A DNA stretch of 64,000 nucleotides from Lophium mytilinum (lineage: Eukaryota), in NCBI GenBank assembly GCA_010093605.1, contig MU004191.1, positions 1,100,816 through 1,164,815 on the forward strand, written 5' to 3'. The position numbers and the translations under genes were made by a program. Positions 1 to 64,000 of the stretch are shown piece by piece (positions within the stretch are counted from its first letter, which is position 1; every line of letters begins with the position of its first letter). The notes below the pieces were generated by a model. It searched no databases. It had not been told where the DNA came from and saw only the letters and a program-made list of their open reading frames with translations.

Positions 1-469
1 CCCAATGCCCGCCCGCGTGTCTGCAATGAAAAACACACATCCTCCGCACGCCGCGCCGTCCCGTCGAGAGGGCCTTGAAACCCTCCACCAAAACACCAAA
101 GCCCATCCTTCCCACTCCACTCCACAAAAACAAGCAAGGTAAGAAAATGTGACAATGTTTCTCTCGGGTTTCCGTCGCCAAAATCTCGGGATCCCGACAT
201 GGCCCCCGAACGATGCCCCGGTTTGATGTCAGTATGCCAGGCATTGCAATTTCGGTCTGTGGGGTATCTGCGCGACTGAAAACAGTAACATCTTGCGAAC
301 GTTTCTCTCGTGGGTTCTCGCTCTCTCTTCACCGCTTGCGGCCCCATTCGCTAGAAACTTTGACACGATTAGTATCGAGCTTCATCTACTGTCTTTTGCA
401 AACCTGGACTAACTGCTATGGGAGCGCAATAACAGCTAAATTATCTGTTAGCAGCCGTGTTGCAAAGAG

Positions 470-3400
470 CTACTCTGCTGTGTCACTCACTCTGTCAACA
501 GGATCCTGCTGGTCCGCTGCCAGTAAAGACGGGCTCTCTGCCGGAGCACCTCGCTCCGTATATCCCCTCGGTTCGATCTGCGGCCGGCGCGGGGTGTTCC
601 CGGTCGACGGCGTGCTTGGATTTATATTGACCTCTGGGCCCATGTGGTCAATCGCATTTCTATTCTGGATGGCGTTGTGTTGTTGCTCTAGGAGAGCACC
701 GCCAAGGGTCGCACATCGAAGGATGGTCTGAATGAGTTGATTTTGTTTCAGTGGTTTGGAAAGATAGTCCTGAGCTTGATTAGTATCGATGTTGTCCCTT
801 AACCAAGATGGGTATAACTTACATCCATCTGTGCCGCAAGACATTTCTCACGATCACCAACCATGGCGTGTGCAGTCAATGCTATGACTGGAGTTGGGGA
901 TAGACCGCTCTCACGTTCCCATTCTCTGATCTTGGCTGTTGCTTCAAAGCCGCCCATGACAGGCATCTGCACGTCCATCAGAACGACGTCATATCGTTTC
1001 CTTTGAATATGCTGGAACGCTTCCAAGCCGTTGTTTGCCACAGTCACCGTGTGGTGGTACTTCTCTAAAATCTTCACAGCCAAGCGCTGATTGACCGCAT
1101 TGTCTTCCGCCAGCAGGATGTTGAATGACTTCGAGTGGTCGGATATAGATGGTGCAGCGCGGCCGTCAAGTGCTGGAATAAGCGCATTGCCTAGATCGAT
1201 TGGTAGACAAGGGGTAGTCATGTAGCTGGAAATGCCGTCCTCCAATGCAGATTTAAGACTGATCGATACGCGAGGCGTCACCATGACTAGAGGGATATAC
1301 TTAAATCTTTCAGCCGCACGTAGCTGTCTGGCAGTGATGTCGCAGTCAACAATAACGCAGTCATAAGCGACACCGGATGGCGTCTTCATGTCCATCATAG
1401 GAACATCTTCGGCCCTGTTGACGACATGCGGGATAAGATTCAAGGCTTTGAGGTGACTGACTACCTCGTCTCCACATCCAGTGTTGCCTTGGTCAACGAA
1501 AAGGACAGTGTGCTTGCTGTAGGGATTGAGCTGAGGTTGTATGGCAATCAGATCTGAGCTTCCAAGGCGGACCTTGCAGGTGAAATAGAACGTGCTGCCC
1601 CTGCCATAGTCGGAGGTAACCCACATATCACCACCCATGAGGGTCACCAGGCGTCTAGAAATGGATAGTCCAAGACCGGTTCCACCGAACTTTCGAGTGG
1701 TCGATCCATCGGCTTGCTGGAATGTGTCGAAGATAAGATTGAGCTTATCTCCTCGGATGCCAATACCTGTATCAGATACGGCAAACATGAACATATACTG
1801 ATCGGCGCCGCATGCAACCTGTGATGCCATAGAGATAGCAACCTTGACTTCGCCAGTCTCGGTGAATTTGATTGCGTTTCCAACGAGATTCAGAATAATC
1901 TGTCTCAACCTAAACGAGTCTCCCACGACGTAGTCAGGAACAGTGCTGTCAACTTCGTAGGCGAGGTTAAGTTTCCGCTCGTTCGCTCTTGAAGCCAAAG
2001 ACTTTAGGGCATTGAAGATAGTTCCACGCAGTGAGAACGGAATTTCTTCCATCACCATCCGATTAGCCTCGATCTTGCTGATATCGAGGATGTCGTCAAT
2101 GATGGTGAGGAGCTGGCCTGCAAGATTGTGTACGATGGTAAGCATCTCGCGCTGCGCGTGCGTGAGGTCGGTATCCAAGGTAAGCTGTGTCATGCCAATG
2201 ATCCCGTTCATGGGCGTTCGAATCTCGTGACTCATGTTTGCGAGGAACTCGGATTTCGTCTTGTTGGCCAACTCGGCAGCTTCCCTCGCGGCGGTGTTCC
2301 TCTGGATACTTTCTCGCAGACTGGACACCATCTGATTGATTTTCCTCTTGAGCTCGTCCATTTCTCCAGATGCTTCCACAGTGATTTGGGTAAATTTACC
2401 CTCCATAGCGGCATTGGTGATGTCGCCAAAAGCGCGAACCTGAGAGGTAAGATTCTGCGCCATGGTGTTGACATCAGTCGTAATCTCTTTCCAGCGGCCG
2501 TCAATGTCTCGTACATCGGCCTGCCCGCCCATCTTTCCATCCACACCCACATCTCGGGCCACACGCTTCACGGCCAACGACCAATCGTCCAGACGCGTAA
2601 CCATGTCGTTAATGGTATCTTTCAGCAAGCGTATTTCTCCTTCTGCGTCCACGTGTACACGTCGCGTCATATCTCCCTTGGCGATAGCTTGTGTGACCTC
2701 AGAGATACTCCGTACCTGAAGTGTGAGATTTTGCGCCATAGTGTTGACGTTGTCAGTCAAATCTTTCCACTTGCCTTCAACGTTTTCGACTTGTGCTTGG
2801 CCCCCAAGGATACCATCAGTGCCCACCTCTCGGGCAACCTTGCTGACTTCTTGGGCAAACGTGTTGAGACGGTCCACCATAGTATTGATGGTGATCTTCA
2901 GGGACAGAATCTCTCCTTGAACTTCTGCCTTGACTTTCTTGCTAAGATCGCCCCTTGCCACGGCTGTTGTGACCTCGGCAATCTCTCGCACTTGGGTGGT
3001 AAGATTCATGGCCATGCCATTGACGTTCTCTGTCAAATCTTTCCAAGTGCCTTCAACTCCATGCACTGTAGCTTGCCCACCAAGCCGACCTTCCGAACCG
3101 ACCTCGCGGGCGATTTTCGTGACTTCGTGGGCGAATTGTTGAAGTTGATCAACCATGGAGTTGATTGTTTTCTTGAGTTCCAGGATCTCGCCTTTACACT
3201 CCGCTTCCACTTTCCGTGTTAGATTACCTTGCGCGACAGCCGTAGTAACCTGAGCAATGTCTCGCACTTGCGTGGTCAGATTGGACGCCATAGCGTTCAC
3301 GTTGACGGTCAGATCGTTCCACATGCCCTTCACGCCCTCGATTTGGGCTTGTCCGCCGAGGACACCCTCCGTTCCGACGTCGCGGGCTACTCTTGTAACT

Positions 3401-4522
3401 TCTGTCGCGAAAGATCGCAGTTGGTCCACCATGGTGTTTATCGTTTGTTGGAGTTGTAGAATCTCGCCGCGTGCAGGTCTTTCAATTTTACGGCTCAGAT
3501 CTCCGTGAGCTACAGCAGTAGTTACGACGGCGATCTCGCGCACTTGCTCGGTCAGATTTTTTGCCATGACGTTCACTGCAACCCATTAGCTTGAAATTGG
3601 TTCAACATGGTGCTAAGACCTTACCGCTATCAGTCAATTCGGCCCAGATACCATCCACACCGGGAAGATTGGCCTGGCCACCAAGACGACCCTCGGTACC
3701 GACTTCTTTGGCGAGGAACGTAACTTGGCTGGCGAAGTCTTGGAGCTGGTCTACCATTTTGTTGATGGTGCGTTTGAATGTAGTAATTTCGGGGTCCATT
3801 TCCTTGGCGTGTATCAAAACCTTTTTGCTCAGGTCGCCATTGGCGACGGCCGTGACGATGTTACCAATTTCTCGGAGAGCCTTCTGGAAAGCGAGATTGG
3901 CTTGCTGGTGCTTGCCTAGCTCCCGCTTGAGAGCGCCAATGTCTTCGATGCCATGTCCAAATGCAATGTCCTGGTTCTTCAGCTGCTTGTTCACCTCCTG
4001 GCTGAGGTTGTCGATGTGGTCGCGCTGGTTCTTGATCTGGTCGGCCTGCTTGTTGAGGTGGTCTCGGAGGTAGCCGAGCTGCTCCTCGGTGAGCGCTGCC
4101 GTGGCCGTTTGCGACTCGCCATTGCTTGACTCCTTCGCCGACAGCCAGTTGGTGACCCAGCTGGCACGCTGCTCCTTGAGCGAGCCCGATATCCGTCGTG
4201 CTATGGGCCCTGAATTCCGAGACGTGGGCGTCGGCCCTTCATTGAGGAAGGACGATGTGGTGGGCTCGCCAGGGGTTATGGGAAAGTTGCGGTTGTTGAC
4301 CGTCGAGGCCTTGGCTTCGAGGTACTGGATGCGGGCGGCGAGCGCGGTGAGCTCGCGTTCGAGGGCGCCTTTGTCGGCCGAGTCGGGGCCGGGCAGCGAG
4401 ATGCTCGCCTTGGAGCCGTTGGCGGCTATCTGGCCGGGGAAGGATGCATCGACTACAGGATCGTGCTGCTTGGCGAGGTTCGAGATGATGTCGACCAGGG
4501 CCGAGGAGCTGTCGAGAGACAT
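470..4522 (-). CDS. NIK1: Group III hybrid histidine kinase (poly-HAMP, HisKA, HATPase, receiver), osmosensor and dicarboximide/phenylpyrrole target
   Basis: Five ~92-aa GGQA HAMP repeats plus a truncated sixth; H-box [17 protein letters not shown]-box [11 protein letters not shown] boxes DTGIGI and GGTGLGL, receiver [10 protein letters not shown]...DYLSKP. Exons 4522-3625, 3575-823, 769-470; GT-AG introns 3576-3624 and 770-822 join the ORFs in frame. Confidence 0.97.
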
Positions 4523-6465
4523 CGCGGCGCGGAGAGGGCTGCGAGCTCTATGCGGGCATTGGTGAGAAAAGGAGTGTAGTGCCGGCTGTGAGGTATGTCT
4601 AGTTCTATAGGCGGTGACGGACGGGAACGCGACACTGACAGCGCAGACAACTGAAGTCTGCGGATGGTGGGGAGGAGGCTGCGGGCTCGTTGCAAGGGAT
4701 CGTGGTGTCCAAGGTTCCCCCGCTGACTGACCGCTCGATGGTTACAAAGTTGGCACGGCGGCAACTTGCGCGGAACGGGTCGACTCGGACGACACGAGGC
4801 GCGGGACTGGCAGCAACGGGGCGGCAAAGTCTTCACGATGTGCTGGTGCAGAGGTAGAGAGTGCGGGTGCGAGGCAGAGAAGGGGTGAGGGCAACGGCAG
4901 CCCGTCTGGATAGGGCGATCGGCGATAAATTCACATCCATTACTAGCAAAGCGCCCGTCCACGGCACCGCTTGGCCATGCAAGCCGGTGGCGCTCTGGGG
5001 CTGGCGATGAGCGGAGAGGCGCCGTTGGCCTTTGTTGCTGCCCCCGCCGCTGCTGCGTATAAAGACGCGTCAAAGGCGTCCGAGGAGCCTAAATAGCATC
5101 TTCTTTATGCCCTGCCCTGCCCTTCACCACCGCTGTCCGGGAGGAGGCTGCGCGTGAGGGCGGGTTCCACGCCTCAGTGGCCCAACAGTGCCATCTCCAC
5201 ACCCGTCACACCAATTGCGACAGCCGATGACGTCGGTCCGTGCCAGGCCGGCCCGTGGAGAGCTCAACACGGCATCCGGCCTCTTGATATCAGAAAGCCC
5301 ATTTCAGGAGTATGCACAAGTTACAGCCTGCACGCCGCCCCTGGCCCCAGCCGTACCCGCGGTGCTGCTGGCAGCCGTTGTGCGCTGCAGGCGGCCTCCG
5401 CTGCATCTTCTCGTCCAGCTGCAGCGTGGCTGCATGACGGCGCCAAGCAGTGATGTGCTCGTGTATGAAAATGAGGCCCCGTGCGAGTGATTCAGAGGGG
5501 GGCGGCAGGCGGGGCGTCGGGCTGGGAGTGGTGAATCGCGCCCGAATCAACGCAGTCGGGGCATGCCTCATCTCCTGCAGTGCGGATCGAACAGCCGCGA
5601 GTGTTTCGACCATCCGATGTTTCGGCTGTGGTGAAAGGAGAGGTCAGCGTGGTGGTACGGTTTTAAGATGCCGTGCCGATTTCACCCCCACATGGCTTAG
5701 CGCCGTATCGCTGGAAAGGCTCAGGGTCTTTTTAGTGGAACTTAGCACGCTTAGTGAACCCATCGCCTGGCCTGCTGACGCGGGGCTCCCTCGAGGAATG
5801 CCGCTGCAGGAAGGCTTGAACTATTTAATATTGCGACAGCGCTATTCGCTCTTGCGAGCCGACTATTCTGTCCTATACAGCCTCATTGCAGCACTGTTAT
5901 AGGCGACTTGGCATATCACCAGGGAGGGAGGTCGTCTGACCTGGGTGGGTGGGGGCATCCTCAACTCCACGCCATGCAGCGTAGACAGGTGGATACCGGA
6001 GTATGCCAACCACAGCGGGAGCTACTCCGACCTTCCTCCGTCGCCACGCTTACCTTTAGTTGCATGTTCAACCTTGGGACAGCGTTGCCCAGCGGTGTGG
6101 AACACGGCACTGTGACAACGCTGTGCGGCTCCGATCGACGGCTTGCCTCACGATACCAGGCCGATACCAGCCGTCAATCCCAGTATTGGGGTCACATCTA
6201 AGGCCGGTCGTCAAAGATATTGACCTACTGATAATCGAACAAGCTTTTCAGTGTATGGGTGGCAGCGGTGAGCTGTCTGGCATTCTAAGCTTCATTATGT
6301 GAACTTCCGATGTATGACAGGGGGACAAGTGTTTAGCGATAACGAGTGCTAGATTTGGAAATACATCCTCATCATTATAGATATGAGAGCTACACGATGT
6401 TGGGGGTGTAATGTGATCCATATTTTCTAGCCCATAGGCCCTTCATCTCAACGTCACTGTATGCT

Positions 6466-6503
6466 TAGGCAAGGCGTAGGCAAGACGTAGGCAAGACGTA
6501 GGC
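6466..6503. repeat. 11-bp tandem repeat (TAGGCAAGRCG) x~3.5
   Basis: taggcaaggcg taggcaagacg taggcaagacg taggc read directly. Confidence 0.85.
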
Positions 6504-7210
6504 TCTCCAGGCGAGAACTGAACAGAAACGAGAGGATGAGCAAGATGGTTGCGAGTTAGAAGATCAGACGGCTGAGGGGGTGGAGTACGATCATACAGTC
6601 AGGAAAACAGCGATGCTCAGGCGTTAAGAGACGGGTAAAGCTCTACAAGAACCATTGCAGATAAACGTCTATTGGAAGGTTGTGTAAACGGCTTAAAAAA
6701 CGTCTGGTACGTACAAGAAGATTATCGATAGCTTGCTTATACGTCCAGCCTCCGTACACTATAACCCATCGCCCAATGTGGCCTAACAAGGTGCAAGGTC
6801 TATTGAAAAGTTAGCCTTTCTCTCTCACTCGGTGCCTCGGAAACAACTTGAAGTACTTCAAGCGGCTCCGAAGCCGTGACAAAGAACATGCTGATCTGGG
6901 TAAGGAAGGCCCGAGACTCGCTTTCGGCTGACTGATAGGAAGAACTCTGGAAGTAGGAGGTATTGCAAGGGAGACATACGAAAAGAACTGATGTCAACGG
7001 CGAGGAGTAGCTATCCAACTCTCCAGTAAGGGGTATTATTTCTATAATTTTACGCCACGTAGGTCCCAACATATAACAACCGTCGAGGGAGTCAACTACG
7101 TTTGTTTTCCGATCCCACCTTACGCTTGGGTGCAGAATCGATCATCGTGATAGCTCAGCGGCACAGAGCATAGGCATCGTCCAGCAATACCCAGTCTCAC
7201 CTCAACCTCC

Positions 7211-8886
7211 TCATTTCCTAACCTTCTTTGCGTGCATCACCAAGTTCTCAATAACTCCTTCGAAGGCCTCCTTATCGCCCAGTGCGCTCTCCAAGCGCTT
7301 CGTCCAGTAAGCAACCACCTCTATGCCTGTTCCCTTCAGTTCGGTCAGGAGCTGAACGTGGCTTCGCAATTCGTCGTCGGTGAAATTGGTGAGAGCCGCC
7401 TCCGTGGTTGAGCACAGCATTGTCGTAGAGCTGATATCCAGCTCCGGCGGTGGCGGGGGCCCTCTTCGCTTCCGTTCGGCCTTTGATGCTGACGAGTCCA
7501 CCGACGCAGAGGAAGCATTGCCTTGCTTCAGTCGTGTTATGGCACCGTTTGACCGTTCATCCGAGGACGGGCGGGGGGATCGGTCTCCTGGAATGTTGAT
7601 TGACGGTAGAATAAGCTTCTTCTGTTTGCTGGCGGGTAATATCTCGTCCAAATCGACTGGAACTCCTAAAGATACTAGGAAAAGTCGTCTTATACGTGAT
7701 CGTACCCAGTTTGGGGGCTGTAAAGGTGGCGGGGCTACCAATTGAGACCAGAGAGAAAGGCTTCGTTCGGAGAGAATGTTCGAGCTTACACCTTCCATTG
7801 ATATGATTGGCGTGTCATTTGGCAATGGAAACAGTGTTTCGACGTATGGCCGTGTAGCACTAGTGACTTGATTGAGCGATAGGAGATCAGTGAAATCAAG
7901 AACGGGCTGTAGGACATGAAGTTAGTAGCTGGTTGATATCACGCGAGTGGCACTTGCGGAAGCATGATGTTTTGTAATCAAATAACTCGAAACTTACAGG
8001 ACCCGGTAAAGAGACAGGTATAGAAGGTTGAGGAGGGGCTTCTCGAAACGAAGGTTGTGTGTGCTCCTCCCCCTGTTGAAACCCGTCGTCAAAGTCCCCA
8101 AAGTCGTCCCCACTACCGCCTTCTTCGAAATCGTCAAAGTCATCACCGAATTCGCCAGTGTCCTCTCCGTCACCGTCGCTCAGGTGGTCATCGCTATGCT
8201 CGTTCTTCGACGCAGCAGGCCCATCTGGCAATTCGGGCTCGTATACTTCGTGTGCGCTTAGGATTGGGGATCTGTTCGAGGAAGTTGGCGACCCTTGCTC
8301 TGTCAATCGCATTGAAGCAGGAATAAGAAATAGTTGATGCGTACCTTCAGCACTCCTCTCTGGTGGTTGGGGGACTTTCAGAATCACATCGGGAACAGCA
8401 TCTGCTGCACGAACCTGATGGGCAACAGTTCCAGGGACCTCCCCATGAGCTGGTGCATCATCGATCTTCTCGACCACCGTCTTTGGCACCGGTGAGCCCC
8501 CCGGGGTGACAGGCCGATCTTCTGCCCGAAGCCTCGAGGCGCTGCGGCTTCGGGTCCCATCTGGCACTATCTCCAGCTCATCTGGTACTGCATCCTGAGC
8601 CCTCTTCTGGTATGCGTCTGTACCGGGCACTTCGCCATAACTTGGCTCGTCATCGACTCGCTCGACTCGGGTCATGGGGATAGGGGACGTGGCATTGGAT
8701 CGGTCGCCGCCCTGGAGAGCCTTTCGGCCTTCTGAGGCATCTGAGAAATGTTCATCGCTTGACGATTCCACTGTGAAGTGTTGTCAGCTCGATATCGAAA
8801 GCAGTAGTCAAGGCGGGCAGACCTAGCTCGTGTGCACCGGGATCCTCCAGTTCCACGCTCTTGCGGGGAGGGGTCAATTCGTCCAT
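7211..8886 (-). CDS. DUF5102 / YBL010C (Laa2)-like protein, probable AP-1 clathrin adaptor accessory factor
   Basis: ATG 8886 (MDELTPPRK...), intron 8771-8822 joins to ESSSDEHFSD; acidic DDFGDF motifs; conserved block SLWSQLVAPPPLQPPNWVRSRIRRLFLVSLGVPVDLDEILP. Further introns near 8293-8344 and 7908-7997. Family assignment from recall. Confidence 0.75.
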
Positions 8887-9514
8887 AAAGGGCGACAAGA
8901 AGAAAAGGCTAGAACAAGAGGGGGAATGCTTTCGAGGATGTTGTTATGTATACAGAGGCTGATTGCAAGGCAGAAAACAGAAGTAGAGAACGGAGGAGAT
9001 GCTGTGGAGGATTGATCGGATGTGTATGATTTGTAGAAGAGACAGCAAGTCAACCTTGTAACAATCTGGCAAGAAGTGCCCACTTGCAGTCGAAGAGGAA
9101 GAAGGCGCAGCACGTTGGACGAAGCACCACCTCAACGCTGTCATATCGATCGGCCTGGCTGTGTGCACGGGCGGTCTAGCCATTTGAAACTGCCATTGGG
9201 CGACTCCTGGCGTACCGTAGCTTGATACGGCGTACTTTACATAACATTTAGAAATAAACCCTAGCACTTGCGACCTCGACGCGATTCTCTACGTGACAGC
9301 GCGCGGTGAATGTCTACCGCCTCCCGCATTCCAATATAAATCCGCTTCGTGTCCGCTGCTTGCTCTTTTTCACCCCACTGAAACACCGCAGCAGCTTTAC
9401 TACTGCTCCTGTGGGTTGCCGCATTCCCGAGAATCCTCCATCCAAGACAAGAAGCTCATCAATAATACTGTAGACGCTCTCACCACCCACTACCCCCAGC
9501 ATCACTGGTGCACG

Positions 9515-11926
9515 ATGGCGGACCAGAAACCCAACTTCAGCTTCGGTAACAATGCCGTAAACAACAATGCAAAGCCCGCGTTCGGCGGTGCGCCTGGCGG
9601 TGGTCTGTTTGGGGGAGGCAACAATGCAAACGCCGGATCCGGCGCCTCGCCCTTCTCAATGGGAGGAAACAAACCTGCAGGCTCTCTATTTGGAGGAGCG
9701 GGCGCGCAAACTACTCCTAACACTGGAGGAGGCAGCATCTTCGGCGCCACGCCAACATCTGGGTCAAATCAACAGAAGCCATTGTTTGGCGCAGTTACAA
9801 ACAGTACACCAGGATCGGGCGCGTCGACTCCAAGTCTATTTGGCAGTGCAAATACGGGAAATTCCAGCTCCGGGGGAGGCTTCAGTTTCCAGAAACCAGC
9901 AACTACAAGCGCGGGCGGAGGAGGCTTGTTTGGCGGTGGAGCTACTACAGGTACACCAGCACAATCGCCTGCTGGGTTCGGATTTGGTAATTCTACAGGC
10001 AGCTCAGGCTTGAAGCCTCCGACGGCTTCAGCAGCCGCAGGCTCTACAACTCCCGCCCCGAACAAGCCCAGTCTCTTCGGTGCTCTTGGCTCCACCACAC
10101 CCGCAGGACCACCCCCAGGCGGCAATAAGGGTGGCTTGTTTGGTGCTCAAGCAGCCCAGGCGACTCCAGGCGCACAGAACAACCCACCTAGTCTATTCGG
10201 TAGCAAACCTTCCGCAGCCTCGTCTGCATCGACACCGAGCCTGTTTGGCGCAGCCGGAGCAGGCACAACGACCCCGTCGAATCTTTTTGGTGGAGGAGCC
10301 AACAAGCCAGCTCAACCATCTGGACTCTCGTCTGGATTTACGCTCGGTGGCAGCAAACCCGCTAGCCAAGCACCCTCAGGATTCGTTACTCCAGCTTCGG
10401 CTCCACAGACAACCCAGGGACAACAGCCAGGGACCACACCCCTAAACTTGTTCGGAGGCCAGACAGGCGGCGCACAAGGAACGCAACCGACTCCCAAAGG
10501 GCCTTTGTTCAACCTTGGCGGCGCTCCTACACCTGCATCATCAACTCCTGCCAGCACCCCGTCAACCTTCAGTCTCGGAGGCGCTACATCTCAGCCACCT
10601 GCCTCGCAACCTGCCACAACAAGCGCCGCCGCTCCCTCCGGCGGCTCTTTTTTCCTGGGAGGCGCCAAGCCTGCGCCTACTACTACATCCGCGTCCCCAA
10701 TGAGCAATATGTTTAACAAGCCGTCTGGCTCTGGTGCGGGCGCCGCAAATACGAGCACTGGAGCAGCACCCAGCAACCTTTTCGGTGCCCTGGGCCAGGG
10801 TGGAAATGCTCCCACTAGCCAGGCAGCGGGTACATCTGCCCCAGCAGCTTCAGGCGCGACGACAGCAGCCCCCAGTAATCTCTTTGGTGGTCTAGGAGGC
10901 TCAGCTGCTCCAGCTACTTCAGGCGCGGCAACGACAAGCGCCGCTGCTCCCAGCAATCTCTTTAGCACCCTAGGAGCCACTGGCGGAGCTACCACTTCGA
11001 CCGCGCAACCCGCCGCAACAACGGCCACTGCTGGTGGCCTAGGCGCCTCCACCACAGGTGCTGCGCTCGGCAGCTCCATCTCTGGCCCGGTGCCCACTGG
11101 CCAGTCCCGGCTCAAGAACAAGTCCATGGACGAGATCATCACGCGATGGGCATCCGACCTCTCCAAGTACCAGAAGGAGTTCCAGACCCAAGCAGAGCGC
11201 GTGGCGGCATGGGACCAGACGATTATGGAGAACACCAACAAGGTACACACTCTTTTTTGGGCGACACACGCCGCCGACAGGGACGCGGGAGAGATCGAGC
11301 GGCAGTTGACGAACGTGGAGAGTGCGCAGGATGAGCTGGGAGGCTGGCTAGATAAGTTTGAGCGGGAGATTGATGAGATGATGGAAGGGCAGGTGCGAGG
11401 TGGAAAGAACGACTTGCAGGGACCAGACTCGGAGCGGGAGAACACGTACGTTACTTTCCATTTGTGGCTGCGGAGACTGGAAGATGTGCAGGCTAATGCG
11501 GATACAGGTACAAACTCGCTGAGAAGCTCTCGGACCGCCTCAACGAGCTCAATAAGGATCTCACTGAGATGATCGAGGAGGTCAACGGCGTCTCGCAGAC
11601 GCTTAGCAAGACTAGCAAGCCTGACGATCCGGTAAGCTATCCCATTACACTAATTCCTTCTATCTATCATAGACTCTACTACACAGTATGTTAACATCAA
11701 ATCGCAGCTTTCTGCCGTCGTCAAGGTCCTGAACTCCCATCTTGCCCAACTTCAAGTCATCGACACGGGAGCCACAGAGCTACAGGCCAAGATCGCGGAT
11801 GCCCAGAAGGAGCAGCAGCGACTGGGCGGCGCGAGTGGCTGGTCTGGCCTCGGTTCGGACCCGGCGGAGGACTTCTATCGCAGCTTCCGGGGTGGACGGA
11901 CGGAGAGGTTCGGAGGTGTTAGTTGA
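9515..11926 (+). CDS. NSP1: FG-repeat nucleoporin Nsp1/Nup62
   Basis: Many SLFG/GLFG/FSFG repeats followed by Nsp1_C coiled coil (SRLKNKSMDEIITRWASDLSKYQKEF); introns 11446-11507 and 11632-11707; stop TGA 11924-11926. Confidence 0.95.
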
Positions 11927-12905
11927 AGCGGTGCGTCTTTTGGCGGATGGCAAGCATTGAAGCGGATTGAAGGTCGATGGTTCTGTCTGATCTTGCATAT
12001 CCCCGAGCTTGGACGGACCGAACTTGGTGGCTCAGGATTGTACGATAGGTAGGTAGGCTGAGCCAGATCAAAAATTACGGGCGTGTAGGGGCTTCATTTA
12101 TTGGTTACGGAAGAAGGATATCCTTCGTTCTACGATGCCTTCTCATAGACATCTGTACACTTCCTCGGCAATGCTTATGGTTCTTCATGGTACTTTCAGG
12201 CTTCAGGTTCGCGGCGATCTTTAGCATTGTGAATGACTGGTGAACCCGCGAGTTTACCCTACGCCCGTGTTGACAGGGTGTGCGGTGATGAGAAGCGTGT
12301 ATAATCGCCCCAGTTCTCTATTAACCAATCGAAGTCCTTCACATAGGAGGAAAGTGTGCGAATACCTGTTTGACGGATTGGGCACGTAGACTAGCGGTCG
12401 TCTTGTTACTTTATAGCAGCACGAAGATTACTCGAGTACCCAAGAGATCTGATAGCTAGGTCTGAACCCCGCGTCCACGGAATCCACATCAGGGCCAATG
12501 GATGATAGCAGACGACATCGAAGCATTTTGAGCTGTAGAAAATGAATGCACACCCTCACACCAAGCCACCTCAACTCGAACGAGCAATGATCATTCATAA
12601 GCCCCCAGAAACCCTCAAGCCCTCAAATCATATGCAAAAAAAGGAGTGACACGCAAGTCTCGCAGACATCGAATTAAACTCGCTGGAATTTTGTCAAGAG
12701 CTGTTGTGGAAAATACAATATACAGTTGATGTGCTTTGCTCGATCGACTCATCAAACGACTACTACCAAAACCCCTAGCTTGTTCTCCCCGCATCATTCG
12801 ACTGACTGGTCCGTTGCTGCTGTCTTTGTTTTGCACTGGCTAGCTAGCTGGATTTGCTTGTCATCGTCTGCTCACACACAATACAAGTCTACGCGTCTGA
12901 AGCGC

Positions 12906-13440
12906 TTACTTTTGCTCGCCCTGTCCGCCGGACTCCTTTGTCAGGTCCGCACTGTGGGAGGGAGTCAGTTTCGGGGTTTGTGCTTGTGGTTGTTGGGGGG
13001 TGGTTGCTGGGGAGCGTACATATGCTTGTCAAGCTCCTCGATGTGCTGCTTCTGGGCACGCAGCTTCTCGCGGATGGCCAAGAGCCTGTGTGCCGCCAAC
13101 GTTAGCTGGGGTTATTCTGCGGGAGGGTGGAATTGCGGAGGGGAGGAGTCGGCGTACTTGGCCTTCTCTTCTTCGTGGATGTAGTATTCCTCGGCAGAGC
13201 GTTCGCGCCGGGTGAAGGCATCACTAGAGCAGGGAAGCAACTGTTAACTTTGAATGCAGTGGAAATGGAAGAGCTACGAGGGGATTGGGGCATTGAAAGG
13301 GAGGAGACGCACCCAGCACGGTCGCCGCCAGGGCGAGAGGCACCTGAACCAGTTTCGCCGGCCATGACCCGCGGGGTGGTGGAGAGCAGCCGGCGGGGCA
13401 CGGCGATGCGAGCGGTCTTGATGAATTGTGTGCGGAGCAT
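12906..13440 (-). CDS. INH1: Mitochondrial F1Fo-ATPase inhibitor (IATP family, Inh1/Stf1-like)
   Basis: Arg-rich presequence MLRTQFIKTARIAVPRRLLST, then GETGSG...DAFTRRERSAEEYYIHEEEKAK..LLAIREKLRAQKQHIEELDKHI; three introns; ends ...GGQGEQK*. Confidence 0.88.
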
Positions 13441-14885
13441 TGTGAGTGTTGGCTTTGTGATGGCGGCTGGGGGAGGTGGTGGGGGGGTCCAATTTGTAGA
13501 TGAAGTTTGTCTGGTGATGGACTGACACAATGATGTTGAAGAGCTCCTAGAGGTCCCGTCCCGGCTTGCCCCGTGCGGAGAAGTACACGTGATATGGTAT
13601 ATGGAGTCACCCCCGCTGCAAAGATTAGATGAAGCTGTCGACGTCGGGTGATGGCCGGCGAGGGTTCGCCATAGGGGCTGCAGTGGGGAGATGCGAGCCA
13701 TGGATCTGGCGCTCATCGTGGTGCCCGACATTGAAGCTTGTCGTTGTGAAATGTTCAGATGTATGCCAAAGCACGTCACCGCCAGGTTCAGATGGACAAA
13801 TATAGAATACCACAACAGACAGCGGCCGTATGTAGCTATCAATTCGATAGATGATTCAGTATGGATATTCCCAGCTTCTGATTGCCACGTCTCCATGCCT
13901 GCCCCTCGGGCACCGGGCGCTGCTTCTTGCGTCCAACTTGTGAGGCGGCAGTCAAGGAAGACCCGGGCTGGGAAAGGGCTACGAAGGCAGTGGAAGCCTC
14001 AGGCCCGCCGGAAGGGTGCATGTAGCGCAGACGCCTATCCTACTAGGACACTCAGCTGTGGCATTCACAGGGAATCGGGACGGAGACGGTGTTCTAGTGA
14101 AGAAGTGTCAGGGCATCAAACGCGAAGCCTGGCCCGTCGTCCCTTCGCCGAGTCACCTGGCTGGCTGGGAGTGGCGGCTTGGCTGAAATCGAGGGCCGTC
14201 CACAGTGGGCCTTGGTTCCTTACCCACCACTCCCATTAACACTTCCACCATCAACACCGTTCAACACTCCCTCTCCACCAACCCTTCTCCCTCGTCCACG
14301 CCCGAGTCGCCTGCTGCCACACTGTAGCCCGTCTCTCCGACTGCGTCTTTGCACCATCACACTCCTGAACTGGATTCCCAAGGTAGGCCTGTGCCCTTTG
14401 CGATTGTGTCTTTCGTCATCCCCTCTCTGCACATACCCCCCAACAGCCTCAACGCCGCCCTGCGCCGCCAGCACCACAGAAGTCTGTTGGTGTCGCAGCC
14501 GCATTGCTCTGGCGGCACATAGCAGTCTGCCATTGGCACTGCCTCGCAAATCCGCCCTCCGCCGTCGCTCCGCTTGTTTGGACGCCTCAGGACCGGCTTC
14601 TTGCACCCTCGCCCGGGCGCGCAGCCAGCAACGCCGCCCGCGCCGTCCCAGATCAGGCGCCGCCGCTCAAGTCTCTACCTGTTCTCTACCGATTCTGGGT
14701 CAATCGGAACAGTTACGATCGAGTTCGCGGACATCTTGACGTGGACGCTCGATCTCCCCCTCATTCACCCAGCGAAGACTCTGGAGCGTCGGACCCGCAC
14801 AAGGCGACTCCTTCATTGAGCTTTCATTTGCGCCAACGCTTTGTATTTCTAGCAACCGCTGACCTCTTTAGATCACGTATTCACA

Positions 14886-15904
<1,019 letters not shown>

Positions 15905-16613
15905 ACGATGTTCTGAAGATGGGGGGAAGTATCCGGTGGCGAACGTGATTGGTGCATGGTCGGTTGCATTTGGGTTTACAGGCAAAGACCAACTGTTCAA
16001 CCGCAAGGAACGAAGCCTCGGATTGCTCGTGCTACTGCTGCTCTTCTGCACTCTACTACCAAAGCCTTTTTAGAGAGAATCCTCTTTTACTCGAATCCTG
16101 TTTTCTTGCTTCTTCTCCTGTCTCTTGCATCCGATCTCCTTTTTGAGCTTCAACCCAGACGGCTTTGAACAGCTTTAGGGGTTCGGTGTAGTCTGTTTCT
16201 GAGAACTGACTGGGAAGGAAAGGAGAAGGGCGATTATGGAAATGAAATGGAAAAATTCTATTTGAGAGCCTTCGGAGTATGGAATTTTTCTTGCTGATGT
16301 GATGAAGGTGCCTTGTTTGTTCCATGAGTTGGACTGATAGAATGTGAGTTGAGCATGATAATTGCATGCAAGCGGACGGAGGCTAACGATCGAATCTTAA
16401 AAGCCAGATCCCGTCCATGGCTATATTGGGAAGGGTACCACCGGTACGATGGCAACCACGCAGCACCCCACAGTGAAAATATAAATCTGTCCGACAACCT
16501 TGAGTTTCACCAACTCACGCCGAAATCAACAGCTCATCTCACAGACTTCGCAATAGCCACACAGGTGCGGACTCAAGGTTGATCAAGTAATGTCTTCTCC
16601 CTTTAGCTAAAAA

Positions 16614-17706
16614 ATGTCTCGCCTACTGAAGCTACCCCGCGAACTCCGCATCCTCATCATCAAATCCGTCATCACATCTTCCTCACCTCCTGTCAATGCG
16701 CTATGGCCTTGGGTGGTTGACAAAGTAAACGGATTCACCACAGCGCTGCATCCGCGTATACCTCGATACCTGATGCTATTGGTTGATCCACCCCAACGCT
16801 TTATTACCAGCTGTAGCGGCGTGCTGTAGTCGAGCTGGCAACTTCACAAGGAAACCCTGGAAGCGTTGGACAGGACTGGTCGCAATTTCTCCCTGGAAAT
16901 CCAGTTCATGAATGAGCAGGTGTTCTGGCTAAGGTGGACAATGATCCCAGCGGTAGTATCCCAAGTCGATACTTTTACGACGACCATCCACCAGGTGAAG
17001 ACTGAGGCTTGTCAAGGGGGATGGATGGGGTTTCCTTGCCGCGTCCCGGCTTCTTGCTTCTTCTCAACGCTAGATCACTTCTTGAAGTTCGGGCCTGTTC
17101 ATCGTGGCCACATCGGTGAACAAAAGCGCAAACATAAGTGGCTGTTATGGAAGACGACAGACTTGCTTAGAGTTTCCCACAAAAGTCAACATCGTTCAGC
17201 CCGCTCAAGTCACCATCAAAACCGCCGTATACGATATTCAAACCCCCAAGAATCTGCCAGAAGGAACAGTGATAGCGCCAGAAGCCTTTGGATGGGCCTT
17301 CCAACTTGGTCAGGTCCCGGAGAGCCACGATCCGAACAAGCGGTATCTGATACATCCGAAGGCTTTTGGTGATTACCTTTTTATGCATATAAATCAGTTT
17401 GTCCTTGATTTGGATTCCGTTGTGCGCGTGGCTTTTTGCACACCACCATCTTTGGACCCGTACGTGGCTTCGATGGGCGCAACGCTGTTCGAAAGTGTCG
17501 GAACTATCAAATTCACCGTCGACGGCGAGCTGTACAGGGAGGTGGATCTTGCTGCAAAACTGGCGGCTCTACCACCGGATGGGCCGCCGAGGCTGTTCAG
17601 CGCTGGGAATTCACCTGGCTTTAAAGTATGGCGCGAGAAGACGTACAAGGGGAGAGAGGATGCAGGGCTAAAGGTGGTGAGACATGATGCCACACAAGAG
17701 GGTTGA
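16614..17706 (+). pseudogene. F-box-like hypothetical protein interrupted by an in-frame TAG (probable recent pseudogene)
   Basis: N-terminus MSRLLKLPRELRILII is F-box-like; ORFs 16614 and 16866 share a frame, separated by TAG 16827-16829; a weak putative intron 17116-17170 (55 nt) restores frame into the 17104-17706 ORF. Confidence 0.6.
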
Positions 17707-19636
17707 GGGCCTGCAGCATCAATGATCAAAGGATCTGACGCCACCTTGCCGATATAATACCAACGCACATCGAGGTTATGCGTAGCTCTCTACAGAGACA
17801 CCGTCTCAACCTCCCATACTCTATAACTCATAGCTGACATCCCCTTTTTTATCCCTGCTGCCTTACCCATCCGCCCCCCCTCAACCCCCACAACCTCAGA
17901 TACTCGAAACATGAACGGAAAGCTCCAATCACCACCTGTATTACAGGAAGAGTTCAGAATAGCCAATAGCTACCACAGATTTACCTTGCAGGCCAAAGAT
18001 CCGGGATCCCCTTGTTCCTACAACTCTCCAATTTTCTTTTATATCGCTTTACGTCACCCTATCTAGTACCTTCCCATCTTGAAAAGCAGACAGAGTCCGA
18101 CCATTACGAACCAAAGCGCTCCTTCATCAATGCTTGTCCCATCCCCCACGCTACCCATGTTCCAAAAGCATGATATATCCAGAGCCTGTCACAAAAATGT
18201 TAAAAAGTCTCGTCTAATCGCACGGGCTAACTTCCGCGCATGCTACCCACCTCAACTTCCTTGAATTCTCCTGACCGCAAAGGCCTGATATAGAGTGCAC
18301 GCCAACGCCATGCCAGAATTGACTCCAAATCGCACGTGATCAGCTCTCGTTCATGACTTTCACACTCCTCTGGTTTACATAGAGGCTAAAGCAGAATCTA
18401 GCATATTAAGCATCTAGCATGCAAGATGATTCCCAGTCAAGTCGTCTCATCGATATGAACCTAAACTGCACACTGGAGATGTCGCCCTACTTTCTGAGAC
18501 CTGGCCTAGGGTGTTCTGGATTAGCACGCCAACATCCAGTTCAGTCGTTCAGTCCACATCGCACGGACTCCCGGCGTTATACCTAAAATTACTTACTTGA
18601 ACTTTCGCCTGCGTTAGGGCGTCACGCAATTGACATCGCGGAAGCAAGTCAGGGGTCTTTCCAGATGCCCCAAGTAGGCGAAGTAACTCCCTCACTCCCC
18701 CTCTGTTACTTTCCAACTACACGACGTCTCACTTATCTCTTCATGATTGAGACCTCCCCGGTTCCCTAATGCTGTCATCACCCATCACAAACACACGCAG
18801 CAGACAGATTATATTTGAATTTCTTTCCATTCATATGCTTAAGCTTTTGCCACGCCAACAGACCGAACCGCGCGATTCTTCGTTGCGTGAATATGGTGTC
18901 AGACACTCCCCCTCCCTCTCTTTCTCTCACACACAGATGCAAAGCAGCTTTGCCGCCGCATGCACAGCGAGTGATTCCGACACATGTCGCTCAAAAAAAG
19001 CCCCATGCACTTTGAACCCAGTGACAACGCAAAGTAAGTAAAACCCAAAAATGCCCAAGTTCCGCAGCACCATGAAACACCGATGCCAATGAGCCCAAGC
19101 AACAAGAGATAGAAAAGGAACAGCGAGGAAAACCGAAAAACAAGGCTGCCGGCCTTGAAGACGCCGGTGCCCCAGTGGGAAAAACTGCTGGCCCGAATTA
19201 GGTAAGTGGGCGGTGATGAAGTGAATAGGTAGAATGTAGCCGATATCTATGTGGTATTTTATGCCTCGGCCGAGGTGGGACCGTAGGTGATCTGCTACGT
19301 GAAAGTGAAAAAGTAGTATGGGAATAAAAGTTGGCGTGGAGAATAAAATGGTAATGGTGGTGTCGGTATTCGAAATGAAGGATGATGACGAGAAAGGTAA
19401 GTAAGTCGCGACCGTTATGTGGCCAGGAAGACAGAAGGTCCACGGCGATGCAATAGGCAGAGTGGACCAATGAACGCCGTAACGCAAGGCCACCATGCAC
19501 CGCTTCGTAAACGCTGTCAATTCATTGATGTTTTTGTTGCTTGGGTGTTCAGGATGATGGGGAGAGATCGTCCTAGGATAGTTGGTGTCGAGAGGTGAGC
19601 TTCAGGGGCGATATCCGAGGCGGCGAGGCCATGCAG

Positions 19637-20390
19637 TCATTTCGCACCAATGCGGCCTTTTCCTTTGCCTTTGCTTTTGGCAGCTCCGGTCGATGTGATC
19701 TTGCTTGTCTGCATGAGCTCTCCGATATATCTGGGCACGTGGTCAGTTTGGCAATCCTAAGGGTGAGACGGAAATGCAAGTCTTACGATTGTAGGAATTT
19801 ATTGCCGCCTTCCAACTTCTCGTGTTCAGACCGGACAACCTCGACACGGTCTACGATCTCGAGCAGGCTGGCTTGGAGAGCCTTGGCTTGTCTGAAGAGC
19901 GTTAGTGATGACTGTGCATGTTAGGGTCCGCGGTGGCGTTTCAGGCGTCAGGGGTCACAGTCTTTCCACAATGACGCAGATGCTCCGGCGACGCTTGCTG
20001 AGATGCGATGCCCGAGGCTACTGGGGATGGGAGTGATGAGAATGATGGAAATGGCGGTACTCACTCAATCAAGGCCTGTCGAGCCTCCTGGCCCATCTTC
20101 TCAATCTCCTCGCTACTCCTTCGCGGGCTCATTGTCCGCGCATCACTCTCGTCGTACTCCTCCTCTTTAAGCTCGACGTGCGGGCTGTCGCGCGGTATTA
20201 TGATGGTGCCACTGGACTTTCTGCTGCCCAGCTTCGGCCGCTGTAGTTTCGACGAGTCTGACCGGGCGTCATTGTCCAGAGACGACGCGGTTGAAGATGA
20301 CGAGCTCATGTCCTCGTCGGGGTTGTGGACGAGGTGGACGGCTGGCGAGGCCATAGGAGGGACAGCGGCCGAAATTTGTTCTTGGGCCAT
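19637..20390 (-). CDS. Short coiled-coil protein (SCOC/Slo1-like, DUF2205)
   Basis: Introns 19892-20064 and 19731-19786 give ...QAKALQASLLEIVDRVEVVRSEHEKLEGGNKFLQSYIGELMQTSK, matching the SCOC coiled-coil pattern (RVxxVKxExxKLxxxNxxLxxYIxxLM). Confidence 0.8.
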
Positions 20391-22807
20391 GGCTGGCTGG
20401 ATATGTGGGAGTAACACTAGTGGGAGGAGCTGCCGCGAGGGTTCCGGTGTGCACTCTCAATGAGGGCGCCGTTGTCTGCACGGGTTGTGTCGCAGTGCTA
20501 CCAATGTCTAAGTCGGCCAGCGTTGTCGGTGGTCCTGTGCGTCTTGGTGACCGAGGCGGTGCAGCTTGGATGTGTGAGGTACTTCAGACTGCTGCGCGGG
20601 TCGTGGCCGTCGGGAGTCGAGGAGAGGCGTGTGGTCGGTGTGGTGAGAGGCGGCGTGGTGTTGAGGATGGACGCCAAGGTTGTGCCTGGTGGTGGTGTCT
20701 GTGGTGCAGCTGCAGGAAAGCAGAGCAGTCGAGGGTGTGGTATAGAGGGCGGGAGGGTAGTGGACGGGAGGCAGTTGGGAGGGGGCTAGCGATGGCGTAG
20801 TGGCGGCGCTACTGTGGGTGTGGACCCTGAAGAAGAAACACTGGGTTCGGAGGCTGGTTGTGCGTGCACAGCGTCAGAAGTCGGGGCAGGGAGTGCGAAT
20901 TTGGGGGAGCACGCTGGGGTGATGACAGGCTCGGCGAGCGAGAGCGGGACCGGCGCCGGATGCAGTTGGAAGCAGCCGTTTCGGCGGTCAAAGGCGGCGG
21001 GGGCCTTGGGGGGCACGAGGGTTGCAGCGGAGCTTTTGCCTGGCGAGCGCCTCCCGTTGGTGTCAGCGTTGCGGCGAGTGGCAGGCGAGTGGCAGGTTTT
21101 GTTCATGGGAAGATGACGATCTCCAGCTGCTCCACCGCGCAAGAGCTCAGCGCACTGCTTGGCTTCAGGGCCCCATCTCTTCGGCACACGGAACCGCCCG
21201 TGCGTCCAGCGTCGTGCAGCCGTTGTGCGGTCAAGCTCGCAGAAGAGCCACGAACTTCGCGACTCTCTCGCGCTGCGCGGTTGGTGTTGAGGCTTTCCCG
21301 CATCCTCAGGCTGCATCGGGCGCCGTTGAGGCGGAATCGGGCTTGTCTGGGCGTCGGGAAAAGCGTCAAGCCACCACCGACGAATGCTGGGCTTGAGAGG
21401 GGACTGGATCGGCGGGTGCCATGATGTAATGCCTGTGGTGCGACATCAAGGGCGCTGTCCCTGTGCGCAGACCGGGGCCCTCCGCGCATCACTGCCCCAA
21501 ACATCCTCACATTCTGGTGCCAAGTCCCCTATTGCTGCCAGACGCAGGGCAAATTTCGGCAATCTCCCCACGATGCCGTCATCGAGTCGGCCGCCTTCCC
21601 CGTTGCTGCGCTCCACTCTCACCCTACCAATTGCCTCACCGAATCTGACTCTCCACACTGTCTCTGTTGCGACTCTGTTCGCTGACCATCACCACTCCCC
21701 GCCCGCCCTGCAGCAGCTCAAAGGTCAGCTTCAAGCGCCCCCGAGGATAAATCCTGCGCCGCTGCCACTGCCCATTCGCATGCCTCCCATGCTGCTCTTT
21801 TGCAACCTCAACTTCGCTATCACCACACAGCCCCGCAGCCGTCTCAGCTCCCCCTCTAAGCCCTCTTCACTCACAGGCCGAACATGTTAGATCTTCATAC
21901 ATGAATGTACCTACGTCAGCGTCTGGGCAGAAAACAAGGCTGCTGTAAAGGACAGCACGACTCGCCGTGCCTTGTGCTCGCCGCCTTCTGCCGTCACCGC
22001 TGTGTCGGCTGGGGCCAAAAGAAGAGGCACCACTCAACACACCACCTGCGCTTTACGACGCAGCAGATCAGATCCCCGTCCATCCCAGTCGATCTTTACG
22101 CCTTCCAACCGGTCACACGGGACTCAAACGTCGTCGGAAGCATGGATGCTACGTTTGATCGCCGCCCAAAGCAAAGCAAACACCACCAGTCACGGGCCGC
22201 ACGAGCGTCCTCTCTCTCTGATTGCTCTCCTGGGCATCCCATCCGCATCCCCGCTGCTCTAAAGGCAAGTCACCTACAGACTGTGGGGGTGTTTTCGAGC
22301 ACGTATCTTCTTCGCTATCACACGGCACTACCATTTGAATGCTTTTCCAAAAATAGGCATCTTGGTCATCACGATAGGAGGCACGAAGTAGGTGTGTATT
22401 CTGAGGCAATCAGGTCAAAAGAAGTGTCAGACTGTAGGTATGACCACGGTCAAGACAGGTTTTCGTTCGCTGTTGCTCGCCCAACTCTGTGTCATCTTTT
22501 CCCTTCTACTGGCACGGCCATGAAGCGGTCAGGCTCTGATACCCGACGATCTGTCCATATCTCTTCACTCCCCACCTCTGTCCTCGCGTGCATGCGCTGG
22601 TGTGGATTACTAGAGAGTCAGGATCGTGCAACCCGAATGAGGACTGGTCTTTGATGATCATCCGGAACGAAGCGGTTGAATCCGATGCCCCCTCACTGCC
22701 ATCTGGCGGAGGTACCTCCGTCTAGGTATAGTTGGGGAACTAACAGATACGTGCAGGTACCCTCCCCAACGAATAAGGCGATAAGCTGCATACAAAGTCT
22801 TAGTAGG

Positions 22808-22901
22808 TACTTCAGTAGGTTAGTTTCAAGCTTAGAACAGGAGAACCCCCTTGCCCTATCAGATACTCCAGTAGGTTAGTCTCAAGCACAGAATAGGAGA
22901 A
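22808..22901. repeat. Imperfect 38-bp direct repeat, 56-bp period
   Basis: tacttcagtaggttagtttcaagcttagaacaggagaa (22808-22845) vs tactccagtaggttagtctcaagcacagaataggagaa (22864-22901); differences are mostly C/T. Confidence 0.8.
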
Positions 22902-24788
22902 TTCCTTTATCCAAGCACATTCGAGACTCACTCCAAAGAAAAATAGATAGACGCTGTGCACTTAACTATGCAGTCCTCAACTCAAATGTAAACTTGGCAT
23001 CATAGGCCTCACCCCTATGATCATCATCGCCAGTCGATACGTGCTATTTCACAAGTTTTTCAATCCGCACACATCTGAAAACGAGATCAACCTGATGCTA
23101 ACTTACAGTTACTGGACGGTGTTTCCTCTTACATTGCCGGACCACCACACCTCTCCTATATTGACGCCAAAGCCCAGCTGATAATGTCCCGCATAGCTAG
23201 GACCAACCATCTCAATAAAGGCGTTGCCAGCCTTGGTGTACCACCAGACATTCTTTCAACCCCCGGACTCTCACTTCAGCTCAGCTGTAGAAAACGCAAG
23301 ATCTTCAAATTTACAACTCAATGTCTCTCTGCCACTTTACCCACGATCTCTCAAACACCGCCAGAATGCACAAGAAACGAGATTCATAACGCTCACCAAA
23401 GACCGTCCTGAGAACAAGACCTTGGTTTCATCAGCTTCGGGATGATGCGTACTGGAGGATCAGGTTCAGTCGCAAGCACGGGATAGAAGAGATTAGGGCG
23501 GTAGATGGAGAATGGGGAGTGGACAATGATCACAGCATCCGATATTATCGAGGCTCGAAATAGTGTTATTATGCGAAGCAGCCAGCTCTGCCTTTGGAAC
23601 TCTTACCAACGCTCGAAAGTGAGGCTCAGCCCTAGAATCAACAACTAGAATATCAGATAATACAGCAGCTGAAAGCATCGAGGTTGGCCATTTATTGAAA
23701 ACGGTGCTAGGTCACTCAAACCAGTATCGAAATGCTGAACGAACGGCTACGAAAGCAATCCATCATGACGCTATGTTTTCTCTATACCGGCTGAGTATTA
23801 CTGGGACGAGATCTCCTTCTAGCCTGCACACAAGGTCCTACGACCCACACTTCGTCTCCGTCCTAGATGCCGGAGTCTTCACGGTCCTTCCTAGATCTCC
23901 ACTAGAGACGACGACGTGGTGGACGATGAGGTCGATACGGCATCTAACTGTGTAAGTAAGGGGTCTAATAGCAGCTAGAATCTTCCAGCGTGTGGGTTTC
24001 ATAGCTTCGAAGAGCCGGGACAACCTCTCTTTGCAGGGTTCCAGAGTGCGATTTCCCCTATACACGACTCGCACCACGAACGCAGCGGAAACCTCTGCCA
24101 ACGATAACCCCAAAGATGACGATGGATTCACCAGAGATGCGCACGTGCTTTCGTGCAGCAGCTCCGGGTCTTCAGACTACTTCACCTAACGCCTGAAGCT
24201 GACGCCCACTGCTGACAGTCCTCGGATTTTTCGTAAGAAGTTTCCACATCACGGCCTCGACTCGGGAGACAGTGGGTGTCGACTTCGCGCCTCAGTAAAG
24301 TACCTTTGACATCTGCGCCTTCGGAGTACGATTCCACCAGACCTGCATGTTCGCAAACCGATGGGTTTCAGGATCTTACCCATGTCTTTATTCGGGTCGT
24401 TCTATCCATTTCAATGAGCTAGCAGTACGACTACCGCGGGACGGCTGGTGTCAGGGGCGCTTTCTGCGGGGTTTACGGCATGGAAGGGCCGATTTGTAGA
24501 TAAGACCAGAGCACAGCAAGGGTAGAGGAAGAGCGCTCAGGAGGTACCGACTGATAGTGCGGCTGGGCCTTAACACCCTGCGCGCTTTCTTCTATGACTC
24601 AGATTATACTAGAAGATGTAACCGATCATAACGCGTTCTAGGTTTCTGGATATTGGGCACGGAGTGAAGGTACTGGGGAAAGTGAGCCGGCTTCGTAGCT
24701 ATTTGGTAGTAGTAGTATTGGAAGAAGGCGTATTGGAATGGGCCGTTGCGGTCCTGGTTCTGGAAGCAGAGAGAACTTAGGGTTTGTT

Positions 24789-25060
24789 GGGAGTAATGGG
24801 AGTAATGGGAGTAATGGGAGTAATGGGAGTAATGGGAGTAATNNNNNNNNNNNNNNNNNNNNNNNNNNNNNNNNNNNNNNNNNNNNNNNNNNNNNNNGGA
24901 GTAATGGGAGTAATGGGAGTAATGGGAGTAATGGGAGTAATGGGAGTAATGGGAGTAATGGGAGTAATGGGAGTAATGGGAGTAAAAGCAGTAAATACAG
25001 TAATGGGAGTAATGGGAGTAAAAGCAGTAAATACAGTAAAGGGAGTAAAGGGAGTAATGG
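24789..25060 (+). repeat. (GGGAGTAAT)n 9-bp minisatellite with degenerate 3' end; spans an assembly gap
   Basis: Perfect units on both sides of the N run 24843-24897; degenerate units AAAGCAGTAAATACAGTAA at the 3' end. Confidence 0.95.
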
Positions 25061-26513
25061 CAGATAGAGTAACAGTAACATACTAAGGTTTCGAGGGGAT
25101 GTAAGTTGAGGGTAGGCTTCCCTTACCTTTAAGAAAAGTAGCAATAATTTTGACTAAGAAGATGTGATTCCAGGAAGACCTGTAGGTGTGGAGGCTTGTA
25201 TGGAAGCTCTACGGTAGGCTTGTTTTAAGTTTATTAGAAGAAGTAATAACTTGCTACGTATTTGTGCAGATCTTAGTGAAGCTCTATATGATTCATATAA
25301 AGGGTCCTTTCAGGTACATGTACATGCTCTTCAGATATGTTTATGTGCGTTTCTTTTGGGTGAAGAATAACGTGAAGCCATGCTGAGAGGACTTCAGAAG
25401 GTGGCGCCGTGATGCGCGGAGGGGTCGTTCTAGTCGTGGACGATCACTATCATTGGGTCACGTAGCATTCAAGCTGGCTTCCACACCTCTAGTACAGCGA
25501 GTCTTGAGCAGGGCTTCAAGTTTAGTTGGAGCATCGCCAAAGAAGTGGCACTTTGGACTCTCGGTACACCACTCAGAGCAGTAATAGTACAGAGTCCGGA
25601 AATGACTGGGTTTATTATCTTCATTCCGATTTCACGCTTTCTGCGAATTGGATCCAGATTGTGGTGAGAAACTCATATAAAGGCATGCGATCCGAAAGTT
25701 TCTCCTGGTGATGGTAAGAACACGCAAGGTAAATACACCATTGTGTAGGTCGGATATGGAAAGACATCGTTGCGGTTTGGCAGGGAGTTGACACCGTGAA
25801 GTCGACGAGAGTTTCTTCTACATTTCAACAAGAAATATGCTTAGGTTGAGAGATACATGAATACCAACCTTGACACCCCTTCTCAGAAGAAGAACTATAC
25901 CCGTTGACACTTCAATCCGTGAGTGAAATCAACGCACACGATATTTGACCGAAGGCTCTTCCCTCGGCTGGCTACGGCGGAAGCTCAATGGTGATGGCCA
26001 AGGTAAAAGGAGGCATGAAGTAGGCAGAATGTGAAGCAAAGGAAATACATATATACCTAGTGCATAGGATGGATGACTGTAAAGTCTATGTCCTGAAAGC
26101 CGATGTCTTTCATCTGAAGCTGGAGCGCTGGAAATTTATCCTCAATTAGCACCATGACCTGAGCAAGAAGGTCCGTGTAACTAGTTACAAACAATCTAAA
26201 CTTGGTATTCAAGCCAAAGTGGAAGAAGCGCTCCTCTCCATGCAATCCCATAGAGACTTGGATGCTAGTGATAGTTTTGTCGTAGTGTACGGAGAGTAAA
26301 CTGGTTGCGGACGACCCCTGGAAGAACCTCGCCGCTATGACCCTCCAGGCTGGGGACCCTTGGACCCTTTCGGGAGCCCTGCAGCTGTTTGTGTGCAGGT
26401 GTTCGCGGCGTTAAGTTGCACCCAATCAGCGTCGTTCATATGTACGACAAGGGCGCTTAGTACGCCAGCGGCCAGCGTTTATGCACGCAGACTTGAAACG
26501 CTCTATTTAAATC

Positions 26514-26525
26514 TGCGGCACAGCA
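26514..26525 (+). promoter_or_regulatory. Cluster-shared 12-mer TGCGGCACAGCA, copy 1 (upstream of GT25-a)
   Basis: Exact match just after TATA-like TATTTAAA (26504-26511); identical copies at 29532, 30530 (reverse) and 35018. Confidence 0.6.
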
Positions 26526-26590
26526 CATGGCAGTCTCCGGGCGGTTTCTGTTCTCAGCGGCGGTACGGTAATGTCACTTCTTAACGATAT

Positions 26591-27894
26591 ATGATGGCCT
26601 GGCGCCTGGCACAGCGTCTGTTCCAGTTGAGTGGTGTGAGGATTATGTCGACGATGCATTCGAAAGGTGTACCTGAGGTGCGCCTTACTGCTAAACACAT
26701 TCGCTATGGTTCATTTGCTCTTTTCATCGTCTTCGTCTGCAGTCTAGGCCTCTGGTCTGATTCTATTCTATTTCCACTACATAAACTCGCTCCTATTGCT
26801 GCCAGCCTCGAGCTCCCAGCCAACTCTACACTCGGCTTCGGCGCTTTACTCGCTGTCTCACCAGCAACCTCCCCACGCCGTCATGGTCTTATACAAGCGG
26901 CAAACGTCACGGACATGCAGATCACTTTCCCTGAGTTGCCGATCTGGACGGATGAAGATGAGCAGAACTTCAGGGCTCCAACTGGTGTTGGAGAATCGAG
27001 TCTTACGAAAGGCATGGTGTTTGCGTGGCTGAGCCATCTACATGTGCTGAGATGGTAGGTGGTTTTCTCCTTGCCTGACCATAATCGCTCACAGTATTTA
27101 GGTTTTTGGAGTCTGGCCTAGAGACTGCTCTTATCATGGAAGATGATATGGACTGGGACATACATCTCCGGACCCTTCAGGTTCCCCGAGTCGCCGCGTC
27201 GATCCGTTCGCTATTTAATCAAACCAAGGATCCATCCCTTTACTACTACGGCGACCTCAATCGATGGGACATGATTTACCTTGGACATTTCGACCGCTGG
27301 AGCTGGCTAGGAACAGATATTGGTGTTGGCGTCCTGGTCCCATCAAATCTCACAGACCACCCACACCGATTCATCCCAGATGACACCATGCCGCCGCGTT
27401 ACGACATGCATCCAGAAATGGCATCTGTCCTTACAGCTCTGGACGTGCCCCCAAACACCCGGATCCTGCATCCCTCCAAGTTCCCCTTCGGTAGTTGGGC
27501 ATATGCTGTCACCCGAGAATCCGCGGCTCGAATTCTCTCAGATGATGTGGCAAGCGCGGCAGCCCCAAAATGGGCATCAATGGACTCGCTGGACAATGCT
27601 TTGTCACGGGCTTGTGGGGGCGGAGCGCTGCGATGCTATACCGTCAACCCCGAAATCTTCCATCACCTAGAGGGTCCGAAGAACTCCCTGATCGACTACA
27701 ATTATGATCGTACGGAGAAGTCCAAGGCTGTGATCAACCAAAGGCTTCGTACAGGGGAGACAGATCACATTCGGTGTGGATTCGCAAGTGGGCATTTTGA
27801 GTATGGTAATGATACGAAGTTCTTGAAGTACCTCCGAACGGAGGTGGGAAGGAAAGGAAGGTGTTTGAAGCCTGGTCGTGAAGCTCCTAAATGA
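26591..27894 (+). CDS. Glycosyltransferase family 25-like (GT25-a), type II membrane protein
   Basis: N-terminal TM helix (FALFIVFVCSLGLW), PANSTLGFGALLAVS, WLSHLHVLRW, ALIMEDDMDWD (DXD), AYAVT, VNPEIFHH; intron 27055-27101. Start may be 26591, 26645 or 26654. Confidence 0.88.
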
Positions 27895-28366
27895 TGGAAG
27901 ACGCACTTGTGTATTATTAGTTATACTAGAGGATCAAGATAGATGCCTGGCGACCAAGGTTGCACATTTGAGAATTGTCTGCACCGCAAGCATTAGAGCT
28001 AAGAGAGATAGCTATGAAGCATCATAGTGAATTTGAAAAGAAAAATCGTTCAAAAGGTATCTCTGCGTGCATACATCCTTGCTCCCCCTTCTAATATGAG
28101 AGCATCAGTTATATCTACATCCCAAGATTGAAACGCCAAACTCCCCACCGAGTGACTCGTTGGGACTATCTCGGAGCGTGAAGCGCTGCTTCGCCGCCTG
28201 AAGGGAATCCGAAGGAGGATTTCTGCGTACCGGTCGCGCTTCGATACTAGCTCGAGTAAGGTGCACAACAGAGTATCCACATGGCTCTCGTACTCACTCA
28301 GCTCGTACCTACGCGTGCTGGCACGACTTCAACTGGATTGAAGTCGTCAACGGGTTTGTGACAGCT

Positions 28367-29469
28367 TCACTCTTCTTTGGGGCCAGGTCTGGGACCCATA
28401 CAGGTCACCAGTTGCTTGGACCGCGAAACGCTGTTGCATCTAGCGCTGTGCCAGATATTGTCCGTCATTTCCTTTTCGAGAACGTCTTTCTTATCTTCCG
28501 ACGGTCCGTTAATAAGGCTGTCCTTCTCTCCGGCAATCTCGTGATGGTGAAAGAGCTCTGGGTTGACACTGATGCAGCGTAATTCTTGTCCCTTGCAACG
28601 AATGTGTAGCCAGATGTCGAAGCCTTCGGAGCCATGATCATCGCGCGCTAGGATTTTCTTTGCGCCCTCCGCAGTGATCGCGTATGCGTATGTACAAATG
28701 GGTCCGGCAGAGTAGTGTATCCAGCGGATGTGTTTCGGATCAGGCGACACAGCCCCCTCCCAAGAGTTGATGTACGGAGGTACTGTGGGATCCGCAAGAG
28801 TTATGGGCTTCGGGTCGTAGACAACGTTCTCGCCACAGTGGCCCAGCCACAGGACGTCCCATTCCGTCCCATATGGAGGCAGGTGGAATGTTGGCTGCCC
28901 AGGTTCTTGAGAAGGCTTCTTGTATCGCGTCAAGTTTCGTACCGCCTCCGCTATTATTGGCATCTCCATCCTGATCCCCACGTCCCAATCCGCGTCATCT
29001 TCCAGTATGAGGGACGTCGCGTGTGTTGCGGCTGTTTTTAGGGCGTTCAGATGGCCGAGCCAAGACAATGCGCCCCCCTTCGACATCTGGTGTTTGGCTA
29101 TCATAGCACTTGTGTCTTTATCTGTCCACGCCGGCTGAACGGGAATCTGGATCTTGAGGCCAGTGTACGCAGCGGCTTTGAGTAAGCCATCTTTTCGCCA
29201 TCGGTATCGTTGAGGAGCTTTTGGGGGCGCAACCGCGAGGAGCGCTGCAAACTTCGCCAGGTTAGGGTCAAGAATATATACTTCTGGGAAATGGAAGTAC
29301 GCACTCCTAATGTCGCATTGCCGGCGCCATAGTCCACGATTCTAGGAGTCCAGAAGCCATTCGGATGGAAGCGCTGTACCAAGAAAATCGCGTTGCACAA
29401 CAACAGAGCAGCAATCAAGAACTTTGCGCGAAAAGGATTCAGATGAGGGAAAGATATCATGGTATACAT
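28367..29469 (-). CDS. Glycosyltransferase family 25-like (GT25-b), type II membrane protein
   Basis: TM helix KFLIAALLLCNAIFLV, GNATLG|FAALLAV (intron 29252-29304), WLGHLNAL, LILEDDADWD, WDVLWLGHCG, PICTYAYAI, VNPELFHH. Start 29469 or 29460; the frame is open back to ATG 29580. Confidence 0.9.
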
Positions 29470-29531
29470 GCGACGCAAAGACAAGAAATGGTACAAAGTG
29501 GCCTCATCGCGGGCCTCCACGATGACTTGAA

Positions 29532-29543
29532 TGCGGCACAGCA
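29532..29543 (+). promoter_or_regulatory. Cluster-shared 12-mer TGCGGCACAGCA, copy 2 (upstream of GT25-b)
   Basis: Exact match about 62 nt upstream of minus-strand ATG 29469. Confidence 0.6.
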
Positions 29544-30529
29544 GAGTAGGTAGTTTTTGAAGCTTGTAGCCTTCATCCATGCTGCGCGATGAGAAATTCA
29601 GCCCAGGGGCTCTCTAGCCGCTGCGTCCAGTCAATGCGCCGCCTGCCAGCCGGCCGCTCATGGATGTAACCGCTGCCGCTAACTTCAAACAAATACGGGC
29701 CGTCGCGCGGGGACCACACCGAAACTCTCTCGCCATATTTCCGATCTGACTTTGTGGAGTGCTTCGCGCATAGAGATATCGGCTTGAGGCACACGAGACG
29801 CCTAGGTACGTTCGACCGCTATGGACGCGGTGTTTCATGTTCTACCCTCAATAAATCCGATTCTCTGCAGCCGACTTGGCGACCTCCTGAGTCCATGGAC
29901 CCCTTGTATCGACACCAGTTGCTGGCTTTCTGTAAGGAACTAGAGCGAGATAGTAGCCGCATGGTGTGATTCGATTAGCTCCGGCTACATCCTCGATGAT
30001 CTTGGCCTCAGGAGAAAGCCAAGGAAGAAACCCGCTTACCCTCGCCTGGAAAGTCTGCCTCCCGGAATCCGGGCGCGTAGCTCGTCGCTGAGGCACAGCA
30101 CGGGTTGTGGAAATCAAGATCAGGAGTGGACCCTCGCATTACCACTGAGAAAGCCGAACGGGACCTTCAAGCCTTGCAAAGCTACCCAGTGATCGTGTTG
30201 GGCAAGCCACGGAGAACATCTCTGACCGTCAACCGTACAATGATCAGTGGGTTGGGAGTTCTAACGATACACGCCGTCCTTGTCTGGGATATGCTGGCTT
30301 TCTAGCCTATTGCTCTTTCTTGCATCAACATATCTCGATCGTTTAGACTGTCCCTGTACACGAACAGTGCCAGCTTCTTCACCCTTCAGCGGCTGTCGCG
30401 TTGGGCGCCTCCATGGACTCTGTGATTGAGCTGCCCCTGTAGCAGAGCTCCGCAAATGCTATACCCATGGCTAATTTTATGCAGCGTGTGGCAAGTAAGT
30501 TTCAAAGTAGCCGCTGCGCCCTGGCCATC

Positions 30530-30541
30530 TGCTGTGCCGCA
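30530..30541 (-). promoter_or_regulatory. Cluster-shared 12-mer TGCGGCACAGCA, copy 3 (upstream of the pepsin-fold gene)
   Basis: tgctgtgccgca on the + strand is the exact reverse complement, about 130 nt upstream of ATG 30672. Confidence 0.6.
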
Positions 30542-30671
30542 CTACCAAGCTCATGGCTACAATCATGGAAAGGTAGGCTGTACGACGGCGAGCGTCTCTC
30601 ATGTGGGCCACTCTCTTCACTGCCTCGTTTTCTTCATTCATTGTGCCAAGTCTCTGTACTTCGCTCTTTTC

Positions 30672-32414
30672 ATGATGGCTGGTACCGGTGTCACCATCAT
30701 GTTGCTTCTACTGTCTTTTTTGTTTAGCCTTCCAATCAATGCGCAGAATTCGAATTGCAGTTTTGCACCTGTCAACCTTCCCATACGACTGGTAGGGCTG
30801 CCAAATCAAGGCTTTACGCGAGGAGCTTACCTTGCGATGGGAACTCCTCGACAGAACTTCAGTGCCTTACCTATGGCGTCAGTAATGTGGTCGACTTAGT
30901 CGAGGAAGAAGTGTGTACTAACTTTTATCAGGGAAGTCAACAACACCTTCGTCTTTCACCATGACGACAAGTGCCAAAAGACCGAAGCGGCGTGCATGAC
31001 GTATCGAGGCGGATTTTTCGAGCCCGAGAACTCCCCTACCTACGTGAACCAGAGTGCTCCCAATGCCAAACTTAATCCCAACTTCGCCAGCTCCGAAAAG
31101 CTCACAGACGGAGGAACCCTCGCCCAGGACCAAATCACACTGCTCGATAACTTGACTATTCCGGACTTTCCATTTGGACTCGTCAATCAAAGTGTCAATA
31201 CCGGAAGACTCTTCAACTCCGTCTCCGCCGGGCTAGCATCTATCGGTCTCGGGAGAAATTCAACAATATTGTCTTCGCTCAAGAAAGCTGGTACTATTGG
31301 TTCGAGGAGCTATGGCTTTTGGTGGGGTCTTGACGGGGCAACAACACCAGCGCAGATGAACGGAAACTTGGTCCTTGGGGGCTATGATCAGGCCAAGATC
31401 AAGGACCTGTCGAAGAACCACACAGACAGGCTCACCTCACCAGGAACCTGCTCACAAGGCATGCTCATTACCTTCACAGAAATCAAACTCAACTTCCCAA
31501 ACGGCTCGGAACCGAATCTCCTAGATCAGTTTATTGGGGGCTATAACCTCCAAGCATGTATCTGCCCTTCCTGTGCGACGGTAATGTCCATGCCTTTGGA
31601 TCCTTACTTTTCTCGCTTCGTGGACTGGACAGAGTCCGTCCCTATCGATCGCTCTGTTGGAATCAACTTCTTCACAATGATGTATGCCGGTGGGACGGCA
31701 TACCAGGGAGACCTCACCTTTACAACGGACGCCGGTCTCTCCATTCGCGTTCCGAACAGTCAGCTAGTTCTCCCAGACCTCACCATTGCGGACGACGGAA
31801 GTATCGCCACCAATACTAGTGTGCAAGACCTCATGATTTACAGTCTTCAAGACGTAAACAAAAATGATATGCCACGTATCGGCAAATATTTCTTCACGGC
31901 AGCTTACTTGCACGTCAATAACGACGCCAACACATTCACAATATGGGAAGCGAATCCGACCACAGATACCGATGTAGTAGCTGTCTTGGACGATGACTTG
32001 GCAAAAGAATGCAACGTCGTCCAGCCGAAGGCCACCCCTATAGAATCCTCTGGATCGGTCCCGAGTAGCACAAGTTCCTCGTCGCCCACTGGAAGTCCAC
32101 CCGCCTCCAAATCGAATAAGCTAGCAGCCGGTGCTATCGCTGGTATCGCCGTGGGATCGGTGGCAGTAGTAGGCCTAATTGCCGTGCTATTGTGGCGGGG
32201 CCACTCCAGACGGAAACAAGAGAGGGCAGATGCAGCTGCGCAAGCCAATGCTGCTCTCAACATTTCACCTCCCTACCAACAAGCTGTGCAGACCCCTATG
32301 GTGGAGATGTTTGGACATGAACCACCAGAGGTGAAAGGGAGCGTGCTGCCACCTCAGGAGCTTTGGCCAGGCAGGCAAAAGTACGAACCGGACGTTCACG
32401 AGATGGCAGGATAA
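30672..32414 (+). CDS. Membrane-anchored pepsin-like (peptidase A1 fold) protein lacking catalytic DTG/DSG motifs
   Basis: Signal peptide, MGTPRQNF, IGLG, LVLGGYD, IGKYFFTAAYLHVNND typical of the A1 fold; Ser/Thr stalk, TM helix GAIAGIAVGSVAVVGLIAVLLW, cytoplasmic tail; intron 30878-30931. Confidence 0.85.
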
Positions 32415-33241
32415 CAAGAATTGGATACGATTGATGTTGATCTACGGGAAGCATGGGCAGAGCCTTTTGCTGCATATCTTTGTTTCTTGAGCGATTGTAT
32501 GATATTATTTGGATACCCGTTATGTCTATAGATATAAAAGTAGAAGACGTGTTTAGATAGTCGCCTAATTGCCAATTCAAAACATTAATTTCGAGGAAAT
32601 GTTCGCTCTCTATGAGCTAACTCGAGAGTGGCTGTTATGCTCCTGATGAACCACCCGGACTTGCAAAACCTGATGATAGTGAGTTCATAAGCTTCCGCGA
32701 AAGCGGTGTTAGACGCTAGATAAGCAACAAGATCAGGTAGCTTCAAGTCCAGCAAAAGCATTCAGTAGATCGCCAATAAAAGGGAGTGAAACGAGCACCT
32801 TCGTGTTGGCGTCCTGAAAAGGCCCTACACCGGTCCATAGGAAATTGTCTTCTCGTCCAAGGTTGCGGCGATGCCCCGTTGCCGCCCATGAGGCACAGCA
32901 GCAGCGGGTCCGAAATGCTAAAATAGTTCTTCGTGCAGATTGGTTCTGAAACCAAAGTCTCGCCCCATGCACCTCTGATACGGAAAGTCCAGGATATGAG
33001 CTAGGTGTGAGCCCCTTACAATGAGCCCTATTAACACTGTTCTGGCACGAAAATCAGCAGTGGGACTCGTAGGAGGTCGATTTAAGATTCCTGTGCTACA
33101 ATCGGCTAGCGCCAGTCCATGACGATCGTCCCGTGACCTTTAATATTACACGTATTTTCTCTACCTCGAACGCATAGATTCTTGAACTTCTTGATATGCC
33201 AAAGCGGTTCTATTGACGCTGGACCTCTATCTATAATTCTG

Positions 33242-34350
33242 TCATTGAAACACTTCCTGGTTTCTACGTCGATCCGGATCCCCAATACGCTGGATGCTTG
33301 AAGATTCAGAGGGCGGTGCCTGGTATATACGCTGGAAGGTGAGATCATAATTAGTCGCCATTCCTGGAGAAGAATGGAGTGATGCAACTTACTTCTGCAC
33401 ATTTACCGAAAACCTCACACGAGCACTCTTCAGCCGCGGGGCAGTAAACAGGCTCTCTACCGAATATGATATGCCACAGATATTCCATGATTCGGCCGCT
33501 GATGTCGTCAACGAGTTCTGTTTCTAGCAGCCATCGGCGGAAGTCCACATAATCATCCAATGGCCGTTTCAGAACCTGGTCTCTCGACACAGCAAACTGC
33601 GCACAGCACGGGGTTGCAATGACGCGAGGCGGCTCTGTACCGTCGAAGAAGCGCTGCCAGACTTCTAGCATATAGCCTTCTACTCCTAGCTCTCCCAGAG
33701 GAGGTTGTCGGAACATCTGCATTTCGTCTGGGCAACCAGGGTTGTGGATGCATCGCAAATTCACGTACCCATTCTTCTGTACGTAATCGATCCTCAGCCT
33801 ATCCAACATGTTCTTTGCCATATAGCCGGGGGCATCGTTATGCCAGGCCTGAGGCCAGCCACCGCGATGACTATGTATAAACGCCATGATTTTTGGAAGG
33901 TTGTGGTAATTATCGATGATGAAGGTGAGGTAAGGCATGGCTTCCTTCCCTTTGTTGGCCGCCGTATGCAAGGTTGAGTTTGCGTCATCCACGGCGTAGA
34001 TATAGCGTTCCCAACTAAATGGGTAAGCCTGAGTGCTCCCCTAAATCTACTGGTGTTGCTTACTCGGGCAGGTCCTCAGCGACCCAATCGATGTCTTCTC
34101 TTGCGAGCCTTCCCATCACGATGGCCTTCTCAGCGGCGACTTTCGGCGCTGCTTTTGGACCTGAGTCCACACTTGTCGGGCGAGCTTTTTGGTCATCTTG
34201 ATGTCCGTGGCCATCACTGTGTACTTGTTCGACAGGTATTGGGGAAGGATTTTCGGGAACTCCGAGACACGTATTTGAGGAACGCCGAATTAAAGCGATG
34301 GCTATAATTAGTAAAAGTGCCACTGCAACCCGAGATGGTCTCACGAGCAT
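33242..34350 (-). CDS. DUF3431 family type II membrane protein
   Basis: N-terminal TM helix; NKGKEAMPYLTFIIDNY, FIHSHR, WHND, GYVNLRC, PCCAQFAVS, SGRIMEYLWHIIFG; intron 34015-34063; probable last intron 33332-33392 (unspliced stop at 33351). Confidence 0.9.
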
Positions 34351-35017
34351 AGTGCAATGGCCTACCGCGAGAAAGAAAACTGTAGGAATCTCATGAGAAA
34401 AAGTATAAAACTAAAGAGTTTCTGATGAACGATACGGCGGAGAAGGAAAATCAAGGAGGGGGGATTGCATGAAAGGACATGGGATGAGCCGAGACATTGA
34501 TGCCGCGGGGATTGTTCAAATACCACGGTTATCCTAAGACTCTCGAAGGCGCAGGGTGATGCTAGAGAGCGGCGCAGTGCGGCACCAGATGCAGTGCAGC
34601 AAAAGCTCTCAGGAACATCGTTGCAAGTAGCGAATCAGAAGCACCCATTCTGCGCATAGGCGCCGACCGCATCAGCAAAAGCCACTCCCGGAGCGATCCG
34701 AGGGTTGGCGAGACTAAACACCTGTTCTCTGGATCTATTTTCTGCCTCGCGGCTCGATCCCCTTCCGCAAGTCGGCAGACCAACATAACTCCTGGAAATT
34801 CCCCACTACTTATGAGAGACGGGCGTCTGCAAGTCTATCTTCTCGTTTGGCGACCATGAGGAGTCTCCCAAGACGATGGATCATAGCCGCCGTCTGCTCT
34901 GTTCCTGTACCGGAACTCCGGCCGGTGGATTGTGGCATGAACAGAAACGTTTCATGTTATCCAGAATAGTACTACGCGCTGTCTATTACCGGATGAGCCT
35001 GTTGGTCTCAAGGGTGT

Positions 35018-35029
35018 TGCGGCACAGCA
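35018..35029 (+). promoter_or_regulatory. Cluster-shared 12-mer TGCGGCACAGCA, copy 4 (divergent DUF3431/GT25-c promoter)
   Basis: Exact match about 66 nt upstream of ATG 35096; a second GGCACAGC at 35054-35061. Confidence 0.6.
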
Positions 35030-35095
35030 CGGGGGGTATCAATACATGCACATGGCACAGCTTTTGAATTCATCATTTCCTCAATCACTCCCATC

Positions 35096-36354
35096 ATGTA
35101 TCCTCCTTACGGAAGCAAAATGCAATTACGTCTCTCTTCTCCCTCGCGGGGATTTGCCGTTAAAAAACCTCGAAATCGTCGACCTATCATTTTATCTGCA
35201 CTCGCTGTGGTTATAATATTTCTTGTATGGTCTCATTCGTACCAAGTCGTACTCTCATTCCCCAACTTCTCTTCGGCGCCAACGACTTTGCCTTCACCTG
35301 CGAACTCCACACTCGGCTTTGGTGCTATCATCGCAGTATCACCACCAAATTCGAAACGACGACAGGGCCTCCTACAGGCAGCCAATGTAACAGAGCTCGA
35401 CATAACCATCCCAGAGCTGCCAATCTGGACCGAGGAAGACGTAGAGCAGTTCCGAAGCCAGCAAGCCCCGACTGAAATGCGGTTCCCGATGATCGCAGCA
35501 TGGATGAGCCATCTGCGAGTGCTTGAATGGTGCGCACAGCACTCTTCACCCTCAAACACCCAAAGCTCACTAACATCTACTCAAGGTTCCTCTCAACCGA
35601 CCTAGAAACCGCAATGATCCTCGAAGACGATATGGACTGGGACATGCGCGCGCGCAGCCTCCAAGTCCCGCGCGCAGCCACCGCCCTGCGCGCTCTCTTC
35701 AACGCCACGCCAGAAGAACCACACGGCTACTACCCGCACCACTCGCACTGGGACGTGCTGTATCTCGGCCACTTCGACCGCTGGGCCTGGTTCGGCCAGG
35801 AGTCCGGCGTCGGCGTGCAAGTGCCCTCCGATCTGAAGGACGCCCAGGTCTTCGCCGACGACACGCTCCCACCGCGCTACAACATGGTACCCAACGTCGC
35901 CTCCATCCTAACAGCGCTCGACGTCCCGCCTCATTCGCGTGTCGTGCATCCCTCACGACAGCCGTTCGGGACATGGGCGTACGCCGTCAACCGGCGCTCG
36001 GCGGCCAAGATTCTCTCCGATGAAGTCGGCAGCCCGCGGGCGCCGAAGTGGGTGTCGGATAGCTTTGATAATACGATGGTGAGGGCGTGTGAGAACGGGC
36101 TGCTGCGGTGCTGGACTGTGTTTCCGGAGATCTTCCACCATCGTGAAGGGCTGCTGACGAGCATGATCAACCTCCCGAATGAGTTCAAGCCGACCAAGCT
36201 CGATGAAGAGCGGCGGAATCGGACTGGCGAAACGGATGGGATAGGGTGTGGATTTGTGAGTGGCGAGCTTGACTTTGGGGACGACGAGGAGAAGTTGGAG
36301 CGGCTTAAAGATGGTGCGAGGAGGGGAGTGTGTATGAAAGAAAGGAGATATTGA
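35096..36354 (+). CDS. Glycosyltransferase family 25-like (GT25-c), paralog of GT25-a
   Basis: TM helix, PANSTLGFGAIIAVS, WMSHLRVLEW, AMILEDDMDWD, YLGHFDRW, WAYAV, PEIFHH; intron 35530-35585 at the same codon and phase as in GT25-a. Confidence 0.88.
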
Positions 36355-36987
36355 AAAAGGATGAGACGGAGACTTTCAAGTTCATGTAACAATATGCGAT
36401 ATAACCATCAGATACATGATACCCAATTGGCCTCTTCAGACTTCAATCACATTAGCCACCATGAAGACAGAGTTTATCGTTTGACCAGTGGTATATTTTG
36501 CAGATAAGAAGACCCTTGAGCCATCTCTAACGTATGCAGTCGACTGAGAAAGAATTATGAAGTTGAAAGAGTTAGGAATCCACTTCAACCCGCGCTCGAA
36601 GATTAAGCAGAGAAGATTCTCCCTCCGAGACGCCAATCGTAAATGCAGTGAACCCCAGCCCCCCTTAGTCCCAGCCAGACCAAGCCCAAGAACCTTCGTT
36701 TGTCGTGATATCATGTCATTGACCGATGAACCACATTACCCAAACGAGATGGATACTTACCAACTTACCATTGCGCATAATGTCGGTGTTTGCTGCTTTG
36801 CGCCAGCATTTCGTCGTTCCAAGTTCCGCTCCCACCATCTGCCCTTCTCCTGCGCAATTGCTGAGAGCACCTTGACATATCATTGCGCAAGACCAAAGCT
36901 GTCACACACTCCCCCAACGCTCCTTCCAAACAATCTGCTCTGCTCGAACTCCCACGTACTCTCCTCCGCTACCAGGCCATCGAAAAT

Positions 36988-38793
36988 TTAACGAATCGTC
37001 ATTTGCTTGACGACGCTCGCTTTGGCAGTGGCACTGCTCTCCCTTGATGCTCCCGCTGAGCCCGCCTTCTTCTCGAACAACTTCCAGAACTTGAGCGACT
37101 CGTCCGCAGCTGCAGTTGCCAGCATCTGTCCATCGGGGCTCAGGCAGCTGTGCAAAACACGGGATTCGTGGGCCGGGATCTCGACGTTCTTGACAAGGGT
37201 AGGGTAGCTCCAGATGCTAAGGCTGTTGTCCGGGAAGCCGGAGCTGCTGACAATCTCCTTGTAGCCGGTGCTCCACCTCAGGCTCGTGACTTGGGATCCA
37301 GTGTCGATGCTGTTGGTACGAGCACCAGTAGTGGAGTTCCAGAAATGAATATGACGGTCGTGGCTCCCACCGCCGGTGGCAAGGAGGTTGGATTGCCATG
37401 GGCACCATGCCAGGGCCTTGACGGCGGCACGGTGGTTTGTCTTGGTGAACTTCGGGGCCTGGAGGCTACGGGCATCCCAGATTGAGACAAGGTTGTCGTT
37501 GGCGCCAGTGGCCAACTGTGCGCCATCAGCGCGCCATTCCAGACCGCAAACCTCGCCAGTGTGCGAGACGAGCTCGGCGACCTTGTGCTGAGCAATGCGC
37601 ACGTCGTGGTTGTACACAAGACCGGAGCGGGCACCGGTGGAGAGGATGTGCTTGTTCCATCCCATGACGCCAACGCGAGTCTCGTGGCCGAACATGCTTC
37701 GCAGCTTGGTGCCTTCCTCGACGTCCCAGATCTGGACTTCTCCCGTGCCAAGTCCGACACCGACGTAAGCACCATCACCGGACCACTTCACCGAAGAGAC
37801 GTAGGTGTCGGTGGGGACCTCAAGAAGTGATGAAACATTGCCAGACTCAGCAGACCAGATGTAGACTGAACGCTCGAGGCCAATGGCGACCTGGTTGCCA
37901 GAAGACCAGTCCAGGAGGTTGAGGTAGTAGTCGTCAACGAGACCTGGTGCATCGAGAACACGCTCTGGTGCCGAAGGAACACGACGACGGAACTGCGCTG
38001 AGAGACCTCCGGCTGGCTTGAGAGGTCGGTTGTATTGGGATCGGAGGTCAATGGGCTTCGATGATTCTGGAGCAGCAGGCTTGAACGCAAGTATGCGAGT
38101 GTTGAGTGACACACCACATGCGGAGGCTAGGGATGACTGGTATGCAACTGCATTTGGCGAGGGCTTGGTGTAGATCTGGCCGTCATCCTCACCGTCATCC
38201 AGGCACAAGCCTTCGAGGGAAAGTGTGGCATCGTCTTCGGATCCTCGTCCGCCGAGGTCAAAGGCGCTCGCAGCGGTGGCGAGAACTGCCGAGCCGTCGC
38301 CTTTGCTTGACTTGGGTCGGTTCTCGAGGTCAAGCTTGCCACCAACGTTGCAGATGGCGTCGCTAGCAGTCCGATTGGGGATGAAACGGTCGGCGGCGTT
38401 GTACGTGATCCTAGACTTCCCAACACGGGGGCGGATGGCACCGTCCTTGCGAGACTTCAAAGGTGTCTGCTTTGTCGATGCGGTATTGCCGGTGCCAGTC
38501 AATGTCCAGTCTGATACACCAAGCTCGAGCCGCCGAGGGGACTGGTTGGACCGAGCAATGTTGGACTTTGGCGAGTCACGGACCGAGGTCTTGGAGACTG
38601 AGCGGCCGGCAAGGCGTGACATGAAGTTGTTGGTGCCATGGATGGACTCTTGCTGTGCTCCGGGCACATCGGAGAGCTGGCGAGTTGGCGTACGGGGAGA
38701 GGGTGTCAGTGGCATCCGACCGCCGGCGGTACGGAGGTTGAAGGCACTCTTGTGAGTGTTCCGCACTGGCGTGCAGACTGCTGGGCTGGCCAT
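36988..38793 (-). CDS. CDC20: APC/C activator Cdc20 (Slp1/Fizzy), WD40
   Basis: C-box DRFIPNR, RILAFK motif, VLDAPGLVDDYYLNLLDWS, WD40 repeats, C-terminal IR tail; single exon. Confidence 0.96.
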   Translation of the reverse strand: MASPAVCTPVRNTHKSAFNLRTAGGRMPLTPSPRTPTRQLSDVPGAQQESIHGTNNFMSRLAGRSVSKTSVRDSPKSNIARSNQSPRRLELGVSDWTLTGTGNTASTKQTPLKSRKDGAIRPRVGKSRITYNAADRFIPNRTASDAICNVGGKLDLENRPKSSKGDGSAVLATAASAFDLGGRGSEDDATLSLEGLCLDDGEDDGQIYTKPSPNAVAYQSSLASACGVSLNTRILAFKPAAPESSKPIDLRSQYNRPLKPAGGLSAQFRRRVPSAPERVLDAPGLVDDYYLNLLDWSSGNQVAIGLERSVYIWSAESGNVSSLLEVPTDTYVSSVKWSGDGAYVGVGLGTGEVQIWDVEEGTKLRSMFGHETRVGVMGWNKHILSTGARSGLVYNHDVRIAQHKVAELVSHTGEVCGLEWRADGAQLATGANDNLVSIWDARSLQAPKFTKTNHRAAVKALAWCPWQSNLLATGGGSHDRHIHFWNSTTGARTNSIDTGSQVTSLRWSTGYKEIVSSSGFPDNSLSIWSYPTLVKNVEIPAHESRVLHSCLSPDGQMLATAAADESLKFWKLFEKKAGSAGASRESSATAKASVVKQMTIR

Positions 38794-39428
38794 TGCTGCT
38801 CCACTCCTACTAGCGGTGTATTAGCCAAGGCCCGGAGTATATATATGGTTGGGACATACAGTATGTTTTTTGGTTCTGCTGCTGGGTTTGGGTATTATTA
38901 GTATTATACAATGGTGTAACTGATGCAAAGAAGAACTTTGTACAGAGTAGTGATTGGGTTGAGTGCAATTGAAGGGGTGTGTGGTAGAGGGTGAGGAAGG
39001 CGGATGGTGGGAAGCAAGAGCTTGCAGAGGTGCCAGCGGCCTTTTGTAGCTTCTGTTTACGCCTGTCGTCGCTGTGGTGATGGAAATTGCGGCCCGTGCA
39101 CGAAAGTCACCTCCACTTCCCAGCTTTCTCAGGGCTGTGCGTTGCGCCACCGGGATGCCGAGCCAGGTGTGTTCGAGCCGGCAGCCGAGACGCCAAGCCC
39201 CGCTCCGCTCACGCTCACGTCGGCGCCAACGTCGCAGGTGCTGGGGGCGGTGAATCTTCAGCCGCTCCTTCAATTCGTAGCCTCACTGCCCGCCTTGCCC
39301 GCCCCGTTTGCCCTCCAGACGTAACCTGCAGGCCATTTCACCTCCGCTGCGTGCCTCACTCAGTCTCACGGCCCTTGATGGCCCTCGCTCGCTGCTCTGA
39401 ACAACTTTATCTAGTCTGAAGTCACTCA

Positions 39429-41747
39429 ATGGCCCATCAGGTCTACCAGCCTTCCACCCTCTTTGCAGACACTACTATTTCCTCGACCTCCTCCGCCGCC
39501 CCCGTCTCGACGCCCGCGTCGTCCTCTAACAACACCACCTTCCTGATGTCCGCCAGCCCGATGCGCACCCGGAAGGCTGCCACCGACAGCTACCGCCCCA
39601 AGATCATCTCCACCATCGGTGCCAAGCCTGCCTGTCTCGTCAATGCCTCCGTCACCTACGTGGGGAACGACCAGATATATGCCTTTGGTGGATTTGATCA
39701 GTACACCGATGAAGGTGTGTGCTTCATGTCTTAAGAAACTGGGCTATTGTGGACTAACACATGCAGTGTACAACCATGTGCTCAGATTAAATCTTGCTTC
39801 AAAGCAGTGGAATCTCGTTGATAATTATGGGGACATCCCTGGGGTCCGGATGGGTGAGTGCTACTAGTTTCACACTCTCGCCTCTAATCACCTAACTCAA
39901 GAGCAGGCCACACGGCAAACCTCTGGCAGGGAGATAAGTTGCTCGTATACGGCGGAGAAAACGAACATCGCGCCTATCTCTCTGACGTTATCATATTCGA
40001 CCTCAAGACTGCCCACTGGACCCAACCCGAGCTCAATGGACCTGCCCCTAGGGGCCGAGCTCGACATTCCGCCGTCATCCACGATGAGAAGCTCTATATC
40101 TGCGGTGGTATGACTGGGCACGAGAGCTATGTCCTTGACGACATATGCTATCTCGACTTGAAAACCTGGACCTGGTCACGCACCTGGAGATTCGTGCCAC
40201 GTTACGACCACACGAGCTGGATCTGGAATGGCCGCATCTGGATATTCGGAGGTCTTGGCGAGGATATGGAGCGGATGAGCGAGATCTGGTGGCTGGATAT
40301 ACGCGGTAGCCCCGCCTTTGAAGCCCCCATGACATATGGATCGGGAGAACGCCACTTGACGGCATCTAGATATCAGAGAGGGTATCCCTTCACCAACAGC
40401 AATCCTCCCCAGACTGGTACAACCGGATACGTTGCGAACTCCAGCAGTGTGCAGAGCAATCCCAGCCAGCTCTCCGCTAATCGGAACCCTCCTGTAGCTC
40501 CAGGCTCAATATCCTCCCTGAAGTTCCATTCTAGTCCGAATCTGCCAACCCAGGCTTTGGGAACACATTTTCATGTCTATTCTTCAGGATGTCTGCTGGA
40601 CTTCGTTACACCAGCAAGCATCATCTCGTCTTTCGAAACGAGTCTCTCCGCTCTGGATTTGGACACGCTACAGTGGCAGAAACTGGCTGATGGCAAGGAT
40701 CTGTTCAATCCCGGATATCGTTGGCATTACTGCGCTATGAACGAGGACGGCACGCAGGCCTGGCTACTTGGTTGCCCGAATGAGCCAACCAACAACGCTG
40801 GCGATGCGACTGGAGAGTATCTGAGCGACGTTCTACCAATTGACCTCCGTAAATTAGGTCTCCTGGGCAATTCTTTGACGAACGAGTCTCGATCGAAGAC
40901 CAAGATCCCATCATCGGACGCCAACATTTCCTCTTATCTCTCCGGAATCGGCGCCGATCTCGCCAAGACGTTCGACCAGCGGCCTGAAGACGGAAGCGGT
41001 GCTGATTTCTCCATTACTGCAGACCGCGACGACGATTATGACGTAGTGGACGACTCCTCTATGACCGAGAGTGGTGTATCGGGAGCCTCCATCAACACTT
41101 CGCCCCCGATCCACGTTCACAAGCTTATTCTACAAGCACGATGGCCCCACTTCGCGCGTCTGTTGTCTGCACAGATGCTGGAATATCACACCAAGAAAAT
41201 GCACATTCCAGAACCGTACTCGGCCGTTCGCTCTTTTCTGTACTATCTGTACACAGATAGCATCGCTAACTACCCACCCCATGGTCCTTCGCTTTCCGAT
41301 GTTGCTGGCATGCTGGTCATGGCCAACATCTATGACATGCCCCGTTTACGCCTCCTGTGCGTGAACCGCTTGTGGAAAGAACTCGACGTTGAACATGCAG
41401 CCATCATTTGGGAACGTGCTGGTACAGCCAACGAGGAGTGGCTCAAACGACGTGCCGGTGCTTTCTGCATGCTACATTGGGGACGAGTCGTGCGGACCGC
41501 AGGATTCAAGAGCTTAAGCCGTGGGAGCATTATTGAAATCTGCGAAGAGGTCGATATTGAGGGCAGAGTCGTCGGTGGAGACGAGCTCGAAATATTCGGC
41601 GGTCTTGGAGGCGGTCGTTTCGGCGTTGGAGGCTCTGGAAGAGACGGCAGAAAGAGAAGCATCGGCAGTGCGGGAGTCTTAGGAGGTGGCGAAGACGATG
41701 GAGAGGGCGATGGTGAAGATGAAGACGAAGGAATGGAGCTGAACTAG
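39429..41747 (+). CDS. Kelch-repeat + BTB protein, Ral2-like
   Basis: Kelch repeats (IYAFGG, LLVYGG, LYICGG, IWIFGG) and C-terminal BTB (IHVHKLILQARWPHF...FLYYLYTD); introns 39715-39766 and 39854-39906. Confidence 0.85.
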
Positions 41748-42268
41748 CGTTTGTCAGTATGAATGGAGGAAACCGGTACTGATCTCACGGCAACGCGAGA
41801 TTTCCTATTTGGAGGAACTCTCGTCGGGACGACTGTTATGATTGTTGATTGATTAAGCGTTGGCGTCCAGTGTTTATGAAAATGGCTCCTCTTTTCCTTC
41901 TATATCGGGGTTGAATTTGCGGTCAAACGGGCATCTTCTGGGAGTATCGGCATGCGGGTATCAGGCTTACATTTAACGAGTCGATCTCGTCACCAACGAA
42001 ACGTATGGGAGAATGACAAACCAAGGTAGCTTGATAGATACAACATGGTAATAACGTCATGAAACTGATGAATACACACACATCGGCAATCTCATGTGCT
42101 TCGGTCTATAACCCCTGAAAGTGAGGGGACTTTAAAACCCCGCGCTCGTCATCGGACAATTGACACCGAAGCTCTCGAACTTTTATACCCCCACTCCCCC
42201 GCCAGGCACTCAATCAACAACAACACTACTCTAACCCTTCTTTCCATCTCAAACCTCAATCACTCACC

Positions 42269-43171
42269 ATGGCGAAACTCCTTAAGCAGCCCCTCAAGCT
42301 CGCGCTCATCCAATTAGCCTCGACCGCCGACAAAACGCACAACCTCGCGCACGCCCGTACCAAAGTCCTCGAAGCCGCGCGCGCCGGCGCGCGCGTCGTC
42401 GTCCTCCCCGAATGCTTCAACTCGCCCTACGGCACGAAATACTTCGCGCAGTACTCGGAAACGCTGCTGCCCTCGCCGCCATCGGAGAAGCAATCCCCGT
42501 CCTTCCACGCGCTGAGCGCCATGGCGAAGGAAGGCGGCGTGTACCTGGTCGGCGGCAGCATCCCCGAGCGCGGGCCGGCCAGCGACAACGACGGCAAGAG
42601 TCTCTACAACACCAGCCTGACTTTCTCGCCCAAGGGGGAGCTGCTGGCGACGCATCGGAAGGTGCATCTCTTCGATATCGATATCCCGGGCAAGATCAAG
42701 TTTAAGGAGAGCGAGGTGCTGAGCCCCGGCAACAAGATCACGATTGTTGACTTGCCGGAGTACGGGAAGATTGCGATTGCGATTTGCTATGATATTCGCT
42801 TCCCGGAGCTGGCGACGATTGCGGCGCGCAAGGGTGCGTTTTTGTTGCTGTACCCTGGGGCGTTTAATCTGACGACGGGCGCGCTGCATTGGGAGTTGTT
42901 GGCGAGGGCACGGGCGACGGATAATCAGGTGTATGTGGGGTTGTGCAGCCCGGCGAGGGATATGGAGGCGGAGTATAATGCGTGGGGGCATAGTATGGTG
43001 GTGGATCCGAATGCGGCGGTGCTGGAGCAGTTGGATGAGAAGGAGGGGACTGTGTATGCGGAACTGAAGGGGGAGAGGGTGGAAGAGGTGAGGAGTGGGA
43101 TTCCGTTGAGAGATCAGAGGCGGTTTGATGTTTATCCGGATGTTAGTGAAGGTGGGAAGTTCGAGGAGTAG
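42269..43171 (+). CDS. NIT3: Carbon-nitrogen hydrolase, omega-amidase Nit3 (mammalian NIT2)-like
   Basis: Catalytic E-K-C in LPECFNSPYG, HRKVHLFDIDIPG, ICYDIRFPE; PGAFNLTTG..HW; single exon. Confidence 0.93.
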   Translation: MAKLLKQPLKLALIQLASTADKTHNLAHARTKVLEAARAGARVVVLPECFNSPYGTKYFAQYSETLLPSPPSEKQSPSFHALSAMAKEGGVYLVGGSIPERGPASDNDGKSLYNTSLTFSPKGELLATHRKVHLFDIDIPGKIKFKESEVLSPGNKITIVDLPEYGKIAIAICYDIRFPELATIAARKGAFLLLYPGAFNLTTGALHWELLARARATDNQVYVGLCSPARDMEAEYNAWGHSMVVDPNAAVLEQLDEKEGTVYAELKGERVEEVRSGIPLRDQRRFDVYPDVSEGGKFEE

Positions 43172-43367
43172 GGGAGGTGGCATCAGCTTCGAGCGTTGCC
43201 ACTAGGAGTCAAAAGAAGGGACAATGGCATGAATTAGGCTAAGGTGGTCGAGATCACACACCTATGGCATTCGTTGTATGTATATATTCGTTCTAAACAT
43301 CTCATGAGCATCACGCGCTCTACCGTTTCCTATGCAACTAGACTTCATCCTCCATAATCTAGTATCT

Positions 43368-43655
43368 CTATAGTTTACTCCCTCTCACACTCTGCGCATG
43401 TGTCTTGTCCTCCTCCCGTATGTCCCTGGCCCCGTCTTTCCCCTCACTGCCAACCGTTCCACCATCTTGCGAAGTGCGATCAGGCACAGGATCTGAGTCG
43501 CCAGACTCGACTTTTAAGCTCCCTGGGTCACCAAGAGAGGTGCGGTTTGCGTCTGAGTCTGGGTTTGCTTTTGCATTCTCGATGGCCTCTTGTGTCTTTG
43601 GGTTTGATAGCGTACCGCGAACGGTTTTGGAGTGTGGTTGGTCGTTTGAGGGCAT
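43368..43655 (-). CDS. Small hydrophilic hypothetical protein (95 aa)
   Basis: ATG-started ORF in the gap between Nit3 and PAF-AH, preceded by TATA-like sequence; LGDPGSLKVE motif; ends in SKL (possible PTS1). Confidence 0.6.
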   Translation of the reverse strand: MPSNDQPHSKTVRGTLSNPKTQEAIENAKANPDSDANRTSLGDPGSLKVESGDSDPVPDRTSQDGGTVGSEGKDGARDIREEDKTHAQSVRGSKL

Positions 43656-44162
43656 AGTTGGGTAGTGAAGAGAAATAGTTATGTCTCTGTGGAGGGGGAC
43701 GTCCGCGAGGTAAATTGGAGAGGATTTGAGATGTTTGGGTATTGCCGGGCAATCTAGATTCGTTTATTCCTGGAGAGGATGGGAGAAGATGGAGCGAAGA
43801 TGCGTGTGTATAATGGGGAGTATGTCAGTTACGAGTAGTCATTATGTGCATTATGTACATTGTCTGAAAGCATCATAGACTAGCGACTGATAGGCCGGCA
43901 CACAACGCTTAACTATATTCAGTGGAGTGACGTCTTTCATTGTGTTTGATCACGTGACTGGGATGCTACAGCGGCTAACGAATGAGAAGGGATGCTATAA
44001 GCTAAGCGGTCGAATATCAATAGCCTAAGCCTGGAAGTCGCAATTTCTACTAGTAACTCCTTATTTCGCCCTCGTGCTGTTATTTTCCAGGTGTACAGAA
44101 CTCCACGCTGTTACTCGCTAGTCAAGTATCAGTAAAGTACTAGATAGCCACCCACAACAGAT

Positions 44163-46358
44163 TTAACCCCTTAGAACCTTTTCCTCACGGTCTCCAGTAT
44201 CTTCAACATCAGTGATACCCTCCCCAACGCCTCCAAGCGCCACCTCTTGCTTCTCACCCCCGCCTAGCCCTATTTCTTCTGTACTCTGTTCGTTTCTCCT
44301 CTGCTCCCTCCACTTCTCGAACTCTTCCTTCTCCGTCCTCACATGCATCCAAATCTCCTCTCCCACCTCTCCACCCCCCTTCCCCATCTTCCTCTTCCCT
44401 TTCCTCATAAGCTTCGCCCCCAGCCTCGTCCGAAACTCATGCGGAATCTTCAAACGCGCCGCAATCCACTTATCGTTCGGCCGTCTCTCCTCCGGCAACT
44501 CATCCGTCACCTCCGTCCTTAGCAGTCCCTCATCCAGCATACATCTTTCCAGAATCGCCTTTCCGCCCCCTTGCTCACCCATCACCGCTTTCAAGAACTC
44601 CAAGCTCGCGCTGATGTTGAGATCGAGCGCGCGCTTCGGGTTCGCCGTCGCTTTGAGCAGAAACGAGCAGGTGGCTGGGTAGAGGATGGAGAAGTCGGAC
44701 TGCGAGACATGGACGGTGCCGCGCACGGTCGTCAGCCAGGCCGGGGAGCCATGGTCGCGGGCTTCCTTGATGAGGGAAGAGACGGCGGAGAAGTTGGAGG
44801 GCCAGTACACGAAGGCTTCGCTGTTGATGCCGAGGAGAGGGGTGTGGATGCGGTGCCGTTGGTTGTCCTCGGGAGGGTGGATAGCGGCGCTGAAAACGGT
44901 TTTATTAGAGATAGCTGAAGGGGGGAAATGGGGATAGCATACCCCCATATATCGTAGATGATGCCTTGCTCTACGTGCTTGAATCTGTCCGCGTGGCGGA
45001 GCACTTCGATGGTTGTGGCGGCGCCGAAGGAGTGTCCGGCTACGGTGCAGCGTTCGGTGTGGAAGCGGTGTTTCCATGCGTCCCAGTTGACTCCTTCTAG
45101 ACCTCGAGAACTAGAGCCAACGTAGCCTTTTCGGCGGAGGTTCTTGCGGGCGACCTCTTCGCCCTCGCCGTTGCAGATTTGGCACAGGATGCGGTATGCT
45201 TCCTCGAGTTCAGCAAGACGAAGTTCAATCTGCGCGTCGCGGAGTTCTTTATCGGGCCCCTTCTCATTCAGAGGGGAGGTGTCCCATCTGTTGCCTATGA
45301 GGTGTTAGCCTAGTATTTCAAATCGGGTCCGGAGTAGATGCGCTGTGCTGGCTATACCCTTAGGGAAGACATAATCCTGGGCATAGTTAGTGGCAGTATA
45401 TATGCCGGGGAGTATATGAAGAACTTACGATTTGATCGTAACCTTTCTTTTTCTGCTTCTCGCAATGGTCAATGTTCTCATTCTGCACCAAGTCATCGAG
45501 ACTCCCCTTTCCCTCTTTTGCATGATTCACGAAAGTCCTCGGGCCCGATCCATCTCGGTGCTCTACAGCGCATACTACAAATCCGTAACTTGCGAACTGT
45601 ACACTGTCAGACGCACGAAAGCAATCATGAAGAGGAACTTGTTGTACTTCACCACACAAACTCGAATACATCGTTCTCGTCCCTCCCAGCCCATGACTAA
45701 AAAACATAAGCGGAAACGTGGGCTCATCCTCCTTGCCCTCCGGAGCTGGACCCTCTCTATTCTTCACCTTCCCAGGCCCATGTCTGCTGCGAAAGTTCTC
45801 AGGCGGCGGCCAGTGCGTCGCAGGTCTCGAGTTCCTGAACGCGGGTATCTTCGTAAACATAGTGGTAGCACCAAAAAACGGCACGGCGATATCTCCCAAA
45901 CCTGCGAACTTGCCGTAGCCTTGTGCGGTCCTGATTCGAGGTCGTGGTAGCCAGGTTTGCCGCGACCACTTGCGGTTGCCGGAGGGGTCCTTACCGGCGC
46001 CAGATCCGAAGGCGGAGGGATAGTAGATGGTCATTAGAACGGTTTCCAGCCTCAGGATGTGGTGGCCGTGGCGTTTGATGTGGGAGAAGGTTTGGGGTTT
46101 CTGTGCCGGGATCTCGAGTTCCATGATACCGACCTAGATACGTTAGTTTCGCTTCCGCATCTCTCACGTACTGATATAGAGTAAGAAACATACACTATAC
46201 GGCCCTGAATACTTCGGTAAGCTGCTTTGGAGAAATCCGGCCTTATCGCGGAAGCTCTGCGGTGGGCGACTCTTCGGCTTTTTTGCATTTGGGATGCTGC
46301 TGGGCCGATGTTGAGACTCATGGCTCTTTTTCCCAGTGATTCGATCAGGAATTGACAT
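44163..46358 (-). CDS. Platelet-activating-factor acetylhydrolase II-like alpha/beta hydrolase
   Basis: LPKYSGPYSV, FSHGLGG, ASYGFVVCAVEHRDGS, nucleophile GHSFGAAT, INSEAF, HVSQSDF; five introns including a 19-nt exon 45358-45376. Confidence 0.9.
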
Positions 46359-46949
46359 TATGAATATGGCATATACAGGTCGCAACGGTTGATGTGAAAG
46401 GAAAGAAATATCTTAGAATGAATCAACTTTTGCAGCAGATATGCTGTTCTTCTAATAATGCGAGAACGACATCACGATGAATTTTAGTGGACTAAAAAGT
46501 CTTAGATGTGATAGCTGGACAGTTGAGCACGAGATGTAGAGTCAACGGGAAACGGAACGCAAATTGTACTTCTCCGTAATGATCCAAAGGCGAATTATAC
46601 ATCCCGGATGCGCGAGGAAGAATAGCACATCTACTAAACTTAGCGTGATGTTGAGTAAATGCTCGACGTCATTTGGTCAGAGCTTTTGCACGTGCGTCCG
46701 GATCTGGACCCAACAAAATTCCGGAGATGTTGAGACTAGGTAAACAAACTTCACATAGCTATCGCCAGCATCGAAATCACATCACCATAGGCTCTGGAAT
46801 CAAGAGTTAGAACATAGTACTTTGCATACGTAACGAATGGTATATAGGTATCATAACAGCAAATCATCAAAGCATCTCGCAGCCATATATTCTTAGAAGA
46901 TCAACGTAGGCGCGGCTCATCTGATCGAACAACAGCAGTTGAGGTATCT

Positions 46950-49335
46950 CTACTGCTTGCCCGGTAGTTCGGCAACTTTCTCAGTCGGCGTTCCAGGGCC
47001 AGAATCTTCAACCAAAGCAGCCTCGCCATGGACAACATTCTTTCCAAACTTCTTCTTGCCGGTAATATCCAAGAAGATGCTCTTGAACGTGTGCGAGCTG
47101 GTCTTGCGGCCCTCCCATAGCGGGTACAGACCGACACAGAAGGCGGAGCAGAACATCCAGAGGATGCCAACAACGACCCAGCCGGTGAAGAATTTTTTAG
47201 AGAACACGTAGCCGCTGCCGTACATAGGCATGGGCCAGAGGACGAGGAGGGCAATCGTCATGAACACCGTCATGTAGCGGGCGATCTTGGAAGCCCTGAG
47301 TAGTTTGGTTTGCTCTGCCTCTTCTTCGATGACTGAGTTGCTGCGTTCTCCGGGAAGCTGCTCCAAGTCAACGTTCGCCTCGGCTGCCAGATCGTGGTCA
47401 TCGCCCTTGCGAATGGCCTTCATTGAGAGCCAATCGTAATGCTGGAGGCCACCAGCAGCGAAAGTGAGAACGGGGACGAAGATCAGGGGCGAAAGAAGCG
47501 CGACAACGTTGCCAGCCAGCATGGGGTTATTGGCTCCGGTAGTGGCAACATTGAGTTGACCACCCTGCTTCTTCGCGGTCACCAACCACGCAATGAGTGC
47601 GCAGGCGAATCCAAGAATGGGAGAAAAGGTGGCGGCCGCCCAGTTTTGACCACTCCACATGAGGGTAAGCGTGGCTGGAAGCACAGCAGAAGAGATTATG
47701 ACACCCATCAACAGGTACAGGTATCCCATGGAGATTCCAATATAGTGCAATGCGGTAGACCAAGCAGCCATGGCGATAGCAAAGCCAATGACCATGCTGT
47801 GGGACATGTAAATGAGCTGCTTGCCAGTCGCCTTGGGGTTGATGTAGGTCTGGTAGAAATCGTAGGTCCAGATGGAAGAGACAGCGATAAGCTCGGCAGA
47901 CATGGCAGATGTGACGGCCATGAAAACGAGAAGCAGAGTGGCCACAGCACCTCCTTTGCCCATCATGGCGACAGCGGCCGTGGGAAGGACCAATCCAGCT
48001 GAGACATCGGCATCGAGCATACGGCCAGGATAGGGGAAGTTCGGGTGACCTTCAAGAGCAAGTGCAGCAAGTCCCATGGTAGTGGCCGCGAGCCAGGGAA
48101 TCGCGAACCAAGACAAGCCGCCCATGATGTAACCTGGAAGGGCATCAACTGGGCTGGCTGCAATGGCCTTGTTGTAGTACCCGTTGTCACAGAAGACGGT
48201 TCCGAAGTTGCCAACAATGTTGATGACGAAGAAAATGGCTCCTTCTTTCGAGCGCATGGTCATGTAGCTGCCATCTTTGTTTCCTGGGACTGGGTGAGCC
48301 TTGGCCGCCGCGACCACAAGGTCGTAGACTTTGCTAGGGCTGCCCAATTGATCATTGGTTGCGTAGGCCGTGAACGCAAAAGTCAGGAGAATGACAATAA
48401 TAACCACGGTGTGAGCATAATCAGTAAGGAAGGTTGCCTTGATTCCACCAAACATGGTGTACAAAACGACACCAACAGGAAGGAGGAAGCAGGCTGCCGC
48501 GGTGGGCACTCCGGTAAGCTGCAAACTGTTAATATTGAAACCGGATTACAATGAAACCATTCTGATCTTACCGAAGTCACAACGGCAGAGCCACCGGTGA
48601 GTAACATGGAGGTGACCAGGATGTTGGTGAAAATGCCGAAGACCATGAAGACAATGTGAGTGATGCCGCCATAACGTGCTCGAATGACCTCGAGGAATGT
48701 ATGGGCGTTGGGAGCTCGGCGCTTGAGCTCAATTGCGATGGTGGCGAACAGAATGATTTGTACTGTGGCACCCGAAGCGTACCAAAAAGGACCAGAAACA
48801 CCATAGCGATACGCAACACCAGAGGATTGTAGCAGCGTTGCAGCCCATGTCCAGGATGACACAACAGCGGAAGCAACCAGACCGGACTTGACAGTCCTGC
48901 CTGCCGTGCTGAACATCTCCGAGGTCTGGAGTTCATTGTTGTACCTATGTGATGTCAGTAGCGGTTCGGTAGATGCTAAACGACATGGGACCAAAGGTCG
49001 ACGTGGGGGTTTTGACCACGACCACAACCCCAACACTTTCAAGGTGTGAAGCTCGAATCCAACAATGTAAAGTGGCTGCAAGCTCAGTCGAGGCTGAGGG
49101 CAACTGATCGATGTAGATTGAGATTGTAGCTGCTGTATACAGCCACGCGCAGCTTTTGTGAGAAGATATCACGTACCTCTTGAGCACAAAAGTGGTAACA
49201 ATCATACCGAAGCTACTCAACGTCAGCGGGAAGTCAAGTTGAGAAAGCTCAAGGAGGAACACACGCAAAGGCAAAGCCCAAGCCGACAACGACGCCGTAG
49301 CCGGCGCCCTGTCCGAGCGGGGGTTGGAACGACAT
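46950..49335 (-). CDS. DUR3: Urea active transporter (sodium:solute symporter family)
   Basis: [62 protein letters not shown], many TM helices; three introns, including 48945-49176. Confidence 0.95.
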
Positions 49336-49654
49336 AGCTGCGATAGTCTGATGAAGCTGTGGGATGAGGGTTGCAGCTGTTAGGAAGTACTCCGCACACA
49401 GGATTCGAAATGGTGCAGCAGGCTTGAATATAAATATGAGCGCTGAGCAATGGGTTCCCCGGGCTAGAGCGCCGCTAGTAGAGAAAATTGCAGAGGTGTG
49501 TCTGTGATGGAGCTATGATACTCAAGGAGCTTTAATCGGCAGAGCGGGCGTATAGGCGGCTGGGCCTCCCGTGGCGTGGAGCTTTCAGCCATGGGTGCTG
49601 GCGACTGCATCCGCGGATTCTGGTTGCGTGAAACAAGCTACACGTAAATCGGCT

Positions 49655-50445
49655 GATAAGGGGACTGGACGGGGATACTTGGCGGGGACGGTTGATAAGG
49701 CGCAAAGAGTGACTAAACAGAAAACCTCACGCTGTAGGCCAATGAACGTAGGCACCAGTCACGAGACACTGCACCACAAACACGATCGCCGCGCTGCAAC
49801 GGTCGAATGGGGCTGCGCTGGGGCTGCGCTGGGGCCGCTGCTTCGGAAAATCTGGAGAAGATTGAAGCCTTCGGCGCGCTGCGAGGTGCACCACGGCCAG
49901 TGCCCGGCCCGTGACAGCCCTGCGATTGCGGGTCCAGCCCTAGTCGACCCGCATGTGAGGGCGGGAATGCCAGCATGGCGTGGGCATTTTCAGCTTGCTT
50001 TTGCTGCTTCTTCTGAAGCGACGCGCGACGAGGTTGGAGGAAAGGATGCAGTCCCATCAAGCTCTGGCGTGGCCGTAAGAAAAAGGCCCCAGTGCCTCGC
50101 TTGGGATGGTCGCAAGCGTCGTGATTGGCCCCGTGTGCAGCTTATCGTGTCTTGCCGGCAAGCCACTCGGTTGCGGCATCAAACGCAGTCCACCTCCAGC
50201 CCTGTGGGGGATCTTTTCGCGATATTTTTTGCTGCTGCTATTTGCTCGTCCGAGACTGCAGAGGTAGCGCCAGCCCGCTCTGGACTGGCCACCTGCTGCC
50301 CTGCATCCTTCTTCAACAACCTCACTCCGCTGGCGATCCAACTCATCTCGTCGACGCCTCTTGGTGCGGGGCGATTGCTGCCCGCGGATGCTTGGGTTAT
50401 CCTAGCATTCCAGCAAGCTGAGGGCCCAGAGCCACAAATCTTATC
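49655..50445. promoter_or_regulatory. Clustered GATAAG sites (AreA/Nit2-type) upstream of DUR3
   Basis: GATAAG 49655-49660 and 49694-49699; CTTATC 50141-50146 and 50440-50445. Confidence 0.55.
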
Positions 50446-51390
50446 TGAATCTCAACACAGCTCGCAGATGACTGGCTGGACGATGGATCGGCAATCTCAT
50501 CGCAGAAGCAGAAGCAACTGGAGGCTGGCTGGTGGACTCGGCCTGGGACCCCGCTGGTAGACTTTGCTGGGTAGCGTGCCCAAGTGCCTGTACCTCAGCG
50601 AGGGCCTGTACCGTAGCGTAGGGCTGGCAGAGACTGCTCCGATATCGTTCGTTGTATCGAGAAGAATTTGGACAGTCTGAAAAACTTTTCACTCACATCG
50701 TCGAAGCAATGCAAGCATTGACGTCCCCACCCCCACAGCTCCAACCTGTAGCGCCCGGGCAGACGTGGGCGTCGGCGGCCTCGTCTTGCCTCCCCATTCG
50801 GCGCGTATTTGCAACCAAGACGATGCAGGTCATTGATGTGGGGGGCCATGTTCGTCAAACATTTCTCAAAAAAGACGCACATGCGCACCGTTCGATTACT
50901 GGTCGTATTGGCGTATGCAGCTTGAGCCCTCGAACGCCCTGTGAAGAGCCACAAGGTTTGGGGGGAAATGGTGGAGCGGAAGCTTTGTGCTCGGGCCCTC
51001 GAAGTTTGAAATGCTCGTCTCTGATTCGTCAGAATGCTCCAGCTAGTCGCTCCCTTCCGATGCTTCGTCAGTTGGGACCGGCCGACGCCGCAAAATGCAC
51101 GCAGGTTGAAGTCTCACAGCGCCCGCAGAGTGGAGCCGAGATTAAGGGAGCGGGAGATGGTCGTCTTTGTGTCCGTTCGATTGGCTATTCAGCATTGCAC
51201 GGCTTCGAGAAATCCCTCGGCCAAACAAACTTCGACTTCATGTCATTAACAAAGTCATCATAGCGCAACCTCACCGCTCCGCTTCTGCGAATAACTTGGA
51301 TGAAACCCCCCATGTTCACACTCAAATTCCAAAAAGAAAGATTCGCCGCCATTTCTGTCGCTACGTCCCTTTGGAGGTCGCGAACCCCAA

Positions 51391-51420
51391 CCTCATCAAC
51401 TTGTACCTCATCAACTTGTA
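51391..51420. repeat. 15-bp perfect tandem duplication
   Basis: cctcatcaacttgta x2. Confidence 0.85.
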
Positions 51421-52275
51421 CGTCTCTGACAAAATAAACGACCCGTCAGACTAATCCTCAGAGTTACTGTGACACCTAGTCTACCATCGTCCCATTCACA
51501 CACCTCGCAATATTCGATTTGCCAGTCCTCGAAACTAACATTCAACCTCATACTAAGAAACAACAGAGATTACATCCAAACTCGATCCCGCTCAACTTGA
51601 AAACACCAAGAAAGCGCCAGAAAGCTCCTCCAAATTACCACGATTAAATCCACCTCCCAGCAGTCCACCCTGCTAAAACACTCAAAGGAACAAAAACCGC
51701 GACACCAGCCTCGCGTGACAAGTCCTACCTACACCAAGCACCTACTCCCCTACTCCAAGCACCTCCTCGATCTCCAGCGCACTACCACCCTCCCTCTCTA
51801 CCACACTAGCCCCAGCCCCTCCAAACACACTCCCTATCCTGTAGTCCAAAACACTTAAAAAGCAGGAATCGAGAGCGAGGCTGCAAGTGCTTACGTTAAA
51901 ATTATACCGTTTAGGAAATGCGAGCGAGGGTGGCTGACGGGGTGCGCCGGGAATCCTCAGATGATGCTAACAGCACAGACAATCGCGTGCTGCCCACCCG
52001 CGCGAATAAAGAACAACCGCATTCCTTAAAACCCCCTTGCCTTTCTCGCTCTTCTGTTTTTCTGCATCGGCTGGCATCGGTTTCGTCTTGTCGCGGAAAC
52101 GCTCGCGGCAAGCCCTAATGTTATTTTCGGAGCTAAGCGCTTAGCACAAATAGGTGAGTATATCACCACAAGCAACAACAACGCACTCTTGACGAATAGA
52201 GTCTAACTCTTGTATTACAGAGCCCGCTAATATGGATTTTGACTGCCCTCCCAACACATGCCAGGTTTTGGATAT

Positions 52276-54363
52276 CTATGTCATCGTCTCATTCTTAGGA
52301 ACACTGGTAAACGCAGCCTGGTCCGTAACAAGCAGCCCAGCAATGCTAGCACTCGACAAAGTCGATATAACACCGGATATCAAAGCGCTCACAGCGAGCC
52401 GCGACACATCACCACTCCTGCCTGGTGAAATCTGGGAGAGCACACCGATCTGCGTGCCGAGCGAGCCGATGTTGCCGAATCCGCACACAGCGTAGGTGGC
52501 GATGAGGCGAGAGCGCGAGGAAAGCGCGGCGTAGGCGACGTCGTTCTGCAGGCTGTTGAAGGCGACGAACTCGTTGGCGATGACCTTGATGCCGATCAGG
52601 CGGCCGACGAGGAGCAGTTCCTTCTTGCTGTCGCCGACACCAAGCAACCATGCAATCGGGAAGCAAACGTAGCCAAGGATGAGCTCCAGAGTAAGATCGT
52701 ACTCGCCGTCGAGGTTGATGTAGCGACCCCACCAGGTGAGGAGGCCGTCGACGAGATGGAGGAGGGCAATGATACAGAGCAGAGTGGCGACGATCATGCC
52801 GCCAATCTTCAATCCCAACCAGGCGCCGTTGGCGAATGCGTGCAGAGCGTTGGCAGCACGGTGTTCGTCGTCATCCGGAATAACGACACGGCCGGCGGTG
52901 AGAGTTTCTTCCTCTTCCGGATACCTGAGCTTGCTGATGGCAAGGGATGCGGGAATACTCATCACGCAAGACGAGATGAGAGCCTGAGGATTGATTCCGA
53001 GACCACTGAGACCGGATTAGTAACCGAATCATCGACTTCCAACTTCAGGAGACTTACATATATGCTACTAGTACACTACCGGCGATGGTGGCAAAGCCAG
53101 AGGTCATGACCTGGTGCAGCTCGGCCTGGGTAAGATGGGCAACGAACGGCTTGATGAGCATAGCGGATTCTCCTTGTCCAATGAAAGGAGAGGCAGACGC
53201 GACAACGGCCTCAGCACCAGACACACGCATGCTCCAGAAGAAGAAGACGGCGAACTTGCCAATGAACCATTGGAGCACTCCCCAGTAGTACAGCAGCTGG
53301 ACGAAGGACACGAAGAAGATGATGGCCGGAACCACACCAGTAAAGAACCAGCCTAGTTTCGGGACCGTGTCGTCCGTCAAGAAAACCACACCATCTTCGG
53401 CGAAACCGAGGAGCTCGCGAGCCAAAGTGGAAATGAACGTGAAGATGTCGTATCCGGCCTGGGTTCGCAGGACAAACAGAGCAATAATGAATTGCACGAG
53501 CATACCAACGATAACGGTGTGCCACACAATCTTGCTCCGATTCCTGGAAGTAATATAGAAGCCGAAGATGAAAACGAGGAGACCGAACAAGCTGATAGCT
53601 CGATTGGCACGGGTGTTGTCCGCGGACTCTTTGCTAGCGAACGAGCCGACAATGATTACAGCAATGGTTCCGGCGGCGCCAGCGGGTACTCTCGCATTCT
53701 CCGGGATGAAGGAGACAAGTCGGACCATGGTGTTGTTCCACACGAAGTGCATTGGCTTTGTCACAATGGTGATGGGCACATAGAAGAAGATCAGTCGCAA
53801 CATGATGGCTCCCCACAGCAGGAATGGGATGATCCAGTTCTTGTCGTCTCGATGGCAGATCAAGCTTGCAATCCACCAGCTGCGCCGACATTAGCCTGGA
53901 CCACACAATGCAATACAAGAGGAGTTCTATAGGCCACTTACCCGGTGAACAACATGGCTAGGAACACATGGAAGACGATCTTAAATTGCGAGTAGAACTT
54001 CGCGAACCGGTGGTTTTGGGGGTCCTCGGTCACACGGGGGCTCAAGCTGTTCTTGTCCTCGACATCCTCGACATTGCCCGCTTCGATGTCCTTCTCCTTC
54101 CCCGGCGCGACAAAGTGCTTCTCCGGCGCGGCATGGTTGCGACGACGCAGATAATCGTCATTGCGGTCTACATCAGGCACCGTCTGTGGCTCGTCGGTGG
54201 TGCCCTTGGAGTAGACGATCTCGTCGGTGCGGCCCTTCTCTGCAAACGCTGAGTGGTGCAGGTGCTTGTGCTGATGCTCGTGGGACACGTCCAGGGCCGG
54301 GTCGGGGTTGGACACCACGCCCACCTGGGGCGAGGCATTGTGCTTGTGCTCTCCGGCGTCCAT
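52276..54363 (-). CDS. CNT1: Concentrative nucleoside transporter (CNT/SLC28)
   Basis: SGAEAVVASASPFIGQGES, MTSGFATIAGSV, NEFVAF, CGFGNIGSLGTQIG; two introns (~53880-53941, ~53010-53058). Confidence 0.94.
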
Positions 54364-54611
54364 GGTATGGGCCTGTGGTGGAGCTGTGGTGGAGCTGGAG
54401 GTGGCAGCGGAATTGAAGAAGCTGTGCGCGGAGAGGAGCTGGCGTGTGGGCCAGTTTAATAGCCGGTCGTGTGCCCCCCCTCTCGGCGGGTCAGTTCACG
54501 ACACCACGGTTGCGATCCTTCGAGGGCTGCAGTGGGCTCGGCTTGATGTAACCTTGGCAACTGCCGCATAAGGCTACTTAGGTGCTGTCGCGCATGGATG
54601 CTTGGAGGCCG

Positions 54612-54871
54612 TCGGTCATCTCCGCCGAGCAGTGGACCAGCAATCGACACAGCGCGCGACCTTGGAGCACCGCGCCCAGGATCTAGCATCGCTGCACGCT
54701 GACCGGAGCAGCAGGACGGCCAGCGGTGGCTGCAACGAGCGGCGGAGAGAGTGGCCTCGGCGTGTCTGGCGATGATAAGGTTGTGTTATCACTTGGCTGA
54801 GGGCCATGATCGTCGAGCGCCTCCAACAAGCGCCCAATCAGCAGCGTGTCATCGCGCCTTGGCCTGATAAA
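54612..54871. promoter_or_regulatory. CGG-N6-CCG site and inverted GATA pair upstream of CNT
   Basis: TCGG-tcatct-CCG 54612-54624; TGATAA-N7-TTATCA 54773-54791; another TGATAA near 54865. Confidence 0.5.
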
Positions 54872-56447
54872 CGAACGGATATTATGGAGTGGCGCCGGAA
54901 GAGGCTCCCTCTTGAGCGTTGAATGCGGCCCGGGTGGCGTTCTGGAAGGCTGCGAGGAAGGCCAACCGTGCCGAAGAGATCGCTGCACGCCCCACATCAG
55001 CTTCCCCAGGCGCTGAAACCGCTATCCGCCTCCCTCTTCGGGCAGTATATGCCGCGCCAACCTGCTGCTCCAAGACATCGTGGACCAGGTCGCTGGTTTA
55101 GGGCATCGTATTATCGTGATATTGATGAGCGGAGCGCGCCTATTACTCTACTTCTGTCCTCGCTCAGCTTGTCACTGGCCTGTTGCTTGTGATATCGCGA
55201 CGGTATCAACGAGACAGCTATTGAGATAGCAAGAGCAGCTGCCTATGGTCAGCAATGAGAGCTAACTAGACCCCGGATATCTCGAGAGGCATACCCATCG
55301 ACCACTGTTCCCAAGAACCGAATACCTGGCCACCGACACGCGAGCTGCACGCTTCAGTACCGTCGGGTTGTTGTTCTATCTAATTGGCCCCACCAACACA
55401 CTGTTGGACGCCTTAACTAAATGCTGACCTCTACCTACATAGGGCACCCCCAGAAGGAACTGTCCCTCTACTGCCAGCACTCTCTAGACTGCACGCGAGT
55501 TCCGCTGCGCAGTCTTTCCCGTCGAAAGAAAAACCTCGTTATCTTCACTGAATCGTAAACGAAAAGGGCTGCTCTCGCCTGTCGTATTGAGTCGATCCAC
55601 CAATATCTTGTTGCAATGGCGGCATCGTGAGCGCCTGGGCAGACATCAATATGCTTGGCGTAGTGCCGCCACTATCTGCGCGGGTTGCTCGAATCCGGGC
55701 CCGAGTTGTGTGAAATATGATAATCTGCCAACGCACGCATGTATGTATCCGATGGGTTTGTACACAATCGCCCTTGGTGTTCGGTTTGTAATGCGACGTT
55801 GAAGCGGACATCGAGTAGCAATGGTAGAAGTTAGCTGGGGAGTGGAACTAGGCAAGTCTAAGGTGCAATTTTTTTCAACGTCAACCGCCTCACTAGAGAA
55901 GCGCTTTGTTCTGGGTTTGTTTCCATGTTATTGTGATGGAGATCGAGAATCCGAATCGTAGTACGGGGCTAGTACCATCCAGTCAAACAAGGCCCTACAA
56001 AACGGGTATCAAAGTCCATACACCACCTGAGTCTCATGTGACCAGTGAATTAAAACTTAGTCTAAGCTATTCGAGTTCTCCCCGACCTCTAACATGGTAG
56101 TGCCCAGGCAGTGAACGAGTCACTTGACTAGAGAGTTGCAAAGTCTGTCAACGTATCTTTGTTCTCATGTTGATCTAAAGATATACGGACAAATCAAAGA
56201 AATTCCCTTTCCGAAGAAATGCCATGTTCGCGATTTCCTCCCTTCGCGAACTCATTATCGTATATCCATCAAGGATGACCGTACTTGTATGGTATCCCGC
56301 TAGGCAGCATTTGAACAATAAATCCTACAACCGTATGCAAATGCATCCATTGTGTCCATGTGCCTGAATTTCTAGTAGTTTAATGCGCCAGGAAAGCCAC
56401 TCTCGTTCCCTTTGTATGCGCTGAACTGTAGAGGGTCTTGAGCTCCC

Positions 56448-57527
56448 TTATATGGATAGTGCCATGACAGAGCTGATAATATCGTTATGGTTTGTCTTCA
56501 GAGCCGTGACTGCCTTCGCCCTTGAGACACTAGTCTGTTGCATGATCAATCCAATGTTCTTAGCTTTAAGGCCAGTTTTGTTGACCAATTCGATGTCTTT
56601 ACCTTTTAAGCCAGTTTTGCTGGCGGCTTCTGGAGTGCGACTTCCGGATAGTGATCTGCTATCGGGAGTATGAATTGTCGACGTTCGACTGCTCCGCGAT
56701 CTTGGACGAATAATCTTTCGGATTGCAAGCTGAGTTTCAGTCGCCGGTTTAGGTAGGTCGGGATAGTAGTAAGAATCCTTATTAATGAAACGATCATCCC
56801 TGTCGATGTATGGACCATTAAACTCAGGTGGATATTCAACTCTGGAGTTGGAATTTTCACCGATATCCTTCTTTGTTGTAGCAGGCTGGTCTTGCTCCTT
56901 TTTCCGCATCCGTGGCTCCGTGCTCACAAGATATTGTTTCAAGCTTACCTCGAAAGGTGCTTTGTCGTTCAGGTAATAGTTCCGAACTCGCTTCATCTGC
57001 ACTAGCGCAAAGTCTTCGATGAATTCCGAATGAAACTGCGAAAGTTGGGACTCAAATACCTCAACGCTAATTCCCCACGCACAGATTTCCACCACCAGGC
57101 GCCTGATCGCAGAGCCCTGCATGCTGCGTTCGTAGAGATTTTCCACTAGGTCTGGAGCTATATTTCCAACTCGACCCTGAGCGAACTTCTCCGCCATCTT
57201 CGAGACAACCGCATTGCATAGCGCCGGCACTTCATACTTGTCGGCGAGGATCCATAAATAGATTGCCTCGGACCAGGAGGGGAGCGTTGTGCTCTGGAAG
57301 ACGCGGCCAGTGTACAGCCAGGCCAGGAACTCAGCGAAGGCGTCTGGGTCATCGTCCGGGAGCGGGATCATTCGGGTAGAGGCCTCGACGAAGCGGCCGT
57401 TCAGCGCGTTGTCGAAAAAGGCGGAATTCGCGCATAGGAGCTCAATATGCGCATCGAAGGGGACAGCGTCCGCGCCAACACTGAGATTGCAGATGCCTCC
57501 TGTGAGTATGCTGCCAGAAATGAGCAT
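56448..57527 (-). CDS. BTB/POZ-domain protein with C-terminal NAC-alpha-type UBA domain
   Basis: BTB: VG...[26 protein letters not shown]...[33 protein letters not shown]-terminus [32 protein letters not shown]. True start is uncertain (intron-like sequence upstream to ~57657). Confidence 0.8.
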
Positions 57528-57993
57528 TTAGTCATTGATGGAGGCTGGGGTGCTTGTACGCGCGAGTTAGGGGTGTCATGGTGATATGGCTTCATCTATG
57601 AGTTATTAGTTTTCGTGATGAGGGAATGAGGGTCATAAAACGTACTGTTTGTATCATCCCCAGCTCAAGAACTAAAACTAGTGCGCTATTCTTAGGGGTG
57701 CGTTAAAACGTATTGTCCGTTTAATTTTTAGCTCACGAAACACTAGCCTCGTTACTACTTTTCTTCTGTGCCTATGAATACTCGTTAGCTACCTCTTATA
57801 GCCCGTCACAGCTATAAGCATTTGCGAGGCTGGGACTTTGCTGTTAGCATAGCGAGAAAAGGCTCCGTAAACCAGCGTTGAAAACGTCGATTTTCCGAGG
57901 GGTGTTTCCCCGACACCCGCATTTGTGTGTAGATTTACCTCCAGTTCTACACGTAGACGTAAGAGCTTTCTATCATAGAAAAAAAATCAGAGC

Positions 57994-58238
57994 GTGCACG
58001 ATATTGGAGGCGATAACACGTCGTAAAGGACATAATAATATAAGAATTTGTAGCATATTATCATGAGAATTCATGTTCAGGTTGTGCACGACATCGGCGG
58101 CGCTCCGATGTCGTCAAGGATATAACATCACGAGGAATTATACTGTAAATTCATATAAAGCCATGTTCAGGTCGTTCACAACATTAGAGGCAGTCATATA
58201 TTATTACGAGGAACTATACTATAAATTCATGTGAGCCT
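57994..58238. repeat. Degenerate 90-bp-period tandem repeat (~3 copies)
   Basis: Units begin gtgcacgatattggaggc (57994), gtgcacgacatcggcggc (58084), gttcacaacattagaggc (58174). Confidence 0.75.
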
Positions 58239-58957
58239 ATGTCTTAGCTGTGTTTTGATTATTTGCAACAACAATGGTACTATTCCAGGTGAGCGAGTCT
58301 ACTCTCAGTTCCCCCTTTAGCACTTCACGAGTACCAGAACCTAACTTTTGTCACCACGGTATGGCACATTGAGTAGCTTAAAGACGCAATACCTCATGAA
58401 TAAGACGAATAGTACGTAGTTGCGTTTCGCAGCTGCGAAATCTGGAGTCTATGGTTGCGTTGTATTAAACCCTGCAATAGATGCTTCTCGGATTTTATCG
58501 CGGTGGAAAGTTTTGTGCCTGCAGGGACTAAGGCTAGGAGAGTTTTATTGCCATAGCGGAGGTACGAATCTTAATGCTGGGATAAAGTAGTCCAGATGGC
58601 AAGAGAACAAATCAGAGTAGACTCAACGTTTGTGAAGAGGCTGGCTGAAGGCGCCGCTCGACTATATGAAGCTGAAGAAAGAGACTCTTTGATGAGGAAC
58701 GAACGATAAAAGACGTAAGACTGACTAGCAGAAGCCTTGTGTAAGAGTGATGATTAATTTAGTATGAGACAGCTCCACCATATCTCAAGTCCTGCTGAGC
58801 GAAGTCTGCCTGTACCTGATCAGAAGTACCAGCTGCCTGAAAAGAGGGTTGATGACAAGTCCAGCCCATATCCCTTTAGCCTGAACGCCTTGCGCAGACT
58901 CCCTGAAACTGTGGTATAGTTGTGCGCCAATATACATGCGAGAATGAGCAGGATCGA

Positions 58958-60364
58958 TTACAGGAACACCTTCTTCGCCTCCCGAGGATGGCTTTCCGCA
59001 GGGCAGTATGGACACTTGAACCTTGCTCCTTTGCTCAGTTTGTCTAAAGACTCCTTTGCGATCACATGACCGCATGGCATCATCATGGGCGGGTTTTGGT
59101 CAGTCGCTTGCTCTTTCGAGACAGGGCAGACGAAAATGGAATGGAAGTGGTATGCTGGTGGTAGTGGTATTTCAACCTTGGTATCTAGTGTTAGCAAAAT
59201 GACAAACTGAATAATGAGCTAAGGCTTACTGGGAGTTCATTTTGGGTTGTCCACTCAGTGCGCTTGTCTTTCATGATCTTTTGCAATTTCAAAAGAGTGG
59301 GTAACGCGATGGCCCCAGCGGTTGCAGCAATATACAGTGGTGAATCCGCTGAGAGCCCCAAGAGTGAACAGAACTCCCGCGTGAATGAAGTTGCCACCTC
59401 TTCCCATGCAGAGTCGTTGTAGAAGATCCGGCGATATGGTGACTCGGACATATTGTAGGCAAAGGGCATTGCTGCAGCCAGCTCCGATACCTCTTTCCCG
59501 TATCGATGCTGGAAAGGTCCAAAGTCGCTTCTTGCATACTGCATCGCTCTGAGGACCCCAAGTATAGGGTCCGCGGGTGGTCCTTGTATATCGCCACCCT
59601 TGAACAAGCACACAAATTGCAGCCGGCATAGCTCAAACTCCAAATTGCTGCCTCGGTTTTCAAGCTCGATACTACGCTCCCTCGCCCACGCTATTGCTGG
59701 AGCAAGATTCTTCTGTTGCTTGAGCTCATGTAGTATGTGGTACATCTCTGCAAATTGCTGCTGCAATTTTTGCGAATTGAACGTTCCATTTGCGAGGTCC
59801 TTCTCCCAGGCTTCCTGCATATACGGATCTGGTGTTCCTGGCGTGGGCTCGGGATGTGGTGGGTGTGCATTTGCCTCTTCGATGAAGGTTGCAGCAACGG
59901 AGAACTGGCCCTCACGGAGTAAGTGCATGGCGATTGCTCGATTCACCAGGGACGGATGGGATGATAGCGCATCATTCTCGGCGGTTGGAAGGGGTTTGTC
60001 TTTGAACATCTGGAGCACGCAGCGTCAGCGTTGGCGGGGACATGAGGCCTAGGAGCGTGTACGTTTGTCACAGCCTTCTGGTAGTTGTTGAGACCCTGGT
60101 GTACGGGCTTCAGGTCTCGGTTGACCCTGTCGAAAGATTGCTGGACGGAGTTCTGGAGCTTCGCCAGCGTAACGGGAGCAGCACTCGTTTCTAAGGTTCA
60201 TCTAAGCTTGCGTTCACCACAGCGCTCTGGAAGGGAAATATACCGGCCGCAATAGCCTGGCGTGCATGAAGCAGCAGGTCGATGGTCTTCTGGACATCGT
60301 CGATAGTCTTCCCCAGGTTGTTCTCCTTCTGGAGCTGCTCTACTTCTTGCTGAAGGGCTTCCAT
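58958..60364 (-). CDS. RMD5: GID/CTLH complex E3 ligase subunit Rmd5
   Basis: LisH ([19 protein letters not shown]), CTLH (GSNLEFEL), CRA ([13 protein letters not shown]), degenerate [17 protein letters not shown]...CGHVI...FKCPYCP; three introns. Confidence 0.94.
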
Positions 60365-60885
60365 GGAGGCGGTGGAGGAAGTCTGGGGACTAAGTCGGCG
60401 TAGCAAACGGGTGAGGCGAGTTCACGGTGTATTTTCAGATAGATAATAGGGCTCTGGTCGGCGGGCAGTCACAGGCGGCGTGTCCATGGCAGAGCAGGCA
60501 GGGTTCGACGCGGCGGCGGTGGTGTTGAGAGAGCTGCGGGTGATCTGCTCATGGCCGCCGTGACGTGGGGCTCGAAGCTCGAGCCGGCTTAACTGCTCCT
60601 GTCTGAACTATCTTGACTATGGACTGCATGCTTCACCAACAACCCAACAAGCGCACGCCTGGGCTGGCTACATTCGATCCATCTGACTAGTTATGCCCTC
60701 TTTGTCTCCAGCGCATTCACAATCTCATCCTTCACCGCGCCCGGCTTCGTCGTCTGCAGAGCTGGGCACCCCGTGCTCTCTGCACGCCGACCGCGACAAC
60801 TACAAGATGCTCCCTGCCTCATGACCCGACTTGACCACTCTACCTAAGCCGGGAGCTGTACAAATTTCGAGAGTCTACCACCGCT

Positions 60886-63634
60886 ATGTCTGACCATTCT
60901 CGGCAGCCCGCGCCGGACAGGCTTTCATCGACGAGCCTCCCGCCAATCCAAACAGCTATTCCAGACTCGAGTTCCGGTGGAAAGCCAACAGCCCAGAATG
61001 GAGATGCTACTCCTCTCAGTCGTGCATCCTTGGATAGCACCACGAGGAAGTCGCCAATCCAGGGCAGCCATCAGCGTTTCGTCTTCACCGACCCTGTGGC
61101 CTTTCGGTACAAACCCATTAGCAGTTACATGCCCCGTCGCACAGCTGACCAGTTCTAGCTATCTCGAAGAAGACCCGTCTACCCAAGTCCTAGCTCGCCG
61201 ACAGACGCTGGAGGGTTACGAAATCTACTTGGTAGAGCAATGGGCTTGCTCCCGTACCCACCCGACATTCATAGTCACCACCTATACCGGAGACCCTGCA
61301 CACAAAGTCGTCACCAATGTGTTGAGCATCCCAACAGACGAAAGTACATGGTCCCCTCAACTCAGGGTCTACTTCAAGGCCCTGAATCAATACCACGCGC
61401 GGAGAAGGGAAACGAAACAGGGAACACTGATGATCACAAACATGAGCAGCTTCCCTTCGTCCTTGACCGTCATAGCAGTGCCTGACGGGGACCCAAAGGC
61501 ACATCGCGAGCTCTTCTTTGTGAATGAGAACCTTAAGAGGCTAAACTGTTCCGGACGACTGGGAATCAAACTCGCGGAACCAAGCAACGCAGCCAAGGCT
61601 AAGTTCCATCAGCTCTACCGGACAAGCGACAAGATTCCTTTGTATGGGGCCGTGATCGAACTTGTCAAACTGTGTCAAGTTGCCCTGGTTCTCTTCGGGA
61701 AGCTTGAGCCCGAATACGCCGACGGTCTACTCTGCGATGTTACAGAGAAAGCCATCAATGACTGGTGGGTGGAATTTGGAACGGAATTCTTTAACATTGA
61801 GCCTCAGGATGGTATCCTTGGGCCCACTACTGTAGCTGCCTTGTTAGGGATGCTAATGGGCGCACGGAATCGATTAAGCGCCTTCAACGCGCCCGTCTCT
61901 AAGGACGTCTTTGATATCGATTCGACGAAGCGCGGCATCGCACACTTCCAAAAGTCTCAACGAATGCAACGAACAAGACGTCTGGACCGCCAGACAATGG
62001 AGGTCCTACGACGAGCAACCGCGAAAGCAGCTAGTGGAGAGGGGTGGAGCGTACCAAAAGCAGTGAAATCGACAGTGGCAGAGCTTAGTGGAAAAGGGGG
62101 AGAAATGATGATGGGAATGGTTGGTCGCGACAAAGCTGGAATTGCAGAGGTTGAGACTGTGGATCTCGAAAGATTTGTCGAGCTTGTCCATGGAGAGCGA
62201 GCGAAATGGCTGTGGTATGGCAAATTGCGAAAGTCTACCACGAACGACATGTTTAGTCGACTACCAGAGGAAGAAAGTATGATATTCCAGAAGGATGACC
62301 AAGGTGGCTATGCTTGGTCGAGACAGAGAAGAGAGTCTATGATGGACAATCAACCCGTACGACGACGCGATACGGAAGGAGATCGGCCCACAGACGCGCA
62401 TTCCACGTTTGATGGTTTTGAGAGGGATCCGTTCTCCAAACGAGCGGTTCTGAAGAAGGCTACTGGGAAGATTGATGCTCGAAGCGGATTTGGTCGAATC
62501 AAAGAAGCTGTCGGACGGCGAAGTCATCAGCCAAAGTCGTCGAAAGACGAGAATGGAAATATGGCAGCGCCACAAACTAGACCCAGCGATAGCTCTGCTT
62601 CCCAACGATTAAGTAGGATTGTATCGGAAGATTCACCGATCCTTAGAAAAACGGATTCTAGAGACTCTACGTACGATCCTGAAAGCGTGCCAACTTCGAC
62701 TATATCACTTCGGGGCAATAATTTCTTTCGTACGGAGCTGGGACCGGCAATTGCAAAGACATTAACAGAAACGCCTCAGGAGACACAGGATGCTTTCATA
62801 AGAGACCATGGATTAGCCAATGGCGAGGATCAGATTGAAGGTGATATTGCGCGAAAGGACGACACGGACAACGAAACGAAACCTCCTACGGCTAACACAT
62901 CTATCGCGGGCTCGGTATATAGAGGAGTCGACCTTACCAACCTCTTTCCACCAGGTGACGCAAGCCAGGATTGTGGGCAGCTGCTGCGCAAGACCCAGAG
63001 CTTTGAAGACCTTTCTCGGTATCACGCTGAGTCACGAAACGACGCCTGGTGGCCTCGTCATTTGTCTTTTAGCATGACTGAGGAGAGTATCCTCACTTGG
63101 AAGCCAATTGCGAGCGAACGCAAGGAAGATCCAGATCTAAAAGCGCCCCCTAAAGTCGAGATGAAGAAACAACTGGCCCTCGCTGAAGATGCGAAGCGTA
63201 TGCGTGAGCGGTTGACCTTGCTGGACAACCTTGAAGGTTCTTGGGTAGAGGAGCGTATTGGCAGTATCCAAGAATTGAGCACTCAAGCAGACCTCGATAC
63301 TCAAGAACTCGAGACTCTGTTCTATCCACGCCAAGACGAGTACCAAGCTCTCCGAGAAGACGCACATGAGATCATGACAACGGAGCGGTTAAGACTGCAA
63401 GATGCCGCCAAAGACATGGAAGTTCTTGGCGCGAAACTCGAATATGAGATCAACGGCTTGAGAAGTAGAGTCGATGACGCAGATGACGCCTTAGCCGAGT
63501 ACGAGAGACAGGTCAAGACGGTTGAAGATAAAGTCAAGGAACTGGAGGATTTCAGAAGAGAGAAGGAGAACTGGGTTCATTGGATGTTTCGCATCATGAC
63601 AGGCATCGGAAGACCGCCTGAGCCTTCGTCGTAA
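60886..63634 (+). CDS. Sin3-binding protein Stb2/Stb6-like
   Basis: FVFTDPVAFR|YLEEDP, GYEIYLVEQWACSR, DGLLCDVTEKAI, DGILGPTTVAALLG, C-terminal coiled coil; intron 61107-61158. Confidence 0.85.
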
Positions 63635-64000
63635 AGTACATGTATGAGAGATGATATGATATGTAAGACTGTAAGATTCATCGGCCTGAACGAGGAACCG
63701 ATTGTAACTGCTAGGTAGTGTGCTTATGATTCATTGTTCTTTTCCAACTCTTCTTCCTGTGCCTGTTGTGCATGTTTCAAAATCAACCAGTTGTGCTTAC
63801 TTCATCTACTCTACCTAGGAGAGGGACAGCATGCAGCATTACCCGACGAGCTAGTGTCTTCCCAGGAACGCCCAGCCAAGAGAAACCCAGGGCCTTCTTT
63901 CGAGACACGTCAAGCACGCTAGAACTCTTCGAGCCTTCAAGGTGTGTTAGTCCGGCACAGCCGGATAATTCTAAGACATTACATTCACCAAATGGAGTTC

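Follow-up and report, generated by a model that had tools for sequence, protein, structure and literature searches.

Whether five neighbouring genes for transferase-like and surface proteins are tied together by one regulatory site is the question raised by a stretch of Lophium mytilinum DNA in which the 12-mer TGCGGCACAGCA recurs before gene after gene. Co-regulated gene clusters beyond secondary metabolism are, to our knowledge, poorly charted in filamentous fungi, and we equally know of no role assigned in these fungi to GT25-like, DUF3431 and inactive pepsin-fold proteins. The analysis of the 64-kb window, that is, the whole stretch of DNA that was analysed, and its comparison with related fungal contigs suggest that the 12-mer is a candidate binding site of a trans-acting transcription factor, a reading to which we give a probability of about 0.6.

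Five genes and the word before them

The cluster consists of three GT25-like paralogues (A, B and E), a pepsin-fold membrane protein (C) and a DUF3431 protein (D), all five covered by spliced RNA contigs. These contigs come from run X3, recognised as RNA from its spliced joints (six GT..AG or CT..AC joints, with none in the DNA run X1). Gene A (26591..27894, plus strand, intron 27054-27100) encodes 418 aa, with the same sequence as a Lophium mytilinum protein (P0005) of that length to which UniRef gives the name glycosyltransferase family 25, while the paralogue B (28367..29469, minus strand, intron 29252-29304) encodes 349 aa and gene E (35096..36354, plus strand, intron 35529-35584) 400 aa, the latter being annotated elsewhere as 392 aa from the ATG at 35120. 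With protein identities of 52% between A and E, 32% between B and A and 35% between B and E, the three are, judged from their sequences, old paralogues. Their family assignment has to be read with the limit that the Pfam GT25 profile PF01755 scores the gene E protein (P0002) at 17.2 bits, below the cut-off of 24, and matches neither P0005 nor the second exon of B. On the other hand, a profile built from nine homologues picks up procollagen galactosyltransferase 1 chains (E 0.02), the GT25-like proteins share an invariant EDD.D.D stretch, and the source databases name them GT25.

Gene C (30672..32414, plus strand, intron 30878-30931) encodes a type I membrane protein of 561-562 aa, with a start codon backed by orthologues of 553-560 aa. 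Its match to PF00026 (peptidase A1) lies at 27.5 bits above the cut-off of 19.9, but the catalytic D[TS]G motif, two of which characterise the family, was found neither in the 561-aa protein nor in an 87%-identical orthologue, so that the product has a pepsin fold and is probably not an active protease. Gene D (33242..34350, minus strand, introns 33332-33392 and 34015-34063) encodes a 332-aa protein that matches PF11913 (DUF3431) with 268 bits and E 6.5e-80, above the cut-off.

The 12-mer TGCGGCACAGCA occurs in four exact copies in the window, and with distances taken from gene models built on introns with RNA support, each of these stands close to a start codon. The copy at gene A (26514..26525, plus strand) reads in the sense of the gene and ends 65 nt before the ATG at 26591, and the copy at gene E (35018..35029, plus strand), likewise in sense, ends 66 nt before the ATG at 35096. 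The copy at the minus-strand gene B (29532..29543, plus strand) is antisense to its gene, 62 nt before the ATG at 29469, as is the copy at gene C (30530..30541, minus strand), 130 nt before the ATG at 30672. The first-pass annotation had placed the copies some 60-130 nt before start codons in either orientation, and the refined models bear this out with 62-130 nt. It had also counted four of the five genes as carrying the word, which holds for exact copies; the fifth gene, D, is not bare and carries the partial copy TGCGGCACCAG (34578..34588, plus strand, antisense to the gene), composed of the 8-mer TGCGGCAC (34578-34585, its end 227 nt before the ATG at 34350) followed by CAG. Both orientations are thus in use: genes A and E have the word in sense, genes B, C and D have it antisense, and the distances to the downstream ATGs span 62-227 nt. 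For the three GT25 genes the distance is 62-66 nt, whichever way the word points.

Around these copies lie less perfect ones, and the smaller variants named by the annotation are all present, namely TGAGGCAC at 29785, GGCACAGC at 26608 and 35054 and GCGGCGCAGTGCGGCAC at 34569. The one-mismatch variant TGAGGCACAGCA occurs on the plus strand between B and C (30089..30100), where the long gene C RNA contig covers it, and in the 3' intergenic stretch shared by C and D (32889..32900), where no RNA contig gives cover. Partial forms on the plus strand are TGAGGCACAC (29785..29794), a second partial copy near gene A, CTGGCACAGCG (26606..26616), and a second partial copy near gene E, TGGCACAGCT (35052..35061), 34 nt before the ATG. 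The 11-mer CTGGCACAGCG is also seen at 28444 on the minus strand, in the coding part of gene B. The word can be written as TGCGGCACAG(C/T)A; all copies 55-227 nt before a start codon retain TGCGG, and the three variants with TGAGG are situated in the long gene C RNA contig or in the 3' intergenic gap.

Over-representation and discreteness of the word

The word is over-represented in the window. None of 100 dinucleotide-preserving shuffles contained a single copy of TGCGGCACAGCA, and with up to one mismatch allowed the window has six matches, the two added ones being the TGAGGCACAGCA copies, compared with a mean of 0.41 and a maximum of 3 in the shuffles. The count and the shuffles uphold the original observation of four exact copies with no full copy elsewhere in the window. 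If the 9-nt tandem array and the N run at approximately 24.8-25.0 kb are set aside, TGCGGCACAGCA is the sole 12-mer with at least four copies in the window, a uniqueness that bears on the concern that the motif was picked post hoc. With the remaining 55 kb of the window and the related fungal contigs (699 kb) as background, the 8.9-kb cluster would be expected to have 0.012 copies (Poisson P 8e-10).

Equally, the word is restricted to the cluster. Six of six window copies of the 9-mer GGCACAGCA and nine of ten copies of GGCACAGC fall between 26.5 and 35.1 kb, as do five of the six copies of the 8-mer TGCGGCAC, one for each of the five genes, and the motif was not found at any non-cluster gene within the 64-kb window. 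In the three 5' intergenic regions, words from the motif top the enrichment list for every k from 6 through 10; for GGCACAGC, seven of ten window copies lie within these 2,416 nt of 5' intergenic DNA (P 1.2e-8).

When the 40 nt on either side of the copies were compared, nothing was in common except the motif, which is therefore a discrete element and not part of a duplicated promoter. An origin from a duplicated promoter or a relic gene was rejected since the flanks do not align and no gene relics lie between the genes; a relaxed tblastn search of the window with the five proteins as queries gave no pseudogene relics in the intergenic regions. This bears on the notion that the word has no function and was left behind when promoters of the GT25 paralogues were duplicated or underwent gene conversion, with some chance matches added. 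Three of the four exact copies do precede paralogues, and chance copies exist: the related contigs (699 kb) contain one exact copy, at 11256 of L066, in the 3' flank of a GT25 gene and approximately 130 nt past its stop codon, with no gene start nearby and no further gene adjacent; judged by this position, we treat it as a chance match. However, identity between the paralogues is just 32-52% and no alignment is seen between their flanks upstream, and neutral sequence of such an age would not have retained 12 of 12 bases; the motif is inverted at B, and some 0.01 copies are expected by chance. Unrelated genes carry the motif too, with an exact copy before C and a partial copy before D, and the word stands at a matching place in another lineage. 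A remnant without function is accordingly very unlikely.

Conservation of the word and RNA cover around its copies

The comparison covered 80 metagenome loci that contain GT25 homologues. In the three that are closest (L001, L002 and L019, 56-60% identical to E), TGCGGCACAGTA stands in sense upstream of the ATG, at distances of 61, 61 and 55 nt; it retains 11 of the 12 bases of the motif, at a distance and in an orientation as in the GT25 genes of the cluster. An alignment of these loci with upstream DNA of genes A and E has a single invariant run, the ten bases TGCGGCACAG, and no other upstream sequence aligned between A or E and the three loci. As the three loci are 85-93% alike upstream, judged by eye, they count as one independent lineage. 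By sequence comparison, the word is thus retained through the old duplications and in one other fungal lineage. The footprinting of orthologous promoters that the first-pass annotation had called for gave a divided answer, with the word kept and its flanks diverged in this one lineage, but absent in more distant homologues: among 25 upstream lineages no common word rose above shuffles, and motif 8-mers with up to one mismatch were present in only 4-7 of the 25. A universal GT25 promoter word was rejected, as the best 8-mer (one mismatch) reached 12 of 25 lineages against shuffle maxima of 10-11. With respect to the neighbourhood, each metagenome locus has one GT25 gene, no gene C homologue was found among the 80 loci, a gene D homologue was found in one of them (L032), where it is not adjacent, and the open frames adjoining the GT25 gene of L002 gave no Pfam family match.

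The presence of the word before each cluster gene and its retention in a related fungus make it most likely the docking site of one regulator. One sequence-specific factor, encoded beyond the 64-kb window, would bind TGCGGCACAG(C/T)A in either orientation and near the start of the gene (for the GT25 genes, 62-66 bp upstream of the ATG), and would coordinate the transcription of five neighbouring secretory-pathway genes, i.e. the three GT25-like transferases, the DUF3431 protein and the non-catalytic pepsin-fold surface glycoprotein. That a protein binds the word, and that binding drives co-expression, is what we infer from the arrangement of the copies. A six-frame regular-expression scan of the window for Zn2Cys6, C2H2 and bZIP signatures gave only a repeat artefact, and Pfam detected no DNA-binding family on 25 long frames of the window, which fits a factor acting in trans.

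The near-constant distance to the ATG could, however, instead indicate a core-promoter or leader function, and the RNA contigs around the copies are informative in this respect, with the limit that contig ends are a weak hint of RNA ends only. RNA contig 9 starts at 26499, 15 nt upstream of the gene A copy, and ends at 29538, within the gene B copy; the partial copy at gene D lies 26 nt inside the 5' end of RNA contig 11, an end (34611) that was inferred from record coordinates and bin depths. According to the depth bins, divergent transcripts are separated by short gaps that lack RNA cover at 29539-29680, next to the B copy, and at 34612-34711, next to the D partial copy. Together with ATG distances of 62-66 nt at A, B and E and 55-61 nt in the other lineage, these borders are what would be seen if the word were a core-promoter or start-site-positioning element, marking the upstream border of initiation and placing the initiation complex rather than recruiting a gene-specific activator. 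On the other hand, the gene C copy is found inside RNA contig 10, which starts at 29681, 849 nt upstream of the motif, and the gene E copy inside RNA contig 12, which starts at 34712, 306 nt upstream; both orientations relative to the gene occur, and a general core element would be expected to be widespread, yet no other gene of the window has the motif. We consider such a positioning role unlikely. Judging by the contigs, transcription covers the motif at A, C and E and the partial copy at D, and the word may therefore be downstream of at least some start sites, a position that is unusual for an activator site, yet may be possible.

The same location inside the RNA contigs at A, C and E, the fixed ATG distance in the GT25 genes and an upstream ATG that follows the motif in the common word CACATGGCA at A (26524) and E (35049) could equally be taken to point to the RNA, where the word, as part of the leader close to the start codon, would govern how well the mRNA is translated or how stable it is. 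At B, C and D, however, the motif is antisense, so that those mRNAs would carry its complement; furthermore, the RNA contig of B ends inside the motif, and the variant at 32889 lies in a stretch without RNA cover. Control at the RNA level is for these reasons very unlikely.

Comparison with known fungal sites

Fungal clusters can carry islands of one factor site, such as the AflR sites in the aflatoxin and sterigmatocystin clusters, an idea that underlies the CASSIS predictor. The present locus resembles such an island in that one short word, rare outside the cluster, recurs in both orientations upstream of adjacent genes. It differs in that neither a secondary-metabolite backbone enzyme nor a regulator gene was found in the 64-kb window, in that the genes are transferase-like and surface-protein genes, and in that the word is asymmetric with a single CGG and not a CGG/CCG or TCG/CGA inverted pair. 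Among the papers listed by literature searches for GGCACAGCA and CGGCACAG, none dealt, judged by title and abstract, with a described fungal binding site.

The first-pass annotation had proposed a shared cis element read by a factor in trans, a proposal that stands, at the level of sequence, with the enrichment, the unrelated flanks, the conservation and the lack of a regulator signature in the window, and had named two known sites as loosely similar, which do not fit. According to PMC9604740, the calcineurin-dependent response element of Crz1, the targets of which include cell-wall genes, is GNGGCKCA in S. cerevisiae and GDGGCKBNB in T. reesei. GCGGCACA fits seven of the eight positions of GNGGCKCA, but the K position (G or T) is A in every copy of the window and of the other lineage, where the copies read G(C/A)GGCA, so that the core GNGGCK is missed at its position 6; the exact copies have C where the T. 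reesei form requires D, and the conserved stretch of 10-12 bases is longer than the Crz1 core. The SltA/ACE1 site, given as AGGCA in PMC3698166, is found only in the TGAGGCAC variants at 29785, 30089 and 32889, none of which lies less than 580 nt upstream of a start codon, whereas CGGCA stands in its place in each of the four exact copies, in the partial copy at D and in the other lineage at L001, L002 and L019.

A closer parallel is offered by zinc-cluster proteins that read a single triplet. As stated in PMC6265462, AlcR is a monomeric Zn2Cys6 factor with the pentamer (A/T)GCGG, and Pho7, likewise a monomer, binds an asymmetric site that has just one CGG triplet. The word here equally contains one CGG within an asymmetric sequence of approximately 12 bp, and all four exact copies, the partial copy at D and the copies at the three metagenome loci open with TGCGG, a match that is not diagnostic since the pentamer is far too short to identify a factor. 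The factor may, as a plausible guess from this analogy, be a Zn2Cys6 protein reading the single CGG, a guess that is weakened by the partial copies which, in contrast to AlcR and Pho7 sites, keep GGCACAGC and the rest of the word without CGG (CTGGCACAGCG at 26606 and 28444, TGGCACAGCT at 35052).

Extending the binding-site reading further, the motif might be the operator of a conserved, previously undescribed 'glycosylation island' of GT25-like and DUF3431 proteins with a catalytically dead pepsin-fold surface glycoprotein that is maybe their substrate. Its reader would be a dedicated single-CGG zinc-cluster factor encoded elsewhere, and the element would stand at the upstream edge of initiation, define bidirectional promoters, be older than the A/E duplication and have been recruited later by the unrelated neighbours. 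This extended picture is speculative and, taken as a whole, rather doubtful.

A factor site common to clustered genes is a well-known principle, so that the gain lies in a new instance and not in a new mechanism. A conserved and sharply bounded word of 10-12 bp is, nevertheless, a handle for finding the regulator and for listing its regulon by a genome scan, and also lets one ask whether the membrane proteins of the cluster share one glycosylation pathway.

An over-represented word in the five-gene cluster

The 12-mer word TGCGGCACAGCA stands upstream of genes of a five-gene cluster (A to E) in four exact copies within the window, at 26514 (+), 29532 (+), 30530 (-) and 35018 (+), while it did not occur in any of 100 dinucleotide-preserving shuffles of the window. 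The best-supported reading, to which we give a probability of about 0.6 on the basis of the sequence, is that this motif is the predicted site of one trans-encoded transcription factor coordinating the five genes. With one mismatch allowed, TGAGGCACAGCA at 30089 and 32889 is added to give a total of six versus a shuffle mean of 0.41, and every one of the smaller motif variants listed in the first-pass annotation is present in the window. Equally, the words contained in the motif are concentrated within 26.5-35.1 kb, where 6/6 window copies of GGCACAGCA, 9/10 of GGCACAGC and 5/6 of TGCGGCAC are found.

The uniqueness of the motif was examined because it had been picked post hoc. Barring a 9-nt tandem array and its N run (24.8-25.0 kb), it is the sole 12-mer with at least four copies in the window. 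A blind count of words of length 6-10, comparing the three 5' intergenic regions (2,416 nt) with the whole window, placed motif words at the top for each length from 6 to 10, and seven of the ten window copies of GGCACAGC lie inside these three regions (P 1.2e-8). Against a background made up of the window outside the cluster and 699 kb of contigs from related fungi, the 8.9-kb cluster would be expected to contain 0.012 motif copies (P 8e-10).

Other repeats were observed in the window. The tandem array (24788-24990; 9-nt unit CCCATTACT, N run inside at ~24843-24897) is situated ~1.5 kb left of the cluster; the contigs of the DNA run X1 break there and many loose ends map to the array. The 10-mer CGGCAATCTC has five copies, all on the plus strand (2976, 21557, 28531, 42084 and 50489), four of which extend to the 11-mer TCGGCAATCTC; their flanks are unrelated, some copies are coding and some intergenic, and the post hoc significance of the recurrence is borderline. 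The 12-mer GCACAGCACGGG, composed of the 3' part of the motif and CGGG, occurs three times (30093, 33601 and 35022), and its copy in the coding exon of gene D reads TGCGCACAGCACGGGG, the E copy minus one G, with the opposite strand coding for Pro-Cys-Cys-Ala.

Cluster genes and placement of the motif

The names of identical database proteins assign the window to the Dothideomycete Lophium mytilinum. Gene models were built with introns from the public run X3, whose spliced RNA contigs match the window exactly and in which six joints have GT..AG or CT..AC ends and are absent from X1. Gene A (26591-27894, plus strand, 418 aa), gene B (28367-29469, minus strand, 349 aa) and gene E (35096-36354, plus strand, 400 aa) are GT25-like, gene C (30672-32414, plus strand, 562 aa) encodes a pepsin-fold protein and gene D (33242-34350, minus strand, 332 aa) a DUF3431 protein. 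The GT25 label has been taken from database sources; Pfam PF01755 scores 17.2 bits on the protein of gene E, under the 24-bit cut-off, and a profile from nine GT25 homologues retrieves procollagen galactosyltransferase 1 at an E of 0.02 only. By eye, the N-terminal sequences of A, B, D and E each show a long hydrophobic stretch resembling a membrane anchor. The product of gene C scores above the pepsin family threshold and bears the name acid protease in other annotations; it is probably an inactive (non-catalytic) pepsin-fold surface or membrane glycoprotein, because a D[TS]G motif was found neither in the protein nor in its 87%-identical orthologue and because it possesses a signal peptide and a Ser-rich stalk, together with 11 N-glycosylation sequons and a membrane helix close to the C-terminus. 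One D[TS]G motif is kept by some more distant homologues. Genes flanking the cluster include those for a CDC20-like WD40 protein, an Nsp1-like nucleoporin, a nitrilase-family protein and a group III-type hybrid histidine kinase (799-4741, minus strand) with repeated HAMP domains plus HisKA, HATPase and receiver domains, at the 3' end of which a 10/12 motif match (827, minus strand) was seen.

The motif is in sense orientation at A and E, ending 65 and 66 nt upstream of the ATG, and antisense at B and C, 62 and 130 nt upstream. With the antisense partial copy at D, which consists of TGCGGCAC followed by CAG and has its 8-mer end 227 nt upstream of the ATG, there is thus exactly one TGCGGCAC in the 5' region of each gene (5/5). 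The 40 bases on each side of the copies have nothing in common, and the element is therefore discrete, with the approximate form TG(C/A)GGCACAGCA(C/G). TGCGG is kept in all copies 55-227 nt upstream of a start codon and CGG-less variants are located elsewhere; the TGAGG variants at 29785 and 30089 fall within the long RNA contig leading into gene C, and that at 32889 is flanked by the 3' ends of C and D, in a region without RNA contig.

RNA contig ends, which are weak hints only of true RNA ends, were set against these positions. The contig spanning A and B extends from 26499, 15 nt upstream of the A copy, to 29538, within the B copy, and that of D ends at ~34611, 26 nt past the partial copy, as inferred from record coordinates with which depth bins agree. 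The contigs of C and E begin far upstream, at 29681 and 34712. The uncovered gaps between divergent contigs, 29539-29680 (B versus the long C contig) and 34612-34711 (D versus the long E contig), look like bidirectional promoter cores, and C and E therefore appear either to have leaders as long as ~990 and ~385 nt, in which several ATGs precede the start codon, or to be served by a second, proximal promoter. CACATGGCA, which contains an upstream ATG, stands after the motif at A (26524) and E (35049), where these ATGs may constitute upstream open frames in the leaders; ATGGCA is also present between motif and ATG in a related lineage of metagenome loci.

The closeness of RNA contig ends to the copies and the constant distance to the ATG would suit a core-promoter or start-site element, which we nevertheless regard as unlikely given that the motif is used in both orientations and that the other genes of the window do not have it. 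Transcription of the motif at A, C and E would be compatible with a leader RNA element, but its antisense orientation at B, C and D renders such a role highly improbable.

Paralogy and conservation of the motif

At the protein level, A and E share 52% identity, B shares 32-35% with each of them, and the upstream regions of these paralogues show no alignment beyond the motif. The motif is inverted at B, genes C and D are unrelated to the GT25 genes, and a search for relic gene fragments between the cluster genes found none. As judged from these comparisons, duplication alone cannot account for 12/12 bases in otherwise randomised flanks, a retention which implies selection.

Metagenome contigs scanned with a GT25 homologue alignment provided 80 loci with 699 kb in total and one GT25 gene per locus; none of the 80 contains a C homologue, and one contains a D homologue, non-adjacent to GT25. 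The closest loci (L001, L002 and L019; over the longer exon, 56-60% identity with E and 52-59% with A) are counted as a single lineage because they are closely related to one another. All three have TGCGGCACAGTA in sense orientation, its end lying 61, 61 and 55 nt upstream of the ATG, and the alignment of their upstream regions with those of A and E has a single run of invariant columns, TGCGGCACAG; by our own arithmetic, the chance of a sense-strand match with at most one mismatch in a 20-nt span is ~4e-5. Elsewhere among the loci the motif is at background level (8 matches with at most one mismatch in 699 kb versus ~3 expected), one exact copy being located in a 3' flank (L066). The motif is therefore conserved in a limited clade and not in all fungal GT25 genes; counting words in the upstream regions of 25 lineages gave none common to all. 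That three exact copies precede paralogues would fit a relic without function, but this is the least probable of the alternatives in view of the over-representation statistics and because another lineage conserves the motif.

Database listings of homologues suggest that the gene neighbourhood is itself older. Homologues of C and D have adjacent locus tags in Coniosporium apollinis and are found on equal-sized contigs, presumed rather than confirmed identical, in Mytilinidion resinicola, where the orthologues of C and D show 86-87% identity, and in Lineolata rhizophorae. For Lepidopterella palustris, it is orthologues of C and GT25 that are on equal-sized contigs, likewise presumed rather than confirmed identical. 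The pairing of pepsin-fold and DUF3431 genes recurs across these listings.

Different conserved words were observed before GT25 genes of other clades. In a more distant clade (L030, L031, L039 and L043), the 12-mer GGTGCTGG(C/T)CA(C/T) is positioned ~79 nt upstream of the ATG (54 nt in L043); we take it to resemble the Ace2/Swi5-type CCAGC site, and its reverse complement in L039, GTGGCCAGCACC, resembles the motif except that GGC and CAGCA are one base closer together. In another clade (L005, L006 and L009), the 15-nt palindrome GAGGCCTGGTGCCTC is conserved ~30 nt upstream of the ATG, with GGCACCAG on one of its strands and also within the partial copy before gene D.

A candidate factor

The TGCGG of the start-proximal motif copies is reminiscent of the sites of AlcR, a monomer that binds the pentamer (A/T)GCGG, and Pho7, likewise a monomer, whose asymmetric site includes just one CGG triplet, as both are described in a passage of PMC6265462. 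By analogy, a monomeric zinc-cluster factor of the AlcR/Pho7 kind is a reasonable guess for the reader of the motif; it stays a guess because CGG-less partial copies (CTGGCACAGCG at 26606 and 28444, TGGCACAGCT at 35052) have the remainder of the word in common with the motif. The resemblance to Crz1 and Ace1/SltA sites proposed in the first-pass annotation did not hold, since position six of the Crz1 core GNGGCK (in a section of PMC9604740) has to be G or T but is A in all copies, and since AGGCA, the SltA/ACE1 site in an excerpt of PMC3698166, is confined to motif variants. Its statement that a regulator gene is lacking from the cluster agrees with the absence of Zn2Cys6, C2H2 and bZIP signatures from every frame of the window.

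It is a familiar arrangement for clustered fungal genes to share the site of one factor; new here is a word without assigned factor together with a gene set of an unusual, non-metabolite kind. A single transcription factor with sequence specificity, encoded elsewhere, would bind the motif and would in this way coordinate the five cluster genes.
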